From Dicyema japonicum (Eukaryota; Animalia; Dicyemida), in assembly GCA_011109175.1 (NCBI GenBank), contig RDEW01000058.1, positions 212,978-276,977 on the forward strand: 64,000 nt of DNA, written 5' to 3'. Below, piece by piece: positions 1-64,000 of this stretch (position 1 is its first letter; the number at the start of each line of letters is the position of its first letter). Both the position numbers and the translations under genes were made by a program. The notes beneath the pieces were generated by a model. The model made no database searches and was not told where the DNA came from. It saw nothing but the letters and a program-made list of their open reading frames with translations.

Positions 1-599
1 CGTTTCCAATCCAATTAAGTCGTTGTCCACTTCAAACGAGTCACCTTCTCTTTCAATCAAGTCACCTTCAACTTTAAATAATTCATTATTTTTTTTAAAG
101 CAAAATTTACAAAAAATTAAAAACCAAAGTATATGTTTTAAAAGAAAATTGAAAATTTAGACTTAATTTAAAATAATATGCAATCTTCTATACTCTTTAA
201 CTTTTTTTAACATGTGTCTAAAAATTTCAGCACAATCGTCTTCAGTTATCGTCTCGAGACCTTCATTAATCAAATTAGGTTGACCTTAATAATAATTTCA
301 TTTAAGCAAGGTATTTATGTTCAATTTCAGAGAGTTTTCAAAACACCAGGAAATATGACGTCTCTATAGATTATCCGCAAAAGACTGAAATTGTACTCAG
401 TCTCAGCGAGAACCGCGGAAAATATTGACGAATAACTTTATTTAGCAATTCAAAGCATTAAGGAATTATATTTCTCGTCAATTCAAGATTCCCCCAGAAT
501 CACTAAACTGTAGTGTAAATTACAGGATCTATGTTATGAAATATGTTTCAATAACACAAAAATATTTTATAATAAAAATACAAAAATCAATCAAAAATG

Positions 600-760
600 A
601 TCCCCGTTGTGTTTCCTCTCAAGATCAACTGGATAGGGAAACGAGTCTCACGTGTGTCGTAGCTTTTTAGTGTAGCCATGAGTACCGGCTTATTTATATA
701 ACTTTACAGTTGGATCAGTCACTTGTTCATACCAAGCTAAACATCCTCTTCATATACAAT
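600..760 (-). mobile_element. Decayed RTE-type LINE endonuclease fragment
   Basis: About 50 bp (caactgga...gtctcacgtg(t/c)gtcgt(a/g)gcttttta(g/a)tgta) is shared with the APE-domain end of the LINE at 4415-4470. Confidence 0.4.
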
Positions 761-1614
761 ATCAAGCTTATAAGATCATCAATAGAAGTTCAGAACTCAA
801 ATAGAAGTGCAGAACCGGGGCTAAGTGATGAAAAATTCGTTGAAATCGTTTTATAGGCGTCTCATTCTCTGACGTGAATCTCAAAAAAACCACGACAGTG
901 ATCTTTTGTAATTAAGACAACGGCAGAACGCACTTTGTCTATTGTAAAGCATAAAATTACTTTAGTGAGTTCAAGTCGAGGATAAGGTTGTCCACAGTGG
1001 AAATTGATTATCAGCGTATCTTTTGATCGTTTCATGGGCTTCTGGAATTAAATGAGAGAAGTAATCTGCTATTTCACTTTTTCCTCATCACTATGGTCAC
1101 TTTCCTTTATTTGAATTCCTCATAGAAAGATGACATCAATTCATCCATAAAGTTTTTGTCATTGATTTTTACGCCACTACTCAAGACCACAACAGATGAG
1201 GTTGAAGAATTTATAGGAATTTGGGAGTTTATCCCAAAAAAGTGAATCCGATCAAGTTGATTGATGTCCATTATAACAATCGTCGTGAATAATACAGTTT
1301 TTGAGTGTACTAAGGAAGACCTGAATCCAGCTTTCACCCGCACAAAGTCGCAAATAATGAACAATCTTTAAATTTAAAAAAACAATATTTTATACTTTAA
1401 TCAAGTAATCATTCGAAATTTTACGAATAATAATAATAACAGACCACGGTTGCACAAACTAACGAATACAGCAACTTAAGAAAGATTAATTTTTAAATTA
1501 AAAAAATATATAAATAGTTTTTTATAGTAAAAATATCCATCTGATTTGAAAGTGAAAGCAACATAATTTTTTTTACAAATAAATTAATTTATTACTGAAA
1601 AAAGTGAGCAAATG

Positions 1615-1800
1615 GTCATACAGCGGCCGCTTTGACTGCGTGGCTATTCCCTCTCAAGATGGGCGTTGAGCCAGTCAACGCTCTCAGAAGATGCCTTTGT
1701 CACAAATAGGCACTGCGATGTCAGATAGATGATACTAGCAGATCTTCAAAAGAATACCGGCATACAGCATCGTCCAGGCCTCGATGAAAGAACATGGAAG
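1615..1800 (-). mobile_element. CRE-clade LINE 3' end remnant
   Basis: Minus strand reads ...ILRGNSHAVKAAAV*; near-identical to 47770-47815; matches the CRE C-terminal LAIxRGN motif. Confidence 0.6.
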
Positions 1801-2489
1801 GTAGGGCAACATAATTAAAATTAATTTTAATCAAAAACGCTTAAGGCCAGGTTATTTCATCTGAAAATAGTTCTTGAGGTACTCTCTAGAAACCATCCAA
1901 TCTCACCTAGATCCTTGGTGATCCTTAGGATCCGACGGACTAGGTCGTCCGTTTGTGCGACATGGATTCCTGCCATCTCAAAAGCAGAAGAGACTAGAAT
2001 ACCTTATTACAAACGATTTGGATGTCCACAACAACTAAACTCAACCAAAAACAATATGGTTTACATAACCAGTTATTCTGAGATCTCCAAATGGCTCAAG
2101 AACCAAAAAAGAGGACTCTGTATCTTCGCATTTGCAACGAATTATCGTATCGATTCTATTAGTCATCAATAGAGCTGTTGAGTTTGTTAAATGATGAGAG
2201 AGGAACAATTTTTTGCATTCTTGTAATAGGTAGACTGCATGAATGCAAGAAAGGGGTTGAAAAGTTAAATGAACACTCAATGTGCCATTGATTGATAAGG
2301 CATATTGGGTCACTAGTATGGGTGACATCTTACTTGTGTTCTAGGGGTTAAATAGGAAATCAGTAACCATTTCCGAAAGTGTGGTCCATAAAGACATTGA
2401 ATACTTGACCATAGACCTCCTGAGATCATTTCTGCTCTCGAAAGCCGCTCTCGAAAGCGCTGCTCTCGAAAGCCGTCAAAGAGACTCCC

Positions 2490-2645
2490 ATGTCTAGTCC
2501 AGCTCTGAATGGAAGATATGTTCGAGATCTCCTTGCTTATCCTAGGCCATCAGGACTATCGTGAAAGTGGATCCAATGACGCCAACAGAGCAAGGAAGAT
2601 GAATTTTCAACCAATTAGCCACACAAGACGAAACGCGGCCCGAAA
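2490..2645 (-). repeat. Diverged copy of the non-coding dispersed repeat (family of 54865-55180)
   Basis: Reverse complement gccgcg...gtggctaattggttgaaa...ggcgtcattggatccactttcacg aligns to the 5' half of the family. Confidence 0.55.
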
Positions 2646-2899
2646 AATTGAATTAAACAATAAATTTATAAATTTAATAAAACTAAGCAGATTTATTAAA
2701 ATAAATAGATAAAAATAATCAACAAGTTATACGTCTAACTTACTATTTTAATATTAATCAAACAATAAGTATTTATTTTTATTAAATAAATAAAAATAAG
2801 TAAAAGTAATTATTTTATAATACACGTTTAACTCAATCTTCTCTTCTTGGGGCTAATCCCTATTGCTTTTATAGGCATGTTACGTCGCTGTATTTCCCA

Positions 2900-3120
2900 C
2901 ATTCAGAGACTACCCTAGGTTGACATTCCATCAACAGGCATCGGTACTTCATGCCTCCCCTCAGCTTGTATACTCTCCAAAGTCTTCCGTAACACTAACA
3001 TCTGTATGTAAGCTTTGTCCCTTTCCTCACCTTGAAAGCATCCAGGTAGCCTTTGAAGAATCTGGAGACAATTTCATCCCAAGTGATGACCAGAAGGATT
3101 AATTTCACCTTTGCGTGAGG
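2900..3120 (-). mobile_element. R4/Dong-like (RLE-type) LINE 3' end, diverged
   Basis: Translates as KVKLILLVITWDEIVSRFFKGYLDAFKV..AYIQMLVLRKTLESI, homologous to copies at 47255, 53275 and 58270. Confidence 0.55.
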
Positions 3121-3174
3121 ATAATCTCAAGTTCGTTAACTTTATGAGCTAATCCTTATTATTATAGGTTCTTC

Positions 3175-3312
3175 CGCGTGGTTAATTGGATGAACGTCTT
3201 ACTTTTTATGCTGATTTCGGATAGACTTTGTTTTTGTGGAAAAGGAAACTGGATACACTTAATCTAGTTTTTTACTTTAACTTTTTTCTCGGTGAACCCG
3301 GGGTTAATAAAT
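3175..3312 (+). repeat. Internally deleted copy of the non-coding dispersed repeat
   Basis: cgcgtggttaattgg is joined directly to the ...gaaactggatacacttaat...ctcggtg..ggggttaataaat 3' end seen at 55117-55180. Confidence 0.7.
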
Positions 3313-3349
3313 TAAAATTAATTTAATTATTATAAGCAACAACATAGAA

Positions 3350-4600
3350 TCATATTTAGTGCCAAACTCCGCCGACTACTATGTCTTCACCGTTCCCTAG
3401 TAATCTGTTTACTGGTCTCAAATCTCCACTAAGGACTTAAGGAAGCGTTATACGTAGACGCCCTATGACTTTTTCCACGTTTCAAAGAATTTGTTTGCTG
3501 GCGTATCTCATTTCATTCTTAGAATTTAACCAAACAGTTTCCACCTCATGATCAGAGTGTTCAGGGGTCCAGAGGAGCATCTTTTGTTACACGCATTGGC
3601 CAGTTTAATCCCAAGAGAGATAAAAGTTGCTTCTTATGAAAGGAGTTGAGCCTTTGTCTTTTGGTTTTCGAAATTATCCATGTTCCAGAGTTATACGTAA
3701 GGATCGGTTTCACGAAATCCTCATACAATCTGACTCGGAGTGATGGGCAGACTGGACGCCTTTGGATCCATCCTTTCAAAATGTTCTTACTACAGTTTTC
3801 GGTACTGCGTGGTTCTAATTGAGACCATTTAGCTAGGCGGTCTGCTGCTACCTCCAGGAGATGTCGAAGTGCATCTTTATTACTTGAGACAAAGTCAACA
3901 TCAACGGGGTAAACAATTTCCATAATATTGTCGCTGTAATACTTCCGGAGATCTCGTAGACCATATTCAATGTACGCAGCTAACAATACCAGAAGAGGGA
4001 GTCTCCTAGAGGTGTGCCTGCTGTTGTCACGATTTTCCAATAAGCACTCGCAACACCGTGTTTGATAAGAGTATCCGTATTAAGGTGACCGAGTCCGGAT
4101 CCAGGAAGGTTTCCAGGACTTCAATGAGTTTTCCTCGACGGACAGTGTCCAAAGCTTTGGTGAGATTAATTCCTGCGGGAAGCGGTATGGCTGAGGCAAT
4201 GAATTGGGATTGCAGTTGTCCACGGAAACGCTTACTCCGTAATGTCAGCAGCCGCTCTTCCCCGATATTGTTAATAAATAATATTTTATTGTTAAATAAA
4301 TCAAAATTTATTTAACCAACATAAATTTATTTTTTTATTTAACACTGCCATCCATCCAAAGTGGACCTCGCCGACATTATCGACGTTGGATTGCCTCTCA
4401 CGATTGCAACAAAATCAACTGGAGAAGCCACCGGGTCTCACGTGCGTCGTGGCTTTTTAATGTAACTAGGCGTCCAAATTTCTGTAGGAAGCGAAGCGAT
4501 TTTCCACTTATTCCTCCAGTTGTCTCGACCACAATTGGAAAAACGCGAATCGGTCGCGATGCGTTTATTGTTAAATAAAATGTTAAGCATAAAAAATAAA
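3350..4600 (-). pseudogene. Degenerate RTE-type LINE (APE end, large deletion, RT C-terminal half)
   Basis: TKALDTVRRGKLIEVL (RT DxSKAFD region) and LRVRLYEDFVKPILTYNSGTW, homologous to 27749-27973; AT-rich island at 4269-4334 sits at the deletion junction. Confidence 0.8.
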
Positions 4601-4649
4601 AATAAATAAGAAAAACATCGTTTAAGTTTTATAAAAATCCTTGAAATTC

Positions 4650-5320
4650 TAAATTCGAGCATTAGGTAACGCGTAGCGCCTGTGACATAATGGAAAAAAC
4701 CACCGGAAACTGACATAAATTGATACTTTTTTCACCTGAAATTCTTGGTCACTTCCTCCAATGGAATTTCAAAGTTTTCATGATTAAGTCCTGCAAATAT
4801 AATAATGGACAATTACTTTAACAATGAGAACAAACCATCGTTTAGAGGAAGACCCAGAGTCATTCTACCCGTGGCTCTGAACAAGGATCTTAATGGAATA
4901 GGAAGAAAACTTAAATCTCCAGAAGTCGAACCGCTCTCCAAATGGACCTGGAATATTCTCTTATAGTGGATGGTTTTTAAGGTGACGTAAAGGGAGCTCT
5001 TGTTAAGTTGGTTAATTATAGGAGTGACTCCAAGAATCTTTTGTTGAACGACGATAGCCTCCGCGCCATGTTGTTAGCATGATTTTCGGGCTCGATGGAT
5101 GACCCGAAGCGGATTCATCCTTTTAAGGAGAAGAAACGCCGTGAGGTTACTCAGACGTACCGATCCCATCGAAATCAAACGTGGTCTTGAGTCAACTGAG
5201 TACCCGTCTTTGATAGAGCCCTCGTGTTTCACAACTGAGAAAAGATAAGGATGACCTTTACATGTTTTCACAAGTAAGATCTCTTGTTTGGGAAATGTGG
5301 GTGGCTTCATTCACTGATAA
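4650..5320 (-). pseudogene. STRAD/STLK-like pseudokinase, degraded or highly divergent
   Basis: Collinear motifs QEILLVKTCKGHP, GSIKD, LISMGSVRLSNL, RVIH, VVQQKILG and LNHENF resemble STRAD subdomains; two 26-nt GT-AG intron-like segments near 4710-4810. Confidence 0.4.
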
Positions 5321-5946
5321 TCTGACTGCCCAATTGCCTACTCTACCGAAGAGAGGGAACTGAAGACATACTCGGCCCCTGTATCTCCTAAAAGTGACTC
5401 TAAAAAGTGGTATTAAGAGCCAGGAGTTAGTTTGGTCACCCTTTGTCTTTGGAATAATTTTTAATTTTTAGCAGAGTAATTTTGAAAAATTTGATGCGAC
5501 GTTAACCAACTTGATTGAAATGTTGAAGAACAAGTAAATTTGACACATTTAAATCAACGATCAACATTATTAAGGAATGGAAGACATTTCTGGAATTTTC
5601 TTTCGAAATGGAGAAATTGGAATCTGAAGATTGGATTTAATTCAGGTTTGCTTGTAGAATTAAATTGTAAGACAAATACTGGTGATTTTGCCGATCTAAT
5701 AGACTCGTGGAGTAAACGACTAGCTAAAGAAGAGAAGTCGGGAGTAATTATTAAATTAACCAAGGAAATTGACAATTTAAAAGTTTGTAGTAATTTCTAA
5801 GAGCATTCTAATAATCGATTCCATACTTTAAATGGCTTGTTGGAGAAGACCTGGCTTATCTTTTTTAATTTTTAAACGACTTTAGTTCCTTAAAATGAGT
5901 AGGCTCGGGTGTCTACCCGCACGCATTAAATGGGACGATCCAACAA

Positions 5947-6175
5947 CCTCACTAAATCATTCATCGGTAGTAGCGACGGGTGATGTGACAAAGGGCTGGG
6001 ACTTAATCATTGCAGGTTAATGACTTGCGATTACTAAGAATTCCTTATGCACGAGGAATAATTACAAACCTCGATTCCTGTCACGAAGAAATTTTTGTGT
6101 TGCTGCTTTTTTTGCCAAGCAAGACACCCACTGCTATCTTTGTTGTAGCGCGTATGCAGCCCCAAACGTCTAAAG
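5947..6175 (-). rRNA. Orphan 18S rRNA fragment (3' region), pseudogene
   Basis: Reverse complement contains ggggctgcatacgcgctaca, ggaattcttagtaatcgcaagtcatt and gattaagtcccagccctttgt..cccgtcgctactaccga-tgaatgatttagtgagg, with substitutions in universally conserved positions. Confidence 0.9.
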
Positions 6176-6428
6176 TCAATGTTACTTCACTATATTCTGG
6201 TTTTTTGGTTTAACTTGGTTCTTAAAAAGTATGTTCAAGTGGTTGAACGAAACGTCTGATGACATCGGATCTGAAGGTCTGGCTGGGATCGAATGGAGTT
6301 TTCAACGAAGGTCAATTCTTTTCAAACAAATCCCACCCATGAGGCGACGAGTCCTTCTGCGCGATACAGTAGTTGAAATGAATCTTTCTACCTTCTACCT
6401 GACCAAATCCTCTGGTGAAGATTACATT

Positions 6429-6570
6429 ATGAAAACTATTCCGCCGAATAATGAAGAGATGTCTGCGACGGTAGGACGTGTGATGAAAATGGAATAGGGT
6501 GGTTCTACTTTTCCATCTCTCTTCTGAAGTGGAAGCATGTAATGTACTATTGGAAGATGTATTTGGTCGA
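6429..6570 (+). repeat. ~140-bp dispersed duplicate, copy 1 (copy 2 at 7860-7997)
   Basis: atgaaaactattccg...gcgacggtaggacgtgtgat...gaagc(a/c)tgtaatgt(a/g)ctattggaagatg..tttggtcgac. Confidence 0.8.
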
Positions 6571-6589
6571 CACAAGCAGATGTTCTCAT

Positions 6590-7420
6590 TTTGATAAGAG
6601 AATCCACAGAGTGTTGAGGGTTAATGACCGAATATCCGTATTTCAGATTAAAAGTAGGAGGACAGATAATTCCTTTATATCCTCAATGGCTGGTTTGTCT
6701 ATAAACCCTGATGAACTCGATTTGTTTTACATGTAACTAACGGATACCGTCTCTGATTTTAAAGCCTCGTTATGACCTTTTTAGTGGAGAATGGAATGCA
6801 AAAGTGGTCATTGATTTGGAAAGAACCCTTTATGGGCGGGCATTCTAGCGGGGGAAAAATATGTCAGGATTGCTTTTTGTACAGTCATGTAACGTGGTTG
6901 ATCACTTTATTTAAAATCGGTATTCTATCATAATAGGGGACATAAGATTACATGGACTGGACTCTGAAAAGATAGGATGGAGATTACATTCACAGTCAGA
7001 AAGACTATGTACAATGAAAAGGATCTCTTCGTGCGTTAATAACAGCTTTCCTCAGCTATGTTGTAAAATGCTAAAGACCCCCACATCTGTGAAAAAGTAT
7101 TTCAGAATAGATGGAGATAGAAGGAGAGATTTGATCTTTTACAGTGGAAGCTTATGCTTATGGGAGAAGACGTGTGGAAATCACTGTATGGCGATTAAGA
7201 AGGAGATTGCGGACATAAATATGGAACTCCTCAAGCGATGACTTGGAATCTACTGTTGAAGGAATAAAGAAAGCAAGTTTCGATTTGCTTGGGAAAAAGG
7301 GCTGCAGGATTTAAAGGAGTCTTTGATCTCAAAATTTAACCATTATCTTACGAAGAGAAAGAAATCGTATGTCAAGGAGATTAGAAGGGTGAAAAAAAGA
7401 ATTTATGTCAAAAACTGACG
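6590..7420 (+). mobile_element. Degenerate RTE-type LINE endonuclease region
   Basis: RVNDRISV, NPDELDLFY, SGEWNAKV and HKITWTG motifs; same family as 49450-50590. Confidence 0.7.
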
Positions 7421-7435
7421 AATGTGTCTGTGGAA

Positions 7436-7620
7436 TTGCTACAACTAATCCAAAAAGTAATACAAATATTACAAAAACTACTACATCCCATGATACTATA
7501 ACTATTCACAACTATTACATCTCAGACTACAACTACTCCAAAACATGACATCTATGACTACAAATACTCCAATAACTACAACATCCCCTGATACTATAAC
7601 TACTCCAACAACTCTGGACA
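7436..7620 (+). repeat. Thr-rich (mucin-like) low-complexity coding-type repeat
   Basis: Repeated act/aca codons; TTNTPITTTSPDTITTPTT; frameshifted. Confidence 0.5.
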
Positions 7621-7859
7621 TTCTTTGCTTCTGTAACGTAGTTTATAATAATAATTTTGGCAATGTCGTTTTTGGTAACGCAGTGAAAATCGTCAATAGT
7701 GTATATTTATTTTTATTTATTAAAATAAAATTATTTCGTATTTTAAAATCGTTAAAATTGATCAATGCACATAAATGGCATAGTCATACTATTTGACCTT
7801 GATGTCATATATTGAACTGCGTACTTTCCCTGAACAAATTTTCTAGTACAGAAAATAAT

Positions 7860-7997
7860 ATGAAAACTATTCCGAAGAATGAAATTATGTTCGCGACGGT
7901 AGGACGTGTGATAAAAATGAACGAGGACGGACTTACCTATCCACCCCTTTCTGAAGCGGAAGCCTGTAATGTGCTATTGGAAGATGGATTTGGTCGA
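7860..7997 (+). repeat. ~140-bp dispersed duplicate, copy 2
   Basis: Open frame MKTIPKNEIMFATVGRVIKMNEDGLTYPPLSEAEACNVLLEDGFGRP; homologous to 6429-6570. Confidence 0.8.
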
Positions 7998-8384
7998 CCG
8001 CACTGAATACTAAGAAGGCCTACTATCTACAAGTTATTTTACTGTTTTCATCCAAGTAGACATTAATTAGAGGTACATCACTTAAATTTATTAAAAATAT
8101 CTTTTAACAATCATTGATTTATTAAAATAAACACGTGTGTAATTTAAAATATGTGAACCCTCTACTAAAAGAAGGTACATATAAGTAGTCAACATCTTCC
8201 ATGTCCTCTACTTTGAATATTCTTGCTCTCTTAAGTCTACTCCATCCGTTTCCTCTCAGTCCACATCTTAGAAGACTTTGGTCCTCGTTTTGCTTAATCT
8301 TCAGTTTCTTCTTCAACAAATCCACACTCGGCATTGGTTTCTCTCCTGAAGCCATCAATATTGAGTCCCTACATATGTCATTAT

Positions 8385-9648
8385 TAGGGCAAGTTGTTTC
8401 TAGCAGTTAAAAAATATTTTTTTAGCGCTAAAAAATCACAAAATCTAGCAATTATAATTATAAAAATTAGCACTTAAAATGATAAAATCTAGCATTTAAA
8501 ATTGTAAAATCTATAACTTAAAAAATAAAATATAACATTTAAATTTTATTTATTGTAATATAATTTCGGATATGCACACTTTATACGTAAAATCGTATTG
8601 TGTAACAGATTAGAAACATGTTGTTGTACATGACCATTAATGTTTTACCACCTATTTATTTAAATAAATTTATATCACCAGAAATCATATACGGAGTGGC
8701 ATCTGAAATTAGTAGATAAAAATTGTCACGAATAATCTTCATTTCTCTAATGACGTCATCTATTAATTGGCAGATGATAGCAGCAGTGGCATGATTTTCC
8801 AGTGTATTGCATTCAACCAAATAGGATTTTGTTGGAAAGCGAATGCTCCCAATTAGAATCACTACAAAACTTTTCCTTCGGATATCTGTTTCATCAATTA
8901 TTATAAAAATCTTTTCTTTTTTTAAGTTGAAAATAAATTTTAATACGTTAATAATTTTGTTAACTCATTTATCTTTTTTCTGCAAAAATTGACCGTAGTT
9001 CTGCATGAAAATTCGAAGGAATGTTAATTTTAAATGTTTTAAACACTTTTTTGATCGAATCGTTATTTAATTTGTACAGCGGGATGTTTGCTTGTACAAA
9101 AGCTTCCGTGATCGTTTCATTAGCCGAATCTACTTGGATTGATTCAGTTAATTTTGTTTGAACTGAATTACATGAATGACCTACAATTGTATTAACAATT
9201 TATACGCATATTGTTCTGATGTTTTAAACAAGAACGATGAGAATCAACTGAAAATTTTTTTGAACAGTTGACTTTGGATTAACGAAGAGAACAAATTAGA
9301 AGGCCATCGTCAGCAATACAGAACTCATCTTGAATTCCGAGACTATACGATTAGCTTTCTTAAGCAACGAACACTTGGGTTTTGGCATCACTAAAATACT
9401 ATATAGCGTGCTAAATTATTTTATTTAAATTATTTTATTATCATTTTATGGGTGATATAAAAATGATTTTTTAATGCAATTTAAATTAGCATTTAAAAAA
9501 AAACTTAGCATTTAAATTAAAAAAAGCACTTATAGCATTATAATGTATGTTCTTTTTAACAAAATTAAAAAATAATAATTCCAAATTCTATTTTATATTA
9601 AAATAAGTATAAAAAATAAAAATAGCATTTAGCACTTAAATTGCCCTA
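8385..9648 (-). mobile_element. hAT DNA transposon, internally deleted (1264 bp)
   Basis: TIRs tagggcaa(g/t)tt; perfect 8-bp TSD gtcattat at 8377-8384 and 9649-9656; subterminal tagca(c/t)tta repeats; transposase remnant KSYLVECNTLE...FYLLISDATPYM. Confidence 0.92.
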
Positions 9649-10276
9649 GTCATTATCTTCCATTTTGTTAGCAGTCTCTTCATCACTCTTTTCCCTAGTT
9701 CTTTTGACTTTATACGTCGAGATACCCCCCTTATATAATTCATCCAAAAACATTCCTCCTCCTCACTTTTATCAATATTTTATGTTTTCTTTTCGAATAA
9801 TTTACGACCTTTGGCATCACCTCCTTTTCCGCATCCTCACTATGTATTGGTTCCTCATATCTTTTATTTGTTCTCTCTTCTTCGCAATCCTCGTCTTACC
9901 TAACTCTAAAAATAAGCCAAGGGTCATTTTTATAATTAGAAACTGTCCTTCAGTTTATCGACAAAGTTGTGGTTTATTATTGTAGGTTTGGTCACCGGTA
10001 TAAAACTGAAAATATTTGTTTGTTGATTTGTTGTTATTTAAGTCATATTTACATATTCTATCAGAATTATGCATAAATTTATGTTTGTATTTCTCTAAAA
10101 ATGAAAATTGCTGATAACCGATAACCAGTTTATCAATTTCAATTGAAAATAATGCCTCTGGATAATTTTTTGTAATCTTGGAGATTGAGGTAGTTTGTTG
10201 TTAAAATAGTGTCAATTAAATGATTAACCTCGTACAGATCTCGTTGAATATATAAGCATTGATGACATTCTTAAAG

Positions 10277-10619
10277 TCATTAACTAAATTTTTTTTTTTT
10301 TTTTTTTTTTTTAAATCAAGAATTTATTTATAACAAAAAAATCGTTCTAAAGTCCAGCGGATATGATCGAGTGGCTGTTACCTCTGACTACTGCCAGGGA
10401 ATATCTTTGGAAAAAGCCACTCGGTTTCCCGACGCTCCTCGAGGCTTTGGTCAATAGACACCAAGTGCTCTAAGGAAAGAGACCGTCTTGGGGCCAAAGA
10501 CTCCGCTCGTCTCGACGACCACTGGCTGTATATGAAACGGTTTATGAGGCTGCTGTATTTCTTTTTTTTTTTTTGAAAACTCGAAGATAAAGAAATACAG
10601 CAGCCTCATTAACTAAATT
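10277..10619 (-). mobile_element. 5'-truncated, 5'-inverted CRE-clade LINE insertion
   Basis: T24 tail (10289-10312); 14-bp TSD tcattaactaaatt (10277-10290 and 10606-10619); PVVVETSGVFGP...SLAVVRGN; 21-bp inverted repeat at 10544-10564/10589-10609. Confidence 0.88.
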
Positions 10620-11289
10620 ACATTGAAATCTGAGATGTGACTTATATTTAATTTAAATTATTTAAAAAAAAATATTATTAATATTATTAATTTCTTATGA
10701 GCTTTTTTTTCTGTTGATCATAGTGGAATATATCCTTCGTACTGAGTTATGAATTTATTTATTTATTAGCTATGAATGAACTCAATAGAGAGGATAATGA
10801 TAACTCGAGCCCAGTGGTGTTTGGCATACTGGATATTGGAAATTGATACAATAGTCATGAATTCGGTTTCTCAATGGAGAACAGGACTATTATTAATAAT
10901 GCCTTTGTTTGAATGAATGGTCACTATTAATAAGTACTTTGTTATTTTAAGGTAAATTCACGAATCAACGGATTTATGGAAATACTTTAATTCGTAAGAA
11001 CCGAGGGTAATTATGATCATCCAGTATTATACATGCTTATTTGGGTTTTAGAGAGGAACATTTGGTCAAAAATAGGAAGGAGCTTGAACTTGTCAAAATC
11101 AAGTGATTAGTCAGTTTGGTTTTACTTTGGTCTTGTGAGGTGGGAGTGCAAATTGTTTTTATACAATACGGTTCTCATTATTCAGAAATGCTCTCGGGAG
11201 GATAGTAGTATCAGTTGAAGGATTTGATCTTTACAGAATCCATAATTGAGTAAACCCAAGTATCTTCATTGTACTGGATTTGTCAATTG

Positions 11290-11690
11290 TTAGTTAGTTA
11301 GTTAATTAACCCAGATCTCACTAACTTGTGGAGACCAACGGCTATAAAATCTGACATCGCAGATGACGGTCGCTATCATATATTGGTCAACTTGGTATGG
11401 TAGACGAACAGCGTTAAAGAGATCAAAAGGTTATTTGCTGTCAACTCGGAGAGGTTGCAAAAGGAACAAAGAAAATTTTTTACATTATCCAGTTTGCCAA
11501 CGTCGGTCGATAGGGATGGTCCCCACATCGTTTACGAGTCAAGTTTACCCGGAGATCCTTCGGAAGAGAGGATTCTGAATAGTCAAGTAGAGGAAAAGTC
11601 GATGTAGTATTTAATCGTCGAGTCTTTAACAAATTCAACGTGAAAGTAACTCTGTAAAACTCAGGAGTAACTATTCGAAAGCGCAAATCT
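11290..11690 (-). mobile_element. Jockey/I-like LINE 3' end
   Basis: SESSLPKDLRVNLTRKRCGDHP, homologous to 23088-23270 (TESSLPGYVQVKLASQLCGHHPSLPTY) and 42760-42800; (TAAC)n tail. Confidence 0.65.
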
Positions 11691-12839
11691 CATGACGTCG
11701 GGGCCTCAGATGGGCGGAAAAGAAGTCTTCTAAGACGAATTATTTTTTCTAAGAAATTTTTATCTTACAAACGTAATAAATATTAAATAAAAACAATATA
11801 ATAAATAAATAATTAATTAATATCTTAAAAGTATGATGTGAGAATCCTCTGAAACAATGAAGACTATAAAAAGACGAGGATGAAGAACCAATCAAACGTA
11901 TAGAAAACTAAGAAAAAATTCTCTTAAATGGTAATTCCGTTGATCTCACTATAGCTTCAGAAAACTTCACAACCTCCACGAAAGCGACAAAAACAGTTTA
12001 CTCTGTCTTGCGGAGTATTCGGAATTATAAGCGAGCAAAACGAGACCATGCAGCAAACTTTGAGGTAAAAAACCAGACTCCGTCCATCGACCTTTTTCCG
12101 TGGTTCCTCTGAGGAGATTGACACAGGAAGAACTCCTAGCAGAAGCCAAAATAACAGAAGAACGTCCAATATTACGGAATATCCGATATTTTGGTGTATT
12201 GGTCTATATATCTTAGAGTGACATTACCGTCGGTAGATCACTAGAAAAAAGTCGGGAAAACTTTAAAAAATCACACCTAAATTGTGAATTTAAGAATATA
12301 GATATCGAAGACCCAATATAAAAAAAAACTAGAAAGGGAGTTTTTGTTCTTCAAAGCAAAATATGCTAGAAAACCATGACCTGAAGCAAACTAACCAATC
12401 TTTGTAGCAACATAAATCGTCTTTAAAACAAATAACCAAAAATGATCAAATCCACGTGTTGGGAATCATTATCATCAACATAATCACTTTAATGATCGAG
12501 AATTCAACACATTTTTAGCAAAACAACTGGACGAGTCAATCTCCTTCAAATAAGACGAAAAGTGTTGTTTTCCGTTTTCACGACCTGGTAAGATTTTGCA
12601 AAAAAATTGGAAGAGCTTCAAAACTCGAACGATGAACTGAAGACTGTTCTAAATGACTAGAATTTCCAAATGATGTACTGAAACAACAGAGACAGTTTTC
12701 GAGCCATTTTGGACAAATTGGAGGATACAAATTCGTGCAAAAACTAGGAATATCTAGAACTGATAGCTACAAAGTCTCCGATTGAAGTTATTTGTAGTCT
12801 CTTTGATTATTAGAGGGGGGAATGTCTGGTCGGATGATC

Positions 12840-13400
12840 TAGGTCTTTTTGCCAAGTCGGAATCATATTTACGGGAAATTGCGATGTTGGTGGAAGAAAG
12901 ATGACCAAGAACGAAACTAGCAATAATTTTGATGTTCTGAAAGAATGTAATTCAATGCTGGTGGGTGAGCTTAATACACGTTGTTCTGATGTGGAGGTTG
13001 AGTCCCTAGCATTATCAGATGATACTACCCCATTGATGGAATTGGCAGGTATTTATGGTTATGAGTATTCGTAGTTTATGTTTTGAAGGAGAAATTGATG
13101 CACGAAAAGAATCTTCTTAAGAAATTCAAATGATCGGTTTGTTTGCTTGTCAAGTTGATGTTGGAGATTGGAAGGCGATTATCCGAATGGCTGGAAAAGA
13201 AGTACCTAAGATCGGGTTAAAAAGAAATTTGGTGTTTGCGGTTGTATTGGTAGTTATTGGATGAGTGTGACTGTAAGTACAAATTAGTTGAGTCTGGATA
13301 TACTGCATGTATTTGTCATTTGAGCGATAAGTATTTGCGGGGACAGCCTCGGCTCCAATGTTTTTGGTAGCGCATATTTTGAAGATTAATGGAATGAGTA
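12840..13400 (+). mobile_element. Highly decayed LINE APE-domain relic
   Basis: MLVGELNTRCSD resembles the APE xGDFN motif; no intact frame. Confidence 0.3.
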
Positions 13401-13530
13401 ATAATTTGAAAAGTTTAGGTTTTTTGCTTTAACTTGTTGATTTTATTATGTTTTGTATGAATAGTGTAATATTTGTTACTTTTCTGTTGTTTTCTTACAG
13501 GTGGTTGGGTTACACAGAATTTTAATAAAA

Positions 13531-13606
13531 ATGAGGCACAATAAACCGGACATTGTGATACACGATATAGAGCCTGGTCAAGTCCTCATCATAGAAGTTG
13601 GCAATA
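13531..13606 (+). mobile_element. R4/Dong-like LINE RLE fragment
   Basis: RHNKPDIVIHDIEPGQVLIIEVG (PD..E restriction-like endonuclease motif). Confidence 0.7.
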
Positions 13607-14518
13607 ATAGTAAGGATACTAATAGCATATATAGTCATCAAATATAGTTAAAATTACTTTAACGGTTGACCTAATTTTACTGTCTTAGAGAAATATGACC
13701 TATTTTACTTTTAAATAGAAAAGAACATCGGATGTTTAAAATCTTTGGTCCTGATAGATCAATCTGTAGCAAAAATCGCACAGAAAAATAATTTTGTCAT
13801 CAAACGATCACTTTATTCGATTTTTTAATATTTCACATAAAACCAATTCGAGAGTGCGAATGATGATAATTCGTTACTTAGAACAATATCATCTATTTGA
13901 ATCTTAAAGAGGCAAAAGATTCTCCCTTCATACTCAGACTAACTACTTCATACTGCTTTGTGTTAACTTCACGTCTAATCCTCCAAAATTAGACCAATTA
14001 AATTACATTGCAGTACTCTTGTCTGAAAAAATAATTTCAATTACCCTGCAGTACTCTTGTCTGAAAAAGAATTAGATATCATCATACTTCAAAACCAAAA
14101 TCCAGGTCATCCGCATTTCTTAATTCCTAGATAAAAGTAGGATAATTTTTAGCTCTCAGATTACGAAAAGCAGCTTCCAGATAACAACAAAAGGATTGGT
14201 TATTGTGAGTCACTTTCTGAAGTGTCAATGTGCATAGCCTCTCTTCAGATTCACTTAAAATTTGATTTTCGCGCAAATTGACCTGTAATTGAACATTATC
14301 AAAAGGTATTAAACTTTTGACACAATTTCTAGACATTTTGATAAAGCTATTAAACATTGTGGCAAAGTTATTAGACATTTTCGACAAATTTATTAAATTT
14401 TATGGTAAAATTATTAAACAAATCGGAAAACCATGTTAATTGTGTAAATTTAATTAAATTATTTTTTAATTTTATTTATTTAATCCAACACTTTATTTAA
14501 TAAAATTAAAATTAATTA

Positions 14519-15400
14519 TGACGACTGTAAATCATGTAATAATTTTAATTTCTTGTGGTTACTAGTATATTCATCATTTTGGTATTTAATCCTATAGATG
14601 TTCAATTTCATCATCTTATACCTTCATTTGGCATTTTGACACAGAAAAATTGTCAAGAAATAAATCAGGTGCAATTTCTGTATTATATATTAATTATTAA
14701 GATATTTGATTAATTGTACATTTTCTGGACTACAAATTGATTCTAAAGTATAGATTTACGAATTCAATACATCACATTTGAACATGGTTTCAATTTTTCT
14801 ATTATACGATCGAAAGTGACGAATTTGTATTAAATATTACTTATTATAGTTACTGTTGGGAAGAAAGTTTAAAATATGTAATCAAAATACTTTTCCATCT
14901 ACTATTGATAGCTTGTTATATATATTATTAAATTAATAGGTATTTACAACGATGCAATTCCCTCTTATACATCGCAATTGATTTTGCAGAAGATTTATCA
15001 GTACTTTACAATATGTAAATTTTTTTAATTAATGTAGTTTCTTTCCACAGAGAATAGAAGTTATTCAAGAATTTAGAATTAGTTCCATTTGGGTTACATT
15101 AAATAAGTATTTTTAATAATAATGTAGAGTGATTGTGTGCAGGGATTCATTCGGTGATGCAGAGGCGTATAATATTATATTTATCATAGGTATAAAGCTA
15201 TACGTGATAATCATAATTTTCCAATATAATAACATGTATATGTTCGAAAGTAATATATTTAGACGAATACAGCAAGCAGACAAGTAAAACATGTAATTAA
15301 TAATGTTATTTCAGACTGCAGTGCCATTGCGAACAAGTACAATGTAATGGGCTTTTGCGGAGTTACTAACATTTTACTAACTTAATCGGTTCTTTTATCG
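14519..15400 (+). CDS. Probable intron-dense orphan gene, function unknown
   Basis: At least 6 evenly spaced 21-25-nt AT-rich GT..AG segments (e.g. gtaaatttttttaattaatgtag, gtatttttaataataatgtag, gtataatattatatttatcatag); removing them gives YLQRCNSLLYIAIDFAEDLSVLYNI-FFPQRIEVIQEFRISSIWVTLNK-VIVCRDSFGDAEA; exact ends uncertain. Confidence 0.45.
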
Positions 15401-15679
15401 AGAATAAAAATTGGTGTTAATTAATTCAAATTTATTATGATTTAAATAATTTCCTGGTTGGCCAACTGAATCACACATCTCTACTCTTGACTCGGAAAGA
15501 ATAATTTTAATTAAAAAAACGATAAGGAAATGAATCGATTATGATTGGTTTTAAGAACGGATAGGTTTCCTTAGATTTATGAATGACGTGAGCATTATCC
15601 CAATTAATTTATTTAGTTTTGATCCCTGTCGACATAATTGTCGCTAAGTTCTTTCTCAAGATATTCAAGGAGATCAATT

Positions 15680-16340
15680 ATATGAACACAATTGCCTTTA
15701 AGAGAGTCAGCGTCCAAATTTCTTGAGAATATTCCTCGTCGGAGTAGTTAAATGAATTGGCACACAACTTTTTTTGTCATCAGGTGTCAAACTCCACGGA
15801 TCAACACCTGAATTTTTTGATCTGATCCTGAATATCGAAGGTGTTTTCTTGGTCATGTATTTGCCCCCGTCTGGATTATTTTATATAATATTTTCTGCCC
15901 CCGACTTCGGACACTTTATCTTCCAATAGTCTTTCCAAAAATAGGGATTTTTACATAAATCTTAGCACCCTCAGCCTTTCATATACGTCCGTTTATTATT
16001 TCCATTATTAGACATGAAAACCCTATAGTAACTCTAATCTAATTGAGATATGTTGAACCTCAAGAAAACTAAAGTAATGCTAGTTCATTATGCATTTTCC
16101 TTAAGGATCAAGCATTCACTAGCAATATAATCTTGTTTCAACATTTTGGTGACCTTGCTTCTTCAAATCCAAGCTTACTATCTCCATTAAATCCATCTGT
16201 GTATTCGCGGACAGATAGTTAAGATGTGACATAATCTTTGATATTTCCGTATATACCTTCTCTGATAGATTGGGTGGGACTTCATTCGATTTCGACAAAT
16301 TTTTAGTGCCGTCTTTGACGTAACTGTCTTTGCTGTCCAC
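15680..16340 (-). mobile_element. hAT transposase C-terminal (dimerisation domain) relic
   Basis: DYWKIKCPK and RNLDADSLKAIVFI* resemble the hATC end. Confidence 0.45.
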
Positions 16341-16399
16341 GTTCTCCCAATATCGCTTATTATCACCTGTCCATCGTTTTACCCTACTCTCCTATGATC

Positions 16400-16640
16400 A
16401 AGACTTTTAGGCGAATGGACATCCATCATATCTATCACAATGTGAGGACGAGCCACAATTTATGCTATTAATTGTGTTCCCAGGAATCTTTCACACGCAG
16501 ACAGATCGTGTTCTCCTCAAGTGAGACATCTTGTATTCTTACAGAAGCAGGATATATGCCCATAGCGTTGGCAGTTGAATCATTTATGTGGCTTCTTCCG
16601 TACTATTCGCATGTAATAGTACGTGAGAAATGTTGAAACA
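16400..16640 (-). mobile_element. LINE ORF1 (gag-like) triple zinc-knuckle relic
   Basis: FNCQRYGHISCFC, RCLTxGEHDLSAC and INCGSSSH...GCP. Confidence 0.75.
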
Positions 16641-17524
16641 ATTTCCGACAAGCGAAGTAGCCTCAGCCTATGATCCAACTAGAACCCTTAGAAAAGGGAG
16701 TCTCCATCTGCCTTGTAGAGATGACATAAGCTCGTGGTAGATGAGGCTAATTCCTTTACGAATTCATAAAGGTCGTTATCATATACTCATAAAGGCAGGT
16801 TGTTCACACAATTTCGAAAGATCTAGTCGGATTTAACTAAAGCAATGGTTTCCAAGAACATAAAGAGAAGTAGCATCATCATGTTCATATAAATTCCTTT
16901 GTCCCCTCCTTTCTGAATTCGAGGCGGAAGATCCCGGAGCCTTTGTGACTCAATCTGATAAATCTCGTCAAGTCGACGAGTACAGCACTTTAGAAATTTT
17001 GATAGCTCTCATATTCGATGTGACAGAAATCTGTGTCTAAAGAAGACGAACAAACTGACGGATCTGTCACTTAAAAGAAGAAATCGATTGATAAATAAAA
17101 AGGAGACTCAGGAGAGTTCTGACATGTCTAGAATACGGAAGAAATCAGGTAAATATGTCAACTTAAACGAGCCGTGGATGATTCACTCACAGAAAAGTGA
17201 TAAAAATCCCCATTTTATGGTATCATTTATGATCAATTTAATTTCCTTCATCAGCTAAGAAACCAGCAGTTTCTGTTTTTTGAAAGTCATTTCCGACAAT
17301 TTGGTTGATTTTTGATGTGACTTAGCTTTCTGAAAATGGTTATAACCTCAGCGAGCCTAAACACTCCGGGTTTGAGCCATTCGAGCTTCCATAACAGTTT
17401 ACCTACCAGGAGTTGGTTCAGATACTGACAATAATCAACTTTCTCTTCATTTTCCGCGGTTTTTGAACTTCCAAGAGGATGAGACTATTTCCTCTGGTAT
17501 TTATTATTAACTGTTAACACTTCC

Positions 17525-17932
17525 TTCAGTACGTATGCAAAACGCGAAAGCGTGGCCTATCGATCCTTTTGCTTTTAAAAGCTTTAAGCTAAAGGTGACA
17601 GAAAAGTTACCACAGGGATAATTGGCTTGTGCGCCCAAGCGTACATAGCGACGGCGCTTTTTGATCCTTCGATGTTGGCTCTTCCTATCATTGCGAAGCA
17701 TAAATCGCAAAGTGTAGGATTGTTCACCCACTAACAGGGAACGTGAGCTGAGTTTAGACCATCGTGAGATAGGTTAGTTTTACCCTACTGATTCGGTGTC
17801 GTTGCAACAGTAATTCTGCAAATTACGTGAGGAACTGCAGAGTCAGACATTTGGTTCATGCACTTGACTGAAAAGTCAGTGGTGCGAAGCTATCGTCTAA
17901 AGATAATAACTGAACGCCTCTAAGTTAGAATC
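17525..17932 (+). rRNA. Orphan 28S rRNA fragment (domains V-VI), probably continuing to about 18240
   Basis: cgcgaaagcgtggcctatcgatcc, gacagaaaagttaccacagggataa, tttgatccttcgatgttggctcttcctatcatt, ggattgttcacccactaacagggaacgtgagctgagtttagacc and ctgaacgcctctaagttagaatc. Confidence 0.93.
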
Positions 17933-18270
17933 TTGACTGGAAGCAACGATATTGTGCAGTGCTCTAATATAGCAAGAATATGCTTTTATGCTGCTGTTAC
18001 CTTGGTGTCGAAAGGTGTCCTAAAAGTAGGCATTATCACCCAGGTGAATTGCATTGAGACTGAGTACTGTGCTAAATCACATGTAGACGACATTTATTGG
18101 CATGAGAACTGTACGTATGAAAGCTGCTTTGGTGGCGATCTACTGAGGTCCATCTCTTTGCCAAAGATTTGTCCGCTTGTCGGACGACATTTAATGAAGA
18201 TTGGGATACTCGGGCCATGGTATACGGTGATAATTTGAGTATATAGCTATTTTCCTGTATTGTCAGAAAG

Positions 18271-18528
18271 GGCTTTTGGACTTGTAATTTTTTCGCAAAT
18301 AGTCAAATGGGTGTTTTGTATTATCAGGCCATATTCGCAGCCATAAGTTTCGTCACATGGGTCTATTAAATGCACGATAAATACGCTGAGGGTATATGGT
18401 GATAAGTGATTGAGGCCTTTGGACTTGGTATATTTTTCGCAAAGTCAAATGGGTGTTTTGTATTATCAGGCCAAACCCGCAGCCATAAGTTTTGAAAACA
18501 TGGGTCTATTAAATGCACCAAAAATACC
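18271..18528. repeat. Two ~115-bp subrepeats with 143-bp period (rDNA IGS-like)
   Basis: tttggacttg..tttttcgcaaa..gtcaaatgggtgttttgtattatcaggcca..cgcagccataagttt..acatgggtctattaaatgcac occurs twice. Confidence 0.85.
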
Positions 18529-19189
18529 CCGACGGTAGATGCTGGAAAGGTAAAAAAGAGACCTTCCATGGGCATAAAATGCATCGAGGTTTTTCTAGCC
18601 AGATATTAGCTAATGCATTGGTATTATAAAATCGGGCCTCGTAATAGGCCCGAATAAGTAATATCTAATGAATAGGTGAATAACCAGGTATTTGCTAGAT
18701 AATAGAAAATCGGGCCACCTAATAGACACTAAAAAAGTAGTGCGTGGGCAATATGGGCAGACTTATAAAGTTATTATTTATAGATTTCAAAAAAGCCCAG
18801 TGGACAAGTAAAGGATTTTAACAAGGAAGCCCAGTAACTGTCCTGTTGAGTATCCATTGATTCCTTACAGTAAGTGGACAGCCTGCCGTCCAATGAGTGG
18901 CCATGCAAAGATCTTTCTGCATTTGATTTTTCAAGTCGCCGGAGATGCAAAGACTAGTAACATGGTAACATTAGTTGGACATGAAGGCAGGTTAACACCG
19001 GGTGTAAAGGGTTAATGGGGAAAGGCAGGACAGGGGCCAGGGAAACGGGGGGAAAAGGGATCGGATTAGATTTACGGGAAATTATCGCCACAGTTGTCCA
19101 AAACCTTATTTTTCAATAGGCTAGGTAGACAGCTATTTGAGATAAGCTTCATAGGGTTCGAGTCCCAGAGATTGTTTTATAATTTTCGT

Positions 19190-19600
19190 TTTAACACTTT
19201 TATTTATTTTTATTTATTTTTTTTATTTTAAGCACGTGTCTACAGCTCATAAAAATTTGGTCACGTGGTCCGGGCACGTGCCTTATCTCTAACTAGAATT
19301 AGATATCTCCATCTGAGTTAGAAATTCAGTTAAAAAGCCAAATAAAAGCTTTAAATTAACTATTTAATTATACAATTTAATTACTTATTTATTTTTTTTT
19401 TTTAACACGTGTCTACCACAAAGAAAAAAACTGATCACGTGGTCAAGAAAAGTTTTAAATATTAAATTTGAACCTAAAAATCTGTTTTAGGGCTTAATTA
19501 TAACTTTCTATTTAATTAATATATTTTAGGCACGTGTCTAAGCTAGGAAACTTAAAAATTTAGACACTCAAAAAATTAGCCACGTGGTCGGGCCCAGGTG
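19190..19600. repeat. Three degenerate units, each a T-rich run + cacgtgtcta + cacgtggtc
   Basis: CACGTG at 19233, 19262, 19275, 19406, 19436, 19531 and 19581; two more at 20057 and 20202. Confidence 0.8.
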
Positions 19601-21787
19601 GTCAAGACATGTGGGTACTCCAAATAAATCGGGGCTCATTTGCTATTGAAATATTTAAACCAAATTAACAAATAAGCTTATTAAATCAATTTAAAAAATA
19701 GCTTTTTAATTTCTAAAACCAAATTATTAAAAGTGTTATTTTGGGCTTAAAACAAGCATTTTTTCTGGTCCCCGAATAGATACAGATTCTCCGGGATTTG
19801 TCCCCACTTGCCCTAACTTTTTTCGGGTACGCACTTGCATATTTGTTGCTCTTTAAAATTGGCAAACTTGTCTTGACCTTAGGTCCCCCAGGGATCACAA
19901 ATGAAGACTTTGAGTTTCGGGAAATTTCGATTAATATTACTCCTGTCAAGTGGCGTGACCATTAATGCTAATTTCAAAAACTTTCAACTTTAATCATTTC
20001 TAGGCATTAATACAAGAACCCAGAGATCCCTGAGATGAAGACAATGGGAGACAGCCCACGTGGGTAAAAAATCAAAACTTAATTTTTATAAACTGCTTAT
20101 TTAAACACTCTCCTTCTTACAAATGCAATAATAAAATATTTATTTCAAGTCTCCTAAGCACTTTAAGTCAAAATAAAAGTGTCCCACAAAAAGCTAGAAA
20201 GCACGTGGTCAAAAAACTTTTTCAAAAGTGAGATATAATATAGCTAAAATTCATTATAATTATAATTAATACAAAAGATACCGTCTGGTTGCAATTGGTT
20301 ACTTCTAGAAGAAACTTTGGTCGAAAATGTGGACCTTTTATGGAAGGTAACTGACAAATCCATGTACTCTGAGGTGTTTAATAAGTTATACAGTATTTTA
20401 AATAATGTAAATAAACTTAATTAGCTTTATAAAGATTGTGAATATTTCAAGTCAGTCCCAGGACCTTCAAAATCTTAAGTAATTTGCTTAACATAGTCGA
20501 TGATCCATGTCAAAAAAATCGAAATTGTTTTTCTAGGGTACCAGATCTCACAAACTACGGGACGGACCACGCTACTTTTTTTCGGAGGAACTATATTTAA
20601 AAGAGAAAAAGGTTTTGAATTTTTTTGGAGATCGGTCCCAGCTAGCGGGAGATACAGAACTTTTGTGATGGTTCAGATTTCATTTCGATATTAAAGCAAT
20701 CTTGACTAAATTTAATATGCGAAATTTATTAACTTTACTAAAGTAAAACACATTTGATAATTTTTTTGGGATCATTCACTTTTTTTCACATTATTAGTGA
20801 GATCCACATTTGATAATTTTTTGGGGGATCAATCATAGAGATCGATTTGACCACTTATATCCCCACAATAGCAGATTGGAAGACAAAGGCTGAATTACTG
20901 TTAGAGTCAATGTGGGGGAGAAATTGTATTAAAAAGTTTTAGAGGTTTTTGTGCAAAACACAGAGAATTAGCTGATGACTAGGATATAGAATGGATATAG
21001 AATGCCTCATAGTGATCTCTAGAATCCTCTTATAATCAAAAAAGTCAGTTTTGACGAAAATTGAAATCAAAGTTCGTTTGATATAAAACAGAATTTAGTA
21101 TTCGATCACTAATTTGAAAGGTTATACGAGGAGATTAAGAAAACAAGAGACTTTTCTATATCTTGTGACCGCAAATTTTTAAATTTAATCGATTATGACT
21201 ATTTTTAAAACTAACTAACCGATTCGTAGATGGGAAGACAAATTCCTCCACTTTGGTGAAAAAGACAGAAACCCTCTTCTCCTGTCTCTACCTTAGTTAA
21301 AGGATAGAAAGTCTGCTCCTAAGTTCTCTTCTCCAATAGATTTCCTGTGTAAGCAAAGAAGAAGGTGCTTCCGGGAATCGGTTGATGCAATGGAAGACCA
21401 TGAACGTAAGGTGCTCTGCTAATGGCGGGAACTGAAATTAGCCACTAATTGAGCACATTTTGTATCTCTCAGTGACCCTGGCATTGATATGAACTGTGAG
21501 GATTTTGTTGTACAATGAACCAAATCCTCACAGTTCTGAAAGTCTTAATCGACTTTTATTTATTTGTAACGCAGGCTACTTAGTAGTTAATTGGTCAGAG
21601 GGTCGAGCTGGTGACGTAGCTATGGTTCACTATGCTTAACTCTAGTTCACTTAAAGTTTTTATCTTTTCAAATAAGTTCAGTCTTGGCTGAACTTCTTAA
21701 ATAGGATAACTCAGGGATTTCATGTGGGTCATTTGGTCGGGGACAAGTGAACAGACCCAACCTCTCTTACCGAACGACTACAAAATA

Positions 21788-22280
21788 CAGTAAAACCTCT
21801 CGAATCCACCAAATTTGGATTTGGAAATTACTGCTGATTCGAGAAGCAAATTTTAATTTTTTGTAAATTAATAAAATGCATTTTTTTAATTTTAAAGACT
21901 AGTTAAAAGATGAAAACATTAATTTCCTTTAAAATAATCAGTTATTCTTGTTATAATGTTCGTTCTGATGTTTCTACTAACATCATCAAGGAGATTGAAG
22001 ACATTTAAGTTAACTTCATCCTTCTGTTTAAAGTACTTCCTCAATGTATAGACTGCATTCATTGCATCATAGTCTGAAACGACTTGTTCATTCTTTTGTT
22101 CTCCATCATTAATGCATTCTTTGTCTTCATCATTTTCATCCAAATTTTCCAGGATATCTTCATTCTCCGTATACTCATAGAGAAGAAAAATTGGATCATT
22201 TTTGAATTTAAAAAATAAAATAATAAGAAAATGAAAAAAAATTATTTTTAAAAATGCGGCGGATTCGAGAGGTTTTACTG
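21788..22280 (-). mobile_element. Tigger/pogo-family non-autonomous element (493 bp)
   Basis: Perfect 20-bp TIR cagtaaaacctctcgaatcc; TA on the left flank; internal transposase tail ...RITDYFKGN*. Confidence 0.9.
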
Positions 22281-22379
22281 TTGTTTGTTTGGTAGTAGGT
22301 AGGAGACGAGTGCCAAACTACCGTTCCAAAATTTCTTTAATTTGGTGTGATGAAAATGAAGTCAATCACGGACCAAAGT

Positions 22380-22660
22380 CAACCAATGAAATTAGAAGAT
22401 AGTCCAGCTAAACATTAAGGGAGTTTCCAACAAAACGTACACAACTTCAATAAAACCATTCTGCAAACATCGCTCCTACCAAAAGACAAAGCTTACATCA
22501 AAGTCAAGACTCCAGACTTCGGGAGTTATTATGTTATCCATTTTGACCCAGCATCCAGCACGACTAGAGGAGGTTTACTTATATCTCTTCATGACTCAAT
22601 TCCATTTGTTGGTTCTCGCTCTGTAGTGAGTACACGACGAACACCAAACTACCAATTCCT
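22380..22660 (+). mobile_element. LINE APE N-terminal fragment
   Basis: QLNIKGVSNK...RGGLLISLHDSIPF. Confidence 0.5.
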
Positions 22661-22989
22661 ATATTTTGTTCATCAGCGTCTAACTCAAAAAGTAAAATCT
22701 GCACAAGTTAGCGACAATACAGCTGAACATCAAAGATTTTAAAATAGTTTTCTCAGAACATCCTTGTTACCTTTTGTTAGCCACCGGTTCCTTTATTGAA
22801 AGGGAGTTAAGTGTTCTTGAAATGTCTCCGCGGTATTAATAAGCATATGAATACTTAGGGTTTCCGCTTGCTGCCGTGCTCTAACAGTTTCTCCGTGTAA
22901 CTTCCCTCCAACGCACGACTCCGCTGTTCATCAATGTGTCCACGAGAAGACTAGCCTCACTAACTTGTAGTTACCTGTATATATCAGAT

Positions 22990-23420
22990 GAGACGCAGCA
23001 AATGCCGGTCGCTCCATAGATCAGTCAGTCCTGGCATTGTAGACGAATGTTGTGCTAATTCATGACATTCAAATAGGTGATTTGTTGTCAATTCGTAGAG
23101 GTTGCTAACGAGAAGACATCGTACGTCGGTAGAGAGGGGTGGTGCCCACATAGTTGACTAGCCAGTTTTACCTGGACGTACCCCGGAAGAGAGGATTCTG
23201 TTGGTCTATTGGAGGCTGGGCCGGTGTAGTACTTTATCATCATTGAGTCTTCGGATGTTTCTCGTAGCACAACAAAATCGTGTATCTGTTTCAGACGACT
23301 CCGGTCATGGGGTGGAAGAGATGGATGATAGCATTCGGAGGGTTGTTATGATAATCTTTCTTTTGTTTTGTGGTTTGCATAGAAAGTGACAGGGGTGGTC
23401 TAAGCTTGGGAGAGGAACTG
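22990..23420 (-). mobile_element. Jockey/I-like LINE 3' coding fragment
   Basis: TESSLPGYVQVKLASQLCGHHPSLPTY; nucleotide match to 42761-42797 and 11561-11578. Confidence 0.65.
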
Positions 23421-23539
23421 CATAGCTCTCATTTCCAAATGGTTTTCAATTGGAAGGATCTTTGATTCCAATTTAGATGATCAATAAGGGGTTGATTTGA
23501 GACATTCAGTAATGTTTGGACTTTTGTAGTTCGTCGATG

Positions 23540-23800
23540 CCACTCAACCAACGAACTTGAAGCGATTGGAGGTAAATAAATAATAAAGTAACACAGGAAA
23601 TATTCGTCTTGAACGTCTGCATCCATTTTCACAACGTAATCTTCCACAGGTGTCCTGGAAAGACAACCACATGCACGTCATCTGAATGTAGAAAATTTTT
23701 CCATGGCGCATTGCAGTGTGTTTCTTTACCCATCCGTAGAATATGTCCAAAAGACGCCAACGGACTTCAAGTACGTTCAAACTTATTGGTCCACAATCAG
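23540..23800 (-). mobile_element. Tc1/IS630-like DDE transposase relic
   Basis: YVVKMDAD...IIYLPPIA resembles the VVMDNA...YLPPYSP motif. Confidence 0.35.
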
Positions 23801-24344
23801 TCTGTATAATTTATTGTTTGAGATTTTCTTTGTACAATAATATCCAAGGAATTTTCTTAGTTGGCCACTGTGAAATCCATATCTTTCTTTGACGTTTCCC
23901 AAGTACCTGCGTTGTACAAGAAAACAGTACATACGGCAATAAATATATTTGAATTAAAAAAAATAATTATTGTAGTTTTTCAAATTATCAAGAAATTTTT
24001 TTTCAGTGGAAAACAATTTATTAACAAAAAAAGATTTAAATAATTAATCCTTTGCATATGATATCTGGGGCCATTAATCTCTTGGACAAATGTCTTGAAG
24101 ATCAGGCTAGCCGAAAAAAGCTCCAAAATCACGGAACGCTAGATTTCTGGAGAGTTCCAGCCACCAATACCTCATGAAGCCGTTATACGAATTAATCACG
24201 GAACGCACCGTGGTAACTGCGAAGATCCAGTCATTCAGCCGATATGTGCTTGTGTGGGGTAGGGGGAGGAGCATCGGGCCAAGATGAAATCCCTGCTAGT
24301 GCGTGCTGGGATCACGTGATTAGTTAGTTTGTGTAACCGTGGTC

Positions 24345-25150
24345 TCTGATATTATTATTATTAATCCTTTGCAGATAGGATTGCGAATACGTTTCCACGT
24401 AATACGGAAATCTCGATTAGTTGTCTTAGCAAGAACGCTTCAAGGGGTTCTTTCTTTCGACTCGCTAGTATCCCTCATATATTGTTTTAGATTCTGCCGA
24501 GTCCGAATCAGCATTTTTCGAAACTGAGCATTTCATCAAGAATTCTGACTTTCATCAGTTCTTGGAGAGACTGATCATCGACTATTGCAACTCCGGAAAT
24601 AACAAAACCGACTATATTGATGGCATGACACTGTGCTCTTTTCCATAGCTCCATTCATCCGAAGAACACCTTTAATAAAACGTATTCATGCCTTGTTGTT
24701 CCGTAATATGAATTTGGATGCAGTTTAGTTGAGCTTTTGCTGTGTAAATACGAGAAATATCTTGCACTAAGTAACCATGTTATAGCGTTTTCCTATCGAT
24801 AACGACAATAGGCAATCAACAACAACATTTGGGCAATCAAATACTTCGTTTATTGTAAATTCCTCTTAAATATACATTTTCTGTTGAATTGGAAAAATGG
24901 GAGATTGTAACTCAAATGTCTAACGCTTTATCACTGATATACTCTTTTATCTCAGTCTCTTTAAACACGTCAAGACTAGATGAGTAGTGAAAGAAGGGTG
25001 TATTCAAACGCTCATGGAGGTAACTCTGATATGAGAGTAACTTAATCATGAGAGCATGACTATAAATGCATGTCTTTAGCATCTTAATAAAACTGTCCAA
25101 CAAGAACAAGTCCATTCGGAACCAGGGAAAGGGGATAGAATATCCAGTCC
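24345..25150 (-). mobile_element. CRE-clade LINE 3' region, decayed
   Basis: WSYGKE and EPLEAFLLRQLIEISVLRGNVFAILSA*. Confidence 0.6.
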
Positions 25151-25749
25151 TCGCAACTATGGGAATATGCGATCGGTCACTTTTTTCTCAATCAAAAGGT
25201 GGAAATAATCACATGTCAATCTTTGTCAGATCCCATGAATATGTTCGACCACCACAAATTAACCTTTAGTCAGGTATACCTTTTAATGAATAACCTATCC
25301 ATTTACTACTGAAGCATAGTCAACTCCCTTCTAGATCATGAACATAATGATAATTTTAGTGAGTTTATAAAAAATAATTTATTTCGCCGAATTAAATTAA
25401 ATTTATTGAACCAAAAAAAACACCGTTTTAGCCAAAATGAAAAAATTCAGGTGATCCTGGCCATTCCTCAGCAGTCTTGGCATGCTTGGACTATAAGGAA
25501 GTGCAGTCCAGGAAGAACTCTTCTGAAGGTTGTGATGGTTCAAGCTATTTTAATTCCAATTCTAGAATCCTATTAATTAATTCGCGAATAAATTAATTGT
25601 TGTTCGCAAATTAAATTAAAAATAAAAAATTTCATAAATTTTTCGTTGATTAATTATTAAAATTTAACTATAATTAACTATAAATTAAAATTTAACTATA
25701 AATTTTAATAATTAATCAACAAAATTAATTAATTAATTTAACGTTTAGG

Positions 25750-25850
25750 TTGCATGGCGCTATGTGATGCTATCCACCTTACTGATGAGACCCCCAATGC
25801 CTGGCTAGCATCAAGAGGATCCAATTATTCTTCCTGGGGGACAATGTCGT
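25750..25850 (+). repeat. Diverged copy of the repeat-family core
   Basis: tggcgctatgtgat..tccacc...atgcctggctagcatcaagaggatc aligns to 54951-55014. Confidence 0.45.
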
Positions 25851-25959
25851 TACCTGGAGACAAGTTCTAGAATGCTGGAACGAGTCAGGATCAAGGACTT
25901 TGTTAGTTTGGTTACCCTTGGTCTTTGGAATTATTTTAATTTAACATGAACAAATGCGT

Positions 25960-26600
25960 CTTTAAGAAAATCCAGAAAATTTATTTTCGACAAGGAAAAG
26001 GCCTATATTTTAAACGGTAATAAAAATACTACGTTTTTTGTGAAGAAGAACAGGAATTGGTGCAAAAACAATATAGGTATTCTTTTAAGTTACAATATAT
26101 TAGTCAGTTCGGTAAAGATGGACTATTTTCAAATTGAGGCAGGAATATTGAGGGATTGGTAGAGATCTAATTGGGACTGTTATCTCAAATTGTGTATTTT
26201 CCAGGTATTTTTTGCATTTTATTTACACAGGCAAAGAAATTTCTGAACATGAAACCGTCTATAACACCGATCTAACTAGAAGACCAAGGGCTCGCATATT
26301 GCTGACTTAATAGACCTAAAAAGATACTCAGAAATGAATGATGGATAATCATGGGTGTGATTTCTGATATTAAAGTTTAGATTTCGGTTGTTGTAAAACA
26401 TGTCCGAAGTTGTCCACGAGTCCCCTGGAGTCAAGGACAAGTGGAAAGGTAAATTGCAAGTTATAATTTTGTAGATTTAATTTGATGACTCAGTCATTGA
26501 TTTCGGAGATGGAGTGATTTTAAGGTTGCGTACAAATACTATTTTTAGACAAGAAAGTGATCCAAATATCCCCGGTCTCCATATAGGATGGACTCTTCTT
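25960..26600 (+). mobile_element. Retroviral-type (Gin/Ginger/KRBA2-like) integrase relic
   Basis: HIADLIDLKRYSEMNDG*SW and RVPWSQGQVER, typical integrase-core segments. Confidence 0.65.
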
Positions 26601-27364
26601 AATAATTAAGATAAATTACTAAAATCAAGATGCTTCAAAATACAGAATAATTTGGATCCTTAAAGGGGCTTTCTCATCTTTGGTCTCTCCACTTGTTGAG
26701 AGATTTATGGGAGCGATTGGCTTTTACAGCTGAGAGCGTGAAAGTCACCGACTTACAATATGTTACTAACTACGTTTTAATAGAAATAAATAATAATCAA
26801 AAGTTAGACATTCCTTAAATTCAATGACTTCGTTCAATTCCCTATCAAATTTCTGCAATCAGTCCTTGCACAAATAAAGAAATGAATGATAACCCAATTA
26901 GTCTAAGGTTATTGGATAACAGTAGATCGCAACTAAGAGAGGTTTTGAATAAAGATAACGTTTTTATATTAAAATTATTGGTAAGTAACTTCCGTGATTG
27001 GAAATAGATTACTATTTTGTACGGAAATGCACCCAATTAGCCATTCCTCTTCTCAGCTATCTTTCATTTTGTTTTCAACCGATGGCACGTAAGAAGGAAT
27101 GCGAATGGTCCTATAATTCTGGAGGTTAGGCTGCACTAATTAAATTAGTTTTAAAATCTTTGATGAGGAAAATTGTAATTAGACATCTCTTAAAGAATAT
27201 CTACGCCTTACACCTGATATATCCCCCATTGGATTTCTTATAACACGAATTGATTAAAGGAGTAAGTAAGCATATAAATACAGTAAACTCTCTCAAATAT
27301 GCCACTCTTAAATTTATTATTATCAATAGCACTTTCGAAGAACCAAAAATGTAATTTATTTAAG

Positions 27365-29690
27365 GTTCCGCTTGTGCCGTATTTTTCTTCAGGTTATTCT
27401 TTCTCCCACAATTCTCTTAACTAACTTCCTCCATGCTCCACGGTTACTGGCATTATTCTGAGCGTATCCAGATCATCTCCTGTTTTCAGCTTTCGTCTAA
27501 ATTGGTCAGGTCCTTGTGTAGAACCTCTGGCAAAGTTATGCGAGGTCTTCCACGGAACGAGGTATTCACTTCTTGGTAGAAATAATCCTCCATTGCTATT
27601 TTAGCAGGCGTCATCTGGCTCATCGAAGGATGTGACTGAACAGACGCCATCTTGATTCAAGGATATCCAGACTCAATGGTCTTGTATTACATACTTTGTA
27701 TAGATTCTTGTTTGTAATTTTTCTTGGCCAGTTGATGCCAAGCAACAGTCAGAGTTGTTTGCGATGGAAGGCATCTAGTTTGTCCATTACCGCTTGTGAG
27801 ACTTCCCAGGTTGCAGCGTTGTACATTAGGACCGGTTTCACGAAGGCATTGTATAGTCTTACACGTAATTGTGTGCTAATTTGTCTACGATTATTCCAGA
27901 CTACTCCCATTTTTCTGAAGGCCGCGACGGCCAACATCTTCCTGTTAGTGATATCCTCAGCGTCTCCGAGCAACGACCCCGATTTTTTACAGTATCTCTA
28001 TTTTTCATCAGTTCGGGTTTAGTTCACGGCGTATGGTAGTTGTCTCCGTCTTTTCCGTATTGATTTTGATGAACCATTTTTCTAGCGCATCTGGCATCCT
28101 TGTCCGTATATAGTTTAATGTTTTCTCGTCGCTGGATATATGGTCGAACTCATCTGCATAAATCACTTTAGTTTGAGGTAGATCGCCAATTAATAGTCTG
28201 AAGTCTCTGAGTGCCGCCTCCAGATATGTCACAAAAAGTACCGGTGACAAGGAATCTCCCTGCGGTACCCGAATGTTGTCTCGAATGGGACAGACTCCAA
28301 ATTTCCAAAACGTACACTTAGCTGCGTTGTTCCAAGTAATAGACGAATCATTCTGACACTGTCCTCGTCAACCAGCTTCTCCAAGATATCCAAAAGTCTA
28401 TCTCTGTGTATATAGTCAAAGGCTTTGGACATGTCCGTGCCAAGGATGCCAGTAGCCCCCTTGTACTTTTGATGTGTTGCACACAGCCATCAATGTTCCC
28501 AGAAAATATGAGCTGTAGATATCCCTGACCTGAATCCGCTTTGCCCGTGAGAGAGAAAGTTCTCGATGTCAGTCCAATCCTGTTCAGCACTATAAGTGAT
28601 AGTGTCTTGCGTAAAGTCGTCAATAGTACGATGGGTCTTAAATTTGTTAAGGTGCCTTTAGCTTTGCCCGGTTTTTGTAGTGCAATTAGTGTGCCATTAC
28701 CCACATCCAGTGGTGAGTTGTATTTGAATGTTTTGTTGTATATCTCAGTTAATAGCTCAGAGATCTCATTCGGTGCATATTTGAGAAGTTCTGCATTTAT
28801 GTTGTCAGGGCCAGCAGCTCTATTGTTGTTCAGTTTGTCCAGGGCTTTTTTTGTTTCCAGAATCGTTATCGGAATATTTAGTTCTCGTGCTTCACATCGA
28901 ATTGTTTGATGTTTTCCGCGTGGTTGATTGAAGGCCTGCTGATAATGACTGGATATGGCCGATAGAATTTCTTTTTTGTTTAACATAGTCTTTCCAAACT
29001 GATAATGTACTGTGATTTTTGATGACTGCGTGTCTCTATGTAGTAGGTGAACAGCCTTGAACATATGCACTCCGTTTTTTAGCCTTTCTACTTCTTTAGC
29101 CATTCCAACAAGTTTATTTTCCTTTATTTCCTTCGTTCTTTTCTTTATTTTATACAAGGTTTGCTTCCTCATGACTCTTAGAGTGTGTTCCTTTGCCTGG
29201 TCCTGACAGGTTTCGACCTGTAAACGTAGGTTCCTCTGTTTGGAAACCCCAAAATATTATTTGAAAAGGAAACGTGCCAATCTGTGATCACTATCTACTA
29301 GTGTCCCACTGTAGCTCCGAGAATCTGTTAGCAGTGCTTTGTAGGCTTGTTTGCAGATAATGTAATCTATTTGGTTATATATAGGCTTGATAGTCCCAGA
29401 TTTGTCCTTTTGGTAGCAGCTCCATGTCGTCTTATGTCTTGCTGGGTGCCTGAAAGCAGTATTACATAGAAATAGTTTGATTGTATCGCAAAATTCGATA
29501 AGCGACTCTCTCCTGACTGGTTCCTGATCCCTCTTCCATGGATTTCCATGAATTCTTCGTAACTACTCCCACGTCCTGCCTTTGCGTTCCAATCTCCGGC
29601 AATGTATGTCATGAACGATGTTTCCAAAGTTGCATATAGTTGCGAAGGGAGGAATAGAAGTCGTCTAGTTCGTCTTTTTCTATTTTCAAT
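27365..29690 (-). mobile_element. 5'-truncated RTE-type LINE (APE end + RT), frameshifted
   Basis: AGDWNAK, AAGPDNINAELLK, LRPIVLLTTLRK, MSKAFD, SLSPVLF and YADE; taaat-type tail. Confidence 0.92.
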
Positions 29691-30701
29691 GATATTTGCC
29701 AATTCTGAAATTTGGCAACAATTTTAAAAATTATATTTATTTCTTTATATATTTTTAAAAATTAAAAAAAATTTAAATAATTTAAAGCAAGCATGGGTCG
29801 AATGTTCTTGTTGGAGGCTACACCAGAATTTCAATTGCTCAAAAAGTGGCTATATTGCGGTATAAAGAAACGAATAAATAAATCAGCTTCAATCAGACGA
29901 TATGCAACAGATTTCTTCTATTTTCAAAAAGAGAATCTCAAGAAGGACAGTCAATGCAATATTAATGATTGCAGAATCGCTTATTTCAGTTCAAGAACAG
30001 AAATCCTAAAATAAAAACTTGTAAAAAATTAAAATACCCAGAGCTTGATGAAAATCTAGTAGATTGGATGGATTCAATGGAATCAAAAGGTACACTATTT
30101 ACTCTAACATTTAAGGTGCTTTATTGACGATTCTCTAATATTACATGAGGCAGAATTTTTGCTAAAGAACTTTCGTTTACTAATTTTAAAGGTTTTTGGA
30201 GAAATTAAAAAAAACATGGATTTCGAATGCGTAAATTACATGGCGAAATGCGCACTGAAAAACAAAGAGTTAGTCGTCAGAAAATATTTATAGTTTGAAT
30301 GAGACAGGAATATTTCATAAATTGATTCTTTTCGGAGTATTTGCATTTCACCTTTTGGCGGATATAAAAATTTTAAGGAAAGAGTTTCAGTCATGCTGTG
30401 CGCCAATATGTCAGGGACACACAAGCTAAAGTCTCTATTGATCGGGAAACCAAAGATGCCCCGATTTTTAAAAAATATGATTATAATTCCTTAGTTTCTT
30501 ATCACAATTCTAAAAGGGGATGGATGACTTTATCATTTTTGCGAATTGGATTACGAATTTTGACAATTTATTGAAATTTGAAAAAAGATCAATTTTGTTA
30601 TTAATGGATAATTGCCCATCCCATTGCCCACTTCTTTATCTGGAAAAAATTAAAATTATGTTTATTCCAAAGTACAGGACTTATTCACCTATAGATCTGT
30701 G

Positions 30702-32177
30702 GGTACTGGGACATTTGGCCGACAGACGTTTAGCCGACAATTCAATTAAGCATAAATGATCAATAAATACACTATGTATTTTAATAACGGTAAAAAAATG
30801 GAATTTTCACAAACCAGTCGTGGAAAGAGAAAACTTCTGCATGATGGCTATGCGTACATTGTAGATAGACAGAGACAATGTCATACATTGGAGATGTGAG
30901 CTGAAAGGAAAATCAAAGCAGAGTAAGAACTGTAATGGAGAACTTAATGGAACTATGACACCACACGAACATCCACCAAATGCAGGACGTTTACATGCGC
31001 TGAAAACCGTCAATACGATAAAGAAGAGAGCGAGAGATTCTGAAGAAATTACATCCACGATTATCCAAAATTGTTTAAGCACATACCCTATTGATGCTGC
31101 TTGTGCGCTACCCAAAAAAACCCTTGCACGCATTGTTGGACGACAGTGTACAGATCACATACAAGACGGTAATGTTCTTACTGATGAACTTAAAAGTACT
31201 CTCAGAGGAGATGACTTTGTGCCACACGATAGTAATGGATTGCTTATATTAATAACAGCAAGAAACCTTGATCTTATGTCTATGAAAGAACATTGGTTAT
31301 GTGATGGTACTTTTGATTCAGCTCCATTAGGTTTTCAGTTTACACATGTTACATTATGTAAAACATGTACGGTTCCATTAATGTACGCTATTGCTCGAGA
31401 AAAATCTCAACAAATGTATGAACAAATATTTTCTACACTAAAAGAGAAAAGGCCACAATTGAATCCACTATCATTTACCATAGATTATGAGCGAGCAGCG
31501 ATCAATGCTATCAACAGAATTTTTCCAAATGCAAATGTGTATGGCTGTTACTTTGGGCAGTGTTTATGGCGAAAAATACAAAATCTAGGACTGCAGGCAT
31601 GGTACAATGACCCAGCAAATGCAAACTTAATTAAAAGTATTCAGCACTGGCATTTGTTCCTGTACCTCAAGTCATTGAGAGTTTCCATGCGCTCCTTGAA
31701 ACTATAGATGACGAGATGATGACGTGTTGGGAGATTTCTGACCTATTTTGAGACAACATGGATCGGAGACTTGTAACGTGGAAGGAGAAAAAGACCATTG
31801 TTTAGTTTGAAAATGTGAAATGTACACGACATACAAGCAGAAGTCCTCCCAAGAACTAAGAATTCACTTAAAGATGGCACAGATCTTTTTCACAAAGAGT
31901 GTCTATAAAACATCCAACGTTTGTCGGCTTGTTGCAAAAATACGAAAAGAACAGTCGGAGTGGGAGCTCACAGTAGAACAAGTGATGGCCGGAATAACAA
32001 TAAGACAGGTAAAGAAGAAGCAAAAAAATAAAAAGTATTATTGAAAAATATGATGAATAAACTTCAGTAGAATTTTTGACTGCGCTTTCTCATAACCTTT
32101 AAGTAAATGTTTTTATTTTGAATTTTATCTCTGAATTTTAAAACCAGAATTTCCTGTCGGCCAAATGTCTGGACACC
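30702..32177 (+). mobile_element. Mutator-like element (FLYWCH + MULE transposase), frameshifted
   Basis: 24-bp TIR with a perfect 16-bp core gacatttggccgacag; 9-bp TSD agatctgtg/ggatctggg; LLHDGYAY, WLCDGTFD, TIDYERAAINA and GCYFGQCLWRKIQ. Confidence 0.92.
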
Positions 32178-32970
32178 GGATCTGGGAATCATCAAATTTT
32201 TCAAAGTTCATTTTACGAGGGACAAATTACTATATTTAACGGATATATTGGAATGCGAGAAGAACTCAGTATATGAATATATAAGAAGTTAAATATTAGG
32301 GATACTTTATTGTTTGTAAAAATGGCATGGAAAGATGTGAAATCTCAACAATTTCAAGGTGTTTAAAACGCCTAGAACGTACAGAATGCAAATCAGAACT
32401 TACTAACATGAATGTAACAGATGAAATCGTATCCAGAACAGATATTTATGATATTATTGAAATAGAAGAATTTATTTTAATTGACTACAGTGAAAAGGAG
32501 GCAATTGATGAAGAGGAGATATTAATTGTTATTGAGGAACAAGAAGAATCCGGTTGTGTAGAAGTACATGAGTCATTAAACAAGGCTGAAATGTTTTTAA
32601 AATTAAGAGATTGAAAATTATCTAGAAAACATTGAAAATGCCAATGTGCAGAATTCATTACTTCAATAAGAAGATATAAAGAAAATATTAAAATTTCTAA
32701 TAAGAGGGAATTGAGAAATACTTTAATAAATTTAATTAATTTTTGTTTCCTTAGTTAAAAATATTTAAAAAAAATAAAATTTATTAATTTAAGTAGTTTA
32801 ATTATCTTTAAATAAATTAAAACTTCAAATAAAATTTTATTCTGAAATCTGCCAATTCTCAAATTTGCCACAATTTCGCTGAACCAAAAACGGCAAATTT
32901 GAGAGAGTTTACTGTATTTTGAATCCTATGTTCTTTAGAAGAGCAATGGCTTAAGGGACTATAGTTAATA

Positions 32971-33133
32971 TGTCACGAGCCTAGGGTGTTACCGAGCCTA
33001 GGTGGTTACACTAATGGACTTAGAATGTTCTTGCCGTCTTATAAAATTGGTCGCCATAATTTTTTAGTTTATGGGTTATTCTAAGTCCATAAGTGTAACC
33101 ACCTAGGCTCGGTAACACCCTAGACTCGTGACA
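32971..33133. mobile_element. 163-bp MITE with TGT...ACA ends
   Basis: 56-bp TIRs (54/56 identical) at 32971-33026 and 33078-33133; flanked by a 5-bp direct repeat taata. Confidence 0.9.
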
Positions 33134-35296
33134 TAATATGATTCTATTGTTAGCAAAGTGATTAATTGACAAGAAGGTTAGGTAGTGGCTTTTATTGGAC
33201 GCACTTTCTCATCTTGATGGATTTCCTATGTTTAACTTTTAGGTGGACGGACAAATAATAGAGTGGAGAGGTATCGAATATGCGAGTATTCCTGAACTAA
33301 TAAACGTCGGACGCATAATGCTTTTAGTTTGAATCTTGTTTCCTCCAAATTTGGAGGTATTCGGACATGTCTGTTTTAAAGAAGAACGGTAGAGCCATAA
33401 TTTGAATTTTAATTCTAGAATGTGCTAATAATGTTACAGTATATTCAAAAATCATTAAGTGCTGACTGTTTAATCTTAGCTAATTTTGAATGAGGGAAGA
33501 AAAAAACCACAAGACTTGAGAACACATGAACCACATGATTTGAGAATATCCCACAATAATGGGTTATTCTCAAGTAATTAGAAGTCGGTTTTTGTTAATT
33601 TTGGATTTCAACTCTTGAATAAAATAGGCAAATCTCTGGAATAGTCATTAAATGTCCCAAAAAACCAACGAAATTCTAGAACCGATTTTTTATAAAATTC
33701 TGAATTTTTATGAAAGTTTTTTTGCTAGCTTTTAAATGTTTGTGTGAGGTGAAAGATTTACCGCAATTCAACCCTTTTAACAGTCACTGAAAGCTGGTAA
33801 ATATGAAGGGAAAACCGTTGAGCTTGGTTGTATCCTCAGGTCCCTCATTAATGTTAAAAATATGACTTCCTGGTAAATCCTTAATTGCCGAACTGAAATT
33901 CTCAGTCACAAATTTACTTTGTTTCATCGTATCTACCAAAGACTGAATTACCAGGATATTAAGGGGAAGATATGGCGATTATGTGACCCGACTTCTCTCA
34001 AGCCTTGGACTAAATATAGTAAATTCTCCATAGGCATCTGAAACTAATCGGGTCTCACATAACTTGAGATTTAAGATTTATTAATTTTTTAATTTATTTT
34101 TAATTTTAATAATTAATTAGTCAAAGTCAAATTTTTAGTAAATTACAATTTTTGTGGTCACAATTAGTTAACATTAAAAACCAAATTATTAAGGTAAATT
34201 ATATCGTTTGGGGTCACAGTAGCTTGGCAACCAATGCTAGTTCGACATGAACAGAATATGTAAATCAATTCTTTAATTCAATAATCTATATTTGAGTGAG
34301 GTCATGAAAGGCTATTATGTGTGTCGAGAGAACAGTTTTTCGAAAGGCCAGAATTGACTCTTCCAGTTGTACCAAATAATGACCTGAAAAGCTGAAGACA
34401 GCTGAGAGCTATGAATGACCAGGAATCTGATATCATTGACTAACAATCAATGAGTATGTAAGAGACTAATAATAGCGATTGTATGAGTGTGTTCATATAT
34501 CGAATTAATATTATTATGGCGGTTTGTACTACAAATTTGTTCAAAATCTCAAACTAAGTTTAATTAATTATGATATTTGATTGTATAAGATGACTCGTTT
34601 AATATAAAGGTGGAATACCCTGAAGTCAGGACTCCCAATTCATTTGTTTATCAACTCTTATTTTTTATTTTTTTCAATATAAAAAATATCTATTTTTCTA
34701 AAATACCTCATTTAAGACTAAAATTTGAACGATCTAAGAAAGTCCTAACAAGCGCATTTTAGGGTAAGCTCAACAATAAGGTTATAGATATTACAACTGA
34801 CAACAACCATCCACCTAAAAGAAAAACGGTGAGACTGCAGGAAGTTGTCGCAGTTTTAGGGGGACACCTGATATTTCTTGAACTTTTATAATGATTAGCT
34901 TAACATGAGGGTCCTCTTGAGGTTAAACAAATATATGAAAACATGGCTATTCCGTTCTCATGACTGCTATGAGCTAACGTTTAAACAAACCATCATAAGG
35001 AATGCCGAGGTTTCGACATCTTTGTTTCATGCGGTTAAATGACCGCACGGTTATCCAGGAAAGTGGCAATCACCCGTTGGATTGTATCGAAAAAACATTA
35101 TTGCTGTTGAATCTCCCAGAAAATCCAGTAAAATATAAAAGTGGAAGAATGATAAAATAATTAAAGAGAATCACATTCGGCAAAGAGAACTTTGATCTAT
35201 AGCGAATTCAGTAGGGAATGTATGGTACCTTGCCCAGAACAAGAGTAAGTTAGAAACCTTTGGACAAAACTGGGAGACTACAAATTAGTTGAGGTC

Positions 35297-38200
35297 ATGG
35301 AATTTAACCTAAAAGTGTCGGATATAAATATCAATACAACACAAAGTCAATTTAATACTATTGATTCTGGTTTGAAAATTTTCAGTACAGGTTTTCATGG
35401 CGACGGTCATGGTAACAAAATAAAACACATTCCGACGTTTCATAACAAATGGACAGTTCACGAACGCGTGAAATATTCCAGCTGAACTGCGAACTAAAAG
35501 ACAGACTAGACATGGAACAGTCAAATTACAGGAAAAAACTGGAAATGTACCAGCAATCCCAACAACGACAGGCAAAACTGGTCAAACGACTTCAAGAGAA
35601 GGTGAGGACTGACCTTATCCTAAGGTTATTCAATACAAGGACCGATTGAATGAGTTAGAAACCAAGGTTATGTCCATCCAGGACTCACAGAGGCGACAGA
35701 AGGTTAATTTATATCCCCACTTCAGGTCGAAGTCCCAGAGAGATCAGGAACCTTTAAACAAAATTCAGAGACAGTGCTTTTTCAGTTGGAAGAGGAGAGT
35801 GGGCGAGATTAAGGGAACTAATTTGTCAGAAATTCTGAGCTCAAACAAGTCAACAGCCATCTCAGAGACCAGCTCGACCAGGCGACTTCTTCAAATCAGC
35901 AACTGACTCAGAGAGTAGAAAGTCTCGTTTGTGAGATGAATTCACTCAAAGCCACCAACAAAGAGCAAGAAAATGAGTTCTCCCGTCACAACCTGGTAGA
36001 ATTTGATTTTGAGCAATTTGCAGGAAATGGAGAACTACTTTTCTGCTGAACACAGCAAAATGCTCTCTCTTTGGAGGGACGTCCATGGATTAAAGAACTC
36101 CTTAGAAAGCCTGCGGATGGAAAGTTTCCGGGAAATTTCGGCCAAAAAATCTGAAGTGGATAAAACTGTGAATTCGGTGAATGACCGCATAATGGGACTT
36201 AAACAGAAAACAAAGGAGAATGAGACTGTTTTTATTCTTTTAATTTCAGAGTTTAAAGAAAGAGGTGGAGAAATTGTTTTCCAAAGTCAACCAGCAGGCC
36301 TTTGAGTTAAAAGAGCGCGAAAAAATGTCGGAAAGTTTGGAAGAAATCGATTATAAACGACGCATGGATTTGGCAGAGCGGGAAAAACAAGCAAATTCTA
36401 TGCGAGCTACTATCGCTAGATTGGAGGCTGAATGTGAATCCTTGCAGCACAAAAGAAATGAGGATATTCGAAGAGAAAGAGAAGAGACCGATGCCCTGCA
36501 TTCGTCTTTACGGAAAATTGCCGCGGTTGGTTTTAACAAAAAACCACAAATAGGCCTCATTGGGAGATGATGGAAGTTTCGGCGTGAGAAACGAAGTCGA
36601 TTTGTCATATAAATCCGGGTCAGATGCCACGCAGTCTGCAATCATTGCCGCCTTGGACAAGAAACAGCTTCAGGTATTCATCAAGCAGAGTACTCTTAGA
36701 TTGCCGATTTACGAGCAAAGGTGACGACAACAAGGGAGAAAAAGGAGGCTTTGGAGTCTCAACTGAACGAGGCGACAAACACTGAGCGAACTCTGAGGCG
36801 AGAAAATGAAGCCTTAAAGACCGACAATGAAACCCTGTGAAACTATATCCATATTTTAGACGGGAAAAAATGGCTGTTTTATGTGAAGACAAAGAAAAAA
36901 CCGAAAATCGCCTAGAAATGAAAACTGTGGACTACTTCCAATTGGAATCAGTAAAAAAGACTCTCAACGACCGGATCGACAAGCTAACCAACGAAGTAGA
37001 GCTATTACAGACCACCAACACAGAGCTTGAAAGACAAAAGTATACCAGTCAGGTTGTAGAGAGTTAACAAAGCAGGTGGAGCTAGATGACGTTGTGAGAG
37101 AACGGGAAAGGCAATTGAAGGAGAACGAGAGATGGTTTGAAGGGAGCTAATTTTAGCCGCCAAATGATCGACAGAATGGAGAAGACTCATGCCACATTAA
37201 AAGACGAATTTTTGGGCGTGAAAGAAGTGCTAAATAAAGTGCAGCTGGAGAAGGATGTGGTGGAGAACCAGAAGGTCTATGATGGGATTAGTCTTAGAGA
37301 GATCAGCAGGAGGCATATGAGGGATTGGAGAAGGATCACTTACAGTGCACTAATGAGCTGAGAAAGGTTAAATTTGACAAATCGAACATGGCAGAGACTA
37401 TCAATGAACAGAATTCTAACATCCAAATACTCGAAAGAGAAAAGAACGAATGTAACCGAATTATCAATCAGGTTAATACTCTTTTTTATTTCTTAACCAA
37501 TTTTAATTAACAATTATTTTAATTAATTTAATTTTATATTATTTAAATTAAATTTAATTATCATTTTTTTAAATTATTAATTTGTGTTAAATTATCATTA
37601 TTGTAGCTTGAAAACGAAAAGAGTAAACTTGTTGCAGATAGGAATGACCTCGAGAAGACTAAATATAACATGCAGGATGAAATAATATCCTTAGAACAGG
37701 ATAAGACTGAACTACAAGAATTCATCCAATGTGCTTTCAATACTTATTTTAGCCTATAAAGAACAGGTTGAGTACTACCAAGTGAAAAAGACAGACTAGA
37801 GAACGACCTGATGGAAAATGTTAAGGAAAGACTTGACTTGGCAGATCAATATAAACTGGTTTTGATCAAATTTAACATTTTAGCTTAACAAACAGAAAAA
37901 TTCACTAAGTGAAGATTTGGCTACTGTCAGAAACGACTTCTCTAAGCAGACCGAAAACTTTGGTCGTCTCAATAAGGAAAAAGAGCAGCTAGTGAAGTCC
38001 AACAGCTCACTAAATGAGCAGCTGAGATCTACTGAGAAAGAAAACAGTCAGCAAAAGGAGGTTCAGCGATTTAATGACACATGCAGTATATTTCTGGCAT
38101 TAAAGCTGACAAGGCGTCACTTGAAAGCTCGATCTACGACTTGCAGCAGCAAAACGCTGTTCTTAGTTCCCGAAAGGAACAACTGGAGGCTGAAAACAAG

Positions 38201-41200
38201 GAACTCTCTGCTAGAAAAGAATCCTTAGGAAGTTATAGTGTTTATTGACTTAATTAGATGAATTAGAACGAGCACTAAAAGAGCGGGAAAATTCTGAAGA
38301 ATCAATGCGCCGTGACTTTGATCTTCTAAGACAGCAATCTACTGAAACCGAACAGAGCCTCCGACAGACGTTAGAAGCTTCAAAGAAAGCCTCGGAGGAA
38401 GACTCTGAGTTCTTCGTCTCTGAGCAAGTTGACTGTATTGCTCATAAATTAGGAACGAATGAGAAGAGAATTCGAACTTAAATGCCAGAATTTGGTCGAA
38501 AACAGCAGCAACGAGCTCCAAGAGATGACTCAAAAGTACGCCAGTCAACTAGCCCACGTGTGCGATGATATGAACACGCTTAAACTTGATCATGAGAGGG
38601 CCATTGGGACCCTGCAGACTGAGAAACAAGAAGTTTCTATTGGCTTGACTAATATAGATTGTCTCAAAGCTAGAAGAGGACAATGTCCTTCTACAGGAGA
38701 GACTAAGAGAATTGAGGAGGACTATGACCGTACTTCTGATGAACTAAGCAAACTGAAGTGTGAGTATTCCAGTCTGCAGTCCTGGTCTGATCAAACTATG
38801 AAAGGCTTTGAAACTGAAGTGACCAAAGTGAAAGCTGACTTGGCTGCAGCAATGTGACTTTCCTGCTTATTTTAGGGATCAAAATGCCGAGATGACTAGT
38901 GCGTTTAGTAAGGCACGTGAAGACTATGCCCAATACAGAGAAAGGGCTGGCAAAGAAGCTACGAATTTGTCTAGGAAAGTTGACTCCTTGTCGGACGAGA
39001 ATATGAGTTTGCGACAAGAAATTTCCAATTTGACTGAGAAAGTCGCAAATTTGAACGACACTAAGAAAACCCTAACAAACGACATTAACGAGCTTAAACG
39101 TAGACGAAATGACTCATTCTCTTTAGGTTGCCTTTCTGAGGAATCTGCCGAGAAGGAAATCAAGATTAGAGCCAACAATGAACTGTTAGACAAAGTAAGG
39201 AGCCTAGAGAGTGAGAAGACAGAACCACACGTTGTTTGAAGGACTGCAAGAGCAGATTGGCATGTTTGTGCCTTTTTCTTAGTCTTAGCACTACAAGGAC
39301 AATTTGACCAGGCAGAGCTAGAAATTGAACAACTACGGGCGAGTTTAAGGAACTCAGAGTCTCTTAAAGCTGAGATTGATCAGGAGCGACAACAGTTAGC
39401 AAAAGAGTCTAGCCGACTGTCAACAGAATTGGAACAGCTGGTTGTAGACAGGGAGGAACTGAGCGGCAAAGTGGTTAAGCTGGAAGAAACGGGACGGAAT
39501 CAGCCGCAAAGACATTTCTAACTACAAGCAAAAGGTTGGTTGTGAGATTGACTTAGCTTAGCTTTCCGACATGGAGGCTAATAAAGAATTGCTATTGAAA
39601 GATTTGGAGAGCTTAAACAACAAGCTAAGAGATTCTGAGAACACACTTCAAGAGAGGGACTGCGAACTTCAAATGGTATAAACGACTTGAACAGCATGGA
39701 GAAAAGACTAAATGGTGAAAAGGAGAGATTGGAGGGGCATTAGAAGCCATGGAAGAAGTTGTTGGGGTTATTTCGAGATTAGTGAACTGAAAATGGATGT
39801 TTCATGCAAGGATGGTCGATTGGGTGTGTTGGAGGCTCAGGTCTGCAAATATGAAGTCAAAAGCAACTCCCTTGGACATAAATTGGATGTTATCTGCACT
39901 GCTATAAGACGGTCTATTGGAGTGGAGCCTTCTAATACTGAAATGAGAACAAGAAGTATTAGTCCACGACCATTCTGTTGTTTTTTCCGCATTATTTATA
40001 TTTGTATTATTATTTTATTTTCCATATTTTTTTAAATATTCAATTTATTTTATTAATATTACAATTTATTTATTTTATTAAAATATTACATTTTATAATT
40101 TTTATTTTATTGACTAACTGCTGTAAATAAAAATAAACTGCTATATAGACATTGATGGGTTATAGAGAATATATCCTTTGTGTGTCAACTCACTCAAGCG
40201 CTCATCATCTTTCACTGCTGAATTTTGTAAGATTGCGATTTGCTTTAATTTTCATATTATATTTTATCCACTTATTAATTAGTTTACTCTTTGAGAAGTT
40301 GCTTGTCTTAAAAATACTAATTTGAATTAACTCAGTTCCATGTCATCATGTATGAGGTGGGCTTCTATTGAGCGTTGAGTGATTGTGTTGGGTGCCAAGT
40401 ACCTTAGAGTCACTAAATTTAACTATTTAATAAAATCTTATTATTTCCCGCTTAATTTTAAATATTAAATTTATTACTGTATAGTTAAAATCGGCGCGTT
40501 TGCAATTTAATATTAAACATATGTTAGACCGAGAACGAGGAAATGGAGTAGACAGAGAGAATTGTTACTATTTTATAATTTTATAGCTCAGCTGCGGAAG
40601 TCGATGAAAATATGTTTCGTTCAGCTATCATTTCTGTTTCGGAAAGACTTGCACGTGCAGAGAAAGACAGGGTTACTTTGACCGTTTACTTTAGGACGAC
40701 TTCCAAGCCCAGCTTGCCTTCGCTGACTCTGATATTGCTGATCTAAACAACGATTGCAGTATTCTCACAAACAAACTCGAACGTGTTCAAAAAGTCATAC
40801 AAGAACAAGAAAAAGGTTAATTTTTGTTTATTTAAAAATTAAATATTTTTTAATTACAAAATAATAAATTTATTCTTCAGAAAAGATCGCTCTTGAGTTA
40901 CGCCTATCATCCGTCCAATCATCCCTTTCTATGCAGGATGAGGCCATAAAGAAATTGGAGGCGGAAAAAAAGTCACTCGTTGAAAAGATGAATTCTCTCG
41001 AACAGTCTAACCTTCACAGTCAGACAGATAACAGGAATCTGAATGTATATGATTTGTTTACATGCAGGAAAAACTGACTCGACTCAAAGCTCAAGAAACG
41101 AGCCTAGACAAGGAGGCTGGTAGTTTAAAACAGAATCTTGAGGACCTGACAAACAGGCTTGCCTACTCGGATAGTGTCCGAATAAAGACGAGGACAATCT

Positions 41201-42339
41201 GAAACGTTGTAAAAATCTTCTTCAAGGGAAAACTGAAGAGATTGAGGTAAATGTGTTCTATATGGGAGAAAATCCAAAATCGCTGTTCTAAACAACAGAA
41301 ACTGGTTGAAGAACTTGAAATTAAGAATTCCGCATTAAATGCCACCGTTGAGCGCCAAAATTCAGCCATTTCAAAATTTGACGAAAAATGCGCGCCAATT
41401 CAGGATATGGTTAGTGTTGTATTTTTTGAAGACAGAATTCGAAGCTTTCTGCTATGTTGACGGATGCTGAGACCAAACTAGAAACTGCCCAGGGACGTAT
41501 TTCTACTCTACACAAAGATTTGGCAGATTCTGATTATAAGAAGGGGCAGTTACAACAGCAACTAGAATCAGCCAGGCAAATCGACTATTTAATACATAGA
41601 TCTCAGGTTGAGGTCCTAAGACGAGAGAACTCAGCTATTATCGACAGAGCAGACAACGTGGGATTCGAATTGCGAGAATGCAAGCAGGAGATGTATGAAC
41701 TGGAAGGTCAAATTCAACATTTGACGGATTCTGCAGAAAATTATGAGCGGGAAAAGCTAGCAAATGTCTATCAATTCCGCTGTTCTGAGGAGGCTAGGGA
41801 AAAGCTGGAAAACCAGGCCAAATCCCTCACGGAATTACTTGAAGAGGGCGAAAAGGAGAGAAACTGCTTGAAAAACGCGCTTTTTTCAGTTGAGCGGGAA
41901 AAATCGGCAATTCAGCGCCAGTTCTGTTCAGTAATTGTCGTTTTGGATTGCAGGCGGAAAGCGAAAAGAGGCACGTGGAGGGGAAACTACAGTCTGTCAG
42001 TATTGAACAATGCAGAGTATTCAAGAACCTGGAGAAGGAGAACACTGAGCTCCAACGGCAAGTTGAGGAACTGCAGATGCAGCTAGTTGATGCAGAAGAC
42101 ACGTGTTCTAAGAGGTAGAATGATTGTGTTAGTAAGATTGGCGGAAATATCAGCCAGGAAGCACATTGAGTGTGAGAGTGAGGTGCAGAGGATGGTGAAT
42201 ACTCAGATGGAGAATACAAGGTCGTTTGATATGAGGGAGAGGGCCCATCGTAGGAAAGTGATGGCGTTGGAAGATCAGGTCGTGATTGTAGTTATTTTAG
42301 GTGGAAGAATTGAGACGAGAGTTGGGGAGGAAGAAGTGA
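35297..42339 (+). CDS. CROCC: Rootletin (ciliary rootlet coiled-coil protein), about 35 introns
   Basis: LKDRLDMEQSNYRKKLEMYQQSQQRQAKLVKRLQEKV, YFSAEHSKMLSLWR, ALDKKQLQ and RAHRRKVMALEDQV match rootletin blocks. The frame is restored by 19-28-nt introns (e.g. 35437-35456, 35602-35624, 35703-35725, 42279-42300) and three long ones (37472-37606, 39977-40591, 40816-40880). Several 1-nt homopolymer losses remain; the start codon is tentative. Confidence 0.9.
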
Positions 42340-42689
42340 TTTACTAATAAATATATTTTATAACACTGGTTAGAAAAATCTAAATTTAACTAATAAATTA
42401 TTTGCATTGACATTTTTTTCCCACCTAATATATTGACTGGTTCACTGCTTCTTTAGCAGGTTAGAGGTTTGCTGGTTGGAAGGTTTCTCCTTTCTTAATA
42501 CACTTGGAGACATTGAATATCTCAACGTTTGAGAACACCTCAGATTTGTAAATCTCTATAGTTCGATTTCTGAATAAATGAGAAATATCATCTTAAAAAT
42601 TAAAGATTTAGCTATTTGATTTAGCCTAAATCTTTTTACTATAAATTCAAGATCTTCTGCCCCAAATTTGCTTGGATTGAGTCTTGAAT

Positions 42690-42978
42690 TCTTTACTTTT
42701 TTCGACTGTTTTATTGTCGAGACTCACTAAACCCATTATTTATTTAAAGATCATCTACGATGTGGGCATCACCCCCTATCTACCAACGTACGATATCCTA
42801 TGTCTTTTTTGCAACCTCTACGAGTTGACAGCAAACCACCTATTTGAATGTCATGTATTAACACAACGTTCGTCTACAAAGTCAGTACTAACCGATCTAT
42901 GGGAAGACCAACATCTGCAGCTTCCTATTTAATAGCGGCTGGCTTCCTACAAGTTTGTGAGGCTGGGGCAACTTAACT
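42690..42978 (+). mobile_element. Jockey/I-like LINE 3' end
   Basis: CLFCNLYELTANHLFEC...DLW zinc-finger-like end; caagtttgtgaggctggggcaac terminus shared with about 11310-11330. Confidence 0.7.
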
Positions 42979-43462
42979 AGAGATACGTTATTTGTTATAT
43001 TTTTCAAATTATAGCTTATTATATATAATTTTATAAATATTTGTCATTTTCTAATGAGTTTATTATTTTAAAAATATTTTTTGTAATCTGTTATAGAGCG
43101 CTACAATAGATTTGCAAGTCAGAACCGGATAGACGTTCACGAGTGGTTCCACTGGCTTCATTTTAACCAGATATAGTTCGCCATCTATCGAGTTTCAAGA
43201 AAAGCGTTAAGGAGTCTAACAAACTGGATATCACAAGCGACGGTATGAGTGTCAATGACCTCTGTAAAATGCTACTATGGAAGGTTTTTTGTGATTTATA
43301 GTTATCAAGGTCCTTAATATGAAGAATTTTCTAATTAATTTCTTCGATAACTACAATTTATTAAATAAATAAAATAAACCGAGTAAATTAACTAATTGAG
43401 TAAATTTTAATCTTGATCTCTGGTAATACCTCTCCATCTCTTAGAAAGAGATTGTATTATCA

Positions 43463-43723
43463 ACTTCCACTTATTCCTCACAGAAACAGAGTCCATCCGG
43501 AATCAGCATAAAAGGTAAGACATCCATTACATGCAGTTATGGAAACCCCTCCAGTAGAATGGGGAAGAGCAAATGATCCTTTTTCGTGCCGGCCTGGTAC
43601 TGAGCGTCACCTAGACAGGTAGATCACATAACGCCACTCTAATAGGAAGAGAGAGGAGGAACAGACAAGCAAGCAGAAAACTTCAACCAATTAACCACGC
43701 AGCATCACATGGCGCCACGCGGC
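43463..43723 (-). repeat. Non-coding dispersed repeat (SINE-like), near-full copy
   Basis: High identity, inverted, to 54865-55118. Confidence 0.9.
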
Positions 43724-44510
43724 AAATACGCGGGATTTAGTATTTAAATTTTAATATTCATAAAGAATGTAATATTATTTATAAATAAAACTAAATTAGA
43801 TCAAAGAACTCGTCCCGTAATCATTACAAACAATTTCCATTATACGTATCACTTCTCTTGTCCCGGTCCGCCTCCAAATTCTGCATGGAACCAAATACAA
43901 CTGTTGGATCTCATGGAACGTCCGCTCTTGTCTTGAAGTTTTTGTTAGCCACCGATTTCTTTCACTTGAATGGACCTGGGGTAAATATTTAAATTAAATA
44001 AACAATTTCGATTACTGCCACACACGACACACATCTTACTGATCTCCGGCAGCTTCTGCTTTCGGTAATTACAAATCGGTTAGCCGCATGTTTGAGTGAC
44101 TATGGGTAAACTTGAAGGTCACTTGAAAGGACTATGGATAAATAAATGAGATCGAAGAACTCGGTAAAGTAATCCTAGCACGCCTCAGTGGTAATAGGAT
44201 GTTGGCGGGGACCTTGTATTACTATTTTCATAGGGGACGGGTATTTTACAATTCACTAATGATTGTAGATATAAATTATTCAGAAAATATTATTATTGTC
44301 TCCAGGCTTAATCATTGGTAAACCTAGCACAAACAGAATAAATAACTAATCCAAGGAAGGAACACAAGGGAGAACGCCTCCTTGTGACGACCAAATCTAT
44401 CCTCCAAGCTTCTGCTTCCAAGAAAGGTTAAGAAGTATGTCTCCCCACTTCCAATTTTATCACAAGTCCACTTGATCCCTGAATTTATAAAATAATCGAA
44501 TATGCAAGTG

Positions 44511-44600
44511 AGAGTAAATAATCCAATAACGTAAAGGTAATCAATCGGATTTACACGACGTCAAATTGAATAATCACACATGAAATATTATATTACAAAT
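44511..44600. repeat. Third partial copy of the chitinase-like upstream block
   Basis: atccaataacgta...tcggat(t)tcac.(a)gacgtcaaattgaataatcaca, shared with 46984-47070 and 50956-51040. Confidence 0.75.
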
Positions 44601-45322
44601 AAATATATTAATGAAATTTATAACTATTATAATTATTTATTGTTTCGAAACTTGATTCATTAGGAAATAAATAAAAATTATGATTTTAGTATTTCGGTCT
44701 AGCAAACTGACTATTATGATAACAAGAACCGACAGACTACCGTCGCTGACTATGTCCGCACTCAAAAGTAAATCTAAAATTTGTTAGCCAACTTTGTATG
44801 ATAAAATTTTAATTTAACAAAAATATCAATTATTTTAGCTTTAATAATCAGTTCTCATACCTCGATGAATTGAGGAAGGAGAGAGAAGCAAAGTGGCAGG
44901 GAGAAAACTGGTACAGCGAATTGTAGAGAGCACAGCACGAGCGGAACCCTAAGTATTCATATGCTTATGGGTAACGTGGGAGTTTTCTTAACTAAGTAAG
45001 TAAATATTCAGTTTTTATAATGAAAACTAATCAATCCAGCTGCCAATCCGTCTTCGAACTTGCAGTTCGTTTAGCTCATGAGAATAAAAAGTCAAGGGTA
45101 TTTATCTCTCAAGATATACCTTTGTTCTACCCAACAAAGGTATATCGCCCACAACGACCTCCCAATTTCTAGCTGATCAAAATCAGATACCTAACCTAAT
45201 ATAGGACACAGGTTTTACTGGAACCGAAAATCAAGAAAATTTTAAATTTTTAAATTAAAAATTAAAATAGCACCAAATTATCCTAAAACTATCCATAACT
45301 GTTAGAACTAAATTAATAACGA

Positions 45323-46647
45323 TTAATAATTTTCTCTCCATTTCTTTACGTTAGTTAACCCAAACATACTATATTTGGATAAATCCTTAGTTGGTCGTGT
45401 ATTATCCCAGTTATTGGATAGGGACCCCTATTACAAGCTCCTCTATAGTCATCCATATCAAGACTATCTACATACACTCCTGCCATTTGTTTCTCGTAAA
45501 TATACCCAACCTGAAATAAATAACCATTAAACTTTTTTCGCAAGACTATATTCATTTTCGATTCCAATGTAAAGAGTTCTTCCATGAGCAAACGTGCTGT
45601 GTAATTCAGGGTCAGATTGTTCGCTGTATGGAGTCTTACAATACTACGACATAAATATGACCGAACTGAGTAATATGGAGTCTTAAAATACATTGGAGTC
45701 TTCGGATAATCGTAAACGACCCCATTATACGGATACTCGGAGGAACACTTTTTCATTAAGGCATATGTTAGAATAGCCATGACAAGCTTTTTGGGTTGAA
45801 TGTCGTTATTAATCAGGAAAGTCATGGTGTCGTTCTAAAATTAGGTGATATTTACTATGGAGTTATCAGGAAGATCTTTAAAAGTATAGCGGAAATGGGT
45901 GATTAACCGAACCGTTATATTTGCTATATTTATAATTTTCAACGAGGACGTAGTCAGAGAGTCTATTGGTGACATTAAGGTATTTTACCTGTTAACTTGT
46001 GGATGTTCGTATTTTTGATAAATAGAAATTGTCGTGAATAACAAATATTTGTTGTATTCTCGCAGAGCGGCATTTAGATTCTAAATTTTGTTGAATTTAA
46101 ACTTTAAGTAACAATTGTGGAGTTGAGGGGTTTTGCCAGTAAATATTATATCCATCAAAATTATATTTTGCAAGAAACATGAGAACATTGCTAGCGAAGT
46201 CTCTTGCCTTTTCTGAACTATTGGATGCTCTTTCAAAAGCAGGATCGTAGTCGTCTCCATCGAATAAAGTTCCGGCTGATGAAATAACCTTTAGATCTGG
46301 GTTTATTGACTTTAGCGCTTGTATTCGATTGTAATTATTAAATCCGCCTGAGATAGAATTTTAATCATTACCGGGTAAATCATGAATTGGAGAGGCCGTA
46401 GGATAAGCGAGAATCGATCTTAGCAGCATAGTAATAATATATGTGTGCACAGATATGGATACATAAACACACGCTTAAGATTTGATAACTATTGGCGCCG
46501 TCGTTTTTAAAAACACACATCAGAACTTTACCTATAATTCAATTTTAATAAATTTATACCTTTTAAATAGTTACGACTTGCCACTAGCCCCTATTTTGAT
46601 TATAAACGATTAACTACATTTAATAAAATCAGAAGAAGGATTAACAT
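45323..46647 (-). CDS. Secreted GH18 chitinase-like protein, copy 1 (non-catalytic; frameshifts in the 5' part, possible pseudogene)
   Basis: Signal peptide MLILLLILLN-GLVAS; LCTHI; FDGYNIYWQNP; MAGVYVDSLDMDDYRGAC..GPYPI; 21-28-nt introns. Confidence 0.8.
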
Positions 46648-47189
46648 TTTTGTTCTTCTATTACTTATTTTATTTCTGATTTGGTTTTGCCACCTAAAAA
46701 TTATAAAATATTTTGAAAAAATTATTATATTATTTAAATTTTATCTAAATAATTATTTTGTTATTTACTTTTAGCGAATATTATAACTTATTTTTAATAA
46801 GCGGAGTACATGACATTATTATCCAACAAAGATTGCTTATATGATAAATTTACATAGAACGTGCTTAAACTACGATGAGATTTAAACACCACTTACTCTT
46901 ACTATATAACTAGCCTAAAGTCCATTGATCATTAGTAATTATAAAATACTTAATAATTCAATATTCATGTAATAGTTAAGTTATCCAATAACGTAGAAAG
47001 TGACTAATCGGATTCACAAGACGTCAAATTGAATAATCACATTTTCACATATTATATATTATATTACAATAACTGTTAATTTTTTAAATTTATTACAAAT
47101 TAATGTTTTGGAAAATATAATTAATTCATTTTTGTTCGAGTAATACAATAATTCAGCGATAGTAGATTAGTTCCGCATGAGCGGGACCA
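46620..47189. repeat. ~570-bp segmental duplicate of the first exon + upstream region (other copy 50594-51163)
   Basis: Near-identical from ataaaatcagaaga to agttccgcatgagcgggacca. Confidence 0.92.
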
Positions 47190-47254
47190 AATGTATCAAT
47201 TTGTATTGATTAGAGAAATATGGAACGATTGACTCACATAAAACAAAGTTGCAT

Positions 47255-47720
47255 CAACATTGTGGTACATGATAACCGGACATTGTGGTACACGATAAGG
47301 AGTCTGGACAAGTCCTTATAATTGAGGTCTCAAGACCGTTTGCAGACTGTGGAGTGGAGAAAAATGGAAATATGATTTGCTTGCGAACGAGATGGGCAGA
47401 TGCTTGGTGCAGGTCGTCGTTATTCAATAGTAATGACGTGGGAAGGAATTGCAACAAAATACTAAAAGGTTTATCTGAAACAGTTAGGGGTAGATAGGAA
47501 GCTCTATGCTTATCTACAGTCCATAAAGTGGACCCTAGAGAGCCTGACACTGGAGTATAGGAGGCAGAGCCCGGAGATGCCAAATGGGAAGAGGGTTCAA
47601 TTGGACAAGGCGCTCTCAGAGTTGTTTCATCAACCGAATTAAACTTGCCTTTGAAGCTGGCTAACAGACAAGCGAGAAAAATTGTTGATTATTAAATATT
47701 AACTTTTTTATTGTTGGTTA
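47255..47720 (+). mobile_element. R4/Dong-like LINE RLE and 3' UTR
   Basis: PDIVVHDKESGQVLIIEV...KYDLLANEMG...PIVMTWEGIATK...TLESL. Confidence 0.8.
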
Positions 47721-47759
47721 AAGTAACTGGAATTTTATTAAGGAAAGAAAAGAGAGTGA

Positions 47760-48035
47760 ACGGTTATATAGCGGCTGCCTTGACTGCGTGGCTATTCCCT
47801 CTCAGGATGGCGAGCTAGATTCGCTCAAATAACCAGCAGCGCTCACGAGGGTCATTATTTATTTAAAAAAATGATTTGATTACGCAGTTGGTTAAATATA
47901 GTGGGGTTAATAATTTATATAAAATTTCTCCCTCTAAGAAGTTCATAAGAAGTGATGTTTTTGTATGCCGGCTGATTCAAAGTGCATTGTCCGGGAGGCG
48001 GAGGTCGAAAAAAAACTCGTCGCTAGAAGGGAAAT
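47760..48035 (-). mobile_element. CRE-clade LINE 3' end interrupted by an AT-rich island
   Basis: DPRERCWLFERI*LAILRGNSHAVKAAAI*. Confidence 0.7.
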
Positions 48036-48555
48036 ATTGTAGAAAGTAATATTTCCTATTTTTTGGATTCTCTAAAGCTGAAAAGCACTATCATAATTAA
48101 CATATTTAGTATGTGACATTTTCCACCTATGAAGAATTTTGCAGTAATGGTTGCAGACGATTTGTAAGAAATCAGGAGACGAGCACGACAACGAAAGGAA
48201 TTGAGAGGGCTAACGTAATGGATTGTTGAAAAACATTGCACAAGCGAAATCATAAACAGTATTTACAGCTAACGCAGATGTGCTTTAATAACTAACTAAC
48301 TAGTTGTGTTCTTTTAACTTCTTTTTCTGTGTATGGGATTAATACTTTGTACAAGTTACGAATTTGAGGAGTTATCTATTTCCGATTAAAACAATGTTAT
48401 TTACGCATATTATTTCATTAATGACGTTTCTTTTTTATTATATTAAATGTAACGCTCGAATTAATCGACAACAAAACTTTGGATGAAAATCAACAAATAA
48501 TCAAGAATTAAGTTTAATAAAAAGAAGGTTTTAATAATAAAAGAGTTATATAATA

Positions 48556-49070
48556 TTGGAAGCTGACTCCAATCTAATTACTTTATTCAAAGAAAAACAA
48601 AAACGGTTCCAATATTCACAACGGGACATATCACGAATGATGAAAGCACTGGGATACAGGAGCTCCGAAACTGGGCAACTCTCACTCAAAGACAACACTG
48701 TTGGGAGATTCGAAACTGGGCAACTCTCACTCAAAGACAACACTGTTGGGAGATCCGAAACTGGGCAACTTTCATTAAAAAAAATGCGAGACTATAAGGA
48801 TACTTTTTGTCATCACGTTGTGCTACATTATAGACAACATGGTTCCTTTCCCGACGGTCGCAATAACACAAATTTTCAACCTCTCAATTAACTAGAATAA
48901 GATTCCGTCAACATGGAATAAATCTCTGATGTACCATATCCTGAAGAAAAACAATCTAAACTACAGTTACAGAAGAAAAATGGTGGAAAAACATTAGTTG
49001 TTGGAAATTCAGTTATTCTGCGGATGGTTTCCGATTTGAAAACATCGACGTGAAAAAACTCACTGTAGTA
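48556..49070 (+). pseudogene. POU-specific-domain-like sequence plus a possible decayed homeodomain
   Basis: FKEKQKRFQYSQRDIS...TVGRFETGQLSLKKMRDYK parallels the POU-S consensus FKQRRIxLGxTQxDV...TISRFEALQLSxKNMxKLK; downstream frame has KKN..R..L...WF..HRREK with stops. Confidence 0.45.
48664..48780. repeat. 45-bp tandem repeat, ~2.6 copies, in frame (15 aa)
   Basis: Units begin at 48664, 48709 and 48754 (SETGQLSLKDNTVGR). Confidence 0.95.
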
Positions 49071-49449
49071 ATTCTCTTAGCAGTAATGATAATTTTTCAG
49101 AAAATCTTCAAAATAATATATAAAAAATTGACAATAAGCATCGAATAATCAAACAGTAGAGAATAATCCATATTTGTAGGTTACCGAAATATATATAAAT
49201 TAGACATTTTGATAACAGCCTTCAAAACTATTTGATTATCCAACAATTCATATGATATATAATAAAATATATTGCAATACAACAGAAAAATACGATAAAA
49301 AAGGAAACGACCACAACAGCATGGCAATCGCACGCCGAATAATGATCTATTATATTAAAAGGTTTGCCATATTGTAAAACAATTTTTGAAATAAATAAAA
49401 TAAATTAATTAATAAATTTATCTATAATTTAAGTCTTTTACGATTTTTT

Positions 49450-50590
49450 TGGTTGAGGTGGTGACGTGCCTCTCTTGCACCTATGTCTGCACAGGATTCA
49501 GAACAATTTAATGACCTGTCTATCCTAGCCTTCAATATCAGAGGCCTGAATAACGTGGCTAAGAGGCAGCTTCTATGTTCGGATGTTGAGAAATACCGGG
49601 GCTTTGTATGCTGCCTGCAGAAGAGTAAAATAAATAATAGACTCGATGAAACACATGCAAACTACAGGTTACTATTGCTTCCCTCGTAATCGAGGCATTA
49701 TGGACAAGGCTTTGTCATACACAAGGACTATATTCCTAGAGTATATCGTTACTGGAAAGTCAATGACAGAATCAGTGTCACAACTACGTACAAGATCAAG
49801 CAGAAATTCGAGGAGACTAATCTCAATTATCAACGTTTACGCACCACACAGTGGACGTATCCTAAAAAATATGGAAGAACTTGACCTGTTCTACGATGAA
49901 TTGGGATGGACATTTAACAGACCTTTGTTCATCATACTTATTGTTTATTGCCGGGGACTGGAATCCGAAAGTGGGAACCCGTTGAGGAAATGATAGCTTC
50001 ATTGGCCAGCACGGAAGAGGAATCAGAAACTTCCCCGGAACCATCCTGGCAGAGTTTTGCCAGGCATTTGATCTGTTCCTATGTAATACTGGTTTCCAAC
50101 ATCCCGCACGTCATAAAACGACATGGACTGGGCAACGACTTCTACCCACCAAAGGCTCTATTAACATTTTCAATCAAATCGACTACATCATCTGTCGAGT
50201 CAAAGAAAAATCACTCTTACGTGACTCGAGGTCTTACGTAGGTGCACCTATCGACAGTGATCACAAGATAGTCTCTGCCAAGTTCACAATGAGGACTTTG
50301 ACTGACCTAATAAGAAGAGAGCCAAACGTAGATGTAAGAAGAAGCTATAAAATGGAACAACTATGTTACTCTACATCGATCAGAGACAACTACCAAATAT
50401 CAATTACGAAATTTCTCCGAAACCTGGATCCCGGACTTCTTCCAGTAGGCACCTTGACGGAGACAATAAAAGGGATCCTCTCGGCAGCAAATGGGAGTAT
50501 CGGAACCTGGTCCCCATCACTGTTTAAAAAATGTATACATCCAGATGTTCCCGCCCTCATTAAAGAACAAAGGTAACTAAGATTACAACT
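49450..50590 (+). mobile_element. RTE-type LINE 5' portion (APE domain), 3'-truncated
   Basis: AFNIRGLN, INVYAPH, ELDLFYDEL, GDWNPKVG and DSDHKIV. Confidence 0.85.
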
Positions 50591-50593
50591 GGA

Positions 50594-51163
50594 AAATAAA
50601 ATCAGAAGAGGGATTAACATTTTATGTTCTTCTATTACTTATTTTTTTCTGATTTGGTTTGCCACCTAAAAATTATAAAATATTTTGAAAAATTATTATA
50701 TTATTTAAATTTAATTTAAAAAATTATTTTGTTATTTACTTTTAGCGAATATTATAATTTATTTTTTAATAAGCGGAGTACATGACATTATTATCCAACG
50801 AAGATTTCTTATATGATAAAGTTACATAAAAACGTGCTTAAACTACGATGAGATTTAAACACCACTTACTCTTACTATATAAACTAGCCTAAAGTCCATT
50901 GATCATAGTAATTATAAATACTTAATAATTTAATATTCATGTAATGGTTAAGTTATCCAATAACGTAGAAAGTGACTAATCGGATTCACAAGACGTCAAA
51001 TTGAATAATCACATTTTCACATGTGATATATTATATTACAAAACTGTTAATTTTTTTTTAATTTATTACAAATTAATGTTTTGGAAAATATAATTAATTC
51101 ATTTTGTTCGAGTAATACAATAATTCCAGCGATAGTACATGTAGTTCCGCATGAGCGGGACCA
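50594..51163. repeat. Segmental duplicate of 46620-47189; orphan first exon of the chitinase-like gene
   Basis: ATG (minus strand, 50620) MLIPLLIL then runs into antisense LINE sequence. Confidence 0.9.
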
Positions 51164-51671
51164 CAGTTTATTTTGAGAATAAAAAAGTCGTGATGATTAA
51201 TTGCTGGAAAGGAAACCACTACTTATTGTCGAACAGCACCTTCGTAAGAGTCGTGATACTTATAGCTCTGCATTTGGAGGATATACGTGTTATTTTAAGA
51301 GAAAAAAATTATTCCAAGTACTCGTCGGTAGGGCCCAATGAGTGTTCTCAATTTCTTGCTAGTGAATCCTCATAGACAATCCAGATCCGTAGTGAGGTAT
51401 CACTAATGAAAGTAAAGCCAAAAAATATATTTAAAAAAATAATGTGGGTAATTCTTATGTTTAAATGACGTCAGTGTTATTTTTGAAAATAAATCAAAAA
51501 TAATGTAAATCCAGAAATGATTTGCTCATGAAAATAGTTTCGCAAAATTCAAAAAACAAAAAGTTTTTATTTTAGCAAATTAGTTTAAATCGATTTAAGT
51601 ATTCCGAATAATCCGAAGTTTCCTCCAAAAGTGTTAGATCCAAAGTAATCTAAAGACTGTCATCAACAATA

Positions 51672-53043
51672 TTATTGGCGACATTTTGTTGAGATGACTA
51701 GACCTAGGAGTGACCTCTGTCCAATCCTTTGCTTTAGTAAAATCAAATATACAATCTGTGGATAAATTCCTAGCTGATCGTGCAACATTCCAGTTATGGG
51801 GTAAGGACCCATGTTACAATCTCCTCTAAAGTCGTCCATATCAAGACTTTCCACGTACACTCCAGCCAAACCTTTCTCGTAAATATATCCAGCCTGAAGT
51901 TAACAACCATCAAACTTTTTGCGCAAGACTATACTCATTCTCGATGCCAATATAATAACTTCCACCAAAAGCGAATGTACTTTGCAATTCAGGGTCAGAC
52001 TGTTCACTGTATGGAGTCTTACAATACTAAGACATGAATATGACCGAACTGAGTAATATGGAGTCTTAAAATACATAGGAGCCTTTGGATAATCGTAAAC
52101 GACCCCATTATACGGATACTCGGAGGAACACTTTTTCATTAAGGCATATGTTAGAATAGCCATGACAAGCTTTTTGGGTTGAATGTCGTTATTAATCAGG
52201 AAAGTCATGGTGTCGTTCTAAAATTAGGTGATATTTACTATGGAGTTATCAGGAAGATCTTTAAAGTATAGCGGAAATGGGTGATTAACTGAACCGTTAT
52301 ATTTGCTATATTTATAATTTTCAACGAGGACGTAGTCAGAAAGTCTATTGGTGACACTAAGGTATTTTACCTGTTAACTTGTGGATGTTCGTATTTTTGA
52401 TAAATAGAAATTGTCGTGAATAACAAATATTTGTTGTATCCCCTAAGAGCAGCATTTAAATTCTAAATATTATAAAGTTGAACTTTGAGTAACAACGTGT
52501 GTCTTTGTGGAGTTGAGGGATTTTGCCAGTAAATATTATATCCATCGAAATCATATTTTGCGAGAAACATGAGAACATTCCTGGCGAAATCTCTTGCTTT
52601 TTGATTACTATCCGTTGCTTTTTCAAAAGCAGGGTCATATTCTTCACCGTCAAACAAATTCACTGATGTTAAAATGACTTTTAAATCTGGGTTTACTAAT
52701 CTTAGTCTTTGTATTTGATTGTAATTATCAAAGCCACCTAAAATACAAGTTAAAATTATTACCATGCAAATCATGGGTTGATGAGGCATTAAGATGGAGT
52801 GATTGTAAGTCAATTTTGGCACTGTAGTATAGTATATGTGTGCACAAATACGGATACATAAACTTTTGCTCCGTGCTTGAATAACTGTTAGCGCCATCAT
52901 TTTTAAAAACGCACATGAGAACTTTATCTAAAAATTGAGTTAATTCCATATATACTGGTTGAGTAATCATAACTTGACACTAACCTCTATTTTAATTATA
53001 AACAATTTATTACATTTAATAAAAACAGAAGAGAGATTAACAT
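51672..53043 (-). CDS. Secreted GH18 chitinase-like protein, copy 2 (apparently intact, non-catalytic)
   Basis: Spliced frame MLISLLFLLN-RLVSS...KVLMCVF...YLCTHILY...FDGYNIYWQNP...GLAGVYVESLDMDDFRGDC..GPYPI; eight or more 21-28-nt GT-AG introns. Confidence 0.88.
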
Positions 53044-53274
53044 TATTGGTTTTTAATCATTTTAAAAATTACTTATTTTATTTCGATAATGGTTAGCCAT
53101 GCATTAAGATTTAAAAATTGAAAAATAATTTAATTAAAACATTTTATCTAAAATTTCAATTTTAGTACTTTTTTTAATTTATTAAATATTCTAGTAATTT
53201 TAATATTTTTACTTTATTTATCTATTAGCAATATTTTATGGACAGAGGCTTGGTTCCAAGGTACTCATTATTTC

Positions 53275-53530
53275 TAGTAATGACGTGGGAAGGAATTGCA
53301 ACAAAGTACCAAAAAGGTTATCTGAAGCAGTTAGGGTAGACCAGAAGCTCCAGGCCTATCTATACTCCACTGTATTAAAGCGGACCCTAGAGAGCCTGAC
53401 ATTGGAGTGTAGGAAGCAGAGCCTGGAGATGCCATATTGGCAAAGGGTTCAATTAGACAAGGTGCTCTCGGAGTTGTTTCAGCAATGTTGATTATTAAAT
53501 ATTAACTTTTTATTGTTGGTTAAATAAAAA
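53275..53530 (+). mobile_element. R4/Dong-like LINE 3' end
   Basis: Close match to 47430-47720; QAYLYSTVLKRTLESL. Confidence 0.8.
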
Positions 53531-54864
53531 GGGTTATATTAGCAATATTTTATAATTCCTCACTCAATATCAGTAATGAAATCTTATAGGATTTAATCCA
53601 CGTCATACATTACTAATCTTTCATATTTATCTGTTATTTTTAGTCCTCATCATACTTTTTAATTTTTCATATATTATCCATCCAATTTAGACATACAATT
53701 CGATAACGAATGGACAGTTTATTTTTCTTATCTTAAATTCTATCGGTATTTAGAAAAAAAATCTTAAATGAGAATTGAACCTAAAGAATATACAAATTTA
53801 GGTGTTTTTCCTAGCATTCATTATTCACTCTAAATGAGGGGATTTGCTAAGTATGAAATCAGTTATATTTTGTAAATTGAGCTTACCCCACCTGTGACAT
53901 GATCCCCATAACTATTGCTACGACTATGTCTTTAATAAAAATGTTATGTTATGTTTACCCTACCTGTCTTAGACAAATCTGTGAGACGAAATCCATCCTC
54001 CAATAGTCCATTAGAAGCTTACGCTTAAGAAGAGAAGTGAAAATGTATGTTCGCCTTCTTCCACTTTACTTGTACGTCTTACCGTCGCGACATCATTTCA
54101 TTCTCAGTCAGAAGAGTTTTAATAATGGAAATCTCCACCAGTGAATTTGGCGAGGAGATGGTAGGAAGATCCTTTTAGACAACTGTGTCGTTCCAGAAAG
54201 ACTCGTTGCCTCACGGTTGGTATCTGGTGGTACGCTTAAAAGTCCATCTTTCGGATTCTAAGAACGATTCTCAGATCCGATGTTATCAAAGGTTCAGCCA
54301 AAAAGACCAATATTTTTTTTATATTTTCTAGTATTCGTTGAACAGTAAAAGTTCATAAGACATGTATTAGTGTGTTGGAGATCATCTTCAGTTCCCTTAG
54401 GATGACAGATAAAGTGTAGAAAATTTATGGCAAAAACTACTTGATGGAATTAATGAGTTTTACTTACATTTATTTAAAACTGATAAGTTTTTACTTTGAT
54501 TAACGTAAACGATATTCGGGAACAGAAATACACACTTATAGAAAAATTTATATAATCAGCAACTTTGCGGCAGTCACGATTTATATAGAAGACGCAGTTT
54601 ATTTTTTGTTAAAGAACAGTTATGTTAACTTATCTTTGAAAAAGAACATTTCTAACTTCTTTTTGTTTGCCAGTGAGTCTCTGTAGCGAATCCGGTTTCG
54701 CAGTGGAATATCACTACTTACGTCGTCATCTTTGGATATCTTGAGAAAGAAATCAGCGTCAATTATGTCGACGGGGATAAAATCTAAATAAATTATAAAC
54801 TAAATATTAATCGACCAATTAATTTGTAAGTCATTATAATAATAGAATAATATTCAATTTAAGA

Positions 54865-55215
54865 GCCGCGTGGCGCCATGTGGTGCTTCGTGGTTAATTG
54901 GTTTAATTTTTCTGCTTGCTTGTCTGTTCCTCCTCTCTCTTCCTAATAGAGTGGCGTCATGTGATCCACCTGTCTAGGTGACGCCCAGTGCCAGGCCGGC
55001 ACGAAAAAGGATCATTTGCTCTCCCCCACTCCACTGGAGGGGTTTCCACAACTGCATGTAATGGACGTCTTACCCTTTATGTTGATTCCGGATGGACTCT
55101 GTTTCTGTAGAAGTGGAAACTGGATACACTTAATTAGTTGGTTACTTTAACTTCTTTCTCGGTGTATTCGGGGTTAATAAATAATAATAATAATAATAAA
55201 ATAATAATAATAATT
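54865..55215 (+). repeat. Non-coding dispersed repeat (SINE-like) with (AAT)n tail and a candidate HDV-like ribozyme core
   Basis: Copies at 43463, 3175, 2490 and 25750; tail ataataataat; pairings listed in findings. Confidence 0.85.
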
Positions 55216-55229
55216 GAATAATATAATAA

Positions 55230-55600
55230 TATTCCAATCCTAATGAATATTAATGCTTTCTTTTATATCTTATTATGAAAGCGATAACAACGATAAAGAC
55301 AAATCCGCAAATTCCACATATCGTCTTTAATTTCGTATTCATACGAGTTGTTCATTTGAATCTAAGATTTCTTTCAAAATCACATCCAGGAGCTAAATAT
55401 TGGTTTTATAAGTTACCATTTCCAGTAAATATTATGTTATTATCTGTTTTAAATAGCTGCATTTTATATATTACATTTTTATAGTTCCATAATTAGGAAT
55501 AGCCACTACTATTTCACTGCAGTTATAATGACCGTTAGTCGAAATTTTCGAACCTGGAGTAAACATGATGGAATATAAATAGAACGTGGAATCAATTTGT
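55230..55600 (-). pseudogene. Paralog of the single-pass membrane gene at 59.3-60.2 kb (partial)
   Basis: 55410-55550 aligns with 59615-59760; C-terminal TICGICGFVFIVVIAFIIRYKKK; stop codon in the ectodomain frame. Confidence 0.55.
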
Positions 55601-55879
55601 CCTGGACGAACAAAAAAAATCCACGACATTCAGTCCTTAACAGCCAGTACTATTAGTAATTTCGGGACACTAGAAAAACTAATCACTTGAAGAACTTATC
55701 CGACAAAATGGAAAGGGATTTACTACCTTGTGCAGGCAGTGCAACTTAATTATTGGTGTTCTTGAATTAATAATGATAAAGTAACGTTCGTACAAGAATG
55801 GGAAATATCACAATTGCGACATGTACATTCCCCCTCTCCTTCTCTCTACTGGATAACTTCATAATCTTTATGAACACAA

Positions 55880-57360
55880 GAAAACCCTATAGAGCTTATG
55901 ACAAGACGACTTTACCTGATTTGACCCTTGCCACCGTAACATTGCTTCTATTGCCAACAGGTCGGTGATTTATGACTTCAGGAGTGACCACAATCCTATT
56001 TTTATTCGAATGAAGGGCACGCTCATCTCGTAAAGAAGATGAAACACTCATGGATTACAGAAACGTTATTTGGAAGTTTTGATCAATATGTGGACATGAA
56101 TTTAGCCGATTTCGACGCAGTACGTTTCAACTCTCTCGATCAAGATGTCGTCATGTTCAAATATCGTTTTCACCAATGGAGGTCGAAAATGCTATTAAAT
56201 CCCAAAAACTAACCGACTTAAGCGGACCAGATATAATTTCTATCATTGTTATTAAAAAGCTTGGACTCAGGGCACTCACAGCATTAACACAGATATACAG
56301 CATATCCATAACTAGAAACACAATTCCAACAGTTGTAAGTTGGCCTACCAGTTCATCACCCAATCCACCCAGTTCAGAAATCTGGAAAACCAAAAAAGTC
56401 CCCTTCTTATTATCGACCAATATCCCTATTATGCGCATTGTCAAAAAATCTTGAAAAAAATGATTTCGGGCCGCATCCTCCCATATTTACCTAAGGAATC
56501 CGTCCAGCACGGATTTAAGACAAGTTCGCTGTTGAAACTCTCACAAATTTTATTATGGCGGGATTTGAGTCAAAGCCCAGGAGCCTCAAAACTTTATTGT
56601 GCTCGGTTAACATCCATAGGGCTTAACGAAAAAGATCTACTGCTCAGAAACCCCCAGCAATTTCAAAAGATGGCTCGGAAAGTTTCTCAGTGGTAAAGTG
56701 GAAAAATTTCAACAAAATCCTTCCAATCGGTCTCAAATTTCTTCCTAACGGGGTGCGACAGGGTTCCCCTTGTCACCGTAGCTTTTTAACTTATTATTGA
56801 TGATATTCCAATTGACCAAAACAAAAATTCCATAACCCTTTGTATGCGATAATATATGCCTGCAAGGTTATATGTGTTACGACATCTACCAACAAATTAC
56901 AAACTACTCTGGAAAGACTCCATGAATGTTAAAAAGAATTCAATTTCAAAGTCCACAGAAACACGTGTCAAACGAAATCAGTGCTTCGGCACGAAAGCTT
57001 AACTTTGTGAAGGTGCTCGTTTCAAAATTTAAAAATTCCTCAAACTGGTATATAAACTTTATACACTCAATTCATCGAGCCAACAATAAGTTATGGATGT
57101 GTGCACCTTGGAGAACAAAACTTGCCATAACGAACATGGATATGATCAACTCCGCCGAATCCAATATGACTAATACAATGTCTCGAATTACAGGACTACC
57201 AAAAGGGCAACCCCTTTGAGGTCCTTGCGAGGAATTTCGGTTGCTATATTCACCCAAAATGGAAAATCGCCAGAAGAACGGTGTTGTCGAAAATATGTCG
57301 GTTCTCGAGAGCATCACCGAGAAAAGATGAGAATATTGTTGAGAGAAGCCGGGATCACCT
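55880..57360 (+). mobile_element. Jockey/I-like LINE (APE end + RT), decayed
   Basis: SDHNPI, SGPDIISIIVIKKL, QHGFK and GVRQGSP. Confidence 0.8.
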
Positions 57361-58269
57361 GATGGCTTTTTTTTAATTAGTTTACCTTGTAATTTTTGGC
57401 TTATTTATAAAAATAAAGTAACGTCAATATAAATGAGCTTTTTTGATTCACATGTTGGTGTCAGTTTGTTGTGTTTGTCATACAAAAACTAGTAAAGAAC
57501 AAAGAAATTCAGTGCTGGATTTTGTAAGATGCGCCTATGGAGAAATTGACGAGTTCTGATGTCGATAATTTGTATTTATGACGATTCCAAGTTGGAGAGT
57601 ATATCCCAATCTTGAAAATAAGGATTTTTAGATCGAACGGAGTATGAATGAGATTCCATGTTTTTTGTGTTGACTTAGAAAGATTGATAGCTGAATAGTT
57701 TACGAACTTGATAATACAATTAGAAGACAACATTCACTATATTTCTCAACTCTTTGATACCTCACTGCGAACGGCGTCACTCGATAAACAAGAAGCATCG
57801 TAGATGTGTGGAACTTTAGTCATAATGTATAAAAATAAACTATCTTGATTTTTCTGGCATTCATGATGCTGTGCCATTAAATAATTTCTGACTAGTAGAA
57901 AATATTTTTAATATCTTGGCAAATGTCTTTAGTGGCTTGTGGATTATCTGTCGGATAGTTGATATATGCCAAGTCAAGAGATTTGGACGTCAGGGTACAC
58001 TCATAGGCTATGACGTCTCCAAAACCCATAACCTCGTTCAGTTGATCCCCTTGGGTTCTTGAGAAGATCTCCTGCTCAATTATGTGGACGGGGATCATAA
58101 CCTAATAAATTATAACTAAAATTTAATCAACCAATGAATTTGTTAATTTATCATTAGGGCAACGAAAGTCAATAAAGTCAACTTAAGTGTTCGTTTAATT
58201 TGATTGTAAAAATGATAAAGAAAATTTATTTAAAAAAAGTGTGAGCTCTCGCCCATATCACATTTCCTA

Positions 58270-58870
58270 GCTCTGTCTCCTATACTCCAATGTCAGGCTT
58301 TCTAGGGTCGCTTTTAAACAGAGGATGTAGATAGACCTGGAGCTTTTGATATACTAACTATTTTAGATAATCCTTGTTATACTTTGTTGCAATTCCTTCC
58401 CACGTCAATACGATTGGAATAACGAGGACCTTGCAACCAAGCATTCGTTTACCAGCCTTCATAGTTTTTTTCTTCAACTAACAGTCTGCAAAAGGGCATG
58501 AGGTGAAATGTAACTTCTAGATATGGACTTGATTAAACTCCCTATTGTGAACCAGAATGTCCGGTTTATTGTATTTGACTAGCACTGAAATTCGGATAAC
58601 ACTGTTTACATTGATTTGGCCCCTCGTATTCTCAATTACAGATTGTACTTTATGAGTGCACAACTTTCTGGGGTGACGAATACCATACTTATTACATGGT
58701 ATAAGATGAAGATTTTACTACTTTTTTATACTCCCACACATAGTGTGGTAGAGAATGGATCCGACAGATTGGCTAAATGATCATCCGACATGCTCCTTGG
58801 TTATAATGGGACATTTATTTGTTGTTCGACCACAAAAATATTGCCGTCTTGCAAATACGATCGAGGTGAT
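58270..58870 (-). mobile_element. R4/Dong-like LINE CCHC + RLE region
   Basis: HLA...CNKYGIR...KYNKPDILVH...PIVLTWEGIATK. Confidence 0.8.
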
Positions 58871-59335
58871 CATTCATTGTTAATGGAATGCCAGTCAATT
58901 GAAGTGGTGAGGTCATTTCGATTCTTCACAAAATTTTAACGATAGAAATTTCCTATCAAAAATGTTAAAAATTAATAAATTTTGTGTTTTAAAAAATAAA
59001 ATTTAAATTAGTATTACATTTTAAGATCAACCTATATTACTCAACCAACCATTTTACTTCAAAACCTACTACGATTGGGAAAGGGTTGCCGTCGGCAGAT
59101 GATCTTGAGCACCTGAGAGACCTATCGAGGAACAGAGGGAACTGGAAGCGATTAACAAAACGCATCCAAGAGATGGTGGCACAATCGAGATAACTTAACA
59201 AACGTTGTTTTGCGATGTGCTTATTAATTAACAATAACATACTTCTTAGGTGACATTTAATTTTTAGGGCGATTTAATTGAATTTTTTTATTTTAAGTTA
59301 CCCTAGTTATTACTATGACTTTAAAAAAAATAATA

Positions 59336-60180
59336 TTAATAATTAAATATGCCAATCTGTAATGGATAAAAACGTCTTCTTTTTTTATATTTTAAGTAAA
59401 TGACAACGGAGACCACAACAATTCCGACAATTACACAAACTAGTAGTGGATATTTGATTTCTAATTTTAACTCAATTTTACTGAACTGATCAGACTTTAT
59501 TGTACTTCTTATATAATTTTGAGTTTTTGCTGTCTTTAATTTTTTCTTCATGCGTGTTGTAGGTTTGAGTATGTAATTTGTCTCAAAATCACACCCGAGA
59601 TCTAAATATTAATTATTGCAAAAAACCATTTCCAGTAAATATTGTACTATTATCTGTTTTCGATAGTTGCATTTTCACGTGCTTCATTTTTATAATTCCA
59701 TCATTAGGAATAGTTATAAATTTTTCACTGCAGTTATAATAACAGTTAGTCGAAATTCTCGGAGAATATTTAAACACAGCTGTATCATTAGAACTCAATT
59801 TTAATCCAAAACTAAAATATAACGTAACGTCTGATGGACTGGAAAATACTATTATGAATTCTATATCATTTTTCTTTAATTTAAGCTCATGGTAAGAATA
59901 TTTAGGAAAACTAAAATATAAAACTGCGTCATTTAAATTTTCATATTTCGTCTTTTTATTAAATATAATGTGATTACAATATTATTAATTTTATATTCAA
60001 CTTCAATTATTCCAACAAATAACGATACAACTCGACCGTCCACTGATCCGCCCCACAATGGTATATTATTATTCCACATTTTAAAAGTCTTAATATTCTC
60101 CTTCATTGATTTATTGATTATTAAACACAAATAAATTCCTGTTATTAATTTATTTTGTAAACCTAGCAATTGGAACATTC
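59336..60180 (-). CDS. Single-pass membrane glycoprotein, possibly LAMP-like
   Basis: CYYNCSEKFITI...KMQLSKTDNSTIFTGN|DLGCDFE (25-nt intron); TM segment LLVCVIVGIVVVSVVIYL; tail KYKKRRRFYPLQI; 5' structure uncertain. Confidence 0.5.
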
Positions 60181-60337
60181 TCACAACAATCGTTCTAATT
60201 AAATTCAAAATTTTTTTATTTAAATATAATGTAAACTAAAATTTTAAATAAAATAAAGAATTAATTTTTTATATTTTTATTGCCATAAAATCCTATTTAA
60301 TGTATAGATTCCAGGAAAAAAACTTAAAACGTGGGTC

Positions 60338-62420
60338 ATGCGGTTCACATGTTGTTGCGGTGGCGCTCAGTTTAAGTTCTGCATGGGAGAGAACCGTTCG
60401 ACTTTCCATACCTTTTTGCGATCTTCAGAAGGAAGGATTACCAACTTCCCCGTTTTCTCTCTACTTCTGTCTGGTGATGTAGAACCGAATCCGAGACCCA
60501 ACTGCACGTTGAGTATTCTACAACTAATGTAAATAGAATCCGCAATAAAGTATTGGAATTACGATCCCTATTATCCCATTTGAGAGTGGACATTGCCTCA
60601 TCCAAGAATCGAAGCTCTCTATTAAGTCCCCAACACCTTGTTTACCTGGATATTGTGTACTTCGCAGGGACCGAACAAAAAGTCTCGGAGGAGGATTATT
60701 GATTATCGTTAAGGATGGACTTAAATTCAGGATTCACTCCTTCTGTATCTTTTTCTGCGAAGGATCTTATTCTGGAACAGATTTCTATTGAAGTTCCTTT
60801 TCTTCGACGAGATGTTTTACACTATGTAATGTCTATATCCCGCCTCAGGGGTCATGTACTACTTCCTACATCCCCATCTATTGAGCCTGTGTGGACTAAA
60901 CGATCTGATACTATGCGGAGACCTAAACGCGAAACATCCACTCTGGCTCCGGACTCAATCAGCCGACAGTCGCGGCGAATACATCCTTTTCCTGCTCAAT
61001 GATCTGACTATCCTAATGATCCGGACACCCACACAAGGATTCCGTCCCGCAGAAGGGACAGTCAACATCTTCGGACCTGTCCTTCTGCTCTCCCTCTATG
61101 GCTGGATGTATTTCATGGAATGTTCGTTATGGTTTCTCAAGCGACCATAACCCCATTGTGTTGAGACTTAGAAGGTCTATTTGTTCACTGTGTTGTTCTA
61201 CAAAGTTCAAAAATTACTTGAAAGCCAACTGGCAAAGTTTCAGGACGTATGTGGAAATAGTCTCCTTGACCATACTATGGTTAATTGTACAGTAGAGAAT
61301 ACGGCGAAGATTCTGTACGCTATCATTCTGAAAGCTAATGAACTATTTATACCTGTCGCCTCTTATAAGAAGTTCAATCCAAGATTATCATCAGAAATTG
61401 TGTCACTTATCAAGAAACGAGATGCGCTGAAGAGGAATAGACACAGACCAATAACTCCTCTACTCCATACGTTCACTGAATACCAAATTATCTGAGCTTA
61501 TCCGAACTAAGAACAGACTCAAATGGAGCCGCCTAGTTGGACGACTATGTCAAAAAATCTTGTTCCACATTTTGGAAAACGCTAAGAAGGATCAATAGTC
61601 TCATCAATGAGGAGGACCGCGGAACTGAGGCCGTTACCCGTAACGCTTCGGAACTTGCACGCAAACTCGCAAACAAGATTATGCAGTAATACGTATCGAT
61701 CAGCCATAAATTTTTCTCGTTCTACACTCGTTGAACAACGCCGGCCACAACAAGAACTGTATACCACCTTCTTCTCTCTCGATGATGTTGACAAGGCTAT
61801 TACATTGCTACGTCCCACTTGTGCTTGTGGTCCCGATGGGATTTGCACTATTCACCTCAAACACCTTGACCTCAGGCATGGACCATACTATCAAGACTGT
61901 ACAACGACTCTATCAACTACCATTCGCTACCTAATATATGGAAAAACTCTCTGATTACGCCAATCCTAAAGCCAGAGAACAAAAAAGACGTTCCCTTCTT
62001 ACCGCCCATCTCAATAACTTGTATTTTATCAAAAGTACTGGAAAAGCTTGTGCTCATGCGCATCTCTCTTCTACATTACCAGAGTTTAACAGGGTTTCAG
62101 GGCAGACCGTTTTACAACGACTCATTTGGGTTCTATCTCTCAGTTTATTACTGACGGCTTCAACGTGAGAACACACTTTCGGACGGTCTTAGTATCCATC
62201 GACATACAGAAGGCCTTTGATTCTGCTCCGAAGAAACTGCTAACGCAAAAGATTTTTAACTCGAACTTACAGCCAAACATCAAGCTATGGCAGGAAAACT
62301 TCTTAACTGGACGACATGGAAAGGTCCGGATCGACAAAACCACTTCAAAGAAGGAAGAGAAGACGCTTCCAGAGTGCGGTTGGATCATCAGAAGACCAAT
62401 TGAGAAGAGTTCGGATGTTA
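60338..62420 (+). mobile_element. Jockey/I-like LINE with a 2A-like motif ahead of APE; RT truncated
   Basis: LLLSGDVEPNPRP, LSILQL, YIPPQ, LCGDLNAKHPLW, SDHNP, CGPDGI and SIDIQKAFD. Confidence 0.88.
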
Positions 62421-64000
62421 TTGAAGGCTGGAGTCACCTAATTAGTTAGTTTTGACCTATTTTCCCTGGTGGTCTTGGGATTAAATAAATAAAATAGATT
62501 CCAAGCTATGATCTGATCTTCATTATCATTTTTCGTAACATGTCACGCATGTATTTGAAAAATCTCGCAAGTTCAACATACTGTAGTATGTAGGTCTAAG
62601 GCGTCCCAGATATGAAACTGGACAGAACTGACGGTGCGCTTTGATTTTTTTCCAAAAGGACAATAAACGACAACCCCAAGGGGCACTCTTTTCCAAAACA
62701 AAGAGAGATTGACGATTATCTACAGACAATTCATCAGAGGAGCGATAAACTATGTTGTTCCAAACTGGGTCTCTGTTTATCCATAACTAACCTCAATAGA
62801 ATACAAATGACCCAAAACCGCTCTAAAAAGAACTACCGAGAGACTAAAATCCACAACAACCACTTTGGGAATTAAAAATTCTCATAATTAGTAACCAAAT
62901 CACTATGCTCTGCCTACAATTCCTGACGAGTGTAAACGACGAATCATCTGTCTGATTGCATTTGTCCTCCACGAAAAAAATCCCAGAGACTTAGCTTTTC
63001 AGTTAACGACCCAAGATTGGATTTTCACTAATTCCATCAGAAATATTAGTACCGATAAGCTCTGGGACGTCTTCTTCAAGGAACTGGGGTACAGCTTATG
63101 AGATCACTAAAGGAAAACCTTTGAAAGATGAAGATTCTATTGAGACAAGGCGGAATCAAAAAATTAAGAAAAGACAATTTTTCTAATATCATCTATTGTA
63201 AGCTTATTAATCCTCTTCTTCTCACAAACAGAAAGAACTCTCTAGCACTCCCGCTTTAGTCAAAAATTCCGTCCTCCACATATCAACACATCAATCTATG
63301 AGCTATCACGAGGTCACCACCTTTATGTAGGAGCCGATTTAGTTTCACCAATCTGACCACAAATTTAGTCAACCACGGCAAGATACCTACCAAATAACCC
63401 CAAACCATCACCAATGCGAGTCCATTTGAAATATATTTTTAGTCGAGACTAAGTTGAGTCCCACAATTAGCCTTCGTCGATAGAAGACTAATCTACTAAT
63501 GAAACATCATTACCCTGACGTCATGTAAAGTCTGCATTGAAAGACTGGATAGTTGACTGTGGAATTAACAAAACGACATATTTAGTGATTTATGTCTTTC
63601 TGAGACAAAATGAATCAGCTTAACCAACTGAGAGATCACAATACTAAAATTACCTCATGAATAACAATTTATCAGATCCCCCAGTTAGAATTTTTGTCGA
63701 TAGTGTTACAAGCACCCCTTGCTAATCCTAACCTTACAATCATACCATGCTAGTGCTCATTGACTCTATCCTACAATAGTTAATATGGACTACATCAAAT
63801 AGTCCCACGTGGCAACAACATTGTGGAGACAAAAAAAGAAGTGGAATAAATGTGAGTTAACAACCTTAGTTCCACCACCTTAGAACAAACATACTTAAAT
63901 CTATCATATAAAAGTCGTTCTTGTGAGACAAGTCGGTAAAATGATCACAGAATATTTCAGAAGTGAGACATCCATTTTCGTCGCACTTTGTACCGTCCTG

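Follow-up and report, generated by a model that had tools for sequence, protein, structure and literature searches.

A likely conserved pseudoknot with HDV-like helix order inside SINEs of Dicyema japonicum

A 64,000-nt stretch of the Dicyema japonicum genome (GenBank assembly GCA_011109175.1, contig RDEW01000058.1, positions 212,978 to 276,977; hereafter the window) carries a full and young copy of a ~320-bp non-coding retroposon at 54865-55224. A 62-nt module in its transcript is predicted to form a pseudoknot with the helix order of HDV-like ribozymes, and the same module recurs in several diverged SINE families of this animal. We think it somewhat probable that the module is a non-cleaving structural RNA that has been kept in the SINE source genes and is possibly the descendant of a delta ribozyme.

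The retroposon belongs to a real, abundant and recently active non-coding SINE-like family, which we call family A. In the genome from which the window comes (67.5 Mb in 377 contigs), 2005 first-look candidate copies were detected, and the 40 copies that were scored were 95-98% identical. The 5' start was constant in these 40 copies (query position 5-7; window base 54865). Aligned copy ends revealed TSDs of ~10-14 bp, 5' junctions with variable extra nucleotides and tails of (AAT)n or (AATA)n, and the first 18 nt of the fold had 470 exact occurrences genome-wide. No reading frame is open in the element. The sequence-only reading had described a SINE-like repeat family with an (AAT)n tail and no ORF, and the copy search, the aligned ends and the frame check all bear this out. 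The element thus has the usual SINE characteristics of small size, lack of coding capacity, high copy number, TSDs and a simple-repeat or A-rich 3' tail. A head taken from a Pol III gene (tRNA, 5S, 7SL or snRNA, with A and B boxes) was the SINE feature that we did not find: ARAGORN detected no tRNA in the head and Rfam gave no match for it. From its sequence, the head appears to be a 30-nt hairpin that is not recognisably derived from tRNA, 5S or 7SL. Families B and B2 retain this hairpin via wobble or compensating changes. The head was also considered as the start of an HDV-like fold, but a P2 strand could not be accommodated between its P1 and P3, so this was rejected and the head is taken as a plain hairpin. 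The coordinates of the element and of related copies are given in Table 1.

Table 1. Features of the SINE copy at 54865-55224 and of related copies, in window coordinates
Feature	Position	Strand	Remarks
Left TSD, probable (AATAATATTCAAT)	54846-54858	+	Compared with 55225-55238
Extra 6 nt at 5' junction, TTAAGA	54859-54864	+	Between left TSD and head
Head hairpin, GCCGCG-U-GGCGCC AUGU GGUGCU-U-CGUGGU	54865-54894	+	Constant 5' end of the family; hairpin present in the MFE fold
Pyrimidine-rich linker, head to fold	54895-54952	+	Upstream of the predicted cut, yet in all copies
Conserved 62-nt module, HDV-like helix order	54953-55014	+	From pairing and family comparison
P1	GGCGTC(A) 54953-59 with (T)GACGCC 54979-85	+	6-7 bp
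J1/2, UG		+	Between P1 5' strand and P2 5' strand; read from the sequence
P2	TGATCC 54962-67 with GGATCA 55009-14	+	6 bp
P3 hairpin, ACCU GUCU AGGU	54968-54979	+	ACC/GGT core; 4-5 bp with a loop of 3-4 nt
Invariant CA after P1	54986-54987	+	
P4 hairpin, GUGCC AGGCC GGCAC	54988-55002	+	TGCC/GGCA core; 5 bp with closing pair
C55002, proposed catalytic C	55002	+	CpG cytosine; best read as 3' partner of G54988, the fifth P4 pair
J4/2, GAAAAA	55003-55008	+	Family A, assuming a 5-bp P4
SINE body and 3' region	55015-55175	+	Conserved CCCC...GGGG hairpin at ~55024-55042; 3' part common to the short variant at 3190-3318
(AAT/AATA)n tail	55176-55224	+	Followed by probable right TSD, 55225-55238
Second family-A copy	43480-43723	-	First 244 nt, 93% identical; fold at 43574-43635
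Family-B SINE copy	25750-25940	+	Module 25761-25823; P1 5' strand lost by deletion
Short module-less derivative	3170-3320	+	Head fused directly to 3' region
Old diverged copy	2540-2645	-	Retains head, linker and only ~20 nt from the start of the module; nhmmer match to model positions 1-20 (E = 0.0097)

The TSD of the copy at 54865-55224 is only probable because its context is AT-rich; other copies have clear TSDs and variable extra 5' nucleotides. At many SINE 5' junctions (L016:1460-1502, L006:1470-1501 and window 43723-43740 on the minus strand) a short extra sequence lies between the TSD and the first base. These extras are recurrent leaders (GATTT, ATAAG, ATCGA or AAAATTA) or partly duplicate the beginning of the element itself (CCGCGT, an A/T run and GCCGCGTGG), which suggests that reverse transcriptase jumps templates or adds non-templated nucleotides as synthesis ends.

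As RNA, the module at 54953-55014 reads GGCGUCA UG UGAUCC ACCUGUCUAGGU GACGCC CA GUGCC AGGCC GGCAC GAAAAA GGAUCA. All four helices that had been proposed for it, P1 to P4, were recovered when the sequence was read again (Table 1). They follow one another in the order P1-P2-P3-P3'-P1'-P4-P4'-P2', which is that of HDV-like ribozymes, with 3-5 bp in P3 and 4-5 bp in P4. Residue T54979 can be used by P1 or by P3 and not by both, i.e. P1 has 7 bp only if this residue is taken from P3, and otherwise 6 bp. The nested part of the fold (P1, the inner hairpin and P4) is the MFE fold, at -23.6 kcal/mol (z = -2.4). We also applied a relaxed topological descriptor consisting of a 6-bp P1, a 6-bp P2, a 3-bp P3, a P4 of 4-6 bp and a C after P4. 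It matched the module site, and in dinucleotide-shuffled windows it matched at a rate of 0.05 per window (1 match in 20 shuffles). As matches in shuffled windows were rare, yet the real window contained an unrelated GU-rich match at 4482-4544 (minus strand), the helix arrangement alone is suggestive and not decisive. In family A, window positions 54959-54964 in J1/2-P2 read AUG UGA, a start codon followed at once by a stop. In family B, the A of an AUG at L026:3156-3158 is the 5' base of the P4 closing pair, and a short frame opens there.

The published descriptor for HDV-like ribozymes calls for a G1-Y pair, a 7-bp P1, a P1.1 of two C-G pairs, an L3 containing U...CG and a J4/2 of CRRA (PMC6326823). 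J4/2 opens with the catalytic C, and a C-to-U change at this position inactivates all tested drz ribozymes (PMC10879173). The module has the G1-pyrimidine pair (G54953-C54985); the P1 of family B has 6 bp. P1.1 would require two C-G pairs between C20 and C21 of L3 and two G residues directly after P1. This element is absent because an invariant CA follows P1 in all 38 sequences compared; L3 is also without CC. Possible 2-bp substitutes for P1.1 draw on loop positions that differ between families A and B. In the canonical L3, a 3-bp P3 is capped by 7-8 nt with conserved U19...C23 G24, which include a reverse-wobble U.G. The family-A loop instead reads UGUCUA, and its stem extends to 4-5 bp, leaving 3-4 nt. 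With a 5-bp P4, J4/2 has 5-7 nt rather than a 4-nt CRRA with a free C: GAAAAA in A, CAAGA in B, UCAAAA in B2, CAUAAA in C and CCAAAAA in D. An Rfam search of the window at the gathering threshold gave no ribozyme or small-RNA match, and the HDV, CPEB3 and drz models gave no match at E<=10 in a family-A copy or in five loci with other families (B, A2 and C). The Rfam result is weak on its own because these models are known to miss divergent members. The assignment to HDV-like ribozymes was therefore correct for the helix order and the G1-C pair, and failed for P1.1, for the U..CG of L3, for the 4-nt CRRA J4/2 and for an Rfam match. Judged on these features, the module seems to be HDV-like in topology at most, outside the membership of the class.

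The sequence-only reading had placed the catalytic residue at C55002, in a CGAA following P4. This motif can indeed be read after TGCC/GGCA, i.e. after a 4-bp P4, but comparison of the families puts the C inside P4: family B has A-U at the homologous pair and many copies have G.U, so that C55002 most plausibly belongs to that helix. Of 30 young copies, 18 had T at 55002; this T is linked to changes elsewhere among the diagnostic positions and hence marks a subfamily. Other CpG sites had changed to TG in only 0-2 of the 30. The two subfamilies are of equal age, diverging from their own consensus by 2.3% (T) and 2.5% (C). As the T subfamily is larger and equally young, a source gene with U at 55002 has been at least equally successful in spreading. 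In families B, C and D, J4/2 opens with C after a 5-bp P4; if any version cuts, it would be these rather than family A.

Nor do the copies in the genome support the proposal that the element's 5' end is generated by self-cleavage of an HDV-like ribozyme. The first residue of the fold is position 89 of the element, i.e. 88 nt inside, and none of 470 copies starts at the predicted cut. Any reverse transcription of cleaved RNA would be expected to leave some copies with G1 as their first base. For family A we screened for copies in which the pentamer upstream of G1 differed from AGAGT at all five positions, a filter that ~24% of truncated copies would pass. None of the 470 copies had such an unrelated pentamer, indicating that less than roughly 3% of copies are truncated at G1. 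In family B, 3 of 116 exact copies differed at all three upstream positions. All three read AGA, which is the end of another family's linker and not random flank, so that no family-B copy (0/116) had a random flank at G1. Every module-bearing copy in a sample of about 350 kb retained both linker and head, and the breaks of 5'-truncated copies in an unbiased sample fell at query positions 251-283, with none at 89. From these data we conclude that the genome's own copies bear no sign of cutting at the fold and that the template RNA is apparently uncut.

Conservation of the module was examined in about 350-360 kb of sequence, comprising the window, 29 flanks and a 200-kb sample. With nhmmer, 50 module instances were detected at E<1e-4 (55 at E<1) in ~360 kb. 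Besides young family A, the module is carried by the older A-like families A2 and A3, by family B (L026:3122 and window 25761), by the longer B2, and by C and D. These families have little or no BLAST similarity to family A outside the module, which is the best-conserved part between families. It is preceded in every case by a related head and pyrimidine-rich linker, and is never located at the 5' end in the ~360 kb. We parsed 38 distinct module sequences by means of sequence anchors, and 84-90% of the cells paired in each helix. In P1, all changes were single and compatible with wobble pairing. A-type families have U-A as the first pair of P2 and B-type families have G-C (28 vs 5 sequences), the fifth pair of P3 alternates across families between G.U or G-C and U.G, and the homologue of the P4 closing pair G54988/C55002 is G-C in 14, G.U in 16 and A-U in 6 of the 38 sequences. 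The consensus sequences of families A and B differ at 4 of 42 stem positions compared to 8 of 21 unpaired positions (Fisher p = 0.014). Two of the four stem differences constitute the U-A to G-C swap in P2, and a third converts G.U to A-U in P4; three of the four thus keep pairing. The P2 strands of family A, TGATCC and GGATCA, are a true inverted repeat and not a direct repeat.

Formal tests for covariation were carried out on a MAFFT alignment of 15 diverse copies. Pairing was specific to the register, with 76.8% of cells pairing compared to 33-43% when the partners were slid by 1-3 columns. The covariation score was not above that of shuffled controls (0.170 vs 0.151, a value reached by 49 of 500 shuffles), nor was the number of pairs changed on both sides (3 vs 3.3). 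RNAalifold did not recover P1, P3 or P4 from the same 15-copy alignment and returned a weak alternative hairpin in which GG-GUC pairs with GAUCC. P2 is understated in the covariation count because MAFFT placed the 3' strand of the family-B P2 one column out of register. Most of the aligned sequences are dead copies in decay, and it is two families plus one singleton that provide the strongest compensations. The doubly compensated P4 of family D was rejected as evidence of compensation, as this P4 variant occurs once in the genome. On the formal scores, covariation is weak. Taken together, the comparison of families makes a conserved pseudoknot likely.

Changes in the inverted copy at 43574-43635 had been read as compatible with G-U pairing. 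Three C>T changes do produce G.U pairs, as described, but a fourth change, G>A, breaks P4 (GTACC/GGCAC). Three compatible transitions in four is about the neutral-decay expectation. The diverged copy at about 2550-2590 (minus strand) had been credited with a CPEB3-like loop; because this copy is without the P1 3' strand, P4 and the C of J4/2, the likeness is a surface resemblance only. The junction that defines the short module-less derivative occurs only twice in the whole genome.

We also searched for a helper LINE. No LINE 5' or 3' end with similarity to the SINE was present in ~360 kb. An RT query of the genome gave 135 LINE matches, among them long open frames at G000:C311:419865-420758(+), C112:1375171-1376055(+), C313:197635-198528(-) and C18:31720-32571(-), and by coordinates no exact module lay within 5 kb upstream of any of the 135. 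The sole RT neighbour among the listed module matches is a family-A SINE located 0.5 kb from a decayed RT fragment at C24:1178016. A six-frame search with the peptide encoded by the B2 module and its downstream sequence gave 139 matches, all in open frames of <=163 aa, and no LINE ORF follows the module at locus L037. One LINE reverse-transcriptase family, found at L047:9069-9998 (G000:C112:329069-329998; RVT_1, E = 7.5e-29), is represented by many copies whose proteins are 97-99% identical, and its longest open frames reach ~920 aa. Other RT lineages, at 46-61% identity, contain frames of up to ~1190 aa. Because of the near-identical copies and long open frames, several LINE families look recently active.

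The explanation that we prefer can be set out as follows. Like target-primed retroposons driven by LINEs, the SINE would acquire TSDs and an A/T-rich repeat tail on insertion. In its transcript, 54953-55014 would fold into a compact pseudoknot in which P1 (6-7 bp) encloses the P3 hairpin (4-5 bp), the 5-bp P4 comes next, and the 6-bp P2 connects the P1 loop with the strand following P4. The template RNA would be copied uncut, retaining its 88 nt of head and linker. The module may descend from an HDV-like ribozyme, and its fold would have been kept for propagation of the RNA and not for catalysis. Candidate roles may include recognition by a helper LINE protein or RNP, RNA stability and ribosome association. 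Conservation of the module could also reflect repeated capture from LINE 5' ends.

Three other explanations were weighed against a non-cleaving structural module. That the module is an active, non-canonical HDV-like ribozyme cutting 5' of G54953, with C55002 as the general acid or, in B, C and D, the C that opens J4/2, strikes us as quite improbable. The HDV helix order, the G1-C closing pair (a G1-Y pair being allowed, PMC6326823), the CGAA after a 4-bp P4, a relaxed descriptor match that is rare in shuffles, and the first-position C of J4/2 after a 5-bp P4 in B, C and D (CAAGA, CAUAAA and CCAAAAA) are what such a ribozyme would have in its favour. Against these stand the lack of HDV, CPEB3 or drz matches at E<=10 in A, B, A2 and C, the missing P1.1 C-G pairs and L3 U..CG, a J4/2 of 5-7 nt instead of 4, and a P3 loop of just 3-4 nt if the covarying fourth and fifth pairs form. 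The U subfamily is larger and no older, though C-to-U kills the tested drz ribozymes (PMC10879173), and all copies retain the 88 nt upstream of the cut, with 0 of 470 starting there. A chance arrangement of complementary words in a single repeat copy is extremely unlikely: one unrelated match to the relaxed descriptor does occur in the real window (4482-4544, minus strand), but the arrangement recurs in hundreds of copies and several diverged families, and shuffles yield 0.05 matches per window.

It is possible, though we doubt it, that the module has no function at the RNA level. It would then be a hitch-hiking relic (e.g. a dead ribozyme from the 5' region of a helper LINE) or an element acting as DNA (e.g. 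part of an internal promoter), and its helices would persist through family kinship and GC-richness. This account fits shuffle controls that were not exceeded, an RNAalifold analysis that gave no consensus fold and a P1 with only wobble-compatible single changes. It fits less well with A/B differences that avoid stems (p = 0.014) and that keep pairing in three of four stem changes, with P2 strands in family A that form an inverted rather than a direct repeat, with the module being the best-conserved part between families, and with the failure of module-less derivatives to expand. Returning to the structural module, a bolder version is tentative at best: a descendant of the HDV fold without its canonical core may have become an obligatory, helix-selected, non-cleaving module of a SINE superfamily, and possibly of its helper LINEs too, i.e. 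a scaffold exapted for RNA recognition or translation. Alternatively, the same scaffold might have acquired a new active site.

Delta ribozymes are found at the 5' ends of non-LTR elements, including R2 and its SIDEs (PMC3414825), and in L1Tc/NARTc (Pr77-L1TcRz) and other trypanosomatid elements (PMC3185411, PMC3383444, PMC4035085). The Dicyema module shares with the R2 and L1Tc ribozymes the order and nesting of P1 to P4, the 5' G of P1, an A-rich J4/2, residence in retroposons and inheritance by short non-coding derivatives. Whereas those ribozymes start at or adjoining the first nucleotide and define the 5' end, the module lies 88 nt inside and is apparently copied uncut. It also differs from them in having no P1.1, no L3 U..CG, no 4-nt J4/2 with a free C and no Rfam model match, and in that a U variant at its proposed catalytic position spreads at least as well.

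The SINE superfamilies CORE-SINE, V-SINE and Deu-SINE contain conserved central domains. As in these superfamilies, a short central segment is kept across Dicyema SINE families that differ elsewhere. Here, however, the segment is a specific predicted pseudoknot with some compensatory changes, and the head is not recognisably tRNA, 5S or 7SL. If our preferred explanation is true, the module would represent a second, non-catalytic use of the HDV fold, in which a scaffold without the core lies internally, passes into new copies without being cut and is maintained in several SINE families. The function of SINE 'core domains' could then be studied on a definite example. If the RNA is unfolded or has no role, what we describe is just a well-characterised SINE family in a small animal genome.

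Twister variants occur in non-LTR elements of Schistosoma (PMC8501958), and the hammerhead occurs in the Sm-alpha SINE and in retrozymes (PMC7761336). The module resembles the Schistosoma twister and the Sm-alpha hammerhead in being a small RNA motif, structured or catalytic, that resides in short non-autonomous retroelements of a parasitic animal. Those motifs belong to other ribozyme classes, keep their cores and cleave in vitro, whereas the core of the module is not kept.

Several further features of the window were recorded. A ~650-bp orphan fragment at 17527-18170 (plus strand) corresponds to the 3' end of a eukaryotic 28S rRNA; the Rfam model is matched over positions 2825-3399 of 3401, and homology reaches ~90 nt further upstream. 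Since the surrounding sequence contains nothing else of an rDNA unit, the fragment may be a truncated rDNA pseudogene or a retro-copy. With its MULE transposase domain (PF10551, E = 5.5e-9), a 280-aa ORF at 30865-31704 (plus strand) is a putative remnant of a Mutator-like DNA transposon. Segments 45333-47633 and 50668-53485 form a diverged local duplication with 74-94% identity in blocks and spacings of ~3972, 5850 and 6385 bp, part of which is present again in inverted orientation at 58251-58416. A 45-bp sequence is repeated three times in tandem at 48659-48793.
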